Virus record (IMG/VR): IMGVR_UViG_3300025751_003710
DNA from: an uncultured virus (IMG/VR IMGVR_UViG_3300025751_003710)
Taxonomy: Duplodnaviria > Heunggongvirae > Uroviricota > Caudoviricetes
Direction: 5' to 3' (one strand)
DNA length: 64,000 nt
In this document: piece by piece, positions 1 to 64,000 of the stretch
Layout of the letters: every line of letters begins with the position of its first letter
Position numbering within the stretch: the first letter of the stretch is position 1
Notes under the pieces: generated by a model
Databases searched by the model: none
Told to the model about the DNA's origin: nothing
Seen by the model: only the letters and a program-made list of their open reading frames with translations
Program-made: the position numbers and the translations under genes

Positions 1-1
1 T

Positions 2-436
2 TATCAGAAGAGTGGAGATAAGATTCTGACTGATAAGCGTCATAACTTTGGTATCGATTGGAGTGTTCTTTGTGACCTTGCAGGTCTCTGTGGTGTTGAT
101 ACTATCCATGCTGGTATGTGGGGTGGATATTTGAGTGATGATGAAGCAGAACTGCATACCGTGATGGATACTTTGCATCATAGAAATGTCCTACCAGCAC
201 TCAGTTGTGGTATGCATCCAGGTATCGTCAACACTACTGCTGAGAAGTTTGGAACTGATTTCCTAGCAAACTGTGGTGGTGCAGTTCATGGACACCCTGG
301 TGGCACTCTCTCTGGTGCTTTAGCAATGCGACAAGCGATTGATAAGAATCCTGGAGAGGAATTCCGTGCTGCTATTGATAAGTGGGGATATGAAACTGGT
401 GGTGGATCTCTTCCAGAATGGGTTTTAGAGTTTTGA
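2..436 (+). CDS. RuBisCO-like protein (form IV/RLP), C-terminal part; 5' truncated by the window edge
   Basis: Frame is open from position 2: YQKSGDKILTDKRHNFGIDWSVLCDLAGLCGVDTIHAGMWGGYL...PALSCGMHPG...ANCGGAVHGHPGGTLSGALAMRQA. This matches the RbcL barrel motifs G(V/A)DxIHxG, PxxSGG and GGGxxGHPxGxxxGAxAxRQA. Confidence 0.85.
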   Translation, partial: YQKSGDKILTDKRHNFGIDWSVLCDLAGLCGVDTIHAGMWGGYLSDDEAELHTVMDTLHHRNVLPALSCGMHPGIVNTTAEKFGTDFLANCGGAVHGHPGGTLSGALAMRQAIDKNPGEEFRAAIDKWGYETGGGSLPEWVLEF

Positions 437-437
437 T

Positions 438-917
438 ATGATTATCATTGCTCATAGGGGAAATGTAGATGGTCCTAATCCTGAAAGGGAAAATAGTCCA
501 GATTACATTGATGAAGCCTTATCGATGGGATATGACGTAGAAATTGATTTGAGATCGAAAGATAAACAACTTTTTCTTGGACATGATAAACCTCAATATC
601 CATTGAAACTTGGGTGGCTTTATAAGCATAGAGAAAGACTCTGGATTCACTGTAAAGATCGTGAATCCTTAGAGTTCTGCTCTTCTACGGTCATGAATTT
701 ACATTACTTCTATCATGAAAATGATAGGTATGCTTTAACCAGTAGGGGTATTGGGTGGGTATTAGTAGGACAAATACCATATAATAACTCAATCATTGTT
801 CTACCAGAGTCCATTTCTTATTACAATAAATACGAAGAAAGATACGATAGAATATTATCAACAAAAGGTATCTGTACAGATAATTGTAATTATTATAGGA
901 GAGAGTTGTCTGAATGA
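438..917 (+). CDS. Glycerophosphodiester phosphodiesterase-like (PLC-like barrel) protein
   Basis: N-terminal IAHRG, EN and GYDVEIDL motifs typical of the GDPD family. Confidence 0.7.
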   Translation: MIIIAHRGNVDGPNPERENSPDYIDEALSMGYDVEIDLRSKDKQLFLGHDKPQYPLKLGWLYKHRERLWIHCKDRESLEFCSSTVMNLHYFYHENDRYALTSRGIGWVLVGQIPYNNSIIVLPESISYYNKYEERYDRILSTKGICTDNCNYYRRELSE

Positions 918-3900
918 AGATTTCATTAATATGTGCTTGTAAAAATAGAAATGAAGCATTAAGAGTTTCATTAAATTCTTGGTTAAATTACTCAGAAATA
1001 TCAGAAATTATTATTGTTGATTGGAAATCTGACAAACCATTAAAAAATCTAACTCAACTGGACGAAAGGATTAAAATCATTCGTGTAGATGATGTTGAGT
1101 ATTTTAATCAACCACAACCATTAAACTTGGCTGCTCAACAAGCGACTGGAGATTACATACTTAAGGTTGATTGTGATTATATAATGAGTCCATATTATTC
1201 CTTTTTCAACAAATATAAGATTGATGAAAATTCATTTGTTAGTGGAAAATCTTCTATAAAAAGTCCAGAATTTTATGATGAAGAGAGTGGTCTTCATAAA
1301 TTTGATAAAATGAAGATGAGTGTTGAGCAAATGCAAGATTATTACGATTCTTATAGTTCATACTATAGGTATTTGACAGGTCTTCTTTTTGTTTCAAAGG
1401 AACATTTTATTAATATTGGTGGATATAACGAATCGTTTTCAGATTTTTACTCATTTGAAGATGATGAGATTTATAAAAGATTAGAGATTTATGGATTAGA
1501 GCACAAGAAATTAGATTTTGATTATCATCTAATTCACATGCCTCATCCAGACAATAAACGATTTGAAAACTTTCGTTCAACCTATGAGCAAAGAGAAATA
1601 AGAGATATTATAAGAGCAAATCTTTCTGGTTGTTATAGTGGTGATGATTTAGAATGGCAAACTGATTACGTTTTAGCAATGAAACACAATCAGATTAACC
1701 GTGCTAAAGTGGATGAAGTATCTGGAGCATACGTTAAGTGTGAAACTAAATGGATAGTTTCTTCTGAAGGTGGTCGTTATTACACAGCATCTATTGATAA
1801 TAACCAACATCAACTGGATAAAAATAAATTAAAAAATCTTCCACCAGTTAATTTTATTAGTGTTGAACATTCTGAAGAGAGGAGAGAAAATTTATATAAA
1901 ATATTTTCAGAGTATGGTATACTAGAAGATCATATAACTCCTCATATATTTAAAAAATATGATGATAGTGAGCATCAAATTCAAAGTGGGTACTTACATC
2001 GATTAAGTATTGGTAGTAGAGGTCCAGTAACTTCTCATTTAAAGGCCATTAAAGAATGGTTGAATGACACTGAAGAGGAATATGCTTTTTTCTGTGAAGA
2101 TGATATCTCCTTAGAATCTGTAAAATATTGGGACTTTACATGGGAAGAGTTTTTTAACTCTTTACCTCCACAATGGGAATGTGTTCAACTTTGTTTACTT
2201 AGAGAATATGAGTATGGTTTAGATATTAAATTTAAAACTAGAGAATGGAGTGATTGGTCTGGATGTGCATACTTAATTAGTAGAAAATATGCACAAAAAT
2301 TGATTGATACATATTATTATGATGATGTATTCCATCTTGATTCCAAATGTCACGATGTAGAATACAGACCAGACTGGGCTATTGTACCAGTTATTGAAAC
2401 TATTATCTTTGGATTGAGTGATGAAGTTTATGTAATTCCTCTCTTTTTAGAAGATATTTCCTTTAAAGCATCATATCAAATTGACGGTGAAGATGATAAT
2501 GTAAATGTTCACCATCATAATTCACACAATATTGTCCTTAATAAATGGAAAGAAATGGCATTTAAATTGAATCAAAGTAAAGAGATACCAAACAAAATAA
2601 AATTTGTAAACTTTCCTAGCGTTTACTATATAAGTTTAGAGGAAAGTGTTGAACGGAGAAATAAACTTAATAAACAATTTTTTAGTTGTGGTGTAGAAAA
2701 AACTGTTGGTGTAATTTCCAAGAGATTTTCTGAATCTGATGATAAATTAGAAGGAGAGCAGTTACATATACTTGATGATGGTACAAAGGGATGTGTAGTA
2801 TCTCATATCAAGATGATTAAAAAGTGGTATGATGAAACTGATGAAGAGTATGCATTCTTTTGTGAAGATGATCTAAGCCTTGAGACTGTTAATGATTGGA
2901 ATTTTTCTTGGACAGAATTTATTCAAAGTCTTCCAGAAGATGCTGAATGTGTTCAACTCTGCTGTGTACGAGATGGTCAGGAAGAAGTGAGATTGCGTGA
3001 TAGATCAATGTATGATTGGTCTGTAACCGCATATATTTTAACCAGAGGGTATGCTAAAAAAATAATTGATCATTATTTTGATAATAATACTTATACTTTA
3101 AATATTCCAAACTCCAATTTTTATCCAATGCCAGAAAATGTAATTTTCTATGGACTTGGTAAAGTTTATTCTATAAATCTTTTTGTTGAAGATCAAAATC
3201 ATCCTTCTACTTTTTATGGGAAAGAGGGATTATCTGATAAAAACAAAGCACATCATGTTGAAACATATAAATTTGTCACAGATTGGTGGAAAAATAACAA
3301 TGTTTCACTTGGCGCACTGCTTTCTGTAACTTCCGAAAAAGATACTGAAATTGTAGAAGAAAAAAAAAGTATTGGAAGGGAAAGGACTGAGTTAGAGCAG
3401 TTATTGTATGAATATTCTTTAGATTGTGAGGATGCACAAAAAAATTACAACCTTGGAATATGGTATGAAAAAGAAGGGCACACTGCACCAGCACTTTCAT
3501 ATTTCTTGAGAGCCGCTGAAAGGTTTGAAAGTGAAGATATGCAATATGAAGCAATAATTAAGTGCCATCATTGTTATGATAAACAAGGAACAAGAGATGG
3601 TACAGCAGAATCATTACTGCAGCAAGCGTTATGTATAAAACCAACTAGACCAGAAGCATACTTTTTGCTTGCAAGATTCCATGAGAAAAGATCGCAGTGG
3701 AGTCACTGTTATCAATTTGCCTGCCAGGGTTTGACTTTATCTGATTTTGATTCTCCAAAAACAACACATGATGTTGAATATCCTGGAAGACTTGGTTTAC
3801 TTTTTGAAAAAGCATCTTCTGGTTGGTACTGGGGTAAAGTTGAAGAATCTAAAGAAATTTTTCTAGATTTGATTGATAACTATAATCTTACTCCGTATTA

Positions 3901-3958
3901 TCATAATCTTATTGTTGATAATTTGAAGCACTATGATATTGAACGCGAAAAAAAGTAG
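914..3958 (+). CDS. Multidomain glycosyltransferase: GT2/GT7-like + two GT25-like domains + C-terminal TPR
   Basis: KISLICACKNR..EIIIVDW..DCD..GGYNE..EDD (GT-A fold); two repeats of YxISLExSxERR...SHxKxIKxW...FFCEDD; C-terminal TPR-like helices (ALSYFLRAAE, PTRPEAYFLLAR). Confidence 0.8.
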   Translation: MKISLICACKNRNEALRVSLNSWLNYSEISEIIIVDWKSDKPLKNLTQLDERIKIIRVDDVEYFNQPQPLNLAAQQATGDYILKVDCDYIMSPYYSFFNKYKIDENSFVSGKSSIKSPEFYDEESGLHKFDKMKMSVEQMQDYYDSYSSYYRYLTGLLFVSKEHFINIGGYNESFSDFYSFEDDEIYKRLEIYGLEHKKLDFDYHLIHMPHPDNKRFENFRSTYEQREIRDIIRANLSGCYSGDDLEWQTDYVLAMKHNQINRAKVDEVSGAYVKCETKWIVSSEGGRYYTASIDNNQHQLDKNKLKNLPPVNFISVEHSEERRENLYKIFSEYGILEDHITPHIFKKYDDSEHQIQSGYLHRLSIGSRGPVTSHLKAIKEWLNDTEEEYAFFCEDDISLESVKYWDFTWEEFFNSLPPQWECVQLCLLREYEYGLDIKFKTREWSDWSGCAYLISRKYAQKLIDTYYYDDVFHLDSKCHDVEYRPDWAIVPVIETIIFGLSDEVYVIPLFLEDISFKASYQIDGEDDNVNVHHHNSHNIVLNKWKEMAFKLNQSKEIPNKIKFVNFPSVYYISLEESVERRNKLNKQFFSCGVEKTVGVISKRFSESDDKLEGEQLHILDDGTKGCVVSHIKMIKKWYDETDEEYAFFCEDDLSLETVNDWNFSWTEFIQSLPEDAECVQLCCVRDGQEEVRLRDRSMYDWSVTAYILTRGYAKKIIDHYFDNNTYTLNIPNSNFYPMPENVIFYGLGKVYSINLFVEDQNHPSTFYGKEGLSDKNKAHHVETYKFVTDWWKNNNVSLGALLSVTSEKDTEIVEEKKSIGRERTELEQLLYEYSLDCEDAQKNYNLGIWYEKEGHTAPALSYFLRAAERFESEDMQYEAIIKCHHCYDKQGTRDGTAESLLQQALCIKPTRPEAYFLLARFHEKRSQWSHCYQFACQGLTLSDFDSPKTTHDVEYPGRLGLLFEKASSGWYWGKVEESKEIFLDLIDNYNLTPYYHNLIVDNLKHYDIEREKK

Positions 3959-3960
3959 TC

Positions 3961-4782
3961 ATGCGGAATAATAATGAGTATGAAAAACATGATATTATTC
4001 TGCAAGGAAAATATGATGAATTTACCAATGATGTAATAGAAAGTTATTTAAATATTCCTTTCGTTAATAATATAATTTTATCCTGTTGGGATGATGATGA
4101 TTTATCATCCCTCAGAGATATTATTGATAAAAATGTAGATAGAATTGTATTAGTACCGAACAAAAAACCTACAAATACTGGAGATGATAATGTCAATCTT
4201 CAAATTTTCTCCTCTTTCAGTGGTATAAAAAAATCTACAACAGAGTATTCTATAAAAATGCGTACCGATCAGTTATATGATCATAAGAGTATGCTCAATA
4301 TGTATGAATTTTTTATAGAGAACAGAGAGAAAGATCGTATATTTGTACCAGGATTATATCCACATCTTCTATTCCACCCCAGAGATCATCTTTTCTGGGG
4401 AAAAACTGAAGATTTATATAAATTATTTGATATACCATTAAAAACATATAACATTACAGATCTGGTAAAAATATCAAAGAATGATCTGTGGAAATATTAT
4501 CCATATTTTACTAGATCTGAAACTTATATTGGAGCACATTATTGTTCTAATTTTGATGATCGTGTCAAGATAATGCTAATCCAACAAGATAAGTATCTAT
4601 ATGATAATTGTCAACAATGGGATGAATCTCATGAGATTAGCACTAATCTATCAAAAAGGTTATTTAAATCTTTCCCTAAAAAAGGTATTGATTTAAAATG
4701 GCCTAAAAAAGATCTTATGTCATACCCATATGATGATCAAAAAAATGGTTACAATGAATGTTGGCATGAGGATGGAGTATAG
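3961..4782 (+). CDS. WavE-like LPS synthesis protein
   Basis: IILQG, IILSCW, NVNLQIFSSFSGI, KMRTD and FHPRDHLFWG motifs. Confidence 0.65.
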   Translation: MRNNNEYEKHDIILQGKYDEFTNDVIESYLNIPFVNNIILSCWDDDDLSSLRDIIDKNVDRIVLVPNKKPTNTGDDNVNLQIFSSFSGIKKSTTEYSIKMRTDQLYDHKSMLNMYEFFIENREKDRIFVPGLYPHLLFHPRDHLFWGKTEDLYKLFDIPLKTYNITDLVKISKNDLWKYYPYFTRSETYIGAHYCSNFDDRVKIMLIQQDKYLYDNCQQWDESHEISTNLSKRLFKSFPKKGIDLKWPKKDLMSYPYDDQKNGYNECWHEDGV

Positions 4783-4800
4783 AAAAGGAGGAATTTAATT

Positions 4801-5034
4801 TTGTTTAAAATTTTTACTAGAAAAAATTGTAAGTATTGCTATAAAGTTAAACAAGTGATAGAATTAACAGGTAACTCTTATGAGGAACTTACTCTGGGAA
4901 AAGATTTTACCAGGGATGATTTTATTTCTAAATTTGGAAGTGAATCAACTTTTCCTCAAGTAATTTATGAAGATGAATACTTGGGTGGATGTACAGATAC
5001 AATTAAATTTTTAAAAGAAAAACAATTTGTCTAA
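4801..5034 (+). CDS. Glutaredoxin
   Basis: CKYC active site, TFPQV and GGCTD motifs; TTG start preceded by AGGAGG. Confidence 0.9.
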   Translation: MFKIFTRKNCKYCYKVKQVIELTGNSYEELTLGKDFTRDDFISKFGSESTFPQVIYEDEYLGGCTDTIKFLKEKQFV

Positions 5035-5215
5035 TAACAATATAAATAATTCTAAGATTCCTATTAACCGAGGAGTTGAATTTGTTTTACGCGGAGGCAA
5101 AAAGAAAAAACCCAACGTTATACACTTTATTACAAATAAAGTATTAAATTTTCGTAGAAGGGAAATTAATCTTTATTTTGAATTTTCTTTAAATATAAAG
5201 AAAAAAGAAAAATAG
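5027..5215 (+). CDS. Hypothetical basic protein
   Basis: ORF track; INRGVE motif resembles small cyanophage proteins. Confidence 0.5.
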   Translation: MSNNNINNSKIPINRGVEFVLRGGKKKKPNVIHFITNKVLNFRRREINLYFEFSLNIKKKEK

Positions 5216-5235
5216 TTTCCTAAGAGGTAAGAACA

Positions 5236-5463
5236 ATGTTAGCAGTAAGTTTAGTTTTTGGATCATTTTTGACTATTTTGTTTCTTATACTAGGAACTGT
5301 TGTTGGGTGGACCGCGAGAGAATACATGATGAATTATCGGGAAGTACCAAGACCTCATCCCGAAATGTTTGATGGTAACGGGAACCTAATACCCGATGAG
5401 GTAATTGCATTTAATTTTGAAAACTATTATGACGACAACCAATCAGAAGAAGACGACGACTAG
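5236..5463 (+). CDS. Small membrane protein (conserved cyanophage type)
   Basis: N-terminal TM helix, HPEMFD.NGNLIPDE motif, acidic tail; GAGG SD. Confidence 0.7.
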   Translation: MLAVSLVFGSFLTILFLILGTVVGWTAREYMMNYREVPRPHPEMFDGNGNLIPDEVIAFNFENYYDDNQSEEDDD

Positions 5464-6019
5464 GAAAAAAGCAGCATCTAAACCTATTCCAGATCTTGCA
5501 AAAAATCCTTTTGCTTTTGAAGTTTTACAATTAGCTTCCAAACAGCGTAGTAAAGCAAAAAAAGTTGAGGTTCTTCAAAAATACGGAGATAATTCTCTTA
5601 AAGCAGTTTTTATTTGGAATTTTGATGAGAGTGTAATCAGTCTTCTTCCAGAAGGACCTGTTCCTTATGCTACTAATGGTGAACAAAATGCTTTTAGTGG
5701 TGATATGAGTGGCAAAATTGGTGATGCAGTTAAAAAAATGGAAGAACTTGGTAGTAACTCACTTGGCATGAATGATCAGGGGCAAACTACCATTCGTAAA
5801 GAATTTCGTAAGTTTTATAATTTTCTTCGTGGTGGAAATCCTGGTATGAATTCTATGAGGAGAGAAACTCTTTTCATTGATATGCTTAGGGGTTTACATC
5901 CTTTGGAAGCAGAAATTTTAATCTTAATTAAAGATAAAAAACTGCAAACCAAGTACAATATCACTAAAGATATTGTTTCTACTGCGTATCCTGATATTAA
6001 ATGGGGAAATCGCTCATGA
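5429..6019 (+). CDS. Conserved T4-like cyanophage hypothetical protein
   Basis: ATG at 5429 is in frame with the track ORF 5405-6019; LPEGPVPY and RRETLFIDMLRGLHPLEAE motifs. Confidence 0.7.
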   Translation: MTTTNQKKTTTRKKAASKPIPDLAKNPFAFEVLQLASKQRSKAKKVEVLQKYGDNSLKAVFIWNFDESVISLLPEGPVPYATNGEQNAFSGDMSGKIGDAVKKMEELGSNSLGMNDQGQTTIRKEFRKFYNFLRGGNPGMNSMRRETLFIDMLRGLHPLEAEILILIKDKKLQTKYNITKDIVSTAYPDIKWGNRS

Positions 6020-6375
6020 ATGAGACTTATGATGAAGTAAAATCTAAGGAAACTGGAGGATCATCTGTGGAATGGAGTAACGAAGAAAAAGAAAATTCCA
6101 CAGCTAGATATGGTTGTAGTATTTTGGTTGAGAAAGCAACTTTAGAACAAGTTAAAGATCCATCTTGGCCAAATGATGCCAGATTAATTTGGTATATCGT
6201 TGATGGTATTGAGTATATGGATCTTACTAGATGTAGTAAAATATCTAAGTTGTTTGATATGTATTATGATAAGTATGGTAAAGGATCAATACAGAAAATT
6301 GATTTTGGTTATGGTACAGTGAATCCAAAACTCTGGGGGTATAAAGCACCCACCGAAAAGAAAAAGCGAAAGTGA
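6016..6375 (+). CDS. Conserved cyanophage hypothetical protein
   Basis: ATGA overlap with the upstream stop; FDMYYDKYG..GYGTVNPKLWG motif. Confidence 0.65.
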   Translation: MNETYDEVKSKETGGSSVEWSNEEKENSTARYGCSILVEKATLEQVKDPSWPNDARLIWYIVDGIEYMDLTRCSKISKLFDMYYDKYGKGSIQKIDFGYGTVNPKLWGYKAPTEKKKRK

Positions 6376-6435
6376 TTTCCCAATAACCCCGAAAAAAATT
6401 CGCCAAAATTTTTAACCTGTAAGGTTTTTTAAAAT

Positions 6436-6451
6436 TGTATCATAAGTTACA
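6436..6451 (+). promoter_or_regulatory. NtcA-type binding site (TGTA-N8-TACA)
   Basis: TGTATCATAAGTTACA, an exact match to the cyanobacterial NtcA palindrome, just upstream of a -35 box. Confidence 0.65.
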
Positions 6452-6458
6452 TAACTAC

Positions 6459-6487
6459 TTGACTACATAGTACATAGGAGTTATAAT
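6459..6487 (+). promoter_or_regulatory. Sigma70-type promoter
   Basis: TTGACT (6459) - 17 nt - TATAAT (6482); predicted start near 6494, just before aptamer 1. Confidence 0.8.
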
Positions 6488-6496
6488 ACTCTAGTA

Positions 6497-6729
6497 CGTT
6501 CATCCAATGTTAGCACTACTGCTGGCATTCACCCTTGCCCATCATAATGACGCTAATCCTTACGATTGGCACATGTCTTGTGAAAGGTGGTTACAACGAT
6601 CTACGGAAATCCGATTAGATCCAAACCTTGACCTTCGGTCGAAGTTGAGTCTAATCGCTTACCTCAAATCAAAAGTACCAGGTGAATGTAACGGAGTGTA
6701 TACATAGGACGCAAGTAAGTCGCGGAACG
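6497..6729 (+). ncRNA. Glutamine riboswitch-like aptamer 1 (glnA/Downstream-peptide family) with an ORF-sized P2 loop
   Basis: CGTTCATCC (6497)...GGACGCAAGTAAGTCGCGGAACG (6707-6729); P1 CGTTC/GAACG, P2 TCC/GGA. Confidence 0.6.
6507..6707 (+). CDS. Small signal-peptide-bearing two-Cys protein nested in aptamer 1
   Basis: 66 aa, hydrophobic N-terminus MLALLLAFTLA, C...VPGEC. Confidence 0.65.
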   Translation: MLALLLAFTLAHHNDANPYDWHMSCERWLQRSTEIRLDPNLDLRSKLSLIAYLKSKVPGECNGVYT

Positions 6730-6732
6730 GAG

Positions 6733-6920
6733 CGTTCATCCCATGCTAGAATTACTTTTATATTCAAGTATAACTTGTACTGATGCTGATGCATTATTGT
6801 TCAGGATCACAAAAAATAGATCAGAACTACCTCCACAAGTGGTGGTAGAATTGGTAGAGACCGTAAAGGAATCTGTACCTGAATGTGAATTCTACTGGGA
6901 CGCAAACGACTGAAGGAACG
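6733..6920 (+). ncRNA. Glutamine riboswitch-like aptamer 2 with an ORF-sized P2 loop
   Basis: CGTTCATCCC (6733)...GGGACGCAAACGACTGAAGGAACG (6897-6920); P2 extended by TAGAATT (6747) pairing with AATTCTA (6888). Confidence 0.6.
6743..6913 (+). CDS. Small two-Cys protein nested in aptamer 2 (56 aa, not in the ORF track)
   Basis: Manual translation: MLELLLYSSITCTDADALLFRITKNRSELPPQVVVELVETVKESVPECEFYWDAND*. Confidence 0.6.
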   Translation: MLELLLYSSITCTDADALLFRITKNRSELPPQVVVELVETVKESVPECEFYWDAND

Positions 6921-6985
6921 GGAAAAAACGGATCCAGCGAAAGCTGAGAAGGTTAATTTTCACCCATTCTTTTAGGAGACCTACA

Positions 6986-7150
6986 ATGAACACCCTCAAT
7001 CTCATTAAAAAGCAAATTAAAAAAGCAGCAGCACTGCACGACGCTCAAATCGCAATGACCACTTATCGTGGTGTCAAGTATGAGTGTAAGCAAGGTGCTG
7101 ATGAAGTACATGGTACTTTCTGCTATCGCGGTCACACTTATAATAAGTGA
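6986..7150 (+). CDS. DUF4278-like YRG peptide (54 aa, not in the ORF track)
   Basis: MNTLNLIKKQIKKAAALHDAQIAMTTYRGVKYECKQGADEVHGTFCYRGHTYNK*; two YRGxxY motifs; AGGAG SD. Confidence 0.75.
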   Translation: MNTLNLIKKQIKKAAALHDAQIAMTTYRGVKYECKQGADEVHGTFCYRGHTYNK

Positions 7151-7157
7151 GGCAATT

Positions 7158-7256
7158 ATGCAAGCATTATAAGTAGTATCATTAGGTTCTATTTTTAGTA
7201 TTGCATTTCTTGGTTTAGTTTACGGAAAGTTAACACTTTTACATAAGAGAGGTTAA
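7158..7256 (+). pseudogene. Small membrane peptide gene with an in-frame TAA at codon 5
   Basis: MQAL*VVSLGSIFSIAFLGLVYGKLTLLHKRG*; GAGG SD; the hydrophobic frame continues after the stop. Confidence 0.4.
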
Positions 7257-7273
7257 GAAACCTCTCTTTTTTT
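7245..7273 (+). terminator. Rho-independent terminator
   Basis: AGAGAGGTT-loop-AACCTCTCT followed by a T run. Confidence 0.8.
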
Positions 7274-7298
7274 GTACTTACATTAAAAAGTTACAATA

Positions 7299-7312
7299 GT
7301 ATATTAAGATAC
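7299..7312 (+). promoter_or_regulatory. Second NtcA-type site (GTA-N8-TAC)
   Basis: GTATATTAAGATAC, with TAGAAT (-10-like) at 7333, upstream of ORF 7414. Confidence 0.45.
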
Positions 7313-7413
7313 CAAAACATTACTACATAGAATAGAATTAAGGTTCTGCTTATGTTCTGAAATTTTTTCTTTATTATGATTTTCTAAATTAATGTTAAAA
7401 TTGCGTTGGAGGT

Positions 7414-7596
7414 GTGATGCATAATCTCATTTCTCGCAACCAATTAGCAGAATGGAATCATTTTGAGAGTACGCTAAACCGATGTAATGAGGAATTAGAT
7501 CTGGTAAACGATTACTTTGACTGCTTAATTGAATGCGACGAAGACCAAGCTACATGTAAGCGAATCTGCAGAATTCTATTAGACACTGAGGGTTGA
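7414..7596 (+). CDS. Small four-Cys protein (Cx3Cx6Cx3C)
   Basis: DYFDCLIECDEDQATCKRICR; strong GGAGGT SD. Confidence 0.7.
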   Translation: MMHNLISRNQLAEWNHFESTLNRCNEELDLVNDYFDCLIECDEDQATCKRICRILLDTEG

Positions 7597-7611
7597 TCAC
7601 CCTCTTTTTTT
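7588..7611 (+). terminator. Rho-independent terminator
   Basis: GAGGGT-TGATC-ACCCTC followed by T7. Confidence 0.75.
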
Positions 7612-7642
7612 GTGCTATACTCTATAATAATGAAAATAATTT

Positions 7643-7807
7643 ATGGACAAAGAAAGGTTAAAACTAATAGTTCGTAATTTGGAATTATTGGTTGATTCTC
7701 TAAAAGCTGAAGTTCTATCTGATGTGGAAGCATATAAATATCCAGAATCTACTTCAAAAAGAAAAGAACTAGATTACGATGAAATCTTTGAGGATGATGA
7801 TGACTGA
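7643..7807 (+). CDS. Conserved cyanophage hypothetical protein (54 aa, not in the ORF track)
   Basis: MDKERLKLIVRNLELLVDSLKAEVLSDVEAY...DYDEIFEDDDD*. Confidence 0.65.
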   Translation: MDKERLKLIVRNLELLVDSLKAEVLSDVEAYKYPESTSKRKELDYDEIFEDDDD

Positions 7808-7970
7808 TACGACAAGAGCTAAACGTCTTGTAAAATTGCTTGAAAGACTTATCAAGCAAGATCATCTTTATGATGAAGAAAGGATTGTAGAAATGAAAAA
7901 AGAACTTTCCAATCTTAAAGAACAAATTTCCGAAATTGAAAAACAAAATTACAAAGGATTTGGTAAATGA
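7800..7970 (+). CDS. Small coiled-coil hypothetical protein
   Basis: In frame with track ORF 7779-7970; LVKLLERLIKQDHLY...KGFGK. Confidence 0.65.
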   Translation: MTDTTRAKRLVKLLERLIKQDHLYDEERIVEMKKELSNLKEQISEIEKQNYKGFGK

Positions 7971-8605
7971 CCGTAAAACTGATTAGTGTAACTCCAGATG
8001 CAGAAGAAACTATGGCATATGTTGCCAGAGTTTCTAATCCTGCAAATCAAGAAAACGAAAAATATGCAGGACTTTTGAAATATTGTATTAAACATAATCA
8101 CTGGAGTGTATTTGAGCAAAGTTTCATGACTCTGGAGATTGAAACTACCAGGGCAATCGCAGCTCAAATTTTGCGTCACCGTTCGTTCACATATCAAGAG
8201 TTTTCCCAGCGGTACGCTGATTCATCTCTGTTAGGTTTTGATAAGATTCCACTACCAGAACTTCGTAGGCAAGACACGAAGAATCGCCAAAATTCTATTG
8301 ATGATTTGGATCCTTTTGATGTTCAGACTCTGCAACTTCAGATGCAAACTCTCTTTGATTCTTCCATGGCTTTGTACAAGCAAATGCTTGAACGTGGTGT
8401 CGCAAAGGAATGTGCAAGAAATGTGCTTCCACTCTGCGTACCAACAAAAATCTACATGTCAGGATCATGCAGGTCATGGATCCATTATATAACTCTGAGG
8501 TCTGCAAACGGCACTCAGAAAGAGCACATGGATGTAGCAAATGGATGTAAGAAGATTTTTATTGAACAGTTTCCAACAGTTGCTGAAGCACTTGAATGGG
8601 TATAA
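7967..8605 (+). CDS. thyX: FAD-dependent thymidylate synthase
   Basis: HWSVFEQ, RHRSFTYQEFSQRY (RHRx7S motif), KECARNVLP. Confidence 0.95.
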   Translation: MTVKLISVTPDAEETMAYVARVSNPANQENEKYAGLLKYCIKHNHWSVFEQSFMTLEIETTRAIAAQILRHRSFTYQEFSQRYADSSLLGFDKIPLPELRRQDTKNRQNSIDDLDPFDVQTLQLQMQTLFDSSMALYKQMLERGVAKECARNVLPLCVPTKIYMSGSCRSWIHYITLRSANGTQKEHMDVANGCKKIFIEQFPTVAEALEWV

Positions 8606-8608
8606 ATA
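8601..8608 (+). promoter_or_regulatory. T4-type late promoter
   Basis: TATAAATA, 24 nt upstream of ATG 8632. Confidence 0.6.
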
Positions 8609-8631
8609 TTTTCGTATTGAAATTATAAAGA

Positions 8632-8877
8632 ATGGCAACTTATCCTGTAAAACATAAAGAAACTGGTGAAACCAAAGAAGTGAAGATGAGTGTTCACGAA
8701 TGGGATCAGTGGAGAGAAGACAACCCAGAATGGGAAAGATACTATACTCCATACAACGCACCAGGATTTGGTGAAGTTGGTGAATGGCAGAGTAAATTAG
8801 TTGCTAAAAATCCAGGATGGAATGATGTCCTTGGAAGAGCAGCATCTATGCCTGGCGCAAACGTAAAAAAGATTTAG
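8632..8877 (+). CDS. Conserved T4-like hypothetical protein upstream of phoH
   Basis: MATYPVKHKETGE...PGWNDVL; position in the core gene block. Confidence 0.7.
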   Translation: MATYPVKHKETGETKEVKMSVHEWDQWREDNPEWERYYTPYNAPGFGEVGEWQSKLVAKNPGWNDVLGRAASMPGANVKKI

Positions 8878-8886
8878 TATTCTAGT

Positions 8887-9645
8887 ATGGCAAGAAGAAA
8901 AAGAGGATCTGCAGAGCAACCTATTGGGGTTGGACTCACTGTAAAGCAGATGAAGCGTAGAAAACCATTAGGGTTAGAATATCTTATTGATATTGAACCT
9001 ATTACTGATAATCAAAAAACTTATTTTGATTCATATAAAGAAGATAAACATCTAGTTGCCTATGGTTGTGCTGGAACTGGTAAAACGTTTATTACTCTTT
9101 ATAATGCACTTAAAGATGTATTAGATGAAAATAGTCCTTTTGAAAAAATTTATTTGGTTAGATCGTTAGTTGCAACCAGGGAAATTGGTTTTTTACCTGG
9201 TACTCATGAAGATAAAGCAGACATTTATCAAATTCCATATAAAAATATGGTGAAGTATATGTTTCAAATGCCCAGTGATGCAGATTTTGAAATGCTTTAC
9301 GGTAATTTGAAGTCACAAGAAACGATTAAGTTTTGGAGCACTTCTTTTCTTCGTGGAACTACTCTCGATAATGCAATTATTATTGTTGATGAATTTCAAA
9401 ATCTAACTTTCCACGAACTTGATAGTATAATTACACGAATCGGTGAAAACTCTAAAATTATGTTTTGTGGTGATGCCACTCAGTCTGATTTAACAAAGAC
9501 TAATGATAAGAATGGTATCTTTGATTTTATAAAAATACTGCAAACTATGCCTTCTGTCGATCTTGTTGAGTTTGATGTTAATGATATTGTAAGATCTGGT
9601 TTGGTTAAAGAATATCTTCTTGCAAAACAAGAAACTAATTTATGA
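8887..9645 (+). CDS. phoH: PhoH-like ATPase
   Basis: GCAGTGKT Walker A, IGFLPG, LRGTTL, IIVDEFQN and GDATQSDL motifs. Confidence 0.95.
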   Translation: MARRKRGSAEQPIGVGLTVKQMKRRKPLGLEYLIDIEPITDNQKTYFDSYKEDKHLVAYGCAGTGKTFITLYNALKDVLDENSPFEKIYLVRSLVATREIGFLPGTHEDKADIYQIPYKNMVKYMFQMPSDADFEMLYGNLKSQETIKFWSTSFLRGTTLDNAIIIVDEFQNLTFHELDSIITRIGENSKIMFCGDATQSDLTKTNDKNGIFDFIKILQTMPSVDLVEFDVNDIVRSGLVKEYLLAKQETNL

Positions 9646-10343
9646 ATGATGTTATTGTTATAGATAATTTTTATTCAGATCCAGATAGTGTTGTAAATTA
9701 TGCCTTATCACAAAAATTTTCTTCTGAGGTAGGTTCTAATTGGCCAGGAAAAAGAACTTCAATATTAGATAATAACTCTGATATTTTCACATCTTTTTCA
9801 GTTTTATTAAAAAATAAAACTAGTGTTGATGTATTCAATTATGATTTGGAAACTTCATTTCATAAAACATATATTTTTTCTCCTTTTAAAAATTCATCAT
9901 TAAATAGTGGATTTGTACATACCGATCTTTATAAAAACTATTTTATAGATGGTAAAAAAACTCTTTCTGGTGTTGTTTATTTAAATAAAAAATCCATTAA
10001 AAGTTCTGGAACTAGTTTTTATAAATTAAAAAATTATACAAATAACATTTCAGATCCATCAACAAATAAAAAGTTTGCAGATCTTAGAAGAGAATATGAC
10101 TACTATTTCAATGCATACAAAAATATGCTATACTCTTCTTATATTCCCAAACCAAATCCTGCTATAGACATTATTAAAATAAAAGATAAAGTTGATGAAT
10201 TATTTGAAAAAACACATGAAATTGATAATGTTTATAATAGATTAATCTTATATAATTCAAATTACTTTCATAGTGCTAGTAATTTATTCTCTAATAACTT
10301 TGATCCAAGATTAACACAAGTATTTTTTATGAGTGAAAAATGA
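9642..10343 (+). CDS. 2OG-Fe(II) oxygenase-like protein (DUF6445-like)
   Basis: IDNFYSDPD, WPGKRT, VHTD, GVVYLN, GTSFY, NRLILY...FHSA...RLTQVFF (HxD...H...R). Confidence 0.7.
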   Translation: MNDVIVIDNFYSDPDSVVNYALSQKFSSEVGSNWPGKRTSILDNNSDIFTSFSVLLKNKTSVDVFNYDLETSFHKTYIFSPFKNSSLNSGFVHTDLYKNYFIDGKKTLSGVVYLNKKSIKSSGTSFYKLKNYTNNISDPSTNKKFADLRREYDYYFNAYKNMLYSSYIPKPNPAIDIIKIKDKVDELFEKTHEIDNVYNRLILYNSNYFHSASNLFSNNFDPRLTQVFFMSEK

Positions 10344-11023
10344 TTTTTAACCATGTTGATATTGATCTTCCATCTCTTGAAAGAGAAACAATTGATGGAG
10401 TAAGATTTTATAAAGTTCCTGATGAAGAAGAACTCCTCCGACTGGTCTCCATTACATCTGTTACCAGTCACAGAAATAGAGAATTTTTTGCTAAGTGGAG
10501 AAAACGGGTAGGGGAAGAAAAAGCAGAACGCATCACAAAACGTGCCACAAGTCGTGGTACAGATATGCATACTCTTGTAGAGTATTTTCTAAAGAATGAA
10601 GAATTGCCAGAAGTACAACCTATTTCTGACTTTTTATTTAAAATCTCTAAGCAAACTCTTAAAAATATAAATAATATATACACCCTTGAAGGTTCGCTAT
10701 ATAGTAAACAATTAGGGATTGCGGGAACTGTTGATTGTATTGCAGAATACAACGGCGAATTAGCAATAATCGACTTTAAGACATCTGCTAAACCGAAACC
10801 ACGGGAGTGGATTGATCACTATTTTGTACAGTGCATGGCATATGGTTGTATGCTGTACGAACTGACTGGTATTTCAGTCAAAAAACTTGTAATTATTATG
10901 GCTTGCGAAAATGGAGAATGCGTCGTCTATGAAGAACGAGACAAATCAAAGTACATCAAACTTCTCACAGAATATATTGGAGAGTTTGTTAGAGATAAAT
11001 TGGAATTCTATGGAACAAAATAA
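10340..11023 (+). CDS. Cas4-like PD-(D/E)xK exonuclease
   Basis: SITSV, RGTDMH, AGTVDCIA, IIDFKTS and QxxAY motifs. Confidence 0.85.
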   Translation: MIFNHVDIDLPSLERETIDGVRFYKVPDEEELLRLVSITSVTSHRNREFFAKWRKRVGEEKAERITKRATSRGTDMHTLVEYFLKNEELPEVQPISDFLFKISKQTLKNINNIYTLEGSLYSKQLGIAGTVDCIAEYNGELAIIDFKTSAKPKPREWIDHYFVQCMAYGCMLYELTGISVKKLVIIMACENGECVVYEERDKSKYIKLLTEYIGEFVRDKLEFYGTK

Positions 11024-11270
11024 AGATCTAAAAAACGTGTTAGAAAACAAGTTTTTAACACCATCAAAATTTGCAATAGAAATTGAAAAAATTGTTGCAA
11101 AAGAAAAGATGAATTATATTGATGCAATATGTTTCTATTGTGAGACTAACAATATTGAAGTTGATTCAATTACAAAACTTGTATCAAAACCTCTAAAAGA
11201 AAAGTTAAAGTGGGATGCTATTCGTCTCAACTTTATGAAAAAAACATCGAGAGCTAAACTGCCACTATGA
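11010..11270 (+). CDS. gp33: Late transcription coactivator gp33
   Basis: F..EIEKIV....NYIDAI....E.NIE......SKPLKEKLK.DA..LNF; synteny before gp59. Confidence 0.85.
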   Translation: MEQNKDLKNVLENKFLTPSKFAIEIEKIVAKEKMNYIDAICFYCETNNIEVDSITKLVSKPLKEKLKWDAIRLNFMKKTSRAKLPL

Positions 11271-11863
11271 TCGTGACTCCCTTTGAAACTTACCAACATT
11301 ATTTGTCACTAAAAAATCACTTCACAAATCCAAAATACGACTTTTTCAAATACGGGGCAAAAACCCGTGCGAGTATTACTTCTTTCAATAAAAGAAAAGA
11401 CAAGTATTGGTTTGAAAAAACCTCTCGTAAGTATTCTGATCAAGAAATTTTGGATTTTTTAGTATCTAATTTTGCTGCTGCCGATAACCCACAAAACCTA
11501 TGGATTGGAGAAATTATCAATTCTGGCGAAAGAGTGTACGCCGATTGGATGAAACGTCGTCAGAGTTCAACTTACTTGTTCAAAGAACAAAGCAACGAAT
11601 TACTATCGAACAACGAATTAGAGAATCTCTTCAATTGTTCCAAGGGTCACCCAATTTTACTAAAAAAATTTCTTGGTGGAGAAATAAGTCTTGAAACATT
11701 CGTTATTTTTGAAAAAATTTTTGGTTTTTCAAAAAACTTTGATAAAAAATTAAAAGATCCTGTATGGGAAACCGTAAGTTTAAAATTAAAAAAATATAAT
11801 CCCTTCATAAATATTGATGTATTCAAATACAAGAAAATTTTGAGAGACCTGGTAGATGAGTGA
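11267..11863 (+). CDS. gp59: Helicase loader gp59
   Basis: YLSLKNHFTNPKYDFFKY, RKDKYWFEK, HPILLK, ISLET motifs. Confidence 0.9.
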   Translation: MIVTPFETYQHYLSLKNHFTNPKYDFFKYGAKTRASITSFNKRKDKYWFEKTSRKYSDQEILDFLVSNFAAADNPQNLWIGEIINSGERVYADWMKRRQSSTYLFKEQSNELLSNNELENLFNCSKGHPILLKKFLGGEISLETFVIFEKIFGFSKNFDKKLKDPVWETVSLKLKKYNPFINIDVFKYKKILRDLVDE

Positions 11864-12188
11864 CTTTTTTGAATCTGAAATTATTCAAAAAGAACTTGAA
11901 GAGATAAATTATCTTCAAGAAAAAATTTATGGAAGTTTATTGTCTTTTAGTGCAATGTCCCGTGAAGAAAAGTTGGAACATGTCCAAATTCTCACAGACT
12001 TGCTAGAAAAGCAGCAAGTGATGTATACTAGGTTATCTCTTTCAGACGACCCTAAAGCGGTAGAAATGAAAGAGAATCTTCGTAAATCAGTTGCTCTGAT
12101 GGGTTTTCCACCAGAAACTGATATGATTATGCTTTTTGATAGTATGAATGCAACCATCGAGGCACTTAAAAAATACATTGACGCCTAA
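11856..12188 (+). CDS. DUF1825-like cyanobacterial/cyanophage protein
   Basis: FFESEIIQ...LLEKQQVMYTRLSLSDDP. Confidence 0.7.
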   Translation: MSDFFESEIIQKELEEINYLQEKIYGSLLSFSAMSREEKLEHVQILTDLLEKQQVMYTRLSLSDDPKAVEMKENLRKSVALMGFPPETDMIMLFDSMNATIEALKKYIDA

Positions 12189-12206
12189 CCGATTTTTTGT
12201 TATACT
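12178..12206 (+). promoter_or_regulatory. Sigma70-type promoter of gp32
   Basis: TTGACG (12178) - 17 nt - TATACT (12201). Confidence 0.7.
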
Positions 12207-12251
12207 ATCCAAGTAAATCCCCCCGAATCCAATTAATCCGAGGTAATCCAA

Positions 12252-13202
12252 ATGTCTTTCGCAGACCTTAAAAAGCAATCCAAACTGGGCTCTTTGACCG
12301 CTAAACTGGTTAAAGAAGTCGAAAAAATGAATAATTCCGCTAACCCAGGAGATGAGCGTCTCTGGAAACTGGAATGTGATAAGAGCGGCAACGGTTATGC
12401 CGTTATTCGTTTCCTGCCTGCTCCTAACGGCGAAGATCTGCCGTTTGTTAAACTGTACTCCCATGCCTTCCAAGGTCCTGGTGGTTGGTACATTGAGAAC
12501 TCTCTGACTACGATGGGACAGAAAGATCCTGTGTCTGAGTATAATTCCATGCTTTGGAACAATGGCACTGATGCTGGAAAAGAACTTGCACGTAAGCAGA
12601 AGCGTAAACTGACTTACATCGCCAACATTTATGTTGTAAAAGATCCTGCTAATCCTGAAAACGAGGGAAAAGTTTTCTTGTATAAGTTTGGTAAGAAGAT
12701 CTTTGATAAACTCACTACTGCAATGCAACCTGAGTTTGAAGATGAGGAAGCAATCGATCCGTTCGACTTCTGGCAAGGTGCTAACTTCAAGCTGAAGGCG
12801 AAGAACGTTGCTGGTTACCGTAACTATGACTCTTCGGAGTTTGCCCGCTCCAGCGCCCTCCTAGATGATGATGACGCTATGGAAGCAATCTGGAAGAAGC
12901 AGTATTCTCTTTCTGAACTTGTTGCTCCCGATCAGTTCAAAACCTATGATGAACTGAAAAAGCGTATGGATTATGTTCTTGGAAATAAGGGAACTCCTAA
13001 ATTCCAAGATCAGGAGACCCTTGAGGAAGAGGAAGAGTTCCGCCGCCAAAATCGTGGTGAGAGCAATCCTATGCCACAATCAATGAAAGAAGAATTGAAT
13101 TCATTGAGTGATGGGCGAGACTTTAACAGCTCCGATATCACCAGTTCTTCTACCGAAGATGATGATACACTGAGTTACTTTGCTAAACTGGCAGAGGACT
13201 GA
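12252..13202 (+). CDS. gp32: Single-stranded DNA-binding protein gp32
   Basis: DERLWK..DKSGNGYAVIRFLP, WYIENSLTT, GANFKLK, NYDSSEF motifs; acidic tail. Confidence 0.95.
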   Translation: MSFADLKKQSKLGSLTAKLVKEVEKMNNSANPGDERLWKLECDKSGNGYAVIRFLPAPNGEDLPFVKLYSHAFQGPGGWYIENSLTTMGQKDPVSEYNSMLWNNGTDAGKELARKQKRKLTYIANIYVVKDPANPENEGKVFLYKFGKKIFDKLTTAMQPEFEDEEAIDPFDFWQGANFKLKAKNVAGYRNYDSSEFARSSALLDDDDAMEAIWKKQYSLSELVAPDQFKTYDELKKRMDYVLGNKGTPKFQDQETLEEEEEFRRQNRGESNPMPQSMKEELNSLSDGRDFNSSDITSSSTEDDDTLSYFAKLAED

Positions 13203-13288
13203 TGAAAAAAAAGTTCAAGTGGTCATATGAGAGGGTCTGCCTGACCCTCCTGGTTGTGGCAACTTATTATATGCTTATCTTTAAGTAA
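13202..13288 (+). CDS. Putative 28-aa membrane peptide (not in the ORF track)
   Basis: MKKKFKWSYERVCLTLLVVATYYMLIFK*; TGATG coupling to the gp32 stop; GAGG upstream. Confidence 0.4.
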   Translation: MKKKFKWSYERVCLTLLVVATYYMLIFK

Positions 13289-13292
13289 CAGC

Positions 13293-13319
13293 GGGGGGAT
13301 TTAAATCCCCCCCTTTTTT
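13293..13319 (+). terminator. Rho-independent terminator between convergent genes
   Basis: GGGGGGAT-TTAA-ATCCCCCC followed by a T run. Confidence 0.8.
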
Positions 13320-14019
13320 ATGGAGAGGTAATTCTAATATTTTCTGCTTTAATCAAAGTATCATTCACATATTGTGATGAGTCTTTGTATTTCATCAACT
13401 GTCTCAATTCATCTAAAAATTGCTCTAAATATCGAGATCTTAATACTGTAATTTCTCTTTTTTTATCATTTTTCATTACCTCATATTCAAAATTAGTTAC
13501 AGGTATTGTGATATTTTCAACTCTCTTATATGAGTTGGTATCTGCATCATAATATTGAACATATGATTGTGTTGGTAATGTATCTGTTACTGGTTTTGGT
13601 ACTTTGTGATTTTGATCTACAATTTCACCAGCAGGGAGAATAATTCTACCTTTCGCATCTTTTACTTCAATAGTTTCATAATATTTGACATCATTTAAAG
13701 TGTCACCATATAAATCATATGCATATGCTTCAAGATTACTATTTGATAAAGGCCATTCATTCCTAACATTTAGTATATTGGCAGATATTAAAACAACCCA
13801 ATCTAAAGTGGAATCTTTATACAATTCGTTTGCAACTTGATCGGGGCGTGTATCTTCTACTATTGTATATTTTTCAAAAGCATTATAAATTTTTTCAAAA
13901 TCACTACGAATTTTTACTCTTCTAAAGAGATTTTTAGCTCTAACAAACTCTAGTGTTGATGTTCTATCAACTAATGGTGATTGGTAATCTAGTTCTGGAA
14001 GTTCTCTGAAATAACCCAT
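13318..14019 (-). CDS. gp53: Baseplate wedge protein gp53
   Basis: YFRELP..Y, NLFRR, RPDQVANELY...DWVVLISANI...EWP motifs. Confidence 0.85.
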   Translation of the reverse strand: MGYFRELPELDYQSPLVDRTSTLEFVRAKNLFRRVKIRSDFEKIYNAFEKYTIVEDTRPDQVANELYKDSTLDWVVLISANILNVRNEWPLSNSNLEAYAYDLYGDTLNDVKYYETIEVKDAKGRIILPAGEIVDQNHKVPKPVTDTLPTQSYVQYYDADTNSYKRVENITIPVTNFEYEVMKNDKKREITVLRSRYLEQFLDELRQLMKYKDSSQYVNDTLIKAENIRITSP

Positions 14020-14020
14020 A

Positions 14021-14917
14021 TCAGTATCCTACTCCTAAAAGACTATCAGTATAATCTTCTGCATAAACTGGTACAACTTCTTGAAAACTTAAATCAAGTT
14101 GCATAGAAACAGGAGTTCCGTCATGATATGTTGCATAAACATTTTCACCAGTATAATTAACTGCCATATTTTTTAGAGCACATTCTTTGAATGATGGTAG
14201 AAATGGGTGTTTAGTATTCCCCTTTCTATATTGCAGATCAAAGTAACCAGGAGTCTTAATAAATGTACCAGGGTCCTTTTCTTTACTATTATTCTTAGCA
14301 CTCATATGCACTTTAAGTGTTCTAATTATTTTTTTAATATTATCTCTGTCCTCTTCATTTCTCGGTGTTAACTTGAATGAAAAGTTAAACTCTCTTAAAG
14401 TAACACCGTTGAACAATAATCTATTATTTTGATTTACGATTTGACCATAACTACGTGCCAGAATTTGATCTAGGGTAACATTACCACCAAGAACATTTAC
14501 TGCTTCTGCAGATAATTGAGTTTTTCCTAATGTTATTATCTTATCCAAATCCAAAGAACCACGAATCGTTCCCAATTTCCCTTTAACTTCTTCTAATGAT
14601 CCTTCGAGATTAAATAGGTCAATATCCATTAGTGCCCCTCCTGCAGCGACTCCTGCAGCAGTAAGATTATTCATCTTACTTTCACCCCAAGATACCGCAT
14701 TGGAATCTTGCAAATTTGATGGCATTGGTAAGTATATGACTGAACCAATCTGTATGGATTCTTTTTTAGAATAATCAAGCAATCCAGTAACGGTAAAATT
14801 TGTGTTACCAATTCCAGATGCATCTGGATTTACATATTCCTTAAGTGTAATACTAAAATAATCAGTTTCCTTCTCAATTGCCATATCAGAAGGATACCTT
14901 ATTGATTGTTCTGCCAT
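14021..14917 (-). CDS. gp48: Baseplate tail-tube cap gp48
   Basis: RYP, IYLPMP, LLFNGVTLREFNFSFKLTPR, CAL.NM.VNYT, L.FQE motifs. Confidence 0.8.
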   Translation of the reverse strand: MAEQSIRYPSDMAIEKETDYFSITLKEYVNPDASGIGNTNFTVTGLLDYSKKESIQIGSVIYLPMPSNLQDSNAVSWGESKMNNLTAAGVAAGGALMDIDLFNLEGSLEEVKGKLGTIRGSLDLDKIITLGKTQLSAEAVNVLGGNVTLDQILARSYGQIVNQNNRLLFNGVTLREFNFSFKLTPRNEEDRDNIKKIIRTLKVHMSAKNNSKEKDPGTFIKTPGYFDLQYRKGNTKHPFLPSFKECALKNMAVNYTGENVYATYHDGTPVSMQLDLSFQEVVPVYAEDYTDSLLGVGY

Positions 14918-14926
14918 TATCCTTTT

Positions 14927-15331
14927 TTAACTATTTAGACGAAAGTTTCCAAAAGGTATGGTTTGTAAATCTTTTATCTCAGATTGATAGACTTCATATA
15001 TTTCCCCTACTATCTCATCCCAAGTATATTGTCTAACTTTTCCCCAATGAAAGTTTATACCTCTGAACCCCCATGAAAAAACATCTGAAACGGCAACAAA
15101 TGGATTTTGATCATATTTTATGTTTGGTGTTTTAGGATTGTAAACAAAAATGTAGTATTTTCCAGAATCAGGAACTTTTCCACTTTCATTTAAAACATTC
15201 ATTAATTCAATCATTAAATCATCTGGATGTTCAGTACCGACGATACTATCAGTTACTGATCTAAGACGATTTACATTAAAATCAGTATCAGTATTTTCTG
15301 CTGCTCTTTGCCTTAGTGTTTTTCTTGGCAT
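14927..15331 (-). CDS. gp2-like (DNA end protector-related) protein
   Basis: YIFVYNPKT..YDQNP...GFRGINFHW; located next to gp4. Confidence 0.5.
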   Translation of the reverse strand: MPRKTLRQRAAENTDTDFNVNRLRSVTDSIVGTEHPDDLMIELMNVLNESGKVPDSGKYYIFVYNPKTPNIKYDQNPFVAVSDVFSWGFRGINFHWGKVRQYTWDEIVGEIYEVYQSEIKDLQTIPFGNFRLNS

Positions 15332-15332
15332 T

Positions 15333-15767
15333 TTAGATACCTAGTTCGTCTTCTGTGATAATTTTAAATTTCCATCGACGATCTTCACAAAATTCTTGAG
15401 CAACTTTCCATTTTGCTTGATTTTTTGCCCATTCAGTAACTTCATATATGTAACCTTTAGTTTTTGTTTTTTTAACTTTAGGTTCAATAGTTTGTTTTTT
15501 GGGTTTTATTTCAATCAAATACTTTTGAATCTGTCCATTATTTTCTACAACTTTAATATAAAAATCTGGAAAGTAACGATGAATTCTGTTATCTAACGGT
15601 GATCTATAAGGAAGTGCAAGTTCTTCACTACCCCATTCTAATATTCTTTCATTTTTATCACAATAAACCATAAACTTTCTTTCCCATAATGATCTATAAA
15701 CTATATTTGTAGGATCACCCTTGTATTTCTTGGGATAAGAAGGTTTGTATTTTCCTTTGTATGCCAT
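15333..15767 (-). CDS. gp4: Head completion nuclease gp4
   Basis: YKGKYKP..PKKYKGDP..IVYRSLWE, HRYFPDF, IEIKP, NQAKW motifs. Confidence 0.92.
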   Translation of the reverse strand: MAYKGKYKPSYPKKYKGDPTNIVYRSLWERKFMVYCDKNERILEWGSEELALPYRSPLDNRIHRYFPDFYIKVVENNGQIQKYLIEIKPKKQTIEPKVKKTKTKGYIYEVTEWAKNQAKWKVAQEFCEDRRWKFKIITEDELGI

Positions 15768-15806
15768 CTAAATAGTTCATAACATAGCGTATAAAAGTAT
15801 TTAGAA

Positions 15807-16514
15807 ATGAAAGTTCCAGAGATTGGCACTGTAAATATGAGTATGTTGCCAACGTTTTTGAATTTATCGAGAACAAATCTATACGAAGTTTTTATTGGAA
15901 ATTCTTGGGCTTCACCATCAACTACAACATCATTTTTAAAGTTTCTTAGTGATGGTACTCAATATGGATCTATCAATTTCAATGAAGATTTTGGTAGAGG
16001 TATAGGTCTTCTTTGTACTAATGCAACTTTACCAGCATCTTCATATGCAACTGCAGAAGTAAAAGATAATTTCATTGGTGTTGGGCAAGAATTTGCACAT
16101 ACTAGAATTAATACTGATATTGACTTCACATTTTATATTGATAGACAATATAAAGTATTAGGATTTTTTGAAGCATGGATGGATTTTATTTCTGGTGGCG
16201 CTGGTGGAGACATGCCACAACAAAACTCAGATCAATCAGCATCAGTTGGTTATTATAGAAGATATAACTACCCAAAGTATTATAAAACTAACGGAATTTA
16301 CATCAAAAAGTTTGAAGCAGACTATGCAAAAGGTGGTGCAACAAACATATCATATCAGTTAGTTAATGCTTTTCCTAAGTCTATGGCTTCAATACCAGTT
16401 GCATATGGTGGTTCTGAAATTATGAAAATAACAGTTACTCTAAACTATGATAGATACATTGTACGTAGGGAGTTTGCAACCGAATCAATTGATTTGAACG
16501 GCAATATTGCATAA
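15807..16514 (+). CDS. Tail-tube-fold baseplate protein (gp54-like)
   Basis: LC..ATLP, FEAWMDFI, Y.L.NAFPKS....V.Y motifs; divergent from gp4, upstream of gp26. Confidence 0.55.
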   Translation: MKVPEIGTVNMSMLPTFLNLSRTNLYEVFIGNSWASPSTTTSFLKFLSDGTQYGSINFNEDFGRGIGLLCTNATLPASSYATAEVKDNFIGVGQEFAHTRINTDIDFTFYIDRQYKVLGFFEAWMDFISGGAGGDMPQQNSDQSASVGYYRRYNYPKYYKTNGIYIKKFEADYAKGGATNISYQLVNAFPKSMASIPVAYGGSEIMKITVTLNYDRYIVRREFATESIDLNGNIA

Positions 16515-16519
16515 CACCC

Positions 16520-16527
16520 TATAAATA
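16520..16527 (+). promoter_or_regulatory. T4-type late promoter
   Basis: TATAAATA upstream of gp26. Confidence 0.65.
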
Positions 16528-16553
16528 AAAACACATGAATTGTATAGAAAATT

Positions 16554-17276
16554 ATGCCTTTACCTAAGATTAATACGCCATTGTATGAGATGGAAATTCC
16601 ATCTTCTGGTAAAAAGATTAAGTATAGACCTTTTCTTGTTAGAGAAGAAAAGATTCTAATCATGGCATTAGAATCTGAAGATATGAAACAAATTACCAAT
16701 GCTATTGTACAAATCTTAGGAGATTGTATTAGCACAAGAGGTGTTAAGATAAAAGACTTATCAACTTTTGATATTGAATATATTTTCCTCAATGTTAGAG
16801 CAAAATCTGTTGGTGAATCAGTTGAAGTAAGTGTTATCTGCCCAGATGATGAAGAAACTCAAGTTAAAACATCTATTGATATAGATAGCATTTCAGTTCA
16901 GAGAAATCCTGACCATGAACAGATTATTAGGTTGGATGATGAACTTTCAATGAAGATGAAGTATCCTTCCTTGGATCAGTTTGTTGAGAATAATTTTGAA
17001 TATAATACGGATGATGATAATGTTGACAAATCATTAGACATGATTGTCTCATGTATCGATATGGTATATAATAAAGAAGAGTCTTGGTCTGCAAAAGATT
17101 GTACTAAGAAAGAGTTGAAGGATTTTGTAGATCAAATGAACACCAGGCAGTTGAAAGAGGTTGAAAACTTCTTTATAACTATGCCTAAATTGATGCATAT
17201 TGTTAATGTTACAAATCCGAAAACCAAAGTTGAATCTGAAGTCGTTCTTGAGGGCCTTGCAAGTTTTTTCACCTGA
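16554..17276 (+). CDS. gp26: Baseplate hub assembly protein gp26
   Basis: MPLPKI.TP.Y..IPSSGKKIKYRPFLVREEKIL, FDIEYIFLNVRAKSVGE, LEGLASFF. Confidence 0.9.
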   Translation: MPLPKINTPLYEMEIPSSGKKIKYRPFLVREEKILIMALESEDMKQITNAIVQILGDCISTRGVKIKDLSTFDIEYIFLNVRAKSVGESVEVSVICPDDEETQVKTSIDIDSISVQRNPDHEQIIRLDDELSMKMKYPSLDQFVENNFEYNTDDDNVDKSLDMIVSCIDMVYNKEESWSAKDCTKKELKDFVDQMNTRQLKEVENFFITMPKLMHIVNVTNPKTKVESEVVLEGLASFFT

Positions 17277-17278
17277 GT

Positions 17279-17455
17279 ATGGCTCATACTAATCTTGAGT
17301 CATATTACCGTGTTAATTTTGCCTTGATGCAGCATCATAAATATAGCTTGACGGAGTTGGAAAATATGATTCCCTTTGAAAGGGAAATCTATGTTTCGCT
17401 TTTACAACAGCATGTTGAAGAAGAAAATCTAAAAGCACAACAAAGTGGAAATTAA
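17279..17455 (+). CDS. gp51: Baseplate hub assembly catalyst gp51 (short form, 58 aa, not in the ORF track)
   Basis: MAHTNLESYYRVNFALMQHHKYSLTELENMIPFEREIYVSLLQQHVEEEN...*. Confidence 0.85.
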   Translation: MAHTNLESYYRVNFALMQHHKYSLTELENMIPFEREIYVSLLQQHVEEENLKAQQSGN

Positions 17456-19973
17456 CCAAATCTATAGAGCACCATCTCTTCCCAAAATTAGTAGAAGAAA
17501 TATAAATTCTTCTTTAAATCGTGGTGCTTTAGGATCTGGTATAAGTCTTAAAAAAAGTAGTTTTAGTTTTAAAAAACTAACACCAAAAATTACACCTAGT
17601 AAATTAGTTTCTGAAAAGAGTGAAAATCAAGAATCACGTGGTATAGTTAAATATATTCAGTCTAATTTAAATATATTTAAAGTTTTAGAAGAATCTAATA
17701 AGTTACTTTCTCAAATTAGAGAGCAGTTAAGTTTAGATTATGATGAAAGGATAAAGGAAAGAAATGAAAATTTAAGACTATCGAAAAAAAGGATAGCAAA
17801 AAATAAAATTAATGAAAAAGAAAAGAGGATAGAAAGTCGGGGTAAATCTTTAATTGGTAGTGCATTAAATACTGTAATAGCACCTGCTAAAAGTATATTC
17901 CAAAGAATTTTAGATTTTCTTTCTATAATAATAACTGGTATAGTACTCAATACTGCCTTTAAATGGTTATCTGAGAAAGAAAACCAAGAAAAATTACAGC
18001 AGTTCTTTAATTTCTTAAAAGATTACTGGAAAGAATTACTAGTAGTTTTTGGTGCAGTAAAATTACTTGGATTAGTTAAAAAATTATACAAAATTGGAAG
18101 AGGTCTTAGATCTCTCTTTGAAAATAGACTTAAAACACCTAGGGTTCAACCACCAAAATTCCCTTTAGAAGATCTTTGTGCAAAGCTTCCAAACTGTATC
18201 AAAGAACCATCTCCAGAACTGTCATCTGCGTTGGAAGCGCAAATGCAGGCAGCAATTAGTAAAACAGATTATAAACCTATTTTTACAGGTATTTTTAATG
18301 GACTTCTGGGTTTGGGAGCTATTGAAATATTAAAACAACTTATAGAGATTAGTAATCCATTAACTGCACTTGCCAAAGCTTCTGAATCTAGTGCTTCGGC
18401 TTCACCACTAAAACCTAAAGAGACGCCACCGATAGAAGAAGTAACAAAATCCGAACCTACACCATTAGAAATAATAAGAAGAAAGGCAATACCAGTAGGA
18501 GTTCAAGAATATGTTAATCCTTTACTTAAAAAATATTACAATGATCGTACTATTTTTGGACAAACAAAAACACAAAGTGTTCAAACTCCAATGGGTCAAT
18601 TGATCGTTGAACCAACATCAAAAAATATATTCACTGGGGATGACACACCCAAATTCAGATTTATAAGCAAAGAAGAACAGGATTATAAAGCTCAACAAAC
18701 TCAGTTGATGTTAGATAATCCGTGGATTAAAACCTTCTTCGGAGCTCAAACTGCATTAGATTATGCAGGTATGATTATGGCTGGAAGACCTGGAAGGGGA
18801 GTGAGACCGAAATCTCCTTTTACAAGTCTTAGATCTGCCAACCTAAGCAAATTTAAAGTTGCTGTTAGAAATCGTTTAGGGCAATTAAAACTTAAACTAC
18901 CAGATCGTCAGGCAGATAGAGTAGTCATAGCAGCTGAAAAAGAAGTACAATCTCCAGCATTTCATAGAGCTCTCTTACAACAAAGAGCAAAAGAAGGTAG
19001 ATTGGTAGTAGATGAAAATGTTGTTCTTGATGAGGTATTAAAACGTCTCATACAGAGAGAATTATCTGGAACATCTGGTGGAAATCTTTTTGTTGGAGCA
19101 CCTAAAGAAGTCAGACAACAGTTAGAGAGAATATATGCAAATAGTCCATCTGAAAAAGTAAATGTTCAACCAGAAACCCAATTTAGAAGTATGGGTGGAA
19201 CAGTATTTGGTTCAGGATCTCAAACAGTTGATAGTGTTCCTGCAATGCTTGCTCCTGGAGAAGAAGTTATTCGTTCATCAGCAGCAAATCCTTTCCGCCC
19301 ACTTTTAAAGGATATTAATGATAATGCTGGAAGATTGTGGAAACAATTTACTGAAGCAACTATCAACCAAGAAAAAATTAATGCAGTAACTAGAAGATCA
19401 AACAGGGTATTTAAAGATTTAATTACTGAATTTACTGAATTGTTTGATGAAGAGAAGCGAGAAATTTCTAAGAAAAATAGAAAGGAAAGAGCAAAAACAA
19501 ATCCACCAAGTGGTGATCCACCAAGTGGTGGTGGATCACCAGGATTAAAATCTAAAATTACTAGACCGAAAAGATCTAGACCTAAAAAAATGTCTGGACC
19601 AAGTATTCCAGCACCAAAATTTGTAAGTCAAAATAAACAATCACCATCAAGATCTCATTTTTCATCAGTTAATAATAGTATAAGACAACCCGTAACTAAT
19701 AATATTGCTAAACCAGTAACAAATGTAAAAAATATTGTACAATCTCCTACAAGTACAACTGTCGTTCCATTTGTTATTGAAAAAGAAACTGGTTCTCCAT
19801 CTGTTAATGTTGTTAATCTTGCGCCCAAGGTTTTAGATCTTTCTAAAAAATCTACACCAAAACCAAGGACTACACAATCAGATGCTACATCTCCAATTCC
19901 TTCTATATCACCATTTGATTCTAATAATGACTTTAATTATACAGTCCCAGAAACTTTAGGTATCTTGGTGTAA
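17445..19973 (+). CDS. Tape-measure/hub-like virion protein
   Basis: Coiled-coil then hydrophobic segments; GGTVFG...DSVPAMLAPGEEVI motif seen in tape measure proteins; follows gp26/gp51. Confidence 0.55.
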   Translation: MEINQIYRAPSLPKISRRNINSSLNRGALGSGISLKKSSFSFKKLTPKITPSKLVSEKSENQESRGIVKYIQSNLNIFKVLEESNKLLSQIREQLSLDYDERIKERNENLRLSKKRIAKNKINEKEKRIESRGKSLIGSALNTVIAPAKSIFQRILDFLSIIITGIVLNTAFKWLSEKENQEKLQQFFNFLKDYWKELLVVFGAVKLLGLVKKLYKIGRGLRSLFENRLKTPRVQPPKFPLEDLCAKLPNCIKEPSPELSSALEAQMQAAISKTDYKPIFTGIFNGLLGLGAIEILKQLIEISNPLTALAKASESSASASPLKPKETPPIEEVTKSEPTPLEIIRRKAIPVGVQEYVNPLLKKYYNDRTIFGQTKTQSVQTPMGQLIVEPTSKNIFTGDDTPKFRFISKEEQDYKAQQTQLMLDNPWIKTFFGAQTALDYAGMIMAGRPGRGVRPKSPFTSLRSANLSKFKVAVRNRLGQLKLKLPDRQADRVVIAAEKEVQSPAFHRALLQQRAKEGRLVVDENVVLDEVLKRLIQRELSGTSGGNLFVGAPKEVRQQLERIYANSPSEKVNVQPETQFRSMGGTVFGSGSQTVDSVPAMLAPGEEVIRSSAANPFRPLLKDINDNAGRLWKQFTEATINQEKINAVTRRSNRVFKDLITEFTELFDEEKREISKKNRKERAKTNPPSGDPPSGGGSPGLKSKITRPKRSRPKKMSGPSIPAPKFVSQNKQSPSRSHFSSVNNSIRQPVTNNIAKPVTNVKNIVQSPTSTTVVPFVIEKETGSPSVNVVNLAPKVLDLSKKSTPKPRTTQSDATSPIPSISPFDSNNDFNYTVPETLGILV

Positions 19974-19974
19974 T

Positions 19975-22665
19975 ATGGAAAGTACAAAGAGCGTAAAAAA
20001 ATTAAAATTTAATATTCTTAATATAAATTCTTTGATTTTTTCAAAAAGAAAAAAAATATCGAAAATAAAAAAGGATGAAAAAAGATTTAATTTTATTCTT
20101 TTAGGTAAATCAAAACGTAAGAAAAAGGAAAACAAAATAGAAGCGGGAGCACAAAAGTCTGCATTGACTAATATTGCTACAAGATTGGTAGCAAAACCAA
20201 AGAGTATGATTGATAAGTTCAAAGAAGTTTTTGGTGTTATTATACTTGGTGTTTTAGTAAATAATTTACCAACCCTTTTAAGGGGGTTACAGACTGCATT
20301 TACTACAATAAAGAAATTTTTTGAAGATAATCCTTGGTTAGGTCCAGCTATTGCAACAATATTTGATATTGTTGTAAAAGGAATGAAAGGAATACTTGAT
20401 TTAACAAAAGTTTTATTACCAATAATCGGTGGATCATTCCAAGCAGGACTTGATACGATTAGAGAAGCTGGAAAACTTATTAATGAAACTGATAAGATGT
20501 TAAAAGGATTAGATTTTGATATCTTTAATTTAATTAAAAATCCTGATGAAGATGATAAGATTAAACAAGAATTGGCAGAGATAGAAGGAAAGTATTATTC
20601 AAGCACGACTAAGAAAGTATATGGTAGTTATTCTGAAGCACTTAAAGATCCTGCAGTAAAAGCTGTTGCTATTAAACCAGTAAAGGTAAAAGCACAACAA
20701 AAAATAAAAGCATCGGCTCCTGGTTACGATTCAAACACTGGAACTGTCTTCCTAAAAGATAAGAGTAAAGTAATCATGGCTCCTTTTCAGGGGAAAATGG
20801 GAGTTATGTCTCCTGGAGATAAGACTGGTACTGCAACCACAGCACCAGAATCTTGGCAGGGAATTGGTGAAGAGAAAGTATGGGATGCAAACGTAGAAAG
20901 ATATGAATCTCAGCGTGCATACAATGATATACAAAAACTTTCAACTGGAGGAACAGTTACTGGTCAGAAAATGACAGTTTCTGGTGGATTAACTGGGAAA
21001 GCTAAAAGGGCAATCACATCTGTAAATTATTTTTCAAAATTAAAAACAAATACTGAAGAATCTAGTAATATATCGAAAGAATATGAAGAAAATAATTCAT
21101 TATTTAAGACTTTCATGCAGTCTTACAAATCTTTATTGAAACTAAAATATCCTAGAGAGAAAAGACCAGTAGGACGTTTACCATCCGATTACAAAGCGAC
21201 TGAGCAACAGGCGTTTAAAGAGGAGGAATTGTGGAATAGAAAGAGGACTATTATTAGTCAAGATGCAACCGATGAACCTGGATATGAGATTACAGGTCCC
21301 AATCCTAATATGATTGCATTATTTGATGGTAAAGTTATACCACGTGGAATTGCTAATGATCCAGCAGACCCTGGATGGGACAAAGATCCTAGTAAAAAAC
21401 GTGGATACGGAAATCATGTAATTATACGAAGTGAAGATCCAAATAATCCAGGAACTTATTTTGATGCACTATATGCCCATTTTCCTACAGGAGAACTGAA
21501 AGTTAAAGATGGGGATACTATTACTGCGGGACAAGTTTTAGGTAGAAAAGCAACAAGACAAGAATATCTAGATAAACCAAGAGAAGTTGGTAGTGGGACT
21601 GGACCACACCAGAGCGTTGATTTTTTCAAGGAAGGTGGACCTTATACTACTAAAGCAGGTGCATATCCTGGTTGGGCACGATTAAGACCATTAATAACAA
21701 CTCAATTATTAGGTGGAGGTGGTCCTGGTCCTAATCAATTGAAACAAGGTGATATTATTGCTACTAATGCAAAAACATCTTATTATGATCCATCTTTGGG
21801 TGGAATTAATGCAAGTGGATATAAAACACCAGATGGATTACCAGCAACTTCTTCTGGTGAAGGTTATCGACCAGAATTATTTACTGCTGCAGCATTCCCA
21901 GAATTTTTGGCAAAACTTCCAAAATCTATGACTTATAGAGCAGATCCCAGATATATGCCTGGTGGTAGAACTTTATCTAGGGGTCAGGCTTTCAATGTTA
22001 TCGTGACAAATACTAGAACAAATAAAACTGCAGTTGTACGTGTAAATGATGCAGGTTCTGGAGTACCAGGACACTCTAAAAATCATATGTTAGATTTTAG
22101 TGTTGCCACAAAAGATTATCTTGGAACTGGTGATGGCAATTACACTATTAAAATGGGATCACCAACGATGAAACCAGGTCCATATAAATTAGAACCACCA
22201 AAACCAAAAACCAATTTACAGATAAGTGAAAATATCAAAAAAATGATATTAAGTATTGGAAAGGGTAATAATATGATATTTGGACAAGAAAATATAAATG
22301 TTGAAATAGATAGTAGTGGTAAACTCATAATCAAAGATACTAGAGGTGCATTTGGAACTGGATTATTTCCAACTGAATATGAAACCACCAATGAAAAAAA
22401 TAAAAAACTTTTGTTAAAAATTGAAAAATTGTTGGAACAGAGAATAAAAAACAATCAACAGATAAGACCACAGCAAGGAATATCACCAGCTACTCCTGGA
22501 TATGGTGGTGGTGATTCTGCATCAATAACTATATTGAAAGAAACAACCGTAGCTGTGGTTTCTGGTCCAACTGAAATTGTTGAAGTTCCTGTACAACAAG
22601 TTGTTCCATTTGTTATCACACCAAAGTCAGGATCTGGATTACGTAATAGATCCCTAATCTCTTAA
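19975..22665 (+). CDS. Virion protein with a degenerate M23 peptidase-like domain and an RlpA/DPBB-like domain
   Basis: GYGNHVII..YAH..VK.GD....GQVLG..TGPH (M23-like); TSYYDP..TAAA..VTN..NKTAVVRVNDAG..MLDFS (RlpA-like). Confidence 0.6.
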   Translation: MESTKSVKKLKFNILNINSLIFSKRKKISKIKKDEKRFNFILLGKSKRKKKENKIEAGAQKSALTNIATRLVAKPKSMIDKFKEVFGVIILGVLVNNLPTLLRGLQTAFTTIKKFFEDNPWLGPAIATIFDIVVKGMKGILDLTKVLLPIIGGSFQAGLDTIREAGKLINETDKMLKGLDFDIFNLIKNPDEDDKIKQELAEIEGKYYSSTTKKVYGSYSEALKDPAVKAVAIKPVKVKAQQKIKASAPGYDSNTGTVFLKDKSKVIMAPFQGKMGVMSPGDKTGTATTAPESWQGIGEEKVWDANVERYESQRAYNDIQKLSTGGTVTGQKMTVSGGLTGKAKRAITSVNYFSKLKTNTEESSNISKEYEENNSLFKTFMQSYKSLLKLKYPREKRPVGRLPSDYKATEQQAFKEEELWNRKRTIISQDATDEPGYEITGPNPNMIALFDGKVIPRGIANDPADPGWDKDPSKKRGYGNHVIIRSEDPNNPGTYFDALYAHFPTGELKVKDGDTITAGQVLGRKATRQEYLDKPREVGSGTGPHQSVDFFKEGGPYTTKAGAYPGWARLRPLITTQLLGGGGPGPNQLKQGDIIATNAKTSYYDPSLGGINASGYKTPDGLPATSSGEGYRPELFTAAAFPEFLAKLPKSMTYRADPRYMPGGRTLSRGQAFNVIVTNTRTNKTAVVRVNDAGSGVPGHSKNHMLDFSVATKDYLGTGDGNYTIKMGSPTMKPGPYKLEPPKPKTNLQISENIKKMILSIGKGNNMIFGQENINVEIDSSGKLIIKDTRGAFGTGLFPTEYETTNEKNKKLLLKIEKLLEQRIKNNQQIRPQQGISPATPGYGGGDSASITILKETTVAVVSGPTEIVEVPVQQVVPFVITPKSGSGLRNRSLIS

Positions 22666-22669
22666 AGAC

Positions 22670-23989
22670 ATGCCATATAGTAATTCATCCCACTACAAAC
22701 AAATATTAATTGGAAGACCAAAAGATAATACGGTAGTTCCTATTGAAGCAAAAACATTGGGATTTAAGTATTATGAAAGTATTTTTTCTCCAATACTTAC
22801 AGCATCATTAACATATTATGATGTTGGAGATCTTGTAAGAGCAAGTTCTAATGTTGATGTTCAAACAAGACTTGGAACACTACGAGATAGTTTACCAATT
22901 ATTGGTAAGGGACAAGAATCTGTACAATTTTTTATTGAGAATGAATCTGGATTTTTAGATTTTAGGACAACTCCATTTAGAGTTTCAAATCCAACTCCGA
23001 TTTCTCAAGACAGTCAATCTGAAACTGTTACTTTAAGTTTACTTTCAGAGTCTTCAGTTATAAACGGAACTCACAAAAGTTTTAAGAGTTATCATAATAC
23101 TATTTCTAGTTCTATTGAAAAAATATTAACAGATGAGTTGGGATTTCCAACAGAAAAAGTTTTTATAGATCAAACAAGTAATAGTGATTCTTTTCGTATG
23201 AATGGTAACAGACCATTTGATATTATTACTTCCATGGCGAAAAAATCTGTCTCTAGTACGGGTGGACCTGGATATTTTTTCTGGGAGACTCAAGATGGCA
23301 TGAACTACAAATCAATTGATAGTATCATTCAATCAGATCCTGTTGCAACTTACACGCACACAGATGTAATGTTCAATACTGATGATAGAAAAAATGATTT
23401 TAAGATATTAAAAGAACCTGTTTATCATAATAATAGTAATGTTTTGAGTAATATGTACTCTGGTATTTCTATGATAAAGGAAGCATCTTTTGATATGAGT
23501 ACTTTTGGATATGTTGAAAAACAAGTACCATTAGCATCTTATGGACATAGTACTCTTGGAAATAATATAGATTTTCAAGCTTTATATGATGATGAAGATA
23601 AAACTAATGTTAATTTTTCAAGAACTGTGTTTTCACTTGCAGATTCTGGATTCACTAATCCTGGAATAAGTTCATCTATTGTGAATGATAAAAAATTCTA
23701 CCTATCAAGATCAATACAGAGATATAATTTATTAATGTCACACGTGATTGATATAATAGTTCCATGTAATTTAGCATTACATGCTGGTGATGTTATAAAT
23801 TGTATTTTTCAGAAAATTTCTTTTGATAGTAAACATAAAGGTACCAAAAGTGAATTAAATAGTGGTAAATATATTATAACTCATTTATGCCATGATTTTA
23901 GCCCTAGATCTTCATATACTTCTTTAAGAATAGTTCGGGACACACCTGGAATATATACAAATACGGAGACAACTTCTAATGTCATTTAA
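22670..23989 (+). CDS. Baseplate hub-like (gp27-type) tail protein
   Basis: YYESIFSP..TA, RPFD, YFFWETQDG..YKSID, VP.N..L.AGDVI, SGKYII..L.H motifs; upstream of gp5. Confidence 0.55.
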   Translation: MPYSNSSHYKQILIGRPKDNTVVPIEAKTLGFKYYESIFSPILTASLTYYDVGDLVRASSNVDVQTRLGTLRDSLPIIGKGQESVQFFIENESGFLDFRTTPFRVSNPTPISQDSQSETVTLSLLSESSVINGTHKSFKSYHNTISSSIEKILTDELGFPTEKVFIDQTSNSDSFRMNGNRPFDIITSMAKKSVSSTGGPGYFFWETQDGMNYKSIDSIIQSDPVATYTHTDVMFNTDDRKNDFKILKEPVYHNNSNVLSNMYSGISMIKEASFDMSTFGYVEKQVPLASYGHSTLGNNIDFQALYDDEDKTNVNFSRTVFSLADSGFTNPGISSSIVNDKKFYLSRSIQRYNLLMSHVIDIIVPCNLALHAGDVINCIFQKISFDSKHKGTKSELNSGKYIITHLCHDFSPRSSYTSLRIVRDTPGIYTNTETTSNVI

Positions 23990-24485
23990 TCCAGATTTTG
24001 TTGGAAAAGCACCATTAAAATGGTTCATAGGTCAAGTTCCCTTGGGACAAACAATTAATATTGAAAATCCTAAAGGGTGGGGTGATCGTGTTAAAGTTAG
24101 GATATTGGGTTATCACCCATCATTAGGTTCTGAACTTTCTGATGATGGGTTGGAATGGGCAGTGATCATGAGATCAACTAGTCATGGATCTCTAAATAGA
24201 AAGAGTGTTGGAATAACTGGTGGTGAATGGGTTGTCGGAGTATTTTTAAATACTGATCCAGAAAAACTATTACCTTTGATAGTAGGAGTTTTGGGGAGAA
24301 GTGATCCATCATACGAAATAACTGAAAGTGATCAAACATCGAAAAAAAGTGCAGAATTTAAAAAGACTAAAAATTGGTATAAAAGTGTGCAACCAGCTCT
24401 GTATCATATGATTAGTGGAAAAAAACCTGGTGAAAAAAGAGAGCAAACACCATTTCGTACAAGTAGGAGTTTTTTTAGAAAATAA
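23979..24485 (+). CDS. gp5: gp5 N-terminal OB-fold domain as a stand-alone gene
   Basis: WFIGQV, RVKVRILGYH...L.WA, GEWVVGVFL...P.I.G. Confidence 0.75.
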   Translation: MSFNPDFVGKAPLKWFIGQVPLGQTINIENPKGWGDRVKVRILGYHPSLGSELSDDGLEWAVIMRSTSHGSLNRKSVGITGGEWVVGVFLNTDPEKLLPLIVGVLGRSDPSYEITESDQTSKKSAEFKKTKNWYKSVQPALYHMISGKKPGEKREQTPFRTSRSFFRK

Positions 24486-27205
24486 TGGCAAAAAGTAGAA
24501 TACCAACAGATTATCTTAATAATGATTTAACAGGTAATTCTGTAAAAATTCCTAATAATGAAAAAATCAATATAATACAAGAAAATGGGTACTTTGATCC
24601 GAGTAAATTACCTGTATGTAGAACTTTAGCTCTTGATTCATATAGAGAGTTATGTGAGCTTCCACATGTTAAAGCTGCTCCATGTGGAAAAAATAATGCA
24701 GCAAATATATATGTTTCACTAAAAAAGTTTTTTATTTTTCTTAGAGGGTTGAAGAAATATGGAGATAAGTATATTAATGGAACTATAAAGGCAGTATCTA
24801 ATTTACAAAGCGAAATAAGAGCAACAATATCAGAAATAGTTGGAGTTCTTAAGGGCATTACTCAAAGATCTAGAGAATGGGTTCTTAGAAAGATCAAGTC
24901 TGGTATTGATTATTTAATTTACTTAACAAATCCTCCACAAACCAAAGAAACGACCAAGTCAAAACTGGCAATTACACTTGATAAAGTATTTTGTAAATTT
25001 GATGATATTATTGATGGATTATTTAATTTAGTTGGAGATTTTTTATATTCATTTATAGGAAAAGTTATAAACGTTCCTTTTTGTTCTGTTGAAAATTATG
25101 TTAATGCAATATTAAATAAACTTCTTAATGATATCGATAGAGCAATGAAACCTTTTTTTGATTCAATCAATAAGGAACTTGCTCCAGTATCAAGAGTTAT
25201 GGGGTCTGTTTATCAGGCGATTAATTTTATATTGGGATTTGAAGGATTTTTATGTGAACAACCAGAGTGTAATGAAGAATTAAAAGAATTTGCAGCTGGA
25301 CCATTTGGTGGACCACAAAATACTAAAACTGATAATTGGTATAACTTTAGTTTTAGTGAAGGTATCTCTAAATCTGTTAATGGGTGGATGGATGACTTCT
25401 TTGGAGAAGGTGATCCAGAAAATCAGGGTGGATATGTTTCTCCAGGTGGTTGTTATAGTGGTTCTTTTGAATGTGGTGTTCAGGTTGAATTTTTTGGTGG
25501 AGGTGGAGCACAAGCTGTAGGTGGAGCTGTTGTTAATGCCATTGGAGAAATTGTTGGTGTTAATATGTTCTATCCAGGAAATGAATATGAATCAACTCCA
25601 TTTATGTCCTTTGTAGATCCTGGTGGATGTGGTGTTGGTGGAAATGGATATCCAATTTTGGAAGGTGGTGAAGTAACTGATGTTGTAATTACAAATCCAG
25701 GAATTGGATATACTAATCAAATTAGACCTCAACCAGTAATTAGAAGTTTAGAATCTGTTCCAAGAGATGTTGAAGTTAATAATACAGTAACTATTAGATG
25801 GGAAACATCAAATGCGGATAAAGTAAGATTAAATGTTCAAGGTCTTGGAGATTTACCTGCTAATGGAAGTCGTACAATAAACATATCAGAAGATGATGTT
25901 AATTTTCCTGCTGGTTCCAATGAAACTGAAAAAATATATCAACTTACAGCGATAAAAACTTTTTCTGATCATCCACAGAATGAAACTAAAAATGATATCT
26001 CAGTTAGGGTATTTAAAAATGATGTTCCAGGAGATCCTGGAGATCCTATCAATACAGATCCACCGTCAATAGACTCATTTGCGGCAGAACCAGAAGATTC
26101 TGTTGTAGGAAACACAGTTAAGTTTATTTGGAGTACTAGTAATGCAACTCAAGTTTCTTTAGGTAGTTATAATCAACAGTCTGATACATCTGAAACAATA
26201 TACAGTGGATTAGTTCCTAATGGATCAGCATCTTTAGTTATTCCACTTGATACCGAATTTGCTGAAGGTGAAACAACCAAAGAATTGTATTATATTCTTA
26301 CCGCATTAAATACAAAAGCTTTATCTATTGAAAATACTGCTGTTGAAGTAATTCAAATTATCGTATCAAAATTAGAAGATCCTACAGTTCCCGAGGATCC
26401 TACAGATCCACCAGATCCCCCAGGTTCCGATGATCCTGAGGATGTAACTGGTGTACCAGGTACCGATCCAGACCCAGATCCAGACCCCGATCCAGATCCA
26501 GACCCCGATCCAGACCCCGATCCAGATCCAGACCCCGATCCAGATGTTGAAGATCCTACTGGTGATCCAGACCCAGATCCAAATCCAGACCCAAATCCAG
26601 ACCCAGATCCAGATAATGATCCAACTGGTGATCCAAATAATCCAATTCCATCTGGTGGTGGTGGAAGTAATGAAGTACCAACTGGTAGTACAACCAGTAC
26701 TTCACCTACAGGTGGCGGTGGAACGGGTGAACCATCTGGTGGTGATGATGATGGTGAAACTGATTCCAATCAAGACGGAGATGGTAGAGATCAGAATATA
26801 ATAAATCTACCAGGATTAATTGCATCGATTGATGATGATCCTGATGAAGATCAAGTTCCTGAAGATTCGTCACAAGTAGTTTCTGAAATCAGTAGAATTA
26901 TAATTGTTAGCACTGGAACTGGATATGATGAAGAAGATACCGTTGAAGTAGATGGAGATCTTGAAGATCAACCAGAGTTTGAACTTGAAGTTTCTCCAGA
27001 TGGTGAAATAGTTGATATTAGAATTGTATCATCACCAAGAGGATACACAGTTCTCCCAGATATTACAATAAATAGTAGAAATGGAGTAGGAGCTAAGTTT
27101 AGAACAGTGCTTAAATTCACACCCATTTCTGCTCTTGAACAGGAAGAATTGGATGCTATTGGTACAGATAAATTGTTAACCGTAATTGATTGTATTTCAA
27201 GATGA
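24485..27205 (+). CDS. gp5-associated baseplate hub protein with a Pro-Asp repeat
   Basis: Cys-containing helical N-terminus, GGGGAQA/V.I.NPG.GY modules, two Ig-like W.TSNA..V repeats, PD repeat, ends VIDCISR. Confidence 0.6.
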   Translation: MAKSRIPTDYLNNDLTGNSVKIPNNEKINIIQENGYFDPSKLPVCRTLALDSYRELCELPHVKAAPCGKNNAANIYVSLKKFFIFLRGLKKYGDKYINGTIKAVSNLQSEIRATISEIVGVLKGITQRSREWVLRKIKSGIDYLIYLTNPPQTKETTKSKLAITLDKVFCKFDDIIDGLFNLVGDFLYSFIGKVINVPFCSVENYVNAILNKLLNDIDRAMKPFFDSINKELAPVSRVMGSVYQAINFILGFEGFLCEQPECNEELKEFAAGPFGGPQNTKTDNWYNFSFSEGISKSVNGWMDDFFGEGDPENQGGYVSPGGCYSGSFECGVQVEFFGGGGAQAVGGAVVNAIGEIVGVNMFYPGNEYESTPFMSFVDPGGCGVGGNGYPILEGGEVTDVVITNPGIGYTNQIRPQPVIRSLESVPRDVEVNNTVTIRWETSNADKVRLNVQGLGDLPANGSRTINISEDDVNFPAGSNETEKIYQLTAIKTFSDHPQNETKNDISVRVFKNDVPGDPGDPINTDPPSIDSFAAEPEDSVVGNTVKFIWSTSNATQVSLGSYNQQSDTSETIYSGLVPNGSASLVIPLDTEFAEGETTKELYYILTALNTKALSIENTAVEVIQIIVSKLEDPTVPEDPTDPPDPPGSDDPEDVTGVPGTDPDPDPDPDPDPDPDPDPDPDPDPDPDVEDPTGDPDPDPNPDPNPDPDPDNDPTGDPNNPIPSGGGGSNEVPTGSTTSTSPTGGGGTGEPSGGDDDGETDSNQDGDGRDQNIINLPGLIASIDDDPDEDQVPEDSSQVVSEISRIIIVSTGTGYDEEDTVEVDGDLEDQPEFELEVSPDGEIVDIRIVSSPRGYTVLPDITINSRNGVGAKFRTVLKFTPISALEQEELDAIGTDKLLTVIDCISR
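26463..26610 (+). repeat. (Asp-Pro)n / DPNP coding microsatellite-like repeat
   Basis: GATCCA/GACCCA/GACCCC hexamer array encoding DPDPDP... Confidence 0.9.
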
Positions 27206-27813
27206 CAACACCACCATCAAATCCAGCACCAGATTATACAATTGCAAATAATCCACATGCTTATGTTCATTGTGGTCCCATAGGACCAGGATCACAGGAT
27301 GATGGTAGAGATTTTTGTATTATTACATCAACAAATAATCACTGTGTTTATCATAAAGATGGATCTAAAGTTGAACATATACAAGACGCATGGCACGAAG
27401 TTTCTGGTCATAGTATAGATGGAACAAAAAAAGAAGCTATTGCAAGATCTATCGTTGCCAAAAACGGTGATTTAATTATTAATGCTGAAAGAGGAAATAT
27501 ACATCTTAAAGCAAAAAATATTCATATCGAAACAACAGGTGAAAAAAATCAAGGAAATTTTTTAGTATCTTCAAATGGGCATGTAATCATAGCTTCAACA
27601 AAGGAAGTGCGTATTGCTGCATCTAGATTATGTCTAAATGGAACTAGTGGAGTAAATATAGTTACAGAAAACTTTGTAAATGTAATGGGATTATTAGAAC
27701 AATTTCCTCCTCAATCAATGACAAAATCGATTACATCATTACTTCAAGGAAATTGGGAATCTTTGTTAAAGGGTCTATCCCAGTCATGTGGATCTACAGG
27801 AACAGTAAAATAA
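27202..27813 (+). CDS. gp5 C-terminal-like beta-helix spike protein
   Basis: ATGA overlap; AKNGDLIINAERGNIHLKAKNIHIE beta-strand repeats. Confidence 0.5.
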   Translation: MTTPPSNPAPDYTIANNPHAYVHCGPIGPGSQDDGRDFCIITSTNNHCVYHKDGSKVEHIQDAWHEVSGHSIDGTKKEAIARSIVAKNGDLIINAERGNIHLKAKNIHIETTGEKNQGNFLVSSNGHVIIASTKEVRIAASRLCLNGTSGVNIVTENFVNVMGLLEQFPPQSMTKSITSLLQGNWESLLKGLSQSCGSTGTVK

Positions 27814-27824
27814 AATAATATATT

Positions 27825-28712
27825 ATGTCATCAGCAAATTTTTCGGATATTTCGACAAGTTATTTAGAAGTTAAAGCACCAGTTGTTGGCGCTGCATTAA
27901 ACATACCACAAGCATTCATCCCACCAGGAAGTGCAAACATATATCAATGTTTTGTCGGTTCTGGTATGAATAAAATTGTTAATGCAGCACTTAATGTGAT
28001 GTCTAACACCACAAATCCAATAGCTGTTGAAGTTGTAGGACCATCTAATTTAACAGGTGTAGTTACTATTGTTGGCGCTACATCCGTAAATGGTGCTACT
28101 AGAATTGAGGGTCCTACCCTAGATGTAGTTTCAGTCACAACAACCGTTAAAAGTACAAAAACTGCAATAGCTGGAACTAAGGGACTTACTTTAACTGGTA
28201 ATAGTGTTCTTATGAATGGTAGTGGTAAAGTTGATATATCTGCACCTACTATCAATTTGAATGGTGCTGTTCTTGTTGCTGGAGTTGGTAATCTTCCATT
28301 AGCTTTAAATAGTAAAAAAACCTTTGATATAAAGCACCCCAATAAACCAAATTATAGGTTAAGACATGCATGTGTTGAGGGTCCAGAAGCTGCAATATAC
28401 GTTCGAGGAAAGTTGTTAAATAGTAATGTAATTACTCTCCCCGATTATTGGGATGGTTTAGTTGACAAAGAGTCTATCACAGTAAATCTTACTCAAATAG
28501 GGCATAGTCAAGATCTTTATGTTGAAAAAATTGAATGGGGTAAAAATATTATTGTAAAATCTGGAAATGGAACAACAATTAATTGTCATTATCAAGTTTG
28601 GGCTGATAGATTGGGTAAAATGATAATAGAGTACGAAGGTACCACACCAGATGATTACCCAGGTGATAATTCGGAATATTCAATCGCTGGTTGGACATAC
28701 GACAAGAAATAA
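27825..28712 (+). CDS. Spike/fibre-like protein with a C-terminal chaperone-like domain
   Basis: Val/Gly/Thr-rich beta repeats then KTFDIKHP...LRHACVEGPE..Y.RG. Confidence 0.55.
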   Translation: MSSANFSDISTSYLEVKAPVVGAALNIPQAFIPPGSANIYQCFVGSGMNKIVNAALNVMSNTTNPIAVEVVGPSNLTGVVTIVGATSVNGATRIEGPTLDVVSVTTTVKSTKTAIAGTKGLTLTGNSVLMNGSGKVDISAPTINLNGAVLVAGVGNLPLALNSKKTFDIKHPNKPNYRLRHACVEGPEAAIYVRGKLLNSNVITLPDYWDGLVDKESITVNLTQIGHSQDLYVEKIEWGKNIIVKSGNGTTINCHYQVWADRLGKMIIEYEGTTPDDYPGDNSEYSIAGWTYDKK

Positions 28713-28715
28713 AAC

Positions 28716-31700
28716 ATGGCAAGAATTAATATCTACAGTACAAATCAACCGCCTGAGCAACTATCTCTTTTAGAGATAGATGATCTTAAGGTTGGAACAG
28801 GTGTTACCGTATATGGTAATACTGGTATTGTTAGTGCAGTTAGTGTCTATGCTCAAAATTATTATGGTGATGGATCTAACTTAGAGAACGTTGGTATAGA
28901 AGTTAGTGCAATTGATACATTAACTATAGACCCTGAAACTGGGAATGGTGTAATTAGTAATCAGATTACAAATGTAAAAGCAATACGTTTTGATACTGAT
29001 TCTGGATTTGCAGTATCTGATTTGGGTGATGGTGCTGTACAAATTGCCCTTAATAGTACGTTTAAATATTGGGAAGTTGATGGGCAAGATACATTAGAAG
29101 CCGAAGGTCTTGATACTGTAAAAATAGTAGCTGGTGTTGGTATTGCACTTACAACACAAAACATTGATGGTGATAAAAGATTAACGATTACTGGAACCGT
29201 AGGTGCTCAAGGTCTCCAAGGTACTTTAAGTAATTTTCAAGGAACACAAGGATTACAGGGATTACAAGGACATCAGGGATTACAGGGAAATCAAGGATTA
29301 CAAGGTAATCAAGGAACACAGGGAAATCAAGGACTACAAGGTGTACTTGGTAATTTTCAAGGAACCCAAGGACTCCAAGGTGCTCAAGGTTTACAAGGTT
29401 CTCAGGGGTCACAAGGATTTCAAGGACTCCAAGGTGCTCAAGGACTCCAAGGTGCTCAGGGTGTACTTAGCAATTTCCAAGGACTTCAAGGTTCAAAAGG
29501 ATCTCAAGGCGCACAAGGATTCCAAGGTGTTCAGGGTTTAATTGGTGAGCAAGGTAATAAAGGTGATAGTGGTGGAACAATATGGAGATTTAATACTTCT
29601 ACAACACAGGGAGATCCTGGTAATGGATACTTTAGATTTGATAATAATACTCCAGCAGATATAACAAAAATATACATTGATAATATTGATAGTGTAGGTA
29701 AGAATCAAACTGCATGGTTTGATGATTGGGAAATTTTAGGATCAAAACCAACTGTAGGATATTTGCATTTACAATCTTCTTCCCCAGACGGAACTATTTC
29801 TTATATTTTTGAAGTTACTGATGTAAATGCTGGTACTCAGGGTGCTTTTAATACTTATTATACACTTACTGTCAATCTTTTAACAGATACTACTAGTACA
29901 ATAGGTGCAAATACAAAGATTGCATTTTTCTTCGCTCCTATTGGAAGGCAAGGTGTTCAAGGTTTACAAGGTTTACAAGGATTCCAAGGTGTCCAGAGTG
30001 CTCAAGGTCTTCAAGGACTTCAAGGACTTCAGGGTCCTTTAAGTAATTTTCAAGGAACTCAAGGATTACAAGGTTTACAAGGTGTCCAGAGTGCTCAAGG
30101 TCTTCAAGGACTTCAAGGACTTCAAGGTGTAATTAGCAATTTTCAAGGAACTCAAGGATTACAAGGTAATCAAGGAACACAGGGAAATCAAGGACTACAA
30201 GGTGTAGTTGGTAATTTCCAAGGAACTCAAGGTTTACAAGGTGTACAATCTAATCAAGGAACTCAGGGACTCCAAGGAGTTCAAGGACTCCAAGGACTTC
30301 AAGGACTTCAGGGTCCTTTAAGTAATTTTCAAGGAACTCAGGGTGTTGTTGGATTTCCTAATGGTGTACCTTATGAATTTGATAGTGAAACTCAGAGACC
30401 ACTTGATCCAGGTGGAATTAGTAATATTTTATATCGAGTCGCAAATGGAACACTAAAATTTAATAATCTTTCAATTGCATCAGTTAATAGAATTTTTATT
30501 TCGGTACAAGATTATTATGGAGTATCAAGATCTAATTGGATTAACGGGTGGGATGATCCTTCATTCACAAACACTATAAAAGGATCTTTAACTATTTCAT
30601 CAGCGGAAACTAACAATCCTGGAGCTGTTATATTTTATGTTACTCAAGTTGAAGATGTAACAATAAATGGATTTTCTGGTAGTCATAGATTCTTAGAGGT
30701 TTATGTTACTTATCTTTCTGGTTCTTCTAGTTTTGATGATACAGAGAGATTATCTATCTCATTTAACCCTACTGGTGTTCAAGGTCTTCAGGGTGTTCAA
30801 GGTCCTTTAAGTAATTTTCAAGGAACACAAGGATTACAGGGATTACAAGGACATCAGGGTGTTCAAGGATTACAAGGACTTCAAGGTAATCTAAGTAATT
30901 TCCAAGGAACACAGGGAAATCAGGGTGTTCAAGGATTACAAGGACTTCAAGGATTACAAGGACTTCAAGGTTTACAGGGTTTCCAAGGCACTCAAGGATG
31001 TCAAGGATTTCAAGGACTTCAAGGTTTACAGGGAATGCAAGGACTTCAGGGTCCTTTAAGTAATTTTCAAGGTGTTCAAGGATCTCAAGGATTCCAAGGT
31101 CTCCAAGGATTACAAGGTTTACAAGGTGTCCAGAGTGCTCAAGGTCTTCAAGGTCTTCAGGGTCTTCAAGGTCTTCAGGGTCTTCAAGGTAATATAAGTA
31201 ATTTCCAAGGTACACAAGGAATGCAAGGACTTCAGGGTCCTTTAAGTAATTTTCAAGGTGTTCAAGGATCTCAAGGATTCCAAGGTGTTCAAGGTCCTTT
31301 AAGTAATTTTCAAGGAACTCAAGGTCTCCAAGGTCTCCAAGGATTACAAGGTATACAAGGTAATCAAGGAACTCAAGGTGTCCAAGGTCTCCAAGGATTA
31401 CAGGGATTACAAGGTAATCAAGGTACTCAAGGACTTCAAGGTTTACAGGGATTACAGGGATTACAAGGACTTCAAGGATTACAAGGACTTCAAGGTTTAC
31501 AGGGATTACAAGGTTTACAGGGATTACAAGGTGTAATTGGCAATTTTCAAGGTACTCAAGGACTACAAGGAAATCAGGGTGTTCAAGGTCTTCAAGGTTT
31601 ACAGGGAGTTCAATCTACACAAGGAACACAGGGTCTTCAGGGACCTCAGGGTGTTCAAGGTACTCAAGGTACTCAGGGTGTTCAAGGTGTTCAAGGTGTT

Positions 31701-34700
31701 CAAGGATTACAAGGAAATCAGGGTACCCAAGGTCTCCAAGGTTTACAGGGTGTAAGATCGAATTTCCAAGGAACTCAAGGCACTCAAGGTTTACAGGGAC
31801 CCCAAGGTACTCAGGGTTTACAAGGAGTTCAAGGAACTCAAGGTTTACAGGGACATCAAGGAACGCAAGGTTTACAGGGAGTTCAGGGAACACAAGGACT
31901 CCAAGGTATTCAAGGACTCCAGGGAACGCAAGGTACTCAAGGTTTACAAGGAACACAGGGGACACAGGGATTCCAGGGAGTTCAGGGCACTCAAGGATTA
32001 CAAGGAGTTCAAGGAATCCAAGGTACTCAAGGACTTCAAGGATTGCAAGGTCCTAAGGGAATAACACAATTTGAAGTTGATGATACCGATGAAGATGTAG
32101 TTCTTTATCCAGTGATGACCAACGTTACTGTTGGATCAACTGAAGTGATAGAGGTATCTAGTGAAAAATTAGTTTTCAATCCATCCTCTGGTAGTATTGG
32201 TATTGGAACGAGTGCAATTACAAATACACTGACTGTAGTTGGAACAGCAACAGCAACAAATTATTTTGGTAATGGTGATACTCTAAGTGGAATTGTTACT
32301 CAAATTGTTCCAGGAATTGGTATTGATATTTTTGAAACTCAAGTTCCAGGAAAAGGTAAAGTAGAAGTTCAATCATATAAACCAGTTGGAAGAACGATAT
32401 TTGTTTCTATAAATGGTGATGATAATAATACTGGTCTTGCAGAAAATCATCCAAAGCGAACTATAAAAGGAGCTTCATCTGTTGCATTAACAAATGATAC
32501 TATAAAAGTATTTCCAGGCACATATGTTGAGGATAATCCTGTTATTCTGAATAAAATTGTTTCGATTGAAGGAACAGAACTTAGAAATTGTATTATTACA
32601 CCAAAAAATCCAAATCAAGATTTGATTTATGTTAATAATGGATGTCATATAACTGATATTAGCTTTATCGGTCCAGAAATGACTGATGGAGCTGCAGTGG
32701 TAGCATTACAACCTTTATTGGGGGTTGCTACGGATAGATTCTTTGATGCTGCAAGAATGATTAGATTGAATTTAGATTATATTGCGAAAGAATCTGTAGG
32801 ATTCTTAACTAGTGGATATAGTGGATTTGCTGGAAATCATAGAGAGCAAGATGCTGCAAGATTAATTGATTTAAATATTGACTATATTGCTGCAGAAACA
32901 GTAGGATTTTTAACCACTGCATACGTTGGTTCCGCTGGTCAACCATTTGTTGTTACTAATTCTTCAGGTATTTCTACAGATCCATCTAATTGTGAAGATG
33001 ATATTAAAGATATTTTGCGTTCTTTATCTTATGATTTGAAAGCTGGAAGTAATAAAAAATGTGTTGGTGCAGGATTATCTTATTATGATGATGGAGGAAC
33101 ACTTCTCCACATTATTGGAAACGATGAAAATGGAAATAGTATTCAAGATGCGACTATATCCGCTATACAATATGCTGTTGGTGTTACAACATACATTATA
33201 GATAACAAAGATTATAAATCTCAACCTGGTGTTACAACTTATAGTCAACTTGCACAAAATGTTTCTTACTCACCAATTTTAGTTGGTGGCGGTTGCACTG
33301 CAGTTAGAGAAAAAATAAGAGAACGTGTTGGTATTATTACTAATATTATTGATAATTTTAATTATGCTACTGGTATTACAACAATTCATGGAGTAAGATT
33401 AGAAAGTGCTGATTGTGCCGATGATGTTGGTGATATATGGAGATCTGTAATATATGATATTACTAGAGGTGGTAACTCTAAGTGTGTTGGTGCTGGTAAA
33501 TCATATTATGATGATGATTGGAACTTAGCAGTTGGTACATTAGACAATGAAAAAGGTGAAATTGAACAGACAATTGCAACTTTAGACTATTCATTTGATG
33601 TTGCTAGAGCAATTGTTAATAACTCTACTTGGGGAGGAACTGTAGTTGGATTTGGAACAACTGTTGTATCTGCAGATTATGATTATAGTACTGGCATTAC
33701 TACAATAACTGCTACAGATCATGGATTATTAAAAGATGATGCTGTCAAAATTGAGAATCTGACATATTCATGTACATCTGGATCTTCTGGAGTTCCTGTT
33801 GGTGTTATAACAGCTTCTTACACTAACAGCACAGGAATTACAACAATTCAAACTTCTGGTTATCTACCAATATCCTCTGGTGATCGAGTTAAAATTGAAG
33901 GATTAACTTTCGAGTGTGTTGATGGAACGGACGTTTATCCAGATGGAAATCAAGGATATGAATTTACAGTTCAAGATGTTATTAGTTCTTCATCTAGTAG
34001 CACTACATTTATAGTAAATACTGGATCTACAACTTATGCAAATCCTCATACTTACGTGAGTGGTGGACAAGTATCCAAACTTTATACACCAGTATTTACT
34101 GTAGATGATGCAGATTATGATTATTTAACTGGAATAACTACGGTAACAGTTACTGGAACTGGTCCAACAGGTCCATATCTTTTCATTGAACCAGGAAAGA
34201 GAGTAAAACTTGGAGGATTAGTTTTTAGTTGTGATCAAGGTCAATCAGTTTATCCATCTGGAAATAATGGATATGATTTTGAAGTTATATCTACAACTGA
34301 TGATCGATATGTTGATGCTGCAAATTTAATAAAAGCAAATAGAACTGAAATTATTGATAAATCTTTAGCTTCGATTGCAATATCTCATCCAGATTTTTAT
34401 TATCCTAATGATGTACAAACAACAAGATTTTCTAGATTTAAAGATGCTTATAGATTAATACAGCAAAACAGAACGGAGATCATTAATAGTGCTTGGAATA
34501 CAATGCAGGCTGGAGAAAATCCTGCAGATTCTTCAACAGAAACTAAGTGTAAACGTGACATTGGTTATTTTGTAGACGCAGTTTCAACTGATGTATTTAC
34601 TGGTGGAAATAGTTATTCAATATCATTTGTTAAACTCTATTTTAATAATGGAACACCAATTTCAAATGGATTGGTTGGTGAAGAAGCATCATCTATAGAT

Positions 34701-37430
34701 GCTTTTAATGCCGCTAGAGATTTAATGAAGCAGGCAATTACTAATCAACTTACGGTAACAGATTTAACTATTACTGCTGATCCAGTGACTGGAGATAATC
34801 AGTCATCAGATTCATGTGCTAATGTACAAAGTGCAATTGACACTTTAACTTCTTTAGTTGTTGTAATAATTGATGCAGGAAATCTTGATCTCTTAAAAAC
34901 AACTTATGTTAATGCAGGTATTTTTGTTGCTGGAGAAAATAAGTGTCGTAGAGACATCGGATTTATTGTAGATGCTCTCGAAAAGGATATTAGATATGGG
35001 ACTAATAAATTTATTAGAGAATCTACCAGAGCATATTTTGATGCAAATGGTGCACCAATTACAAATGGATTACTTGGAGAGGAGTCAGAATCTATAACGG
35101 CATTTAATAGTATTCGCGATTATGCTAAGAAAGCAATTACAAATCAATTAAATGTAAAAGATTTAACGATTACAGCAGATCCTCTGACAGGTGATAATCA
35201 AGATCCTAGTTCTTGTGCAGATGTGCAAACGAATATTGATAATATTATTGCAATTATAACCACAGTAATTAGTGACGGTAATTTATCAAATTACCCAGCG
35301 TTATACGTTTCTAATAAAGTTGAAGTAAATACAGGAACTACAACAAAAGCACACAATTATGTAAATGGTGGAACGTTAACTTCCAATTACACATCTGAAA
35401 TTTATCCTGATGGAACTTTTGGTTATATTTTCCCAGTTAAAGATGTTCTTAGTGATGATGTATTTGAAGTAGTAACTGGCAAAACAGTATTACCTCATAC
35501 ATATGAAAGTGGTGGAACAGTTAAAAAGGTTAGTAACTTCCAATCTGAGTTCACTCAAGTAAAAGATTTATCTATTCAATCTGATTATAAGTCTGGATTT
35601 AACAATACGATTAATTCTTGTACTGATGTTGCATCAGCAATGAGGTCATGTGTTGGGGTTGTCACCAATATAGTTGGTTTAGGATCAACAGCATTCTCAA
35701 CAATTGGATTCAATACAACATATCCTGGAAATCGTGGAGAAGGATTTGATCATCTCTCAGGAATTTCTAGTGCTGTTTACGAAAAAGAATCTGGAAAAAC
35801 AACTCTTAAAGCATTAGGATATACACCTAACGTTGGTGATTTGGTTGAAATTAGAGACCTGTTATTCTCATGTTCCTCTGGTGGATCTATTTCAACAACA
35901 AGATTCCCATCTGGATATTTTGGATATGAGTTCTATGTAACTAAGGTACATGGTGATAATTCTTTTGATGTATATACTGGTGTTAGTACTATTCCACACA
36001 CATATGTTTCTGATGGGTATGTTGTTAATCGTTCAATGAACATTACACAAGCAGATTACACACATACTACAGGAATAGTTACAATTACTTCACCTGGAAT
36101 TAAGTTAAGATCAGGTGATTTGGTTACTTTGAGAGATATGGAATTTGCATGTTCTAGTGGAGCGGCTACTACAACAATATATCCTTCTGGAAATAACGGT
36201 TATGCATTTAGAGTATTAAGTGCAGATAATGAAAATGATACTTTTACGGTAAATGTCGGAACTTCTAGTGTAGATCATACTTATGTTGTTGGCGGAACTG
36301 TTACACCACCATATTCTAGAGGGGTTGGTAATATTGTTCAAGGACCTTATACTAGAAACTGTACAAACTTTATTCCAAATTCTATCGGAATGAAAGTTGA
36401 TGGATTTGAGGCAGAACCTGGTGATTTACCAGATATTGGTGTTACAGGAACGATGAGTGTTGATTCATATACACAGTATAACCAAGGAGGAATTGGAGTT
36501 TCTATTACAAATGGAGCATATTCTCAGTTAGTTTCTATATTTACCATTTGTAACGATACAGCAATTTTCACCGCTTCAGGTGGGCAATGTGACTTAACAA
36601 ACTCAAACTCCTCATTTGGTAGATTGGGATTGGTTGCTGATGGTGTCGGTGATGAAACATCTAAATCAATTTATAGATATACTGGCATTTCTTCTGGAAT
36701 AGCAGAAGTTGAGCAAGATACTATAACAGTTAGTGGAGTTGGTAGTTATCGTCCTTATGATGGACAAGCATTATATTTTGGAGAGTTGTATTATACAGTT
36801 CAAAAAATTGAAGTTACTGATGGTGGTTCTGGATACATAGCACCTCCAATAGTTACAATTTCAGATCCAGAAGGACCAAATGGAATTGTTTGTGAGGGAT
36901 CACCAAATATTGATGCAAGTGGAAGAGTAATCTCAGTAGATATTATTAGTGCTGGTAGTCAATATTTGACAAATCCAACTGTTACGTTTACTGGTGGTGG
37001 AGGAGTCGGTGCAGCTGCAACTACCATAATTTATCCATTATATTATTCTATTGAAAGTGCAACAAAACCTGTTGCAGGAATCTCAACTATTGTTCTAAAC
37101 CAGAATCTAAATAACACAGTGAGTGCTGGAACAACAGTCTATTTTAGTAGAGTAAGTTTACAAATTACATCATCACACTCTTTTGAATGGGTTGGTGCTG
37201 GAAATAATATTTTCTCAGCAAAACCTGGATTGGGTGGAGTTGTTATAACTGAAAATGAAGTTGTAATGAACAATGGTGGTCAAGTTGTTTATACCAGTAC
37301 GGATCAAGCTGGTAACTTTAAAATTGGTGATCAGTTTACAATTAATCAACTTACTGGAACAATTAGTGGTAGAGCATTCAGTCAAAGTCTGTTAAATACA
37401 GTAACACCTTTAATTCTTGCAATAGGATAA
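28716..37430 (+). CDS. Giant tail fibre with Gln-rich collagen-like repeats (2904 aa)
   Basis: Three (G-X-Q)n blocks separated by globular domains; pectin-lyase-like segment (FVSINGDD.N.G...PKRTIK); repeated KC.RDIG..VDA and YD..TGI.T modules. Confidence 0.8.
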   Translation: MARINIYSTNQPPEQLSLLEIDDLKVGTGVTVYGNTGIVSAVSVYAQNYYGDGSNLENVGIEVSAIDTLTIDPETGNGVISNQITNVKAIRFDTDSGFAVSDLGDGAVQIALNSTFKYWEVDGQDTLEAEGLDTVKIVAGVGIALTTQNIDGDKRLTITGTVGAQGLQGTLSNFQGTQGLQGLQGHQGLQGNQGLQGNQGTQGNQGLQGVLGNFQGTQGLQGAQGLQGSQGSQGFQGLQGAQGLQGAQGVLSNFQGLQGSKGSQGAQGFQGVQGLIGEQGNKGDSGGTIWRFNTSTTQGDPGNGYFRFDNNTPADITKIYIDNIDSVGKNQTAWFDDWEILGSKPTVGYLHLQSSSPDGTISYIFEVTDVNAGTQGAFNTYYTLTVNLLTDTTSTIGANTKIAFFFAPIGRQGVQGLQGLQGFQGVQSAQGLQGLQGLQGPLSNFQGTQGLQGLQGVQSAQGLQGLQGLQGVISNFQGTQGLQGNQGTQGNQGLQGVVGNFQGTQGLQGVQSNQGTQGLQGVQGLQGLQGLQGPLSNFQGTQGVVGFPNGVPYEFDSETQRPLDPGGISNILYRVANGTLKFNNLSIASVNRIFISVQDYYGVSRSNWINGWDDPSFTNTIKGSLTISSAETNNPGAVIFYVTQVEDVTINGFSGSHRFLEVYVTYLSGSSSFDDTERLSISFNPTGVQGLQGVQGPLSNFQGTQGLQGLQGHQGVQGLQGLQGNLSNFQGTQGNQGVQGLQGLQGLQGLQGLQGFQGTQGCQGFQGLQGLQGMQGLQGPLSNFQGVQGSQGFQGLQGLQGLQGVQSAQGLQGLQGLQGLQGLQGNISNFQGTQGMQGLQGPLSNFQGVQGSQGFQGVQGPLSNFQGTQGLQGLQGLQGIQGNQGTQGVQGLQGLQGLQGNQGTQGLQGLQGLQGLQGLQGLQGLQGLQGLQGLQGLQGVIGNFQGTQGLQGNQGVQGLQGLQGVQSTQGTQGLQGPQGVQGTQGTQGVQGVQGVQGLQGNQGTQGLQGLQGVRSNFQGTQGTQGLQGPQGTQGLQGVQGTQGLQGHQGTQGLQGVQGTQGLQGIQGLQGTQGTQGLQGTQGTQGFQGVQGTQGLQGVQGIQGTQGLQGLQGPKGITQFEVDDTDEDVVLYPVMTNVTVGSTEVIEVSSEKLVFNPSSGSIGIGTSAITNTLTVVGTATATNYFGNGDTLSGIVTQIVPGIGIDIFETQVPGKGKVEVQSYKPVGRTIFVSINGDDNNTGLAENHPKRTIKGASSVALTNDTIKVFPGTYVEDNPVILNKIVSIEGTELRNCIITPKNPNQDLIYVNNGCHITDISFIGPEMTDGAAVVALQPLLGVATDRFFDAARMIRLNLDYIAKESVGFLTSGYSGFAGNHREQDAARLIDLNIDYIAAETVGFLTTAYVGSAGQPFVVTNSSGISTDPSNCEDDIKDILRSLSYDLKAGSNKKCVGAGLSYYDDGGTLLHIIGNDENGNSIQDATISAIQYAVGVTTYIIDNKDYKSQPGVTTYSQLAQNVSYSPILVGGGCTAVREKIRERVGIITNIIDNFNYATGITTIHGVRLESADCADDVGDIWRSVIYDITRGGNSKCVGAGKSYYDDDWNLAVGTLDNEKGEIEQTIATLDYSFDVARAIVNNSTWGGTVVGFGTTVVSADYDYSTGITTITATDHGLLKDDAVKIENLTYSCTSGSSGVPVGVITASYTNSTGITTIQTSGYLPISSGDRVKIEGLTFECVDGTDVYPDGNQGYEFTVQDVISSSSSSTTFIVNTGSTTYANPHTYVSGGQVSKLYTPVFTVDDADYDYLTGITTVTVTGTGPTGPYLFIEPGKRVKLGGLVFSCDQGQSVYPSGNNGYDFEVISTTDDRYVDAANLIKANRTEIIDKSLASIAISHPDFYYPNDVQTTRFSRFKDAYRLIQQNRTEIINSAWNTMQAGENPADSSTETKCKRDIGYFVDAVSTDVFTGGNSYSISFVKLYFNNGTPISNGLVGEEASSIDAFNAARDLMKQAITNQLTVTDLTITADPVTGDNQSSDSCANVQSAIDTLTSLVVVIIDAGNLDLLKTTYVNAGIFVAGENKCRRDIGFIVDALEKDIRYGTNKFIRESTRAYFDANGAPITNGLLGEESESITAFNSIRDYAKKAITNQLNVKDLTITADPLTGDNQDPSSCADVQTNIDNIIAIITTVISDGNLSNYPALYVSNKVEVNTGTTTKAHNYVNGGTLTSNYTSEIYPDGTFGYIFPVKDVLSDDVFEVVTGKTVLPHTYESGGTVKKVSNFQSEFTQVKDLSIQSDYKSGFNNTINSCTDVASAMRSCVGVVTNIVGLGSTAFSTIGFNTTYPGNRGEGFDHLSGISSAVYEKESGKTTLKALGYTPNVGDLVEIRDLLFSCSSGGSISTTRFPSGYFGYEFYVTKVHGDNSFDVYTGVSTIPHTYVSDGYVVNRSMNITQADYTHTTGIVTITSPGIKLRSGDLVTLRDMEFACSSGAATTTIYPSGNNGYAFRVLSADNENDTFTVNVGTSSVDHTYVVGGTVTPPYSRGVGNIVQGPYTRNCTNFIPNSIGMKVDGFEAEPGDLPDIGVTGTMSVDSYTQYNQGGIGVSITNGAYSQLVSIFTICNDTAIFTASGGQCDLTNSNSSFGRLGLVADGVGDETSKSIYRYTGISSGIAEVEQDTITVSGVGSYRPYDGQALYFGELYYTVQKIEVTDGGSGYIAPPIVTISDPEGPNGIVCEGSPNIDASGRVISVDIISAGSQYLTNPTVTFTGGGGVGAAATTIIYPLYYSIESATKPVAGISTIVLNQNLNNTVSAGTTVYFSRVSLQITSSHSFEWVGAGNNIFSAKPGLGGVVITENEVVMNNGGQVVYTSTDQAGNFKIGDQFTINQLTGTISGRAFSQSLLNTVTPLILAIG
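29201..32060 (+). repeat. Collagen-like 9-nt repeat blocks (CAAGGN...)
   Basis: QGLQGTQG repeats at about 29201-29570, 29950-30345 and 30775-32060. Confidence 0.9.
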
Positions 37431-37790
37431 ATGGCAGTAGTAGCACTTAATAAATTCCGAACAATACGAGTACCAGTAACTACTGATACTGTTGGTATAT
37501 ACACATGCCCAATTGGTGTTGCATCTATTGTAATATTATGTCAAGTCACCAATGTTTCTTCTGGAGCTGCATTGAGTGCATATACAGTTAGTGCATTTCA
37601 TTCAAGACCAACGGAATCAACTATAAATTTTGCTTTTGCCAATGAATTTTTAGTAGCACCTAATGATGGTGCAAATTTAGTTTCTGATGGAAGATTGGCA
37701 TTAGAAACATCAGATAGTATTCAAGTCACTGCAAATGAAAATGGTGTTCTTGAAATAATACTTAGTGTACTTGAAACAGCAAAACAGTAA
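37431..37790 (+). CDS. Small virion structural protein
   Basis: ALNKFRT...IYTCPIG...L.LE..D.I...SVLETA; abuts the fibre gene. Confidence 0.6.
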   Translation: MAVVALNKFRTIRVPVTTDTVGIYTCPIGVASIVILCQVTNVSSGAALSAYTVSAFHSRPTESTINFAFANEFLVAPNDGANLVSDGRLALETSDSIQVTANENGVLEIILSVLETAKQ

Positions 37791-37798
37791 TATAAAAT

Positions 37799-40700
37799 AT
37801 GGACCTTAATTCTAAAAGAGTTAAAAAACTTGCGAGAACGGGAATAACATCCGATAGATATCAATTTCTGGGATTAAATCAAGCAGAACCAGATCTTGGA
37901 GATCCTTTAGTTGGAGTTTCTTCGATAGTCAATAAACCCATACCTGCTGGCGATCAGTATATGGTTGCTGCTGTCGATGGTTATGCTGGGGAAAGATATT
38001 GGATAAGAGCAACTGAAACACAAGGTGCTGGAATACAAGGTACTCAGGGACTGCAAGGTGCTTTGAGCAATTTTCAAGGTACTCAAGGTACTCAAGGATT
38101 GCAAGGTAATCAAGGGACACAAGGTTTACAGGGAAGACAAGGATTACAGGGTCCTTTAGGAAATTTTCAAGGTGTTCAAGGATTACAAGGACTTCAAGGA
38201 TTACAAGGACTTCAAGGTTTACAAGGACTTCAAGGATTACAGGGTGTTCAAGGATCCCAAGGATTCCAAGGCGTTCAAGGTTTACAAGGACTTCAAGGAT
38301 TACAGGGTGTTCAAGGATTACAAGGTAATCAAGGAACACAAGGTTTACAAGGAATGCAAGGACTTCAGGGTCCTTTAAGTAATTTTCAAGGAACACAGGG
38401 ATCCCAAGGATTTCAAGGTGTTCAAGGTTTTCAAGGTATACAGGGATCTCAAGGTCTTCAAGGAATGCAGGGATTCCAGGGAACTCAAGGATTTCAAGGT
38501 TTGCAAGGTTTGCAAGGCGTTCAAGGATTACAAGGTTCGCAAGGATTCCAAGGATTACAAGGATTACAAGGAAGAAGTCACCAAGGTGTTCAAGGTTTAC
38601 AAGGAACGGAAGGATTCCAAGGTGCTCAAGGTATTCAAGGTATTCAAGGGTTGCAAGGAATCCAGGGTGTGCTTGGTAATTTTCAGGGCACTCAAGGGAC
38701 ACAAGGTTTACAGGGAATGCAAGGACTTCAGGGTCCTTTAAGTAATTTTCAAGGTGTTCAAGGATCTCAAGGATTCCAAGGTGTTCAAGGTTTACAAGGA
38801 CTTCAGGGAATTCAAGGAGGATTATCCCCTCAAGGTTCTCAGGGTGTTCAAGGAACTCAAGGTCCTCAAGGAATACAAGGGTATAGTGGAATTCAGGGAC
38901 CCCAAGGTACTCAGGGTTTACAAGGAGTTCAAGGTGTACAGGGTGTTCAAGGTAGAGGTATAACTGGTTCAAAAGGTGATCAAGGTACTCAAGGTGTACA
39001 GGGTACTCAAGGATTACAAGGCAGGAGAGGTTCACAAGGAATGCAGGGTGTCGAGGGTGAGCAGGGCACTCAGGGAACACAGGGAAGGCAGGGTGTTCAA
39101 GGCAGAATAGGTTTAGGTGGTATCAAGGGTGACACTGGTTCACAAGGTGCACAAGGTGTTAAAGGATTAACATCTACAACACCTTATACATTGATGAATT
39201 TTGACATTCCAGGAGATTTGGTTGTTAATACTCAAACTGTTAGTAATAATTTAGTTGATGGTGTATCTTTTACCACTGTAGGTAATATAAGTGGCATGAG
39301 TAACACATCTAATGTTACATCTGGAGCATCAATTGCATTATTTTCAGGGACAACTGGAGAAAGATGGGTAAGAACAAGTAGAAAAGTTTATTTTGCCACC
39401 ATATCTAAGATATTTTTCTATGTCAATCAAGGTGGAAGTGGATGGGGTGAACAACCAGATTCTGGTGAAGGTTTATCACTCCAATATTCGTTCAACGGCA
39501 CTAACTGGACTAACATTTTTACAATTCAACCATCAGATATAACAAGAAATACGTGGGTTCTTCAAGAAGTAGATGTACCAACTGCAATACAAAATTATGA
39601 AGGTGCATATGTTAGATTCAAACAAGACAATAGTAGTGGAACTGCCTTTGATAACTGGGCTATAAGTGCATTAGCAATACAAATCACTTCTCCAAATACT
39701 GGTGGTATAGGTGGTGGAGGTGGTGGATCGGGAACTCTTATACTCGATGCAACAAATACCTCTAATGTTATGAGAGGCACTGTATATCAAAGATCATTAA
39801 CTGATGCATTTTCTGATTTTGGAAATGTTTCATCAACACCATTACCTTGGATACAATCCAATGATTACGTTTTTCAATTTGGTACGTCTGGAGGTAGTAT
39901 TGGTTCTACTGAAACGAGAACTATCACTACTAGAAATAAAATATTTTTAGCATCTTCAGAATTGGTTGAATTCTGGTCTCTTCCTGGTGGAGTAGGAGGT
40001 TGGGGTGAACAACCAGATGATTTGGAAGAAGTAATACTGGAATATTCTTATAATGGCACTACGGGTTGGAATGAGATTGGGGAGAGGGGTAGGTTTAATA
40101 GCTCTTCCCAAAATGGTCTTAGATGGATAAGAAATGTATTTAAAGTTCCCGATGGTGCTAAAAACTCTGGTGGAGTTTTCATAAGACTAAAGCAATCATC
40201 TAGTGGTGCTAACATCGACCACTACCTGGTGAGTTCAGTTTACATAAGATCTTATTCTTCCAATACTAATAGTTCCTTTGCCGCTTTAGATTTTTCAAAT
40301 TATGCTAGTGCTTATTTTCATAACGCATGGCCAACTACTATTGCCCAATATAACACAATAGGTGCAGTGAATTTACCAACATCATCAACTGATGGTTTGA
40401 TAAATCAATACACTCCAATATGTGTTTTTGATGAAGGTTCCCCTAATATTAGTGCAGATAGAAAAGTTATTACACCAAATAGAATATACTTAAAAAATTC
40501 CAATACATTTTCATTCCATGTATGTAGAAATTGGTATGAAGGTCCAGATAATGGTGAAGAATTATTCCTTTATTATTCCCTTGATGGTGTAGGTTGGACT
40601 CAATTCCACAAAGTATTACGAGTTACAAGTGGAGCTGGAACTAATGAATCTGCTACTGCTTCAAATGCTTGGACAGAAGTACAAGCAGAAATTCCAGAAA

Positions 40701-41272
40701 ATGCTAAAGTTGCTAGTGGTGTTTACATTAAAGTTGAACAAGTACAGTTCTCATCAAGTGGTGGAGATGAGTGGGCCATAACATCGATTTTAACTGATGT
40801 TGGTGGTAGTGGTGGATCTAGTAGTGGAGCAGGGGAACTTAATATTGAGAATTTACCTACTACTAGTATTGATACTAATGACTATTCTATTGGTTTTACC
40901 AGTGTTACCTCTGGTATAACTACTATTCTTACAACTCATTCTACTAAATTATTTTACAAACCATCTACAGGAAATTTATCCTCACAATCCTTTACATCAT
41001 TATCAGATGTAAGAGCAAAAATTAATATTGAAAATATTAATGATCCTATAGGAATAACGCAACAATTAAAAGGAGTTGCATTTAACTGGAAAGAAAGTAA
41101 AAAACCATCTCTTGGATTAATAGCACAAGATGTTGAAAAAGTTTTACCCCAAATTATTGAAACTAATTCTGATGGGTCCAAAACAGTTAACTATGATGCT
41201 ATTATACCGATTTTAATTGAATCTATAAAAAATCATGAGATTAGAATAGAAAAATTAGAAGAAAATAGTTAA
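37799..41272 (+). CDS. Collagen-like fibre with three reelin-like domains and a C-terminal S74 intramolecular chaperone
   Basis: Long G-X-Q block; three copies of E.PD..E...L.YS..G..W...Q...D.W; C-terminal SDVRAK.NI...[12 protein letters not shown]...NYD.IIP.LIESIK. Confidence 0.8.
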
Positions 41273-41273
41273 T

Positions 41274-44200
41274 ATGAATAATGATATCTTAAAAATACCT
41301 CACATTGAGGACGATGAAGATTTTTTAAATTATAAAAATACTTTAGAAAAAGAACCTGAAGGTGATGTTAAAAAAAGGTATTGTATTGGATGTTATACAC
41401 CAGAAGATTGGCAATATATTCATGAAGAATTGATGAGAGATGGAAGTTTAGATGATAATATTCCATCAGATTGTTGTGATTGTGTTGATCAAAAACTCCA
41501 CAGTGAAACAAGAGCTATTTACTTATTAACTGATTCGGAAGCTATAGCACTAAAAGAACATCCTAGAGTAAAATATGTCAATGTTGATACGCAGTTTTAT
41601 AGAGGAACATATTTGGTAAATCCCAAAAATGTGGAATTTTCTTACAGATGGAATCACGGTGCAAAGCATTATAGAGGAGATACTACTTGGTTGTATGGTC
41701 AATTGTCATCTAGAACTAATATAGGTGAGGACACTGGAAGAACTGGATATCAATTGTACAGGATGTCTCAGAAAGAGGATCCTTGGATAAATGAATCTAA
41801 GGGTATTACATTTGCCACGGCATCAAATTTTGGTAATATATCAAATTATTCTACAAATTCACATCAAAACAACCAAATAAACGAAAATAATGGAACTGGT
41901 AGAGACGTTGATCTCGTAGTTGGTGATAATCAATGTTGGTTTGGTCATGCAGAATTCCAAGACTTTCGTACATTTCAATCGACACCAGTACCTCAAGGTT
42001 ATTGGCCATATGGACCATATGATTGGGATGGTGGTAATGTCTTAAACAGTAATTTTTCTGCAAGTGCTAGTAATGGATCATGTCAATTATTAGACTTAGT
42101 TTTGGAAGCACCATATTATCTAGATCCAACTTATTTTGAAGCTGATCCTAATAATAGATTAGAGACTAGATGGGATGGAACTACTGTACCCGTAGAACAA
42201 GTCGCAAAATCGTGGTGGGGAAATGTTAACAGTAGAAGTAGTACTACAATTTTAGGGGGAGCAGTTATTTCAATTCCATCCTCATATACGAGAGCTAATT
42301 GTAATGGTACATTTCAAAATAGAAATGTACCCCAAATTCCTAGTAGTGCATCTCATGGCACATCTTGTGCATCACAAGCATATGGTAAATGGCATGGATG
42401 GGCATATAATGCAAATAAGTGGTATGTAGATGTGTATAGTACCTATGGTCTTGGATTTGAAAATTATTTTGATATGTTGAAATTATTTCATTTATATAAA
42501 CCAAATAGAACATCTGATGATTCAAAAAATCCAACCGTTTCCAGCAATAGTTGGGGTTTTAGACTTCCATTATCAGCACTGCTTACTGGTTATTATTATT
42601 TTAGATCGGGAACTTTGGGTGGTGGAGGACAACAATATGATATTGATGATGGATCAGGAAGTGTAGATTGGGGAGCAAGTCCCAGATTTCTAACCCATTT
42701 CACAGAACCAAATACTCTTTTTCAATGTGAAATGGTAGATAATTCTGAATCTCAAGCAGGTGAAGAACTTATTGATTCTGGAGTAATCTTTGTACATGCT
42801 TCAGGGAATGAAAATCAAAAAATGGTGAAATCAGAACACCCAGATTATAATAATTACATCTACCCAACTGCAAATCAAACATTGGCTCAATCTATTGCAC
42901 AATATGGGGGGCGTAATTATACTCTTACTGTTAATAGAAAAGGGTTTCCTGGACAGATAGGAAAAGTGAACAATAATGATGGTAGTGTTACTTACAGAAC
43001 AATTTGTATTGGAGCTTTAGATTCTAACTATGATAATGAAGGTAGAGAAAGAAAAGTATACTATAGTAATATGGGAAATGCGGTAGACGCATATGCACCA
43101 GGTGAATTAACTATTGCAGCAACAGCACAGGATGGTGCTATTAGTGGTTATTCTTTTTTATATGAAAGGCATCCTGGTACAGCTTATTCTTATGATGGGA
43201 ATAATCTTTCTGAAATTTCATATGATAATTCATTTACTGGTAGTAGTTCAGCATGTCCACTAGCAGCTGGTTTAATTGCAACTGTACTGGAACAAAATAG
43301 AGGATGGAATTATTCAAGTGTTCTTTTGTATATTTCAAATAATGTTGGAACACAATCATCTATTCAGTTTTACAGTGGTTCTGAGTCTACACAATATGAT
43401 GATCAAAATTTTACCGATCTTCATTCTATAGAGGGTGGTTCACCAACAATACTCTGGAACGCTCCACTTGCAGGTTCAGTACCTGATGCACAAAATTATT
43501 ACTCGGATGAAGGAGAATTAACAGATCACTTTATTACTGAAAAATGGTTTATAGATCAATATATTGGTGATAGATTAGTTACTACTGGTGATAATGCTTT
43601 GGGGCAATTAGGTAATGGATCATCTACAACTGATTTTGGATCATTTTATTATCATTATGATGTTAATACTCAAGCAAAGGATAGTTGGAAAGATGTTAAA
43701 TGTGGAGGATATCACACACTAGCAGTAACTAGAGAAGGAGTTTTGTATAGTTGGGGAGCAGACAGTGATGGGCAGTTGGGTGATGGTAATGCTGGTGGTG
43801 CTATTACTGTACCAAACTCAACAGCTTTAGGTACTCAATTTACTCGTATAAAAATTATATCTGCTGGATTACAACATTCTGCATTGATATCTACACAAAA
43901 GATTTTATATACTTGGGGTGCTAATGGGGCTGGACAATTAGGTAATGGAAGTAATACTTCTACATCCACACCAACACCTGTTAATTTTGATGTTGATTGG
44001 GTTCAAGTTTCTGGGAAAGGATTTCATACTATGGCAATTAAAGATAATGGCACTCTTTGGGCTACTGGGAACAATACTTATGGGCAACTTGGATTGGGTG
44101 ATACTTCAGATAGAAACACCTTTACTCAAGTTGGAACTGATGAAGATTGGTTAACAGTATCAGCAGGAAGAAATCATACATTAGCACTTAAAAAGGATGG

Positions 44201-44777
44201 AACATTGTGGGCATGGGGTGGAAATTATCTTACTAATGGTAATGTTTCTGGTAGAGAAGGAATATTGGGTATTGGTAACGATGTGCAACAATATTATGAT
44301 ACACCGCAGCAAGTGGGAACTAATAACCATTGGAAGTCAATTTCTGCTGGTGGATATCATAGTGCTGCAATTAAAGATGATGGATCTTTATATCTGTGGG
44401 GAAGAAATGATGATGGGCAATTAGGTTTAAATAATCAAAATTCTAGAAGTTCTCCAACATTAGTTTCTAATACATTCGTTTCTGGAAATTATGAACTTGA
44501 TATTGGGCAATGGAAAGGTGTTTCTTGTGGTGAGACACATACTGCAGCAGTAAAATTTAACGGATCTGCTTGGTCGTGGGGTGATAATTCAAATAGACAA
44601 TTGGGGCAAAAATCGACAATAAATACCAATAGGATTGAGTTTCCACATTTAATGGAACCTAATGCTGGTAATTCATTTAGACATAAAGCAAGTGTAAAAA
44701 TGATTTCTGCTGGATTTAGACATACCGCCTTTGTTACCTCTGGGTCTGCACCAGAATATTACGTTACTTACGGATAA
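41274..44777 (+). CDS. Subtilisin-like (S8) protease fused to RCC1 repeats
   Basis: VDLVVGD, SHGTSCAS, HASGNE and FTGSSSACP catalytic motifs; C-terminal WGxNxxGQLG...V.AG..H repeats. Confidence 0.8.
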   Translation: MNNDILKIPHIEDDEDFLNYKNTLEKEPEGDVKKRYCIGCYTPEDWQYIHEELMRDGSLDDNIPSDCCDCVDQKLHSETRAIYLLTDSEAIALKEHPRVKYVNVDTQFYRGTYLVNPKNVEFSYRWNHGAKHYRGDTTWLYGQLSSRTNIGEDTGRTGYQLYRMSQKEDPWINESKGITFATASNFGNISNYSTNSHQNNQINENNGTGRDVDLVVGDNQCWFGHAEFQDFRTFQSTPVPQGYWPYGPYDWDGGNVLNSNFSASASNGSCQLLDLVLEAPYYLDPTYFEADPNNRLETRWDGTTVPVEQVAKSWWGNVNSRSSTTILGGAVISIPSSYTRANCNGTFQNRNVPQIPSSASHGTSCASQAYGKWHGWAYNANKWYVDVYSTYGLGFENYFDMLKLFHLYKPNRTSDDSKNPTVSSNSWGFRLPLSALLTGYYYFRSGTLGGGGQQYDIDDGSGSVDWGASPRFLTHFTEPNTLFQCEMVDNSESQAGEELIDSGVIFVHASGNENQKMVKSEHPDYNNYIYPTANQTLAQSIAQYGGRNYTLTVNRKGFPGQIGKVNNNDGSVTYRTICIGALDSNYDNEGRERKVYYSNMGNAVDAYAPGELTIAATAQDGAISGYSFLYERHPGTAYSYDGNNLSEISYDNSFTGSSSACPLAAGLIATVLEQNRGWNYSSVLLYISNNVGTQSSIQFYSGSESTQYDDQNFTDLHSIEGGSPTILWNAPLAGSVPDAQNYYSDEGELTDHFITEKWFIDQYIGDRLVTTGDNALGQLGNGSSTTDFGSFYYHYDVNTQAKDSWKDVKCGGYHTLAVTREGVLYSWGADSDGQLGDGNAGGAITVPNSTALGTQFTRIKIISAGLQHSALISTQKILYTWGANGAGQLGNGSNTSTSTPTPVNFDVDWVQVSGKGFHTMAIKDNGTLWATGNNTYGQLGLGDTSDRNTFTQVGTDEDWLTVSAGRNHTLALKKDGTLWAWGGNYLTNGNVSGREGILGIGNDVQQYYDTPQQVGTNNHWKSISAGGYHSAAIKDDGSLYLWGRNDDGQLGLNNQNSRSSPTLVSNTFVSGNYELDIGQWKGVSCGETHTAAVKFNGSAWSWGDNSNRQLGQKSTINTNRIEFPHLMEPNAGNSFRHKASVKMISAGFRHTAFVTSGSAPEYYVTYG

Positions 44778-44781
44778 AAAA

Positions 44782-45468
44782 ATGTATGCCTTAGTAAACG
44801 GATCCTTCATATTATTAGGACCTATTGGATTCAACTATCGTTTAATAAATTCAACTATAAAGGATGATCTAAATTTAGATTATAATGTAGGACCATTAGA
44901 TTATATGAATGTTCCTATTAATTTTAATGATCAATTAAAAATTTTACCAGTCGTTAATAATATCCCACATCATAATAGAAAAACAGAATATCCAAATATG
45001 ATTAGGTGGGAGATTGGAGAAGATCGATTAACATATTTTTATGAAATACTTCCAATACCTTTAGAAAAACTTAAGCAACGATATAAAGAAAAAATAACTA
45101 ACGATAGATGGCATAAAGAAAATAATGGAAATATTACAGTAACAATTAATGATATTGAAATAACAGTTTCAACTATGAGGGAAAATAGATCTCAATTAGC
45201 ATCAAAGATTCGTGCTATGAGTACAGATGTTAGAAGAAGATTTAAGTTTCAAAATACATGGATAGAATTAAATTCTACTGAAATGCAGACTATTATAGAT
45301 GAAATAGATGATTATGTACAAGAGCAATTTGATTGGGAATATACAAAGCATAACGAAATAGATGCTTGTGGTGATTGTGAGGCATTATTATCAATGCCAG
45401 AATTTGATGTATCATATACAAACACTGGTGATAGTGCTGCTGTCGAATCTTCTACTACAACTAGTTAA
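44782..45468 (+). CDS. DUF4376-like tail-fibre-associated protein
   Basis: ATG at 44782 in frame with the track ORF; RWHKEN.....I...V.T.RE.R...FKF...W..L...VQEQFDWE. Confidence 0.5.
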   Translation: MYALVNGSFILLGPIGFNYRLINSTIKDDLNLDYNVGPLDYMNVPINFNDQLKILPVVNNIPHHNRKTEYPNMIRWEIGEDRLTYFYEILPIPLEKLKQRYKEKITNDRWHKENNGNITVTINDIEITVSTMRENRSQLASKIRAMSTDVRRRFKFQNTWIELNSTEMQTIIDEIDDYVQEQFDWEYTKHNEIDACGDCEALLSMPEFDVSYTNTGDSAAVESSTTTS

Positions 45469-45471
45469 ATT

Positions 45472-46920
45472 ATGCCTATATCAACTTCAATTCCCACAAA
45501 TTTTCACATAAGAGAGTCTGATTTAGGAAGTATTTTGGTTAGTAGAGATTATCTCACAACCACATATCGAAGTTTGATTGATGATAGAACAAGATCAGAT
45601 GCATACTGGTGGGGTGCAAATTTTTCAATTACTAGCCTAATACCAAAAAACAGTACTACTTACGATTTAGTGAGACTTAATTATCTTCAAAATGAATCTG
45701 CTGGATGGAATGATCCACCAACTTATGGCAGTGCTTTTTATAGAAAAGAAATTGTAGATATTAGAAATAATCCAACTTACCAGAATAATAGTAATTATGC
45801 TTTTCGGAATACATCTTTTTTAGCAAGTGATGGTACTTTATGGATGTCTGGACAGAATGGTTCTGGTGAACTTGGACAACCATATGCATCAAACACATAC
45901 CGCCAGACTTTTGATGAAGGCGCACCTTACCAAGTTACAACCAGTACTGATTGGATACATTGTGCACCTGGTACAAACTTTGTAGCAGCAATTAAAAGAG
46001 ATGGTAGTCTATGGGCATGGGGACGAAATGTATATGGTCTTGCTGGTACTGGTGCAGATACCAACAACCCTGATATTACCGATTGGGGACGGACTTTTGT
46101 GCCTCCAACGGATATTACATCAATGGTCACTTCTGGATCTATACTCAATACAAAATGGAGATATGTTTCTGTTGGATTTAATTTTGCCATGTATATAGAT
46201 CAAGAAGGTTATTTGTACGGTTCAGGAAGAAATAATTATGGTCAACTTGGTAATTTTAGTACTCAAGATTCTGGTGGATATATGAAAAGAGTTTATGGTA
46301 ATCCAAATATATCAGCATTTGAAGATAAATGGAGATATGTTCAATGTGGTACAAATGAATGGATTGGAATAAAGGAAGATGGTAGATTATATGGATGTGG
46401 AAATATGTTCAATAGTACTTATCCAATAGAATTAAGACAAACATGGGGTGATTTTGGGAGAAGATACATTCATTGTGATATTTCTTCTTCACATTGGGCT
46501 GCCATAAGAAATGATGGAACTCTATGGACTGGTGGTTTCTGGAGAAATGATGATTATCAAGATTCCATGTTTGGTCAACCTTTAGATTTTAATTTTATTT
46601 CTTCAGGTCTTATATTAAATAATCGAATAGGACCAGCACCTATAAATTCGGGATCTACTGCTGGAGGTATTTTACAGGTTTCAGGTGGACCTTATAGATT
46701 TGTTTCATGTGGAATATACTTTACTATACTTATAGGTGCAGATGGACGTTTGTATGGTTATGGCAACAACCAAGATCGTCAACTTGAATATACTTCTTAT
46801 AGTTGGAGATTTCAGCCAACTTTATTAAACTATAATGTAGAGACACAATATTCTAATTGGAAACAAGTAAGAGCACAAGATTATGGATGTATAGGAATAA
46901 AATCTACACAATATATTTAA
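45472..46920 (+). CDS. RCC1/BLIP-II beta-propeller protein
   Basis: DGTLWMSGQNGSGELG, DGSLWAWGRN, GRNNYGQLG repeats. Confidence 0.8.
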   Translation: MPISTSIPTNFHIRESDLGSILVSRDYLTTTYRSLIDDRTRSDAYWWGANFSITSLIPKNSTTYDLVRLNYLQNESAGWNDPPTYGSAFYRKEIVDIRNNPTYQNNSNYAFRNTSFLASDGTLWMSGQNGSGELGQPYASNTYRQTFDEGAPYQVTTSTDWIHCAPGTNFVAAIKRDGSLWAWGRNVYGLAGTGADTNNPDITDWGRTFVPPTDITSMVTSGSILNTKWRYVSVGFNFAMYIDQEGYLYGSGRNNYGQLGNFSTQDSGGYMKRVYGNPNISAFEDKWRYVQCGTNEWIGIKEDGRLYGCGNMFNSTYPIELRQTWGDFGRRYIHCDISSSHWAAIRNDGTLWTGGFWRNDDYQDSMFGQPLDFNFISSGLILNNRIGPAPINSGSTAGGILQVSGGPYRFVSCGIYFTILIGADGRLYGYGNNQDRQLEYTSYSWRFQPTLLNYNVETQYSNWKQVRAQDYGCIGIKSTQYI

Positions 46921-46921
46921 A

Positions 46922-48289
46922 ATGGCAACTAATTATAATATAGGGTTTCCTTTTAATAACAAATATGGACAGATAAATCTTGTTACTGGATTTAGTACCA
47001 CTAATCCATTTATGGTTACACGAATGGATGATGTATTTGTACCAAAAGAATTTTTTACTACTGGTGTTATAGAATCTTGGGGAAAAAATGATAATGGTGA
47101 ACTTGGTGATGCAAATTCTCCAAATTCAAAAACATCACCAGAACCAACTTTTTACAATTTTGGTGATTTTAGAAAAGTTGATAGTGGAGATGGTTTCGCT
47201 GCTGGTTTAACGATGAGTGGTGATTTATATGTTTGGGGTGATGGGAAAGCTGGTATTTTTGGTGATGGGCAGATCAATTCATATGATTATCCGCGTCTAG
47301 TTAGTGGTCATAAATGGTATGACTTTGCATGTGGACATGAACATATGGTTGGTCTTAAACAGGATGGATCTTTATATATGTGGGGAAAGACGAGTTCTGG
47401 TGCTACTCCGATTACATATCCAACTCTTTTGCAAAGCAGTTTCTGGAATAATCTCCCAGATGAATATGTTGCTAGAAAAGTTTGGGCTGGGTGGTATAAC
47501 ATTTTCATCTTAGCCATAGGATCAACCCAATCTGATGAAGATAATGATGAGGAGATTGATATTGATGGTAGAGTTTATAGTTTGCATATGAATTATGGTA
47601 CTACTAACCATATTATTGGTAGAGATGGTGCTGGTAGTTTCAATTCAACGTTTTTTGACATTGATGCATCTGGTTCTGGTTCCAACTATATCGCTCTAGA
47701 TCGTCCCAGATATCCAAGAGATTTATCAACTGGACCTACTTCTACAGGAATTATTGCTGGGAATGGTACAATGTATTGGATGGGTGATAATAGATCGGAC
47801 GACGGTCTTGGAGATGCTTTTACACCAGATCCTGTCAACAGTCCAGCAGATTTTTATCCAGCACTGAGAATAAGTACGGGTGGTTCTTCTAATACTGAGG
47901 ATGATTGGAAACGTTGTTCTGCAGGACGTTATTTTCAGGGAGCAATAAAAGATAATGGAACATTATGGATGTGGGGACAAAATACATATGGTCAACTTGG
48001 TTTAGGAAATACTCTAAAATATAATAGACCTCAAAAAGTTGGTAACGAATCAAATTGGAGATATATTTCTTGTGGTGAGCACAGTACTCTAGCAATAAAA
48101 ACTGATGGTACTTTATGGGCGTGGGGAAGAAATGACGGAAATTATTTGGGTATAAGTGGACAGAATCCACCAACATCTGTTGATACTCCACAACAAATAG
48201 GAACTAGAACTGATTGGGGTGCCATATCTACTCCACCAGTGGGTCAATCATATTATGCTTTATCATATGATAAGATCATATATCATTAA
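46922..48289 (+). CDS. RCC1/BLIP-II beta-propeller protein
   Basis: WGKNDNGELG, NGTLWMWGQNTYGQLG, DGTLWAWGRN repeats. Confidence 0.8.
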   Translation: MATNYNIGFPFNNKYGQINLVTGFSTTNPFMVTRMDDVFVPKEFFTTGVIESWGKNDNGELGDANSPNSKTSPEPTFYNFGDFRKVDSGDGFAAGLTMSGDLYVWGDGKAGIFGDGQINSYDYPRLVSGHKWYDFACGHEHMVGLKQDGSLYMWGKTSSGATPITYPTLLQSSFWNNLPDEYVARKVWAGWYNIFILAIGSTQSDEDNDEEIDIDGRVYSLHMNYGTTNHIIGRDGAGSFNSTFFDIDASGSGSNYIALDRPRYPRDLSTGPTSTGIIAGNGTMYWMGDNRSDDGLGDAFTPDPVNSPADFYPALRISTGGSSNTEDDWKRCSAGRYFQGAIKDNGTLWMWGQNTYGQLGLGNTLKYNRPQKVGNESNWRYISCGEHSTLAIKTDGTLWAWGRNDGNYLGISGQNPPTSVDTPQQIGTRTDWGAISTPPVGQSYYALSYDKIIYH

Positions 48290-48315
48290 TACATATTATA
48301 TAAAGTAAAATAAAA

Positions 48316-49890
48316 ATGGCAGAAGAAGATTTTCACATTAGAAGAGTTATTTCTAATCTTTCAGAATCATTGAAAGAGGTAGAATCGCGTGGTGATGATC
48401 CAGAACCTAGTACACCAGCAAAAATAGAGTACTTAGTTACTCAAAATCCAGACGGTAGTTGGACAAGAGAGAAAAGAGTCTACGAGATTTTTGAAACTCC
48501 TTTACAGATAAAAAATAAGGAGTTAGAAAGAAGTAAAGAATTAACTAATAATTATAGAGAAATTGCTAAAGCATACGATAAAATTATAAATGATTATAAT
48601 ACACAAATAAATCAGAAAAAGCAAGAAATACTGTCAATTTTTAATAATGCAGTTAGTGAAGGATGTACAATAGAAGATTATTCAACAGATTCTTCACCAC
48701 TAATTATTGAAGGGGCTTCAGTTGGATTGGGATCTACAATTTATAATGACAAACTTACCATTTCCAGATATTTAAATATAGAAAATTTTGGTATAGATAA
48801 TTTATTTGAATCAACATCAGAAGAATTGGAAGAAAATTTATTTGGGTATGGGTATGAAACAGAATCTCAACAAAATAGTGGATCTTCAATTGGAAATTTT
48901 ACAAATTTAACATCTCCATCTGTTGGAGATTGTGTTGGATATGCAAATTCTATAATCACATTATCTTCGGAAATTCAATCTTTAAGATTACAAAGAGATA
49001 CTCAAATATCAGCAGTAAATACTGTTAAAAATTCTTTGAATGAACAACAATTTGAGGAATGGACTACTAATACAATTAATGATACATCTCAAGAAATCAA
49101 TGACTTAAAAACTACTATCAGTAATTTTAATAATATTACTGAAAATATTACTTTAGATAATTTATTTTTCTATGTTGACGCATCTAGAAAATACTCAATA
49201 AATGTTTCTCTAGACACTAAAACTGGAATTAATAGCATAGTTGGGGTTGAAAATTTAGGATCTGACGGAACTAATCTTATAATTTCAGATATCAATCCAA
49301 CGTTTGATGACACAGAAGAAAGGGGAAGTTTATGGTTTAATCAATATAATTATAACACTAAATTTTTAGAATCTAGGAAAAATTATGTTGGCAACGATTC
49401 TAAAATTGCTATAGGTGATACTTCTTTTAGCATGGAATCTTGGATATATCTAACTGCAGATACTGGATTAACTTCAGATATTAATGGTGGAGGTGCAAGT
49501 ATTGTGGGCGTTGCCTCTACTGCTGGTTATGGAATGCAAATTTACAAATCTGGTGATGATGTAAAAGTTAATTTTGGATCTAGAGGAGATGATAGTTTAG
49601 ATAGCTCAAAAATTAATTTAAATACTTGGTATCATATTGTTTCCGTCAAAGAACAAGGAAAAGGATCATCAATTTACATAAATGGAAGTTTAGATACTAG
49701 TGATAGAAATGCCACTTTAAATATAATTGATACAGATGAACCTTTACGTATTGGATTTTCTTCCTCTACATATATTCAAAATGTATTTCCAGGAAAAATA
49801 TCTCTCGTCAGATTGTATTCAAAGGCACTTACCAAAAATGAAGTTGAGAAGAATTTCAACGCCAACAAAGAGAAGTATGGGTACACTTGA
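48316..49890 (+). CDS. Coiled-coil protein with a C-terminal LamG/concanavalin-like domain
   Basis: FSMESWIY...NTWYHIV...IYINGSL...G.I..VRLYSKALT..EV..NFNA. Confidence 0.75.
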   Translation: MAEEDFHIRRVISNLSESLKEVESRGDDPEPSTPAKIEYLVTQNPDGSWTREKRVYEIFETPLQIKNKELERSKELTNNYREIAKAYDKIINDYNTQINQKKQEILSIFNNAVSEGCTIEDYSTDSSPLIIEGASVGLGSTIYNDKLTISRYLNIENFGIDNLFESTSEELEENLFGYGYETESQQNSGSSIGNFTNLTSPSVGDCVGYANSIITLSSEIQSLRLQRDTQISAVNTVKNSLNEQQFEEWTTNTINDTSQEINDLKTTISNFNNITENITLDNLFFYVDASRKYSINVSLDTKTGINSIVGVENLGSDGTNLIISDINPTFDDTEERGSLWFNQYNYNTKFLESRKNYVGNDSKIAIGDTSFSMESWIYLTADTGLTSDINGGGASIVGVASTAGYGMQIYKSGDDVKVNFGSRGDDSLDSSKINLNTWYHIVSVKEQGKGSSIYINGSLDTSDRNATLNIIDTDEPLRIGFSSSTYIQNVFPGKISLVRLYSKALTKNEVEKNFNANKEKYGYT

Positions 49891-49903
49891 TCAACTGGCA
49901 CAA

Positions 49904-49932
49904 TTGACACTCATATCAAGATGCTCTATAAT
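49904..49932 (+). promoter_or_regulatory. Consensus sigma70 promoter
   Basis: TTGACA - 17 nt - TATAAT. Confidence 0.85.
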
Positions 49933-49961
49933 ACGTGGGTAATCAAGGGAACCCCCCCATC

Positions 49962-50156
49962 ATGAACAACACTGCTGAGTACGTTGAAGGTATTGTGATT
50001 GACATTTGCTCTCGTTCATTCCTTCTTTTGAGTGATCAGGGGGATGAAAAATTTGTTGAATGTGAAACTGTTGATCAGTTTATGAATGTTCTTGAAGTTG
50101 TTACTGCCAATCTTGATGAGGATCAAATTGAATATGCAGAGCTTGCAACTACCTGA
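49962..50156 (+). CDS. Small acidic hypothetical protein
   Basis: ATG at 49962 in frame with track ORF 49935-50156; downstream of the promoter. Confidence 0.65.
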   Translation: MNNTAEYVEGIVIDICSRSFLLLSDQGDEKFVECETVDQFMNVLEVVTANLDEDQIEYAELATT

Positions 50157-50170
50157 TAAATAATGCAACT

Positions 50171-50344
50171 ATGAAATTTTTTACAGTGCAAGAATGGGAA
50201 GAAAACTTTGATGAATTATTTGAAAGAGTTGAAAATGGAGAAACGATAGGTATAGTCAATCAAAAGGGTGATAAAGCTGTGATGATGCCTGCTAATGACG
50301 ATTTATTGAAGATGTACATCGAAGACAACCACGAAGCACCTTGA
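50171..50344 (+). CDS. Phd/YefM antitoxin-like small protein (57 aa, not in the ORF track)
   Basis: MKFFTVQEWEENFDELFERVENGETIGIVNQKGDKAVMMPANDDLLKMYIEDNHEAP*. Confidence 0.55.
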   Translation: MKFFTVQEWEENFDELFERVENGETIGIVNQKGDKAVMMPANDDLLKMYIEDNHEAP

Positions 50345-50369
50345 CAAATCACGACTCTTACCTTATAAT
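50341..50369 (+). promoter_or_regulatory. Consensus sigma70 promoter for the RNA cluster
   Basis: TTGACA - 17 nt - TATAAT; predicted start near 50376. Confidence 0.85.
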
Positions 50370-50380
50370 TACTACAGCGA

Positions 50381-50544
50381 GGACTTGAGACGTTCCAACC
50401 AAAGGTGCCCAGCGGTTCGGATATACCGAAACCCTGTAGTTGGGAAATAACTCCCTTTGGATATTCGGGGTGGTTCCCGTCTTATTCCGATGTGAAACTG
50501 TCAGTATACTGGGTGTAGCGCCCACATAGTATACGGATAAGTCC
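50381..50544 (+). ncRNA. Structured RNA, manA-motif-like
   Basis: Closing stem GGACTT/AAGTCC; internal stems CCAAAGG/CCTTTGG, TTCGG/CCGAA, GAGACG/CGTCTT, GTATACT/AGTATAC, TGGG/CCCA; adjacent to tRNAs, as described for cyanophage manA RNAs. Confidence 0.55.
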
Positions 50545-50552
50545 ATCGTCAT

Positions 50553-50624
50553 GGGACTATCGCATATTGGTTAATGCCCACTGCTTATAACGGTGTGAAC
50601 TGGGTTCAATTCCCAGTAGTCCTA
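50553..50624 (+). tRNA. tRNA-Ile (anticodon UAU)
   Basis: Acceptor GGGACTA/TAGTCCT, anticodon arm CACTG-CTTATAA-CGGTG, T loop TTCAATT; CCA not encoded. Confidence 0.9.
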
Positions 50625-50647
50625 TTTGCTATTCGCAAATAGCAAAC

Positions 50648-50720
50648 GCTCCTTTAGCAATCTGGTGAATGCAGCGAACTCATAATTCGCCTAAGGTGTG
50701 TTCGATCCACACAAGGAGCA
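50648..50720 (+). tRNA. tRNA with CAU anticodon (elongator Met, or Ile2)
   Basis: Acceptor GCTCCTT/AAGGAGC, anticodon arm GCGAA-CTCATAA-TTCGC, T loop TTCGATC; CCA not encoded. Confidence 0.88.
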
Positions 50721-50748
50721 TCTAAATACTAAATAATGGGTTTATCCT

Positions 50749-51048
50749 ATGAGTTCTAGTATTAAAATATCTTCCAAGTATTGTTGGTACAATAATGGTA
50801 GTATAATTGTAAAAGTATTTTTTGTAAATGGAATTCCATTTACATTCGATGAACTCCCAGATGGTCACCTATATGATTTAGATCTGGTAGAAATTGCAAA
50901 TTCAAATGAGTCTTACGAGATGGAAGACTTATATAAATCTTCATCATATTTGATAGAAGAAGAGGCACATCCAATGCTATTTCCAGTGGAATTGGACAAT
51001 CCACAAGACTTACCAGATTTTGAATATATTGACTATGATGGTGTATGA
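50749..51048 (+). CDS. Conserved cyanophage hypothetical protein
   Basis: YCWY....IVK..F.NGIPFTFDEL...YLIEEEAHP; late-promoter-like CTAAATA at 50722. Confidence 0.65.
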   Translation: MSSSIKISSKYCWYNNGSIIVKVFFVNGIPFTFDELPDGHLYDLDLVEIANSNESYEMEDLYKSSSYLIEEEAHPMLFPVELDNPQDLPDFEYIDYDGV

Positions 51049-51108
51049 AATAGGGAATAATTACTGAACTAAATAGATCATAGAAATAATTTTGATCCAT
51101 ATACTCCG

Positions 51109-54100
51109 ATGCCTCTTAATAAGTTAGAGAATTTTATCAAGAATTATGAGGGTAGAATTCTATATGTAAATTCCAACGACTTAGATGCTACAGATAGCGT
51201 TACCAATCAAGGTAATTCTTTAGCAAAACCATTTAAGACTATTCAGAGAGCGTTGATAGAATCCGCGAGATTCTCCTTTGTTCCTGGCGAAAATAATGAT
51301 AAGAACGATAGAACAACTATTCTGGTTTTCCCAGGAGATCATATAATTGATAATAGGCCAGGATGGGGAATACTTGATGGTGGTGTTGCCTTAGCTAATG
51401 CAAAATCACCTTCTGGTGCTGTTGTTAGCCCTGCATCAAATATATTTGATTTAAGTCTTCAAACTAATTTTGATTTAACGCAAGAAGATAATGCATTATA
51501 CAAATTCAATAGTGTTAATGGTGGTGTAGTAATACCACGTGGTACTTCTATTGTTGGTTTAGATTTAAGAAAAACAAAAATTAAACCAAAATATGTACCA
51601 AATCCAACCGATGATAGTGTACCAACAGCATCAATATTCAGAGTAACTGGTAATTGTTTCTTCTGGAACTTCAGTTTCTTTGATGCTGATTCTTCAGAAG
51701 AAGTTTATACTGATAATCAAGTATTTACTGAGGTTTCAGGAAATAAAGCACTCCCAACATTTTCTCACCATAAATTAACTTGTTTTGAATACTGTGATGG
51801 TGTAAACATTCCAACTGGTTATGAGCAGACTGACTTGGATATGTATTATGCCAAGTTATCAAATGCATTCAACCAAGCATCTGATAGAGAAATTCCCGAA
51901 AGTCAAAAATTCCCATTATTACCAGAAGGATTCTCTAAAATAAGAAGTGAATGGGAAATTGTGGGTGCTTTTGCAACCGATCCTGTTCAAATAACAGATA
52001 TTTTCTCTGGAGACAGAGCAACAGCAAACTCCACAGTTACTGTTACAACAAACGTTCCTCATGGATTTAGTGTCGATACTCCGATTACAATTCGAGGGGT
52101 CAATGTCTTTGATTATAACATTTCAACGGTAGTACAAACAGTACCATCACCAACTACTTTCACATATCAAATACAGGCAGTAAGAAATGATTTATCTGCA
52201 GATCCTGGTGGTGATGCTTCAGTTATAATCGATACAGATACTGTAAAAGGTTCTTCTCCATATATTTTCAACTGTTCGTTGAGATCTGTTTGGGGAATGA
52301 ATGGAATGCACGCTGACGGATCTAAGGCATCTGGATTCCGCTCAATGGTTGTTGCTCAGTTTACTGCAATATCTCTCCAAAAAGATGACAGAGCTTTTGT
52401 AAAATATGATCCATTCAGTAAAACTTACTTAGGTGTACCTAGAACTGGTGAAGATGGGTACGAGAATTCAAAGGGTGCTGAATTGTCATCTGGATCAGCA
52501 CAAACAGATCCGTCTAGGGTATATCACTTAGATGCAGATGCAATTTATAGGAGAGGTTGGGAAACTTCACATATAAGAATGTCTAACGATTCAATCATTC
52601 AGGTTGTGTCAGTTTTCGCAATTGGTTTCAATAAACATTTTGTTGCTGAGTCTGGTGGTGATGCTTCAATCACAAACTCCAACTCAAACTTTGGTCAAAT
52701 TGCATTAAGTGCTGAAGGATTTAAGAAAGAATCCTTTAGTAAAGATAATTATGGATATATCACTTCGATTATTACACCAAAATCAATTAAACGTGTAGAA
52801 CAATCAACTGACTGGTTAACAATTGATATTGATAAAACTACAAATATAGGTATTTCAAGTCACTTATATCTGTTTGGATTTACAACCTTAGATAATCCAC
52901 CACCATCACTTGTTTCTGGTGCTAAGGTTGGTGCGAGAGAAGATGAAAACCTTAATTTAATTTTACCTGGTATTGCTCAAACTCTTACCAGTGGTAAAAT
53001 TTTGATGACAGATAATGTTGTTACACCAACTCAATTATGGTCTGAAGGAACAACTAGTTCTGTTAAAGAATATCAAATATCTCAATATGCACAAGCACCC
53101 GATTACCAAACTATTGTAACTTCTAAAATACACAATATTCAAACTGGAGAAAAAATAGTATTTGTTAGTGATACTGGTGAACTTCCAGATAATATTGAAC
53201 AGGGTGTAGTATATTATGCTATTAGAGGTGCTGGTGTTCAATCTTCACAATTAAAAGTTGCAACATCCTTAACAAATGCAATAAATGGTGTTGCGATAAA
53301 AGTAAACGGTGGAGCAAATTTAAGAGTACTGAGTAGAGTTATTGATAAAGATAGTGGGGATTTTGGTCATCCAATTCAATTTGATGAAAACAATTCAAAT
53401 TGGTTTATTCATGTAGATGCAGCAAACACAATTTATACTAATGTTGTTGATGGTGGACAAGTAGCTTTTGATAATGAACCAAGAACAAATTCTACTTTTG
53501 TAAATAGAATTCCCGATCCAAGAAGTTTAGACGAGCGTCTTTATAAGGTTAGAATAGTAGTTCCAAAAGAAGCTCCGAATGCTAAATCTCCAGCAGAAGG
53601 ATTTGTAATTCAAGAAACAAGCAAAACTGCTGCATTAGAAAATTCAGAATTTACATTATCAAATATTGGTCTGAATAACTTTGATTATAAGAGAAATTAT
53701 CGATATATTGCAAATATAACTGAAGCAACTGATGTTGTAACTGTTACAACTGAAGTTCCTCATTCACTAAAACTTGGTGATAGAGTCCTTATTAAAAAAG
53801 TAAAATCGACAGAAAATACTACTGGATTAGACAATAAAGGATACAATGGTGATTTTATTGTTACAGGAATAACTAATCACAAACAATTTACATATTCAAC
53901 TACAGATATTAATGGTATAGAGCATAATGTTGGTGTATTTACACAACCAACTGTACGTGATAATAATCTACCTTTCTATGAAAGAAATGATTTACAATCA
54001 AACCTCTATATTTATAGAGTTGAAACTATCACTCCATATAGCTTTAATGCTCAAGATGGTGTTTATCATGCTTATGTATTAAAAGCAGATAGAGCTATTC

Positions 54101-57100
54101 CAAACCATTTTACAGACTATAAGTATAGTCAAAATGTTGTGGACTTATATCCACAACAAGATAGAGATAATATCGATGAAAATCCATCGGCAGCATTCTC
54201 GTATGCAAAGAATTCTCCACTTGGTGATGTTGTAACTAATGATCTTAAAAAGAGTATCACAAGAGAAGCATTAGACACTTTAATTAAAGATCTTGGTGGT
54301 GCTTTAACTATTGATAGTGTAGGAACATTTGATTCTGCTCAAGGAACTATTGAAATAACATTTGATAGAGAACATGGATTTAATGGTATTAATGGATATA
54401 CCACAATAACTGGCAATACAGGAAACTCTTTTGCTGAAGGTACATCATATAATGTACGTCTATTAAATCAAAATGCACTTTGGAATGGTGCAACAGCAAC
54501 TGTTACAGTTAATCAGGGACAAGGTAATATTTCATCCCTTGAAATTTCTGATCATGGATGTGGGTATACAAATAATCAAATTCTTTCCGTAGAAGGATTT
54601 AGCCCAGTAACAATAACTGTTACAGATTCATGCATTTCAAAATCCGAAAATGACATATTAGAAATTAGTGGTATAGGAACAGCCTCTGACAATTTATTAA
54701 GAATTGCAAGTGTTACTGATACAACAACTGTTGCTGTAGCTAGAACTTCTGGGGATCCAATTATTGTCACTGGACAATATGCAACACAAGTTGGTCCATC
54801 TACAATTACTAAAGAAGTTCAATTTGATAGCAGCGTTGGTATAACAACATTTATATTTGAACATGGACATATGATGTCCGTTGGAAATAAATTTAAAATT
54901 GTAAATGATGATATTGCAGATTCTTATAATGTTGGAGATTTCTTTGTAAAAGAAGTAGTTGGCGTTCATACATTCACAGCAACTACAACTAACTCTATTG
55001 GTACAGGAAATACCCATAGAATTATGAGATATGCATTTAATGCAAATGATGCATTATCAAATGCTTCTAATGAAAATATAGGATCTAGAGGACACCACAT
55101 CTATGATGGTGATTATGCAATCTTAAAGGAAGATGTTAGTGCTATTGATTCGTCTGGAACTGCAACTTTTGCAATTGAAACTGCCAATGCTGGTATTGGA
55201 ACAGTAACTAGATTTGATTTGGGTAGTTATATCTTAATTAATAGTGAAATAATGAGAATATCCAGTGATTCTCTTTCTGGATCTGGAAATGACAAAGTTA
55301 CTGCAATTAGAGGATATTTTGGTACAACTAAAGATAATCACAAAGAAGGTGCTTTGATTAAAAAGATCAAAGTAATGCCTATTGAATTAAGAAGACCTTC
55401 TATTCTTAGAGCATCTGGACATACATTTGAATATCTTGGTTTTGGACCTGGTAACTATTCAACAGGATTACCACAGATTCAAGTAAAAACACTCACAGAT
55501 CGTGAAGATTACTTAGCACAATCCCAAGAAAGATCTGGTGGTTCTGCTCTTTATACTGGAATGAACAGTGATGGTGACTTTTTCATCGGTAATACCAAAC
55601 TTAATGCACAATCTGGTGAGGAAGAAAGTTTTGATATACCAGTTGCGACAGTAACAGGTCAAGATCCATCGAGATTGAGCGTTCTCTACGATGAAGCAAT
55701 TATCAGAGAGCGTATTGTTGTTGAAGGTGGTAAATCTAAACAAATCTTATCACAGTTTGATGGACCAGTCAACTTTAGTGAGAATGTAATTTATAATAGT
55801 GAACAAGTAAAGGTAAATGCTTTATTAGTTACTTCTGGATTAGTTAGATTTAATAATATAACTGAATCGGAAAGCAATAGTACTGGTTCCGTTGTAATGA
55901 GAGGTGGTCTTGGAGTTCTTAAGAACTTAAATGTTGGTGGCAATTTAGTTGTTACTGGAATTACAACGTTTGACGGTGATGTTACATTCAATAAGGGATT
56001 AATCCCAGAAAGTATTGAAAGTGCATATATTGGAACTGAAGGAAGGCCGTGGTCACAAGCATGGATTGGTGGTATTGGTATTGCTACAGAAGGTGTACCA
56101 GGGGGAACTGAACCAGAAGATAGACTTATTAATGGATGGACTGGTGATCTTTTACTCACATCATCTGCTGGTATTGTTTCCGTAACTGATGATTTAACTG
56201 TTGGAAACTACTTATTAGTAAAAGAAAATTCTGGATTTACTGGAGTTGCTACTTTCGGATCAGATTTATTACCAGCAATAGCAGCACCAAATACCGCTGA
56301 TGGTAGAGAAGATGATGATGTTGGTGTAGGTATAGGAAGCACAGGAATTGCATTTAGAGATGCACACATTGGCGCAGTTCAAGTAGGTTATAGTAGTGTT
56401 AATACTATTGATACTTCTGCAAGTGATTTGATTTTAGATTCTTCCACCGATGAAGTTTATGTTGATAGTAATTTAACTGTTAACAAAGTTCTTACCGTTA
56501 TTGAAGGATCAACTTTCACTCAGGAAGCAATTTTTGACCAAAATATTCTACCAAGAAATGATGATCCTGCACTAAATTCTTCAGTAGGTTCTAATCAAAA
56601 GAGATGGTCTGCTGCATATATTGATGCAGTAGAAATTGGAGTAGGAAAAACAAATCAAATCTATGGTGGTCATAATTCAGATCTCATCTTAGATTCGGAT
56701 ACAAATAAAGTACATGTTGAGTCCAGACTGTTTGTTGATAATGATTCCGAATTCTCTGGTATTGTAACTGTTAAGAAGTCAATTCAACCAAATAGTTCGG
56801 CGGGTGAGGGTGCTTGTGGTATTGGATCAACTGATAGGAGATTTACTGAAGCATTTATTGATGATATCCAAATTGGATGGAATGGAACAGCAGAAATAGA
56901 TACTAGAACTGGTAATCTTACGTTAGATTCTGAAGGTGGAACTGTTGAAGTTGATGATCATTTAGATGTTAATGAAACTCTTAATGTTGATGGACAATCC
57001 GAATTTACTGGTATAGTAACATTCAAAGCTGGTATTTTACCAGATGTTGAAGATGGTGCTTATATTGGAAGTGCCGATAAGCCATTTGAAAAAGCATGGA

Positions 57101-59421
57101 TAGGTGAAATTGGAATTGGAACAACGGCCGTTGGTGAAAGTAACATTACTGGAAATAGTATTGTTTCTAGAGATGGTTTCCTGTACTTAGATTCTGAAGG
57201 TGGAAGAGTTGTAGTTGAAGATACATTAGATGTTTCTGAAAGATTGCTTCTTTCGGGAACATCAGACATGACTGGTATTGTAACTATCAGAGCTGGTCTT
57301 GTTCCACATTCAAACAAGAGTTGTGGTCTTGCAACGGTTGGAAAAGCATTCAGTCATGCACATATTGGTGATTTAGAAATAGCTTTAGGTACAACAAATG
57401 GTGTTACTGAACAAACAATAACCACAAGAACTGGTTCTTTATACCTTTCAGCAAATGCAGCAACAGATGATGTTGTTTCTGAAAGAGATTTCACCGTACA
57501 GAAAAAATTAAAAGTAGATGAAACTTCTGTTCTCACAGGAATAGTTAGTGTTACTAATGGTATTTGGCCAACTACAACACTTACAGGAACTCTTGGAACA
57601 GATGTTAAACCATTTAAATCTGCATTTATTGGTCAAATCTCTATTGGAGCAACTGATACTGGAATAGATGGTGGTGATGGTGCTAATGTAATTACAACAG
57701 AAGAAGCAAATACGAGATTATTCTTGGACTCTACTGCTGGAACAGTCCAAATAAGGGATAATCTTGAAGTTGATGGAACATCAAAATTTGATCAACAAGT
57801 AGACTTTAGAGCTAATGCTATTGTTCATACACAAATTCTACCCGATGCAGATAAAGGTGCTTCACTTGGTGCAGCAGATAAAGCATTTAGTCAAGGACAC
57901 TTTGGCAATATTAGTATTGCTGGTGGTGTAGATACTCAAAATGATGATGATAACTTAATCTATGCTACAGATAATGAGTTAAAACTTGATGCTGCTAATG
58001 GAAAAGTTGATATTTTAAATGATCTTGAAGTTAGTAGAAATGCTGATTTTGTAAATGAATCTGGATTTACAACATTCAGAGGATCAGTTTATTTTAGAAA
58101 TGCAATTCTCCCACTTGCTAATGAAGGTAGTGGACTTGGTAATGAAGATCTAGCTTTTAATGATGCATACATTGATGAAATTATCATTGATGAAAATAAA
58201 ATTAGATCGAGAGTGGATGGAGAAGGTATTGGTCAAAATTTAAGACTGGAACCATCTAGTGGTATTGTTGATATTCAATATGATGCTACACTTGGTAGAG
58301 ATCTTAGTGTAACAGGAATTACTACATTAACTGGTGATGTTAACTTTGATGGTAACTTGATACCAGTAACTGATAGTTCAATAATAGGAACTGCAAATAC
58401 TGCATTTGGAGCAGCATATATTGATGATATAGTATTGGATGGACATAAACTTTCCGTTGCTACTGCTGATACAAATCTTGAACTTCAAGCAGGAAGTGGA
58501 ACAGGTGTAATTGATTTCAAATCAGAAGTTGAACTTAGTAGTGCAAAACTGACAGGTAATATAACATTAGAGAATTCTACTCTATATGTTAACAATGCCT
58601 CAGAACAAGCACAAATTACACTTTCTCCAACTGCTGTAGATATTAAGCAAGATGTAACTATATCAGATACTTTATCTGTAGAAAAAGTAACCATTACTGG
58701 ATTGGATGGTACTAATGTTAGAACTGCTGCATTCTTACAAGTTGGAGCATCAAATGCTACACTTGCAAGTAGCAGTAAAACAACTGGAGCTTTAGTAGTT
58801 TATGGTGGAGCAGGTATTAATGGAACAGTATATGCATCCAATATTAATGCTTCAACTTCACAATCAACTCTTCATTCATTATCAGTTACCAATAGTGGTT
58901 CATACGATGGTAATTTGACTGTTAATGGCACATTAGTTGCAAATGGAGGTATTACTGGTACTGTTCAATTTGCTAATAGAGCAACTAATGTTGCGGGTGG
59001 AGCAGCAGGAAGAATACTTTATCAATCAGGATCGAATGTAACAACTAATAGTGCCAGTTTAGTATTCTATACCAGTGGATCAACAAAAGAATTACGTGTT
59101 GGTGGTGATATTGTTGCATTCTATAGTTCAGATGAAAGATTCAAGGATAATATCAAGAAAATTGATAATCCTTTAGAGAAAGTTCTTTCTATTGGTGGAT
59201 ACACATTTGATTGGAATGAAAAATCTGGTAAAAAAGATTATGGTTCAGAAACAGGTGTTATTGCACAAGAAATTGAAAAACTTGGATTACCTGGAGTAGT
59301 TGAAACCAGAGAAGATGGTCATCTTGCAGTTCGTTATGACAAACTTGTTCCACTGTTAATTGAGTCAATTAAAGAACTCAACAATAAAGTTGAGGAATTA
59401 CAAAATCGATTCGATAAATAA
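51109..59421 (+). CDS. Giant virion structural/tail fibre protein (2770 aa) with a C-terminal S74 chaperone
   Basis: MPLNKLENF...ILYV...D.TDS..N.G.S...PFKTIQRAL; about 80-aa shaft repeats; SSDERFKDNI...GVIAQE...VRYDKLVPLLIESIKEL. Confidence 0.85.
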   Translation: MPLNKLENFIKNYEGRILYVNSNDLDATDSVTNQGNSLAKPFKTIQRALIESARFSFVPGENNDKNDRTTILVFPGDHIIDNRPGWGILDGGVALANAKSPSGAVVSPASNIFDLSLQTNFDLTQEDNALYKFNSVNGGVVIPRGTSIVGLDLRKTKIKPKYVPNPTDDSVPTASIFRVTGNCFFWNFSFFDADSSEEVYTDNQVFTEVSGNKALPTFSHHKLTCFEYCDGVNIPTGYEQTDLDMYYAKLSNAFNQASDREIPESQKFPLLPEGFSKIRSEWEIVGAFATDPVQITDIFSGDRATANSTVTVTTNVPHGFSVDTPITIRGVNVFDYNISTVVQTVPSPTTFTYQIQAVRNDLSADPGGDASVIIDTDTVKGSSPYIFNCSLRSVWGMNGMHADGSKASGFRSMVVAQFTAISLQKDDRAFVKYDPFSKTYLGVPRTGEDGYENSKGAELSSGSAQTDPSRVYHLDADAIYRRGWETSHIRMSNDSIIQVVSVFAIGFNKHFVAESGGDASITNSNSNFGQIALSAEGFKKESFSKDNYGYITSIITPKSIKRVEQSTDWLTIDIDKTTNIGISSHLYLFGFTTLDNPPPSLVSGAKVGAREDENLNLILPGIAQTLTSGKILMTDNVVTPTQLWSEGTTSSVKEYQISQYAQAPDYQTIVTSKIHNIQTGEKIVFVSDTGELPDNIEQGVVYYAIRGAGVQSSQLKVATSLTNAINGVAIKVNGGANLRVLSRVIDKDSGDFGHPIQFDENNSNWFIHVDAANTIYTNVVDGGQVAFDNEPRTNSTFVNRIPDPRSLDERLYKVRIVVPKEAPNAKSPAEGFVIQETSKTAALENSEFTLSNIGLNNFDYKRNYRYIANITEATDVVTVTTEVPHSLKLGDRVLIKKVKSTENTTGLDNKGYNGDFIVTGITNHKQFTYSTTDINGIEHNVGVFTQPTVRDNNLPFYERNDLQSNLYIYRVETITPYSFNAQDGVYHAYVLKADRAIPNHFTDYKYSQNVVDLYPQQDRDNIDENPSAAFSYAKNSPLGDVVTNDLKKSITREALDTLIKDLGGALTIDSVGTFDSAQGTIEITFDREHGFNGINGYTTITGNTGNSFAEGTSYNVRLLNQNALWNGATATVTVNQGQGNISSLEISDHGCGYTNNQILSVEGFSPVTITVTDSCISKSENDILEISGIGTASDNLLRIASVTDTTTVAVARTSGDPIIVTGQYATQVGPSTITKEVQFDSSVGITTFIFEHGHMMSVGNKFKIVNDDIADSYNVGDFFVKEVVGVHTFTATTTNSIGTGNTHRIMRYAFNANDALSNASNENIGSRGHHIYDGDYAILKEDVSAIDSSGTATFAIETANAGIGTVTRFDLGSYILINSEIMRISSDSLSGSGNDKVTAIRGYFGTTKDNHKEGALIKKIKVMPIELRRPSILRASGHTFEYLGFGPGNYSTGLPQIQVKTLTDREDYLAQSQERSGGSALYTGMNSDGDFFIGNTKLNAQSGEEESFDIPVATVTGQDPSRLSVLYDEAIIRERIVVEGGKSKQILSQFDGPVNFSENVIYNSEQVKVNALLVTSGLVRFNNITESESNSTGSVVMRGGLGVLKNLNVGGNLVVTGITTFDGDVTFNKGLIPESIESAYIGTEGRPWSQAWIGGIGIATEGVPGGTEPEDRLINGWTGDLLLTSSAGIVSVTDDLTVGNYLLVKENSGFTGVATFGSDLLPAIAAPNTADGREDDDVGVGIGSTGIAFRDAHIGAVQVGYSSVNTIDTSASDLILDSSTDEVYVDSNLTVNKVLTVIEGSTFTQEAIFDQNILPRNDDPALNSSVGSNQKRWSAAYIDAVEIGVGKTNQIYGGHNSDLILDSDTNKVHVESRLFVDNDSEFSGIVTVKKSIQPNSSAGEGACGIGSTDRRFTEAFIDDIQIGWNGTAEIDTRTGNLTLDSEGGTVEVDDHLDVNETLNVDGQSEFTGIVTFKAGILPDVEDGAYIGSADKPFEKAWIGEIGIGTTAVGESNITGNSIVSRDGFLYLDSEGGRVVVEDTLDVSERLLLSGTSDMTGIVTIRAGLVPHSNKSCGLATVGKAFSHAHIGDLEIALGTTNGVTEQTITTRTGSLYLSANAATDDVVSERDFTVQKKLKVDETSVLTGIVSVTNGIWPTTTLTGTLGTDVKPFKSAFIGQISIGATDTGIDGGDGANVITTEEANTRLFLDSTAGTVQIRDNLEVDGTSKFDQQVDFRANAIVHTQILPDADKGASLGAADKAFSQGHFGNISIAGGVDTQNDDDNLIYATDNELKLDAANGKVDILNDLEVSRNADFVNESGFTTFRGSVYFRNAILPLANEGSGLGNEDLAFNDAYIDEIIIDENKIRSRVDGEGIGQNLRLEPSSGIVDIQYDATLGRDLSVTGITTLTGDVNFDGNLIPVTDSSIIGTANTAFGAAYIDDIVLDGHKLSVATADTNLELQAGSGTGVIDFKSEVELSSAKLTGNITLENSTLYVNNASEQAQITLSPTAVDIKQDVTISDTLSVEKVTITGLDGTNVRTAAFLQVGASNATLASSSKTTGALVVYGGAGINGTVYASNINASTSQSTLHSLSVTNSGSYDGNLTVNGTLVANGGITGTVQFANRATNVAGGAAGRILYQSGSNVTTNSASLVFYTSGSTKELRVGGDIVAFYSSDERFKDNIKKIDNPLEKVLSIGGYTFDWNEKSGKKDYGSETGVIAQEIEKLGLPGVVETREDGHLAVRYDKLVPLLIESIKELNNKVEELQNRFDK

Positions 59422-59450
59422 CTAAAACGGATTAGCAGCTAAATCTAGAA

Positions 59451-62400
59451 ATGCCAAATTATAATAAGTCATTTAACTTTAGAAATGGCGTCCAGGTTGA
59501 TGAAGATAACTTTTTCGTTAATTCAACGGGAAATATTGGAATAGGGACCACTATTCCAAGATCAACACTGGACTTGCGTGGTGATTTAACAGTAAGTGGT
59601 TTTACAACATCAGCAACCTCTTATAGCGGAATTGGATCATTTGGAACTTTATTTTTAGGTAGTGACATTCAACTGGATTCCGAATCTGGTATTATCACTG
59701 CTGCTAGTTTCTATGGAGATGGATCTACTTTAGATAACTTACCAGGATCTAAATGGATATCAGTAGATCCTCAAAATGCTAGTGATGCCATTTATTCAAC
59801 AGCTGCGGGAGATGGTGTTGTTGGTGTGGCAACAACAAATCCATCACCAACTAAAAGATATGCATTTCAGGTTGGTGAAGAACCAGAAGATGCTGATCCA
59901 AATATAATATTATCTGGTGGTGTTGGAATTACTTCCAATGGATATATTAATGCAACTGGTATTATAACAGCAACTGAAGGATTTAGTGGACCAGGGGGAC
60001 AAATTACTGGTATTAATGCTAGTAATGTTGCGTCTGGAACACTGAATACTGCAGTTTTACCAACTCAAATCAATATAGTCGGTGTAGCAACTATTAGTGA
60101 TGTTGTTGTTGGTAATGGAGCAACAGTTGCTGGTGTATCTACATTTACAGATCAAGGATTAACTGCAAAGAATGTAACCGCTGCCGCATTTACTGGAGGA
60201 ACAATATATTCAGATTCGGTAGTAACAATTGATCAGACAACTGGATATATTAATTTTACAAATGGTGGTGGTATTAGAGTTTCTGATCAAGTTGGTGCTG
60301 GTGGCAGCTTCTTAGTTGCAGATTCAACTGGTGGACTTGTTTGGGCTAGTGATTTAACTCTTGGTGGTATTGCAACAGTAGGATTTTTAACAGCTAGACA
60401 AATATTTTCAAGAGGAATTACTACTACGAGTACTCTTGATGTTACAACTAGTGCAGATATTGCAACTCTGAATGTAGGAAAGATAGTTTCTAACATACCA
60501 GCACAAACAAATGAAATTACTAGAATTACTTCTGGTATAATTACTACAACTGATTTTAATGCAACTACTTCCGATATTGGTGTAGGAGAAGGAACATCTC
60601 TTGATTTAGAAAGATTGGATGTTAGTGGCATTGGAACTGTTGCAAATTTACATGCAGGTAATATTAGAATTAATGTAGAAACTGATAAAATAACTTCAGA
60701 ATCAACATCTCTTCAAATTGGAGGAGAAGATGATACTGTAACTGTTGGTAATGATCTCGTAGTTAGTGGTACATCTAAATTTACAGGTATTGCAACATTT
60801 GGGGCAGGCATAGCAGCAAATACAAACAATACTGGTAGTATTGGTGCAGAAGGAAAGTCATTTGGAGAAGCATTTATAGGATCTATTGGTATTGCCACAG
60901 ATAATGATACCAAAATTGATACTTTAACTGGAGACTTAAATCTTGACGCAGATAGTGGAAAAGTAAATGTTAAGGTTTCTTTAGAGGTTGATAAGTCTCT
61001 TATTGTAGAGGAAACATCAAGATTTACTGGAATATCTTCTTATGAAGCAGATTTAATTCCTTTCAGTAATCAAGGTGCTTCTTTAGGATCTTCTACCAAT
61101 AAGTTTGGTGCAGCACATATTGATAATATTACAATAGGTGAAACAGATGCTCAAGAGATAAAAACTTCTACTGGAGATTTAAAACTATCTACAGCAAATG
61201 CAGGTAAAGTATCAATTAGTACAAATACTACAATTGATTATCAATTAACCACCAAAAATTTAACTGTTAGTGCAGCTTCTAGTATTGGTGGTGATATTGT
61301 TCCAATTGAAGGAACAGATCCTGCACCAAATTTGGGTGCGAGTGGAAGAATTTTTGGTTCTGCATATATTGGTAATACTAAAATTGGTGCATCAGATCAG
61401 AACACAATAGATACGTCTTCTGGAGCTTTAAATTTAGATGCTAATAGTAATTTGGTTCATGTAAAATCTAACTTGGAAGTTGATAATCACTTACAAGTTG
61501 ATCAGGGTGCTACTTTATCTGGAATTTCAACAATTGTTACTGGATTAAAGGCAGATAGTGATAAAGGTGCATATATTGGCGCATCAGATAAAGCTTTTAG
61601 TGCAGCATATATTAATGAATTAACAATTGGTGTTTCTGGAAATACTGGTTTAGTTAGTACGAGAACTGGTGATTTAACATTAGATTCATTTAGTGGAACG
61701 ACTGATATTAAAGGAGACGTAACTGTAGCTGGAGAACTTACCGTTAGTGGACTATCAACATCAAGTGTTAACGGTGATCTTGAAGTAAATGGGGATGTTT
61801 TTCCAAAACTTAATACAGATGTTAGTATTGGAAAAACAACAAAGAGATATGCAGCAGCATATATTGATGATATCCAAATTGGACACAGTGGTCAAGGAAC
61901 AATTGATACAAGAACTGGCAATCTTACGTTAGATGCTCAGGGTGGTACCGTAGATTTAAATGCCAATTTAGATGTACAGGATCGTCTTATTGTTGGTGGA
62001 TCTGCTGATATATCAGGTATTACAACTTTTAGGTCAAAAATTCTTCCCAACACAGATGCTTCGAGTGATACAACACTTGGAGCATCAGATAAAGCGATTG
62101 GAAAGGCATATGTTGGTGATGTACAAATTGCAGATAATACTGCAAATGTTATTAATACGAGATCTGGTAATTTAGTTTTAGATTCTACTGGTGGTACTGT
62201 TAATATACAAGATCAATTAGATGTAGATGAACATGCAACATTTGATAAAGGAATAACAGTTACTGGAGTTTCTACATATACGGGTAATTTATTAGCATCC
62301 ACAGATGAAGGTGCTAATATTGGTTCTCCAACAAAAAGATTTAATGAGGGATATTTCTCTAATCTAACTCTTGGTGTTGATGGTGAACATATACTTGGAT

Positions 62401-64000
62401 CTACAGTAGTTAATCTTGGAATAGGAACTGTTGGAAATATGGTTTCTGTTGGTGGAACATTAACAGTAACTGGAAAATTAACTGCAAATGTAGAAAGTAA
62501 TTTAGGTGGTAAAACTGAATTTGGCACTGGTTTAGTTCCAACTTCTGATGTTGGAAGTTATATTGGAACTACTGGAAAGAGATTCTCCGAAGCTCACATT
62601 GGAAATATAAAAATTGCTCAAACAGATGACCAAACAATTTCAACTAAATCTGGTGAATTAAAACTCACATCAACAGGTGTTGCTGCAACAACTAGAGTTC
62701 TTAATAATTTAACTGTTGATAAAACTTTAACTGTTACTGAATTATCAAAATTTAGTGGAATTGGATCATTTGTTGATGGATTAATACCAACAGCATCAAA
62801 GGGAGCTTACTTAGGATTAACTGGTTTTGAGTGGTCGGAAGCTCATGTGGATGATATTACACTTGGTGTTGATTCACCAACAACAATTAATACTATACAA
62901 TCAGATTTAGTTTTAGATGCAAATACTAATCTTGTTGTAGTAAATGCTAAACTTTCAGTTGGATCTGGATTAACAGTCAGTGGTGATATTGATGCTGGTC
63001 CACTTTATGTAGATGATACTAATAATCGAATTGGTGTTGGAACAACAGCACCAACAGTAGATTTAGAAGTTTTTGCAGATGGAAATGATTCCACTTTACG
63101 AATCAATTCTTTAGACGATAGTTCATCTCCGATTTTGAGTTTAAAATCTGGATCTAAAGAAGCAGTATTGAAAATGAATGATGATGGTAATAGTGAATTA
63201 CTGATATCAAATACAACTACTGGTCCAATCATAATAAATCTTGAGGATAATACAATTAATGGTATCAATACTGGTAATTTTGTATTGAGACATAAAACAG
63301 ATGATTTGCTGACTGTAACATATGAGGGATCGGTTGGTATTGGAAGTGATATACCTAAAGAAACATTTGATGTTGTTGGTACATCAACTGTTTCTGGTAA
63401 TTCTTTCGTTGGTGGTAATTTAGAAGTTGATGGTGATATTAGTTTTAATGGTACACTTAACTATACTGTCCCAGATGGTGAAAACTTAAGTCTTGGTATT
63501 GTAACAACAGGCAGACTTAGAGTTGGTTCATCAGGTACGTTTACCGCAGAATCTGCAGCATATTTTGAAGATGATATTTTCTTACATGAAAATGCATCTA
63601 TAAGGTCACGTGTAACTGGTGCTGCCGTTTCTATCAGTCAATTAAGAGTTTTAAATGACTCGGAATTCACTGGTGTATCTACATTTAGTGCTGAAATAAA
63701 TGTATTTAATAACTCATCTATTATATTATACAATGATGCAACAGTTGCAGCTGCTACAACCTTTGTATCAATAGAACCAAATAGAATTGGTGTTGAAGAA
63801 CTAGTTGCAACTGAAGTAGATTCTACATTAGTTACTGCTGATAGTATTCAGGTTGGAATCACAACTATTTCCGAATATGTTGATTTAAATGGTGATCTTG
63901 AAGTAAGTGGTATTGTTACCACTACAGGTACTAGAGTTTCTTTGGGTGGAACAATATATGGACCTGATGGTGAATTGTTTATTGGTGGTTCAAACACTGT
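59451..64000 (+). CDS. Tail fibre protein, 3' truncated by the window edge (absent from the ORF track)
   Basis: MPNYNKSFNFRNGVQVDEDNFFVNSTGNIGIGTTIP...; same shaft repeats as the upstream gene; no stop seen where the frame was read. Confidence 0.8.
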   Translation, partial: MPNYNKSFNFRNGVQVDEDNFFVNSTGNIGIGTTIPRSTLDLRGDLTVSGFTTSATSYSGIGSFGTLFLGSDIQLDSESGIITAASFYGDGSTLDNLPGSKWISVDPQNASDAIYSTAAGDGVVGVATTNPSPTKRYAFQVGEEPEDADPNIILSGGVGITSNGYINATGIITATEGFSGPGGQITGINASNVASGTLNTAVLPTQINIVGVATISDVVVGNGATVAGVSTFTDQGLTAKNVTAAAFTGGTIYSDSVVTIDQTTGYINFTNGGGIRVSDQVGAGGSFLVADSTGGLVWASDLTLGGIATVGFLTARQIFSRGITTTSTLDVTTSADIATLNVGKIVSNIPAQTNEITRITSGIITTTDFNATTSDIGVGEGTSLDLERLDVSGIGTVANLHAGNIRINVETDKITSESTSLQIGGEDDTVTVGNDLVVSGTSKFTGIATFGAGIAANTNNTGSIGAEGKSFGEAFIGSIGIATDNDTKIDTLTGDLNLDADSGKVNVKVSLEVDKSLIVEETSRFTGISSYEADLIPFSNQGASLGSSTNKFGAAHIDNITIGETDAQEIKTSTGDLKLSTANAGKVSISTNTTIDYQLTTKNLTVSAASSIGGDIVPIEGTDPAPNLGASGRIFGSAYIGNTKIGASDQNTIDTSSGALNLDANSNLVHVKSNLEVDNHLQVDQGATLSGISTIVTGLKADSDKGAYIGASDKAFSAAYINELTIGVSGNTGLVSTRTGDLTLDSFSGTTDIKGDVTVAGELTVSGLSTSSVNGDLEVNGDVFPKLNTDVSIGKTTKRYAAAYIDDIQIGHSGQGTIDTRTGNLTLDAQGGTVDLNANLDVQDRLIVGGSADISGITTFRSKILPNTDASSDTTLGASDKAIGKAYVGDVQIADNTANVINTRSGNLVLDSTGGTVNIQDQLDVDEHATFDKGITVTGVSTYTGNLLASTDEGANIGSPTKRFNEGYFSNLTLGVDGEHILGSTVVNLGIGTVGNMVSVGGTLTVTGKLTANVESNLGGKTEFGTGLVPTSDVGSYIGTTGKRFSEAHIGNIKIAQTDDQTISTKSGELKLTSTGVAATTRVLNNLTVDKTLTVTELSKFSGIGSFVDGLIPTASKGAYLGLTGFEWSEAHVDDITLGVDSPTTINTIQSDLVLDANTNLVVVNAKLSVGSGLTVSGDIDAGPLYVDDTNNRIGVGTTAPTVDLEVFADGNDSTLRINSLDDSSSPILSLKSGSKEAVLKMNDDGNSELLISNTTTGPIIINLEDNTINGINTGNFVLRHKTDDLLTVTYEGSVGIGSDIPKETFDVVGTSTVSGNSFVGGNLEVDGDISFNGTLNYTVPDGENLSLGIVTTGRLRVGSSGTFTAESAAYFEDDIFLHENASIRSRVTGAAVSISQLRVLNDSEFTGVSTFSAEINVFNNSSIILYNDATVAAATTFVSIEPNRIGVEELVATEVDSTLVTADSIQVGITTISEYVDLNGDLEVSGIVTTTGTRVSLGGTIYGPDGELFIGGSNT

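Follow-up and report, generated by a model that had tools for sequence, protein, structure and literature searches.

A cyanophage cassette with candidate glutamine aptamers split around small open reading frames

The closest described relatives of the RNA analysed here belong to two Rfam families. The glnA motif (Glutamine, RF01739) consists of a 5′ CGUUCA, a P1a hairpin, the ACG-AAG and GAAGGAACG elements and a P1 helix formed from both ends, and occurs in tandem in marine cyanobacteria and some cyanophages, upstream of DUF4278 genes. Phage-borne glutamine riboswitches are reported as rare. The Downstream-peptide motif (Glutamine-II, RF01704), with CGUUCAYCC, a hairpin, GGNCGCA and GGAACGG, is described as typical of marine picocyanobacteria, upstream of short DUF4278-type ORFs (Klahn 2018). 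A cyanophage survey with Rfam models lists glnA RNA for at least S-CREM1 and P-TIM68 (PMC9964418, Table S7). For the host gene gifB, NtcA is described as the repressor and a glutamine riboswitch as the element that turns expression on (PMC6212724, PMC7760959).

The locus compared here with these systems lies in a 64,000-nt stretch of DNA from an uncultured virus (IMG/VR record IMGVR_UViG_3300025751_003710), hereafter called the window. It contains on the plus strand, in this order, an NtcA-type box, a sigma-70 promoter, two split aptamers of the glutamine type, a gene for a DUF4278-like peptide and a terminator. Most of the features listed in the original prediction were found in the sequence as described, and the layout it proposed is conserved in many cyanomyoviruses; its reading has to be amended in that the aptamers are not contiguous, the box lies off −41.5 and ORF3 scores below the DUF4278 threshold. 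The preferred explanation is that the window holds a conserved cyanomyovirus cassette, counterpart of Syn9 gp196–gp198, in which both units are glutamine-riboswitch aptamers with glutamine as predicted ligand; taken jointly, with all of its parts, this explanation is probably correct. The elements are as follows.

6436–6451, plus strand: NtcA-type palindrome TGTA-N8-TACA (TGTATCATAAGTTACA), centred at about −50.5 from the predicted transcription start
6459–6487, plus strand: sigma-70-type promoter TTGACT-17-TATAAT, 11 of 12 positions matching
6497–6510, plus strand: aptamer 1, 5′ half, with P1 CGUUC (6497–6501), A, and P1a UCC-A-AUGU including the ORF1 start codon
6507–6707, plus strand: ORF1, 66 aa, Syn9 gp196 type, PHROG 6471, wholly inside the aptamer-1 P1a loop
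6701–6729, plus strand: aptamer 1, 3′ half, with P1a ACAU-A-GGA, core CGCAAGUAAGUCGCG and P1 GAACG (6725–6729)
6730–6732, plus strand: conserved 3-nt inter-aptamer linker GAG
6733–6746, plus strand: aptamer 2, 5′ half, with P1 CGUUC (6733–6737), A, and P1a UCCCA running into the ORF2 start (6743)
6743–6913, plus strand: ORF2, 56 aa, Syn9 gp197 type, PHROG 504, inside the aptamer-2 P1a loop
6896–6920, plus strand: aptamer 2, 3′ half, with P1a UGGGA, core CGCAAACGACUGAAG and P1 GAACG (6916–6920)
6921–6985, plus strand: expression platform, GGG (6921–6923) pairing with CCC (6963–6965) around an optional inserted hairpin (6934–6947)
6986–7150, plus strand: ORF3, 54 aa, double-YRG peptide, Syn9 gp198 type, PHROG 545, DUF4278-like
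7245–7276, plus strand: intrinsic terminator with a 10-bp stem, a 4-nt loop and a T run

Both units carry the RF01739 elements, namely P1 (CGUUC/GAACG), P1a, ACG-AAG and GAAGGAACG, and they share with that family the tandem arrangement upstream of a DUF4278-type gene. Unlike RF01739, the P1a of the window holds a coding ORF of 160–210 nt whose start and stop codons lie within the helix, the consensus P2 hairpin is missing from both phage aptamers, and the window goes undetected by the model. Wide insert columns are present in P1a of the glnA alignment as first published (Weinberg 2010). The conserved letters of RF01704 are also recognizable; however, the 3′ hairpin of that model would require bases borrowed from the next phage aptamer, and the phage ORF is inside the motif and not just downstream. 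With Synechocystis gifB (encoding IF17) the cassette shares the order of promoter NtcA site, leader glutamine aptamer and downstream DUF4278 protein, and a proposed switch consisting of a helix between aptamer and ribosome binding site. It differs in being phage-borne, in having two aptamers and two extra small proteins nested in the leader, and in its much shorter last product (54 aa for ORF3 versus 149 aa for IF17). Group I intron loops can carry homing endonuclease ORFs, and ORF-bearing and ORF-less variants coexist. As in these introns, a complete ORF occupies a stem-loop of a functional RNA whose fold closes around it, whereas the phage RNA would be a ligand-sensing aptamer in an mRNA leader, with no ribozyme, and its ORFs are tiny and not endonuclease-like. 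If correct, a translated gene inside an aptamer, with start and stop codons in the helix, would constitute a new coupling of translation to metabolite sensing, and the cassette would give direct access to the way in which cyanophages sense, and might also reset, the nitrogen status of their hosts.

Promoter, NtcA-type box and terminator

The palindrome and the promoter are both present where they had been proposed, and transcription is predicted from spacing to start at about 6493–6496, 1–4 nt upstream of aptamer 1. As a conserved GTA-N8-TAC palindrome in a promoter region, the box has the sequence attributes of an NtcA-binding site. In class II NtcA promoters, GTA-N8-TAC lies near −41.5 and a −10 box TAN3T follows 20–24 nt downstream. 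The geometry of the window is not that of an NtcA-activated (class II) promoter, with 31 nt between TAC and TATAAT and the box displaced upstream by about 9 bp from where an activating site canonically lies. Given near-consensus −35 and −10 elements and a box centre at about −50.5 rather than −41.5, NtcA could act here as an activator or as a repressor.

One alternative sees the cassette as an ordinary phage operon of small genes, expressed early or late, with an NtcA-like palindrome that is not bound by NtcA. A promoter so near consensus needs no activator, and the displaced centre of the box would fit this view. NtcA-type sites number 5 in the window versus 1.86 expected, so that the palindrome count alone is weak evidence; furthermore, a late-type TATAAATA motif replaces the box in five relatives, and the box is entirely missing from about 13 of 51. 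Against this, 33 of the 51 distinct upstream sequences from homologous loci have GTA-N8-TAC at a fixed distance, 52–60 nt 5′ of the aptamer-1 CGTTCA, despite variable N8 and flanks, and in six of these 33 its placement comes close to canonical (in locus L049, where the spacing was counted, TATAAT follows after 25 nt). The conservation of both the box and the aptamer halves in relatives indicates that these features are not due to chance. NtcA sites have been reported in all 16 cyanomyovirus genomes considered in one study (PMC3037559). The operon alternative is regarded as rather unlikely.

The remaining transcription signals accompany the box in relatives, where box, promoter and terminator are all kept: most homologous loci have TTGAC.../TATAAT in the corresponding position, and a terminator-like hairpin lies within 260 nt 3′ of ORF3 in 44 of 61 distinct homologous sequences. 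The terminator announced for the window is indeed present, as a hairpin at 7245–7268 followed by the T run. In the metatranscriptomes, contigs from two runs both end at 7249 (a weak hint), none from four runs covers 6200–6375 or 7256–7387, and the 5′-most contig begins at 6408, which is ahead of the start predicted for transcription. Contigs neither prove transcription nor reveal where an RNA begins or ends, and as these runs had been selected together with this stretch, no conclusion is drawn from their coverage.

Split aptamers and P1a pairing

The two aptamer-like units of the original prediction exist in the form of conserved halves, each found twice, but they are not contiguous: a whole ORF stands between the halves. 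A small ORF begins directly after the 5′ half, CGUUCAUCC, and the 3′ half, GGACGCAAG...GGAACG, lies on the stop codon of the same ORF. Since the halves flank each ORF, the P1a loop is filled by ORF1 (66 aa) in aptamer 1 and by ORF2 (56 aa) in aptamer 2. Within the window, CGTTCATCC occurs exactly twice (6497 and 6733), as does GGACGCAA...GGAACG (6707–6729 and 6898–6920), and no further copies of the halves exist elsewhere in the 110.8-kb record. The 3′ P1a strand of aptamer 1 overlaps the ORF1 stop codon TAG (6705–6707).

The P1a helix covaries across ORFs of about 160–210 nt, which means that the identity of the stop codon tracks the bases that precede the ATG: TAG, TGA and TAA occur together with UCC-A, UCUC and UCUU, respectively. 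Among 49 distinct strand pairs, the third P1a pair of aptamer 1 is C-G 28 times, U-A 21 times and never mismatched, and the fourth pair of aptamer 2 (n=122) is C-G in 87, U-A in 25, U-G in 7 and A-U in 2, with one mismatch, these counts being of distinct sequences and not of independent evolutionary events. For aptamer 1 and aptamer 2 alike, the proper P1a strands outperform permuted partners in 2000 of 2000 permutations. The pairs were counted in an anchored register because RNAalifold, applied to 58 ORF1-bearing units, keeps P1 and loses P1a, the alignment being gapped around the start and stop codons. No covariation comes from P1 or the cores, which do not vary.

Folding predictions agree with this anatomy to different degrees. 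The minimum-free-energy fold pairs the 5′ half of aptamer 1 with 6701–6729, both P1 and P1a of aptamer 1 appear in the fold of 6494–6732, and the ORF1 RNA is predicted to form a long rod. The base of P1a is found in the minimum-free-energy fold of 57 of 58 aptamer-1 units and 111 of 148 aptamer-2 units, and P1 of aptamer 2 in only 18 of 148; in the whole-leader fold, the two mutually nearest P1 strands pair together instead. The units of the window are unusually stable, with z = −4.41 (6494–6732) and −3.38 (aptamer 2); three controls of 239 nt taken from nearby gave −0.64 to −2.03.

The split forms escape the Rfam models. The window yields no match to Glutamine (RF01739) or Glutamine-II (RF01704) at their gathering scores of 35 and 33 bits, and none even at the relaxed limit of E<=10. 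Under that limit, the corresponding loci of four isolates gave none either; family searches over the whole records of these isolates gave weak matches elsewhere only, and nothing was found at this locus in Syn9, S-IOM18 and S-CAM1. The Rfam matches obtained at E<=10 in the window and the four isolate loci are at chance level, belong to unrelated families and fall mostly on the terminator. Related phage contigs possess the same two aptamers and flanks with short P1a hairpins instead of ORFs. Among 20 loci scanned, the compact aptamer 2 of two of them (L043/L045) scores 36.8 bits versus the Glutamine cut-off of 35, above it where the window is below; the locus thus qualifies for RF01739 only without the ORF. 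In the same scan, compact homologues of aptamer 1 find their best match in RF01704, yet remain sub-threshold (27.6–29.6 versus 33 bits). These natural ORF-less variants would be ready controls for experiments. Across 197 junction loci (not deduplicated), 113 combine a compact aptamer 1 with an ORF-bearing aptamer 2; both aptamers contain ORFs in 61 and both are compact in 3, and the remaining 20 are truncated at the locus end.

The 42-nt inter-aptamer junction is present in 429 phage records, all of cyanophages, including Syn9, S-IOM18 and S-CAM1. This abundance points to a very common phage regulatory RNA that has gone unannotated because genes sit inside it. The aptamer halves are kept in nearly all of 73 distinct loci; loci L090–L208 were fetched by exact match to the junction, whose invariance there is by construction. 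An exact aptamer-1 3′ half was found in only 6 contigs of assorted MAGs and genomes, two of them of about 190 kb, which are taken to be phage DNA rather than host copies.

Conserved flanks of this kind might instead be relics or serve another purpose, glutamine being sensed by the compact forms only, or never; they could be recombination anchors for swapping ORF cassettes, or a start–stop clamp that circularizes each small cistron for stability or translational coupling. Several facts lean this way: the loop, with identical flanks on either side, can contain different ORFs that look unrelated, in metatranscriptome contigs the flanks are connected through other inserts (in one case, 185 other letters separate 6745 from 6898), an endonuclease gene is annotated inside the matched stretch in some isolates (H4, H20), and Rfam misses the split forms. 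However, the flanks are not arbitrary, as they correspond to the glutamine-aptamer consensus (CGUUCA, ACGNAAG, GGAACG), the halves and the P1a pairing are kept in ORF-bearing forms at a synonymous divergence of about 1, and the gene downstream belongs to the DUF4278 type, which in hosts is found behind glutamine riboswitches. Anchoring recombination and sensing glutamine are moreover compatible, and this alternative appears unlikely. On sequence grounds, the split aptamers are real and represent a variant of a known riboswitch and a candidate glutamine sensor.

Small genes inside the aptamer loops

Several signatures of coding sequences are found within the loops. The dN/dS ratio is 0.19 for ORF1 (41 distinct sequences) and 0.22–0.29 for ORF2, the third codon position is the most variable, loop lengths differ by multiples of three, and the start codon, the stop codon and two cysteines are conserved. 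Both ORFs match their PHROG families over the full length. By these sequence measures, ORF1 and ORF2 are coding and under purifying selection. That they are untranslated, merely long structured P1a extensions that happen to stay open, would accord with the lack of a clear Shine-Dalgarno at either ORF, with their unusually structured RNAs and with the constraint imposed on their ends by RNA pairing, but is very improbable in view of the substitution pattern, length variation, conserved codons and cysteines, and family matches just described.

The last codons of ORF2 (W-D-A-N-D-stop) are at the same time the core of aptamer 2. Other loci have in this loop an unrelated-looking ORF of 61–64 aa that also ends in DAND. 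Profile comparisons gave a probability of 46% (E = 2e-4, cysteines aligned) between ORF1 and ORF2, 61% between the two ORF2 types and 5% between ORF1 and the long ORF2 type; these values are suggestive at best, and a common origin is not claimed. A search of the ESM Atlas returned viral hypothetical clusters only.

ORF3 and the proposed switch

ORF3 has the YRG motif twice and the strong Shine-Dalgarno ascribed to it, AGGAG at 6974–6978, 7 nt before the ATG. Its assignment to DUF4278, which the original prediction left to an HMM search, holds in part: the match to Pfam DUF4278 (PF14105, the family of IF17-like proteins) has E = 3.3e-4, but its 21.4 bits are below the gathering threshold of 25.3, and ORF3 does not formally belong to the family. 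DUF4278 matches at E<=0.01 in 34 of 37 ORF3 relatives (best E 1.9e-5), and among 26 distant matches to the ORF3 profile 17 match DUF4278, one of them above the cut-off (38.8 bits). Homology of ORF3 to DUF4278 is therefore likely from its sequence. Relatives also have a second YRG peptide. The ORF3 profile matched no solved chain at E<=1, and a scan of 185,579 species genomes with two strict peptide patterns, which is a weak search, confirmed no relative.

In the expression platform, CUUUUAG (6969–6975), which overlaps the Shine-Dalgarno, can form a helix with the CUGAAGG stretch of aptamer 2. The CUGAAG element (6910–6915) in the aptamer-2 core thus doubles as an anti-Shine-Dalgarno, and encloses the ORF2 stop codon UGA (6911–6913). 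RNAalifold predicts the CUGAAG/YUUYAG helix from 34 homologues, its pairs being retained in 32–34 of the 34, with C/U variation on one side only and no double compensatory change; the helix also appears in the fold of 6494–7000 of the window.

By analogy with the host gifB riboswitch, the following mechanism seems most likely. The cassette would be transcribed, probably by host RNA polymerase, from the sigma-70-type promoter with the NtcA-type box just upstream, up to the intrinsic terminator, and the transcript would begin directly with the two tandem glutamine-riboswitch aptamers. P1 and P1a would form between the 5′ half before the start codon and the 3′ half on the stop codon, the whole ORF becoming a rod-folded P1a loop. 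At low glutamine, CUGAAG of aptamer 2 would pair with the Shine-Dalgarno region of ORF3 and keep ORF3 silent; bound glutamine would lock the aptamers and free this region, so that the DUF4278-like peptide would be made at high glutamine. This scheme presumes that glutamine binds, that control runs in this direction, that NtcA takes part and that ORF3 has a target.

The starts of ORF1 and ORF2 lie in P1a and the stop of ORF2 in the anti-Shine-Dalgarno, which implies that nested translation and aptamer folding must interfere. A tentative extension, somewhat doubtful at present, is a reciprocal switch in which glutamine would clamp and silence ORF1 and ORF2 while releasing ORF3, and in which ribosomes would unzip the aptamers at low glutamine. 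The two aptamers would be interlocked by the hairpin GAACG-GAG-CGUUC and would fold together. If so, a single leader RNA would choose between two sets of small proteins according to the host glutamine level, and the identical aptamer halves would also allow nested genes to be swapped by recombination. The GAG linker, which may itself play a role, can form the loop of this alternative hairpin, as seen in the fold of 6494–7000, and together with G6729 it reads GGAG, 10 nt 5′ of the ORF2 start.

Two split aptamers of probable glutamine riboswitches

The original prediction placed an NtcA box, a promoter, tandem glutamine aptamers, a DUF4278-like peptide and a terminator at 6436-7273; as an observation it is confirmed as a whole, and its interpretation is right in outline. 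The TGTA-N8-TACA box, the TTGACT-17-TATAAT promoter and the intrinsic terminator are all present, and both halves of the aptamer-like unit occur twice, but each unit is split by a translated gene in the loop of P1a, the helix adjacent to the end helix P1 (CGUUC/GAACG). Judging from sequence, this nesting of a translated gene in the P1a loop of each of two glutamine aptamers appears to be the main feature, and it had been missed. The RNA runs in the order 5′ half-ORF1-3′ half, a GAG linker (3 nt), 5′ half-ORF2-3′ half, a leader of ~65 nt and ORF3, the DUF4278-like double-YRG peptide gene.

Features of the cassette (window coordinates)
6436-6451: TGTATCATAAGTTACA, NtcA-type box
6459-6487: promoter, TTGACT-17-TATAAT
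6507-6707, + strand: ORF1, 66 aa, counterpart of Syn9 gp196, PHROG 6471
6743-6913, + strand: ORF2, 56 aa, counterpart of Syn9 gp197, PHROG 504
6986-7150, + strand: ORF3, 54 aa, counterpart of Syn9 gp198, PHROG 545
7245-7268: terminator

Counterparts of the three ORFs are labelled ‘hypothetical’ in all isolates examined, and none of the three PHROGs has an assigned function.

Conserved riboswitch words were taken from the Rfam model consensus. The 5′ word CGTTCATCC has exactly two copies, at 6497 and 6733, as has the 3′ word GGACGCAA...GGAACG, at 6707-6729 and 6898-6920, and neither is found elsewhere in the 110.8-kb record. An ATG begins 1-2 nt after the end of each 5′ word, and each 3′ word starts at the stop codon, or immediately upstream of it, in the ORF that follows the corresponding 5′ word. 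The Rfam models Glutamine (RF01739) and Glutamine-II (RF01704) match nothing in the window, whether at gathering score or at E ≤ 10, and likewise nothing in the homologous loci of four isolates; the sole gathering-score Rfam match in the window is a tRNA gene at 50553-50624 (57.2 bits).

The split halves are identified as aptamers because compact relatives, with a short P1a hairpin instead of an ORF, share their flanks. Loci were fetched with ORF3 as query (80 from IMG/VR) and with the 42-nt inter-aptamer junction as query (119 more, selected by that very sequence), and four isolate loci were added. Two units with identical flanks always precede ORF3 in these loci, and what separates the two halves differs: aptamer 1 has either a hairpin of 12-32 nt, diverse in sequence, or ~200-233 nt with ORF1, and aptamer 2 nearly always has 153-192 nt with an ORF, rarely a 14-nt hairpin.

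Architecture of 197 junction-holding loci, not deduplicated
Aptamer 1 compact, aptamer 2 with ORF: 113/197
Both aptamers with ORF: 61/197
Both aptamers compact: 3/197
Unit cut by locus end: 20/197

The fully compact locus L043 has an NtcA box, a promoter, two ~45-nt aptamers, a Shine-Dalgarno site, ORF3 and a terminator, and by its layout reads as a textbook tandem riboswitch. Among 20 loci scanned, its aptamer 2 reaches 36.8 bits against Rfam Glutamine (cut-off 35), and compact forms of aptamer 1 score 27.6-29.6 bits against Glutamine-II, under the 33-bit cut-off. In a three-way alignment, the window equals the compact forms plus two large inserts located exactly at the P1a loops. Some loci (L059, L063, L070, L078 and alike) hold several hundred bases between an aptamer-1-like unit and aptamer 2, and in the isolates Sf-CH5 and Sf-FS3 the match falls into two parts, where the annotation has a homing or HNH endonuclease.

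Pairing and coding across the inserts

For counting, the two P1a strands were set in register by the invariant flanks, and each count refers to distinct sequences rather than independent events. In the ORF-carrying aptamer 1 units (49 distinct strand pairs), pairs 1 and 2 are invariant, and pair 3 is always matched (28 C-G, 21 U-A). At pair 4 there are 16 U-A, 13 C-G and 2 A-U pairs, 16 A·A mismatches (including that of the window) and 2 other mismatches. In aptamer 2, with 122 distinct strand pairs, pair 4 comprises 87 C-G, 25 U-A, 7 U-G and 2 A-U pairs and a single mismatch. P1 and the cores cannot covary since they are invariant. The mean pairing energy is -7.97 kcal/mol for the own strands of aptamer 1 versus -4.41 with strands of other loci, and -8.44 versus -6.44 kcal/mol for aptamer 2; for either aptamer, 0 of 2000 permutations reach the observed mean.

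The ORF1 AUG pairs in most sequences with CAU or UAU right upstream of the stop codon. The P1a 3′ strand contains the stop codon, which is why stop identity tracks the bases before the ATG in aptamer 1: TAG, TGA and TAA are matched by UCC-A, UCUC and UCUU, respectively. When units are folded alone, with cut points that favour end pairing, the P1a base forms in 57/58 aptamer-1 and 111/148 aptamer-2 units, and P1 in 58/58 but only 18/148. In the fold of 6494-6732, P1 and P1a form and ORF1 makes a long rod (z = -4.41), and 6730-6925 yields P1a and a rod (z = -3.38), versus z = -2.03, -0.64 and -1.66 for three neighbouring control stretches of equal length.

By their pattern of substitution, both nested ORFs are genuine genes. 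ORF1 has a median dN/dS of 0.19 (41 distinct sequences) and ORF2 one of 0.22-0.29 (three length classes), with dS of ~1.0-1.4 and most variation at the third codon position, and insert lengths differ by multiples of three, except where a few loci carry additional bases upstream of the ATG. The aptamer core GAC GCA AAC GAC UGA supplies the last codons of ORF2, hence its W-D-A-N-D-stop ending; in other phages a quite different ORF of 61-64 aa occupies the aptamer 2 loop and likewise ends DAND. Every nested ORF type has a hydrophobic N-terminus and two conserved cysteines ~35 residues apart, and profile comparison hints at, without establishing, a common origin of the families. The relatives seen are viral only.

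RNA-library contigs cover 6408-7249 in four metatranscriptome runs from four studies, which places the cassette in the libraries but neither proves transcription nor maps a start site. Contigs of two runs stop at 7249, within the terminator stem, a weak hint of an RNA 3′ end. The contigs also join the conserved halves around different inserts, so a single sample contains variants that differ in their nested ORFs.

Promoter and expression platform

A GTA-N8-TAC with variable inner bases starts 52-60 nt upstream of the aptamer in 33 of 51 distinct upstream sequences, followed in those by TTGAC-type and TATAAT boxes; ~13/51 are without the box, and in 5/51 its place is taken by another palindrome and a late-type TATAAATA motif. 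These five loci (L003, L018, L019, L021, L051) lack both NtcA and sigma-70 boxes, and their T4-late-type motif is followed by TGTAGC-N4-GCTACA, ~20-40 nt before aptamer 1; different promoter classes thus seem to drive the same cassette in different phages. The canonical position for activation by NtcA is -41.5. The 31 nt between TAC and TATAAT in the window put the box centre at about -50.5 from the predicted start site (~6494), and six relatives lie near the -41.5 geometry. As the window promoter is near-consensus, the candidate box could repress transcription, by analogy with gifA and gifB, where NtcA is described as a repressor (PMC7760959, in part); it could equally well be an activating site. 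Sullivan et al. 2010 report NtcA sites in all 16 cyanomyovirus genomes that they studied (PMC3037559, in part). A terminator-like hairpin lies within 260 nt after ORF3 in 44/61 distinct sequences. Just upstream of the NtcA box, a short hairpin AACCU-GUA-AGGUU and a T run (6413-6434), similar to sequences that recur in relatives, may be a weak terminator for the upstream gene.

In an RNAalifold prediction on 34 homologous leaders, the aptamer-2 core CUGAAG pairs with YUUYAG, which overlaps bases 1-2 of the Shine-Dalgarno AGGAG. By pair, 32-34 of the 34 sequences keep this helix, with only C↔U changes opposite G on the variable side and 0 double compensatory changes. The fold of 6494-7000 has the same anti-Shine-Dalgarno helix, lengthened to CUGAAGGAA/UUCUUUUAG, and a local hairpin GAACG-GAG-CGUUC made of one P1 strand from each aptamer; together these would form the unliganded state. 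The phage helix matches the inhibitory helix at the ribosome-binding site of host gifB, proposed in the sections available of PMC6212724 to melt on glutamine binding, and by analogy the phage element would work in the same direction. The ORF2 stop codon sits within the anti-Shine-Dalgarno sequence, and ribosomes finishing ORF2 would therefore open that helix too. The split aptamers are probably functional glutamine sensors controlling ORF3; the stronger model of a reciprocal switch is tentative and rather unlikely.

Between aptamer 2 and the Shine-Dalgarno site, 6924-6958 is an optional insert with a CAGC-GAAA-GCUG hairpin, of a type found in 11/44 distinct leaders and covarying between CAGC/GCUG and CUGC/GCAG. 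Bases 1-6 of ORF3, AUGAAC (6986-6991, the conserved M-N), are the exact complement of GUUCAU at 6498-6503 and 6734-6739 and are paired with it in the fold of 6494-7000, a complementarity that may be due to chance.

ORF3, spread and phage context

The predicted DUF4278 likeness of ORF3 holds at E = 3.3e-4, but its 21.4 bits fall below the 25.3-bit Pfam cut-off; 34 of 37 relatives match at E ≤ 0.01. Searched against 1.84 billion proteins, the family profile finds 116 representatives (E ≤ 0.001), and 17 of 26 distant matches scanned match DUF4278, one above the cut-off (38.8 bits). Against solved chains, the profile has no match at E ≤ 1. According to the sections available of PMC6212724, the glutamine synthetase inactivating factor IF17 has DUF4278 as its domain, as have short IF17-like proteins encoded downstream of glutamine riboswitches in marine picocyanobacteria. 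Several relatives carry after ORF3 a fourth small ORF (L001 1354-1518; L003 1343-1498), a second YRG peptide with its own TYRGVxY motif; the window has an open frame without start at 7152-7256, ending ...KRG-stop just upstream of the terminator, probably a remnant.

The source of the window is a T4-like cyanomyovirus. Its closest records are Synechococcus phages, and ORFs near the cassette, read from their translations, resemble ThyX and PhoH.

The split aptamers are a variant of a known riboswitch class, not previously described in the portions of the literature searched: the accessible full text on glutamine riboswitches, DUF4278 or inactivating factors with phages, and on ORF-embedding aptamers, yielded no description of the cassette. 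An Rfam-based cyanophage survey lists glnA RNA for S-CREM1 and P-TIM68 (PMC9964418, Table S7, in part). In the portions available of the Weinberg et al. 2010 supplement, Syn9 figures only under a different motif, at another position, and the glnA alignment has very wide P1a insert columns, in which earlier cases may be hidden; ORFs within the motif go unmentioned in the main text.

The junction occurs in 429 of 50,697 phage records, all cyanophages and at one place per record, with 358/429 matches at ≥95% identity. The exact aptamer-1 3′ half also occurs in six contigs filed under cellular genomes (L209-L214), labelled as a Synechococcus MAG (194 kb), Nonlabens xiamenensis (188 kb), a Verrucomicrobiales MAG, an uncultured-bacterium MAG and a Euryarchaeota MAG (two contigs); their lengths and unexpected taxonomy suggest cyanophage DNA that was binned into cellular genomes.

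Follow-up and report, generated by a model that had tools for sequence, protein, structure and literature searches.

Can a riboswitch aptamer hold a complete gene inside its ligand-binding fold? The usual picture of a riboswitch aptamer is a compact non-coding domain that precedes the gene it regulates. The question is raised by a 64,000-nt stretch of DNA from an uncultured virus (IMG/VR IMGVR_UViG_3300025751_003710), here called the window, in which positions 6497-6920 consist of two glutamine-aptamer units of the glnA/Glutamine-II kind in an ocean cyanophage, each enclosing an open reading frame (ORF1 and ORF2). A sequence-only reading of this DNA had placed both ORFs within the P2 loops of the aptamers and had suggested that the two halves of each aptamer pair with one another across the whole ORF.

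The locus was compared with its relatives in a sample of 124 sequences, which comprised 120 viral-contig loci (among the matches listed), three phage isolates and the window itself. The viral-contig loci were gathered by the exact 21-mer of the unit 1 core, so that frequencies in this sample are biased and its sequences are non-independent.

Two glutamine-aptamer cores in tandem

The coordinates of the features of the locus are collected in Table 1. The tandem repeat described by the sequence-only reading was recovered in full. Its 5' half, CGTTCATCC, occurs at 6497-6505 and 6733-6741 (two observed against 0.08 expected from shuffles), and its 3' half, GGACGCAA-N-GGAACG, at 6707-6729 and 6898-6920 (two observed against 0.00 expected). 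As had been claimed, each ATG begins 1 nt past CGTTCATCC with no AGGAG-like sequence upstream, and both stop codons overlap the 3' halves: the UAG of ORF1 (6705-6707) has its G in common with the GGA at 6707-6709, and the end of ORF2 (TGG GAC GCA AAC GAC TGA) runs through the 3' core. The start codons lie inside the 5' strands of the hairpins (ORF1 AUG 6507-6509, ORF2 AUG 6743-6745). The proposed stems are also present. In unit 1, 6503-6510 (UCCAAUGU) and 6702-6709 (ACAUAGGA) form seven pairs and one A-A mismatch, and in unit 2, 6739-6743 is complementary to 6896-6900 and 6747-6753 to 6888-6894.

Table 1. Features of the locus in the window.
Feature	Position	Strand	Details
NtcA-type box, candidate site	6437..6450	+	GTA-N8-TAC (GTATCATAAGTTAC); exact match, 5' of the -35 hexamer
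Sigma-70-type promoter	6459..6487	+	TTGACT-17-TATAAT; 11/12 consensus positions
Unit 1, 5' half	6497..6510	+	P1 strand CGUUC 6497-6501; A6502; hairpin 5' strand UCCAAUGU 6503-6510
ORF1	6507..6707	+	66 aa; phrog_6471; Syn9 gp196
Unit 1, 3' half	6702..6729	+	hairpin 3' strand ACAUAGGA 6702-6709; ligand strand CGCAAGUA 6710-6717; AGUCG 6718-6722; GGAACG 6724-6729
Candidate shared helix, AGUCG	6718..6722	+	complementary to CGACU 6907-6911
Unit 2, 5' half	6733..6753	+	CGUUC 6733-6737; A6738; hairpin 5' strands UCCCA 6739-6743 and UAGAAUU 6747-6753
ORF2	6743..6913	+	56 aa; ORF1 homologue; phrog_504; Syn9 gp197
Unit 2, 3' half	6888..6920	+	hairpin 3' strands AAUUCUA 6888-6894 and UGGGA 6896-6900; CGCAAA 6901-6906; CGACU 6907-6911; GAAG 6912-6915; GAACG 6916-6920
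Anti-SD strand	6910..6918	+	CUGAAGGAA; pairs with UUCUUUUAG 6967-6975 in the minimum-free-energy fold
Optional structured leader insert	6927..6954	+	AAC/GUU helix; GGAUC/AGAAG internal loop; hairpin CAGC-GAAA-GCUG (6935-6946)
SD and ORF3	6974..7150	+	SD AGGAG 6974-6978; ORF3 6986-7150, 54 aa; phrog_545; Syn9 gp198
Intrinsic-terminator-like hairpin and T-run	7245..7276	+	closes the transcription unit

The ligand pocket is complete in both units, with the CGUUC:GAACG helix, the CGCA strand and the G after GGAACG. The Glutamine-II pocket nucleotides C1, G2, G18, C19, C39, G40 and G41, numbered as in the accessible text of PMC6698751, are all kept in units 1 and 2. The pocket bases are invariant in all ORF-bearing copies, the distant phage S-TIM5 included; the synonymous sites of the ORFs in those copies vary freely. 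The P1 strands CGUUC:GAACG are complementary in both units and invariant in 36/36 sequences for unit 1 and 83/83 for unit 2, with no covariation. The E-loop of the type-I aptamer is split: unit 1 has AAGUA without GAAG and unit 2 has GAAG without AAGUA, and both E-loop halves together with P3 (AGUCG/CGACU) are present only when the two units are combined. The glnA alignment issued as supplement 5 of PMC2864571 includes compact forms resembling unit 1 and unit 2. The sequence thus points to a leader that is a double glutamine riboswitch and that would bind glutamine.

The hairpins enclose protein-coding genes

The proposal that the nested ORFs are real genes was borne out by their conservation, by purifying selection and by PHROG matches to both. 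Variation is highest at third codon positions in either ORF, with an entropy by codon position of 0.60/0.44/1.13 and a pN/pS of 0.31 for ORF1, and of 0.94/0.45/1.26 and 0.45, respectively, for ORF2. The last five codons of ORF2 (WDAND) and its stop UGA double as aptamer core; these codons are near-invariant at each of their three positions, with a third-position entropy of 0. The ORF1 product is hydrophobic at its N-terminus and then forms a Cys25...Cys61 helical hairpin. By hhalign its family is homologous to that of ORF2 (probability 94.7%), and AlphaFold2 models of the two proteins have a pLDDT of 81.0 and 81.7, respectively. Searches with both proteins returned nothing with E below 5 from the PDB (Foldseek), no match from Pfam and only unnamed clusters from the Atlas.

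The position of the genes relative to the aptamer is regular among the matches listed. The length of the unit-2 insert is a multiple of 3 in 103/112 cases, the ATG lies 4 nt past CGTTCA in 104/112 unit-2 copies and 25/33 unit-1 copies, and an ORF2-type stop (UGA/UAA) falls within the aptamer core in 105 of the 112 insert-bearing unit-2 copies. The hairpin-enclosed genes range from 49 to 75 codons, and several diverged ORF families, with 21-40% identity between families, use one loop site. These results support the view that both variable hairpins contain real genes, each encoding a small Cys...Cys helical-hairpin protein.

Relatives with empty hairpins and covariance searches

The sequence-only reading had suggested looking for relatives with empty loops, and such relatives exist, with a short hairpin at exactly the ORF insertion site. 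This hairpin stands directly 3' of CGUUCA and has a variable loop; the stem identical to that around the ORFs closes loops of 12-47 nt. Among the matches listed, unit 1 has a hairpin of 12-47 nt in 89/122 parsed copies and an ORF insert of about 200 nt in 33, and unit 2 has an ORF insert in 112/119 parsed copies and a hairpin of 12-27 nt in seven.

When compact relatives were scanned with RF01739, five of the 20 loci reached the gathering score of 35 (L014 and L019, 43.6 bits; L056, 42.9 bits; L040, 40.3 bits; L032, 38.4 bits), with alignments that span both units and use AGU..ACU as P3. Single compact units scored 23-31 bits with RF01739. With RF01704 the range was 18.6-34 bits; unit 2 of L032 stood above the gathering score of 33 with 34.0 bits, and all other single units scored 18.6-28.8. 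The window had no Rfam match at the gathering threshold and none at E<=10, and neither RF01739 (gathering 35 bits) nor RF01704 (gathering 33 bits) matched anywhere in the window's own genome. In Syn9, S-SCSM2R and Syn19, RF01739 gave only one sub-threshold match of 16.3 bits, located elsewhere. The supposition that large inserts make standard covariance searches miss the aptamer therefore holds, as the window scores nothing and the compact forms match Rfam.

The locus was matched at least in part by 371/50,697 phage records. An alignment-based search of cellular genomes for related loci gave no relatives; the exact 21-mer core was found in only six contigs of mixed MAGs/assemblies, which we read as phage DNA. 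In Sf-CH5 and Sf-FS3 the matched region bears annotated homing-endonuclease or HNH genes, and additional sequence separates the units in two viral-contig loci (L075 and L113).

Pairing across the ORFs

In the unit 1 stem, 85.7% of cells are paired, against 28-55% when slid (36 sequences), and the covariation score is 0.145 vs 0.096 (0/500 shuffles). One pair of this stem occurs as C-G (16 sequences), U-A (14) or U-G (2), and the three bases of the ORF1 AUG are paired in 36/36, 29/36 and 34/36 sequences. The unit 2 stem is 85.9% paired (83 sequences), with a change from U-A to C-G in four, and the first five pairs of its hairpin are paired in 82-83 of the 83 sequences. Within the ORF2 AUG only the A is constantly paired (82/83; U 29/83, G 30/83). 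The two ends of one sequence complement each other better than do ends exchanged among sequences (0/5000 permutations), and there are cases in which an entire stem is swapped, such as GAUUAUGG/CCAUAAUC in L059.

The minimum-free-energy fold of 6494-6990 (ViennaRNA) contains P1 and P2 of unit 1 and P2 of unit 2. The predicted pair probabilities are 0.70-1.0 for P2, and for P1 they are 0.51 in unit 1 and 0.0 in unit 2; a fold constrained to contain both units is 9-11.5 kcal/mol less favourable. The ORF interiors themselves affect predicted closure of the stems. For unit 1, closure is 0.89 with natural interiors and 0.56 with dinucleotide-shuffled ones, the natural value being higher in 30/30 sequences, and for unit 2 it is 0.83 against 0.47, higher in 43/45. 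The probability of unit 2 P1 is lowered by natural interiors (0.44 vs 0.54 shuffled; natural higher in only 8/45). Covariation, the relatives with empty hairpins, the compact forms that match Rfam and the folding all agree on P2 pairing across the ORFs, as the sequence-only reading had it. Comparative and modelling evidence thus supports the conclusion that the aptamer halves probably pair across whole ORFs.

Since P1 and the inter-unit helix are without variation, covariation speaks neither for nor against them. The split E-loop halves and the complementarity of AGUCG and CGACU mean that the units may fold side by side or nested, and with four identical P1 strands the sequence fits both folds. 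The nested alternative may amount to one canonical type-I aptamer with the second core within its P3 loop. AGUCG/CGACU is a candidate for P3 of this nested aptamer, or for P2 in a type-II reading of unit 1, where it flanks the GGAACGG of unit 1 and its loop contains most of unit 2. Its probability in the window is 0.002 (ViennaRNA), and variants of it were seen in only three sequences, all wobble-compatible (among the matches listed). Even S-TIM5, S-CAM1, S-CAM3 and Sf-FP1 keep the cores unchanged, with no covariation for P1 or AGUCG/CGACU.

ORF3 and its predicted anti-SD helix

The product of ORF3 is IF17-like, with YRG motifs visible in its sequence. It matched Pfam DUF4278 (PF14105) over residues 26-53 with E=3.3e-4 and 21.4 bits, below the gathering score of 25.3. 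By reading of the codons, the downstream genes appear to open with MNTLN.., MTTITYRG.. or MAQVTYRG.., and an SD-like AGG motif with an ATG is present in 112/112 distinct downstream sequences (among the matches listed).

The strand that is paired by the anti-SD in the predicted fold, UUCUUUUAG, overlaps the AG of the SD, and RNAalifold predicts the identical helix from 20 sequences. The pairing CU[G/A]AAG x UU[C/U]AGGAG covaries, with G-C in 51, G-U in 26, A-U in 22 and A-C in 0 cases (among the matches listed). The GAAG tail of unit 2 contains the stop codon of ORF2 and covaries with the flank of the ORF3 SD. In a test for the Glutamine-II pseudoknot helix, CUGAAG/CUUCAG was found to flank the GGAACGG of unit 2 and to covary; it overlaps the G before GAACG.

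The leader insert at 6927-6954 is carried by 20 distinct sequences, window included, and shows compensatory changes in 7/7 pairs. It has no Rfam match (E<=10).

A probable single early transcription unit

The motif GTA-N8-TAC was found at most 70 nt upstream of CGTTCA in 69/118 related loci, its copies mostly beginning 52-61 nt upstream (both among the matches listed). On the NtcA consensus, the box at 6437-6450 is a candidate NtcA site, at which NtcA may bind. The strict promoter is present in 87/118 loci, with the -10 ending 7-9 nt before CGTTCA and, in one locus, 12 nt before it (among the matches listed). The transcript would start near 6494, 3 nt 5' of the aptamer. A single early cyanomyovirus transcription unit from 6494 to about 7275 is the best explanation of the NtcA-type box, the sigma-70-type promoter and the terminator.

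In the assembled contigs of metatranscriptome run X1, cover spans 6408-7249, which is a weak hint for the unit end; this RNA evidence consists of assembled contigs, and cover gaps beyond 6408-7249 carry no meaning. The IF17-like ORF3 with its anti-SD helix, the inter-unit helix and the NtcA-type box go beyond what the sequence-only reading contained.

Discussion

We consider it likely that the locus as a whole is an early unit with a double glutamine-riboswitch leader, which houses genes in its hairpins and controls ORF3. If the host gifB/IF17 leaders are a guide, ORF3 would be under the control of an ON switch. In the unbound state the GAAG-GAACG tail would pair with the ribosome-binding site of ORF3, and bound glutamine would keep this tail in the aptamer, freeing the site. 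The AUG of ORF1 lies about 13 nt from the presumed 5' end of the RNA and 4 nt past CGUUCA, with no SD; the end of ORF1 forms the 3' strand of its stem, and the end of ORF2 crosses the core to stop within the anti-SD. Because the AUGs are located in the 5' strands of the stems, a folded aptamer would conceal these codons. In turn, ribosomes that translate or terminate there would unzip the aptamer and uncover the SD of ORF3. The loop genes would then be made mainly off nascent or unfolded RNA, at low glutamine, and ORF3 from folded glutamine-bound RNA or via coupling to the termination of ORF2. Since gene and sensor share one RNA, nitrogen sensing and translation of the loop genes would have to compete. 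Reciprocal control would be blurred if termination on ORF2 opens the SD of ORF3, since ORF3 could then be produced at low glutamine as well. It is quite possible, if somewhat short of probable, that the leader mRNA is bistable, so that nascent RNAs caught by ribosomes make the loop proteins and folded RNAs sense glutamine and switch on the IF17-like gene.

An unlikely alternative is that ORF1 and ORF2 are passengers. The riboswitch would act on ORF3 only, its hairpins would be permissive sites in which genes settled for the strong early promoter, and the stem-closing ends would be kept only to spare the aptamer, with no meaningful competition or reciprocal control. The inserts are indeed optional (unit 1 is empty in 89/122 and unit 2 in 7/119, among the matches listed), several diverged ORF families occur in one loop, and other insertions are found nearby (HNH/homing-endonuclease genes in Sf-CH5 and Sf-FS3; L075 and L113). 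However, the AUG is fixed within the stem, at the 4-nt offset in 104/112 unit-2 copies, and 105/112 copies have the stop within the anti-SD (both among the matches listed), across families that are 21-40% identical. Moreover, the ORFs have no SD sequence, their interiors favour stem closure in comparison with shuffled interiors, and a ribosome on the ORF is physically incompatible with a closed stem.

It is very improbable that no pairing across the ORFs takes place in vivo, the aptamers being relics in ORF-bearing phages and ORF1 and ORF2 ordinary small-operon genes. GGAACG-GAG-CGUUC would then be a local hairpin that serves, for instance, in processing or stabilisation, or as a target of recombination or homing. 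A local hairpin probability of about 0.40 in the predicted ensemble, P1 without covariation, the mobile-gene insertions at the inter-unit junction and the missing Rfam match of the window are consistent with such relics, but the compensatory changes span about 200 nt, and the pocket bases are invariant in ORF-bearing copies, S-TIM5 included, where synonymous sites are free. The local hairpin is also part of the nested model and hence not exclusive to the relics. The slightest probability is given to cores that form a diverged aptamer class for another ligand, or protein-binding sites. Single units do fall under both Rfam cut-offs in nearly all loci, with unit 1 lacking GAAG and unit 2 lacking AAGUA; yet all pocket nucleotides in the accessible text of PMC6698751 are kept, and the glnA alignment of PMC2864571 (supplement 5) contains compact forms that resemble both units. 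Finally, the downstream gene is of the class controlled by known glutamine riboswitches, which again argues against another ligand.

Coding frames housed in functional RNAs are familiar from tmRNA and from those group I introns whose peripheral loops hold homing-endonuclease ORFs. Like them, the double glutamine-riboswitch leader accommodates protein-coding frames in the loops of a folded, functional RNA. However, they are ribozymes or translation-rescue RNAs rather than ligand sensors, and their ORFs are not known to start within a helix required for function, unlike here. As described in the accessible parts of PMC6212724, PMC6698751 and PMC2864571, the known glutamine riboswitches RF01739/RF01704 (Synechocystis gifB/IF17 and picocyanobacterial DUF4278 leaders) share with the locus the core of CGUUCA, hairpin, CGCA/CGGA-AAGUA and GAAG-GGAACGG, as well as an IF17-like downstream gene and an anti-SD logic that fits the published ON switch; the host glutamine riboswitch is an ON switch over IF17 and DUF4278 genes (PMC6212724). 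In contrast to these, the hairpins here hold whole genes that start within the stem and stop in either stem or core, the two E-loop halves are divided between the units, and the element has no Rfam score and is phage-borne, at the extreme 5' end of an early transcript. Tandem glutamine aptamers (PMC9481103) likewise have two cores in one leader before one gene. There they stand side by side and are pseudo-cooperative, and the word 'nested' is absent from the accessible text, whereas here the units can share a helix, the Rfam model aligns across both, and each carries a gene. In leader-peptide attenuators and riboswitch-uORF interplay (Mycobacterium tuberculosis B12 riboswitches; PMC11260477, accessible part), translation of a frame in the leader also decides the RNA fold, but there the frames encode short regulatory peptides and belong to the expression platform, unlike the conserved structured proteins encoded here inside the ligand-binding domain. 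In a full-text literature search (without Ames and Breaker, 2011), no description of genes inside an aptamer was found.

New here are complete conserved genes within a ligand-binding fold, which share bases with that fold; translation and ligand sensing would be directly linked on one RNA. In the accessible part of PMC5473149, only two glutamine aptamers are reported from cyanophage genomes and it is concluded that phages use riboswitches rarely. The presence of the locus in 371/50,697 phage records and in at least 120 viral-contig loci, with Rfam silent on the window, indicates that phage riboswitches are under-counted by surveys. The cassette of NtcA-type box, glutamine sensor and IF17-like gene appears to be a phage copy of the host nitrogen circuit and points to sensing of nitrogen status during infection. 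If the leader is indeed bistable, one aptamer pair would exert opposite glutamine-dependent control on the genes inside and behind it, hundreds of cyanophages could read the nitrogen status of their hosts, and phage riboswitches would be far commoner than covariance scans report.

Tandem Repeat Pattern and Its Relatives

The sequence-only reading had proposed two tandem riboswitch-like aptamers of the glutamine kind, each with a whole gene inside its P2 hairpin. The repeat pattern was found to be exact: the 5' half, CGTTCATCC, and the 3' half, GGACGCAA-N-GGAACG, each gave 2 matches, whereas 0.08 and 0.00, respectively, were expected by chance. ORF1 and ORF2, located within unit 1 and unit 2, begin 1 nt 3' of CGTTCATCC without an upstream Shine-Dalgarno (SD) sequence, and their stop codons overlap the 3' halves as had been read (in ORF1 the G of UAG is the first G of the 3'-half GGA; in ORF2 the 3' half is read as TGG GAC GCA AAC GAC TGA). 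The warning that covariance searches may miss such a layout was borne out as well: the window gave no Rfam match, at the gathering threshold or at E ≤ 10, and neither RF01739 (glnA type I) nor RF01704 (Downstream-peptide/Glutamine-II) matched across the whole 110,789-base virus record.

Features of the tandem-unit locus (window coordinates)
Feature	Position	Remarks
NtcA-type box, GTA-N8-TAC	6437-6450	exact; upstream of the -35 hexamer
Sigma-70-type promoter, TTGACT-17-TATAAT	6459-6487	11/12 matches; ends 9 nt 5' of CGTTCA
5' half, unit 1	6497-6505	
ORF1	6507-6707	66 aa
3' half, unit 1	6707-6729	
Junction GGAACG-GAG-CGUUCA	6724-6738	inter-unit linker; appears to take up insertions
5' half, unit 2	6733-6741	
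ORF2	6743-6913	56 aa
3' half, unit 2	6898-6920	
Optional conserved structured insert	6927-6954	AAC/GUU helix, GGAUC/AGAAG internal loop, hairpin; between unit 2 and SD
SD sequence AGGAG	6974-6978	precedes ORF3
ORF3	6986-7150	two YRG motifs
Terminator-like hairpin	7245-7268	

The exact 21-mer of the unit-1 core was found in at least 120 loci of viral contigs, and a set of 124 sequences was formed from 120 loci among the matches listed, three GenBank phages and the window. Relatives with empty loops, which the sequence-only reading had suggested looking for, were found at both units. Among the matches listed, 122 unit-1 copies were parsed, 89 with a short empty hairpin of 12-47 nt (e.g., UCCCC-UA-GGGGA) and 33 with a long insert of about 200 nt; among 119 parsed unit-2 copies, 7 have a short empty hairpin (12-27 nt) and 112 a long insert (140-203 nt). 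All but a few of the long inserts contain an ORF, and 32 of the sequences listed resemble the window in having long inserts in both units. Additional sequence was seen in the linker of L075 and L113. This tandem feature is genuine and widely conserved. Six genome contigs (L129-L134), in assemblies labelled Verrucomicrobiales, Euryarchaeota, Nonlabens and Synechococcus MAG, also contain the exact core 21-mer and are most likely cyanophage contigs contaminating or binned into cellular genomes.

Rfam was run on twenty related loci, among them every one of the 7 whose hairpins are both short, and five exceeded the RF01739 gathering score of 35 (38.4-43.6 bits). Against RF01739, single units reached 23-31 bits; against RF01704 they reached 18.6-34.0 bits, unit 2 of L032 (34.0 bits) being the only one above the RF01704 cut-off of 33. 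The alignments passing RF01739 cover both units, with CGUUCA, the hairpin and ACGCAAGUA from unit 1, GAAGGAACG from unit 2, and AGU...ACU as P3. In the published glnA alignment (PMC2864571, supplement 5), compact unit-1-like and unit-2-like RNAs are stand-alone rows; CAUCCCAUG and GGAACGGAGCGUUCA are absent from this file.

Pairing Across the ORFs and Arrangement of the Two Units

The proposed P2 pairing across the ORFs was supported in both units by covariation and by the fraction of paired cells. In unit 1 (alignment A1, 36 ORF-bearing sequences), 85.7% of the P1 and P2 cells are standard pairs, compared with 28.6-55.1% when the 3' partner was slid, and the covariation score of 0.145 (0.096 shuffled) was reached in 0/500 shuffles; one pair occurs as C-G in 16, U-A in 14, U-G in 2 and otherwise in 4 sequences. 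The start codon of the ORF1 family is itself paired (A in 36/36, U in 29/36, G in 34/36). In unit 2 (alignment A2, 83 sequences), 85.9% of the cells are paired, hairpin pairs 1-5 are kept in 82-83 sequences and C-G replaces U-A in 4; the U of the AUG is paired in only 29/83 and the G in only 30/83. The two ends of an insert are more complementary to each other than to ends swapped between sequences (0/5000 permutations reached the observed value in each unit), and other ORF families show replacement of the whole stem, such as GAUUAUGG/CCAUAAUC in L059. Since P1 (CGUUC:GAACG) is invariant, covariation is silent about this helix.

The ViennaRNA minimum-free-energy fold of 6494-6990 (-150.4 kcal/mol) includes P1 and P2 of unit 1 and P2 of unit 2, with P2 pair probabilities of 0.70-1.0; unit-2 P1 (probability 0.0) and the inter-unit AGUCG/CGACU pairing (0.002) are missing from it. 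Predicted closure of the stem was greater with natural ORF interiors than with dinucleotide-shuffled ones in unit 1 (0.89 vs 0.56; higher in 30/30) and unit 2 (0.83 vs 0.47; 43/45), and predicted unit-2 P1 was lower with natural interiors (0.44 vs 0.54; natural higher in 8/45), these being counts over mutually related sequences and not independent trials.

The units may fold side by side or as one nested structure. Both keep every pocket base (CGUUC, CGCA, GGAACGG) named for the solved glutamine riboswitch in the accessible text of PMC6698751, and such double-aptamer RNAs are termed tandem in that of PMC9481103. AAGUA is found in unit 1 only and GAAG in unit 2 only, AGUCG (6718-22) is complementary to CGACU (6907-11), and in compact loci the RF01739 model prefers the nested reading. 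Folding both units by constraint costs 9.0 kcal/mol nested and 11.5 kcal/mol tandem (ViennaRNA). Because the four P1 strands do not differ from one another and the cores are invariant, even in S-TIM5, the sequence cannot discriminate between the two arrangements.

The ORFs Within the Hairpins

Conservation of the ORFs, which had been made a test of the proposal, was evident from substitution patterns and PHROG matches (ORF1, phrog_6471; ORF2, phrog_504). The 26 sequences of the ORF1 family have entropies by codon position of 0.60/0.44/1.13, and the 81 of the ORF2 family 0.94/0.45/1.26; median pN/pS is 0.31 and 0.45, respectively, with values below 1 in all or nearly all pairs. Among the matches listed, unit-2 insert length is divisible by three in 103/112, and the ATG lies 4 nt 3' of CGTTCA in 104/112 unit-2 and 25/33 unit-1 copies. 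The unit-2 stop is the UGA or UAA within ACU[G/A]AAGG in 105/112 of the copies listed, a position kept across ORF families of only 21-40% identity; of the 33 unit-1 copies listed, 22 stop within the 3' strand of the stem and 4 at the UAA of GCAAGUAAG. The C-terminal WDAND of ORF2 is encoded by five codons that hardly vary at any of their three positions, with zero third-position entropy, which is the pattern predicted by overlap with the RNA core.

Homology between the two families was shown by hhalign (probability 94.7%, E = 5.7e-8, Cys-to-Cys alignment over 40 columns). Every loop ORF has a hydrophobic N-terminus and a pair of cysteines spaced 33-38 residues apart. AlphaFold2 predicted helical hairpins (pLDDT 81.7 for ORF2, 81.0 for ORF1). 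A Pfam domain search gave no match, Foldseek against the PDB no match with E below 5, the Atlas structure search only unnamed clusters, and relatives in cellular genomes were not found. Judged by their sequences, the loop ORFs are genes.

Genomic Context and Transcription

The window belongs to a T4-like cyanomyovirus. A blastn search with 6380-7000 matched 371 records in a set of 50,697 from phages. With few exceptions these are Synechococcus or Prochlorococcus phages, and eight of the records cover at least 80% of the query; in the Sf-CH5 and Sf-FS3 records a homing endonuclease or HNH endonuclease is annotated under the match. Syn9 gp196, gp197 and gp198 are the counterparts of ORF1, ORF2 and ORF3, a gene order also present in Syn19 and S-SCSM2R. 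Inspection of translations by eye showed a resemblance of the ORF at 4801-5034 to glutaredoxin-type proteins (CKYC motif) and of that at 7967-8605 to ThyX-type thymidylate synthases (RHRS motif).

Among the matches listed, 87/118 related loci have a strict promoter, its -10 ending 7-9 nt 5' of CGTTCA (12 nt in one locus), and 69/118 have a similar GTA-N8-TAC box at a similar distance. The promoter position would place the aptamer at the 5' end of the RNA. Classical NtcA-activated promoters have the box at -41.5, unlike here, where its centre lies about 50 nt 5' of the inferred transcript start. The stretch is contained in contigs from four metatranscriptome runs belonging to four studies; as assemblies, these carry no information on starts, strand or expression level. 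Within 6250-7350, the only part covered by exact assembled contigs of run X1 is 6408-7249; in this run the conserved cores are branch points joining contigs of co-occurring phage variants.

ORF3 and a Model for Its Control

ORF3, an IF17-like gene, matched DUF4278 weakly (Pfam, E = 3.3e-4, 21.4 bits, below the cut-off of 25.3). Host glutamine riboswitches are described in the accessible parts of PMC6212724 and PMC6698751 as ON switches controlling DUF4278/IF17-like genes. A helix of CUGAAGGAA (6910-6918) and UUCUUUUAG (6967-6975) is part of the minimum-free-energy fold and covers the AG of the SD sequence. RNAalifold predicted the same CUGAAG/SD-flank helix from 20 sequences, and in 99 distinct sequences CU[G/A]AAG and UU[C/U]AGGAG covary (G-C 51, G-U 26, A-U 22, A-C 0), the G/A change preserving the stop codon (UGA to UAA). 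The 6927-6954 insert, carried by the window and 19 other distinct sequences, shows compensatory changes at all pairs and has no Rfam match.

The GAAG tail would hide the ORF3 SD sequence unless held by a glutamine-bound aptamer, in agreement with the published ON-switch model, and a ribosome terminating on ORF2 may open the same anti-SD helix.

Only two glutamine aptamers are reported for cyanophage genomes in the accessible text of PMC5473149. No account of genes enclosed by an aptamer hairpin was found in the full texts searched, nor in the accessible parts of PMC2864571, PMC9481103, PMC6212724, PMC6698751, PMC5473149, PMC9004378 and PMC9964418. The riboswitch class is known, and the gene-bearing layout is a new form of it. 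Competition between translation of the enclosed genes and sensing is proposed as the mechanism, and this proposal is well grounded in the geometry.
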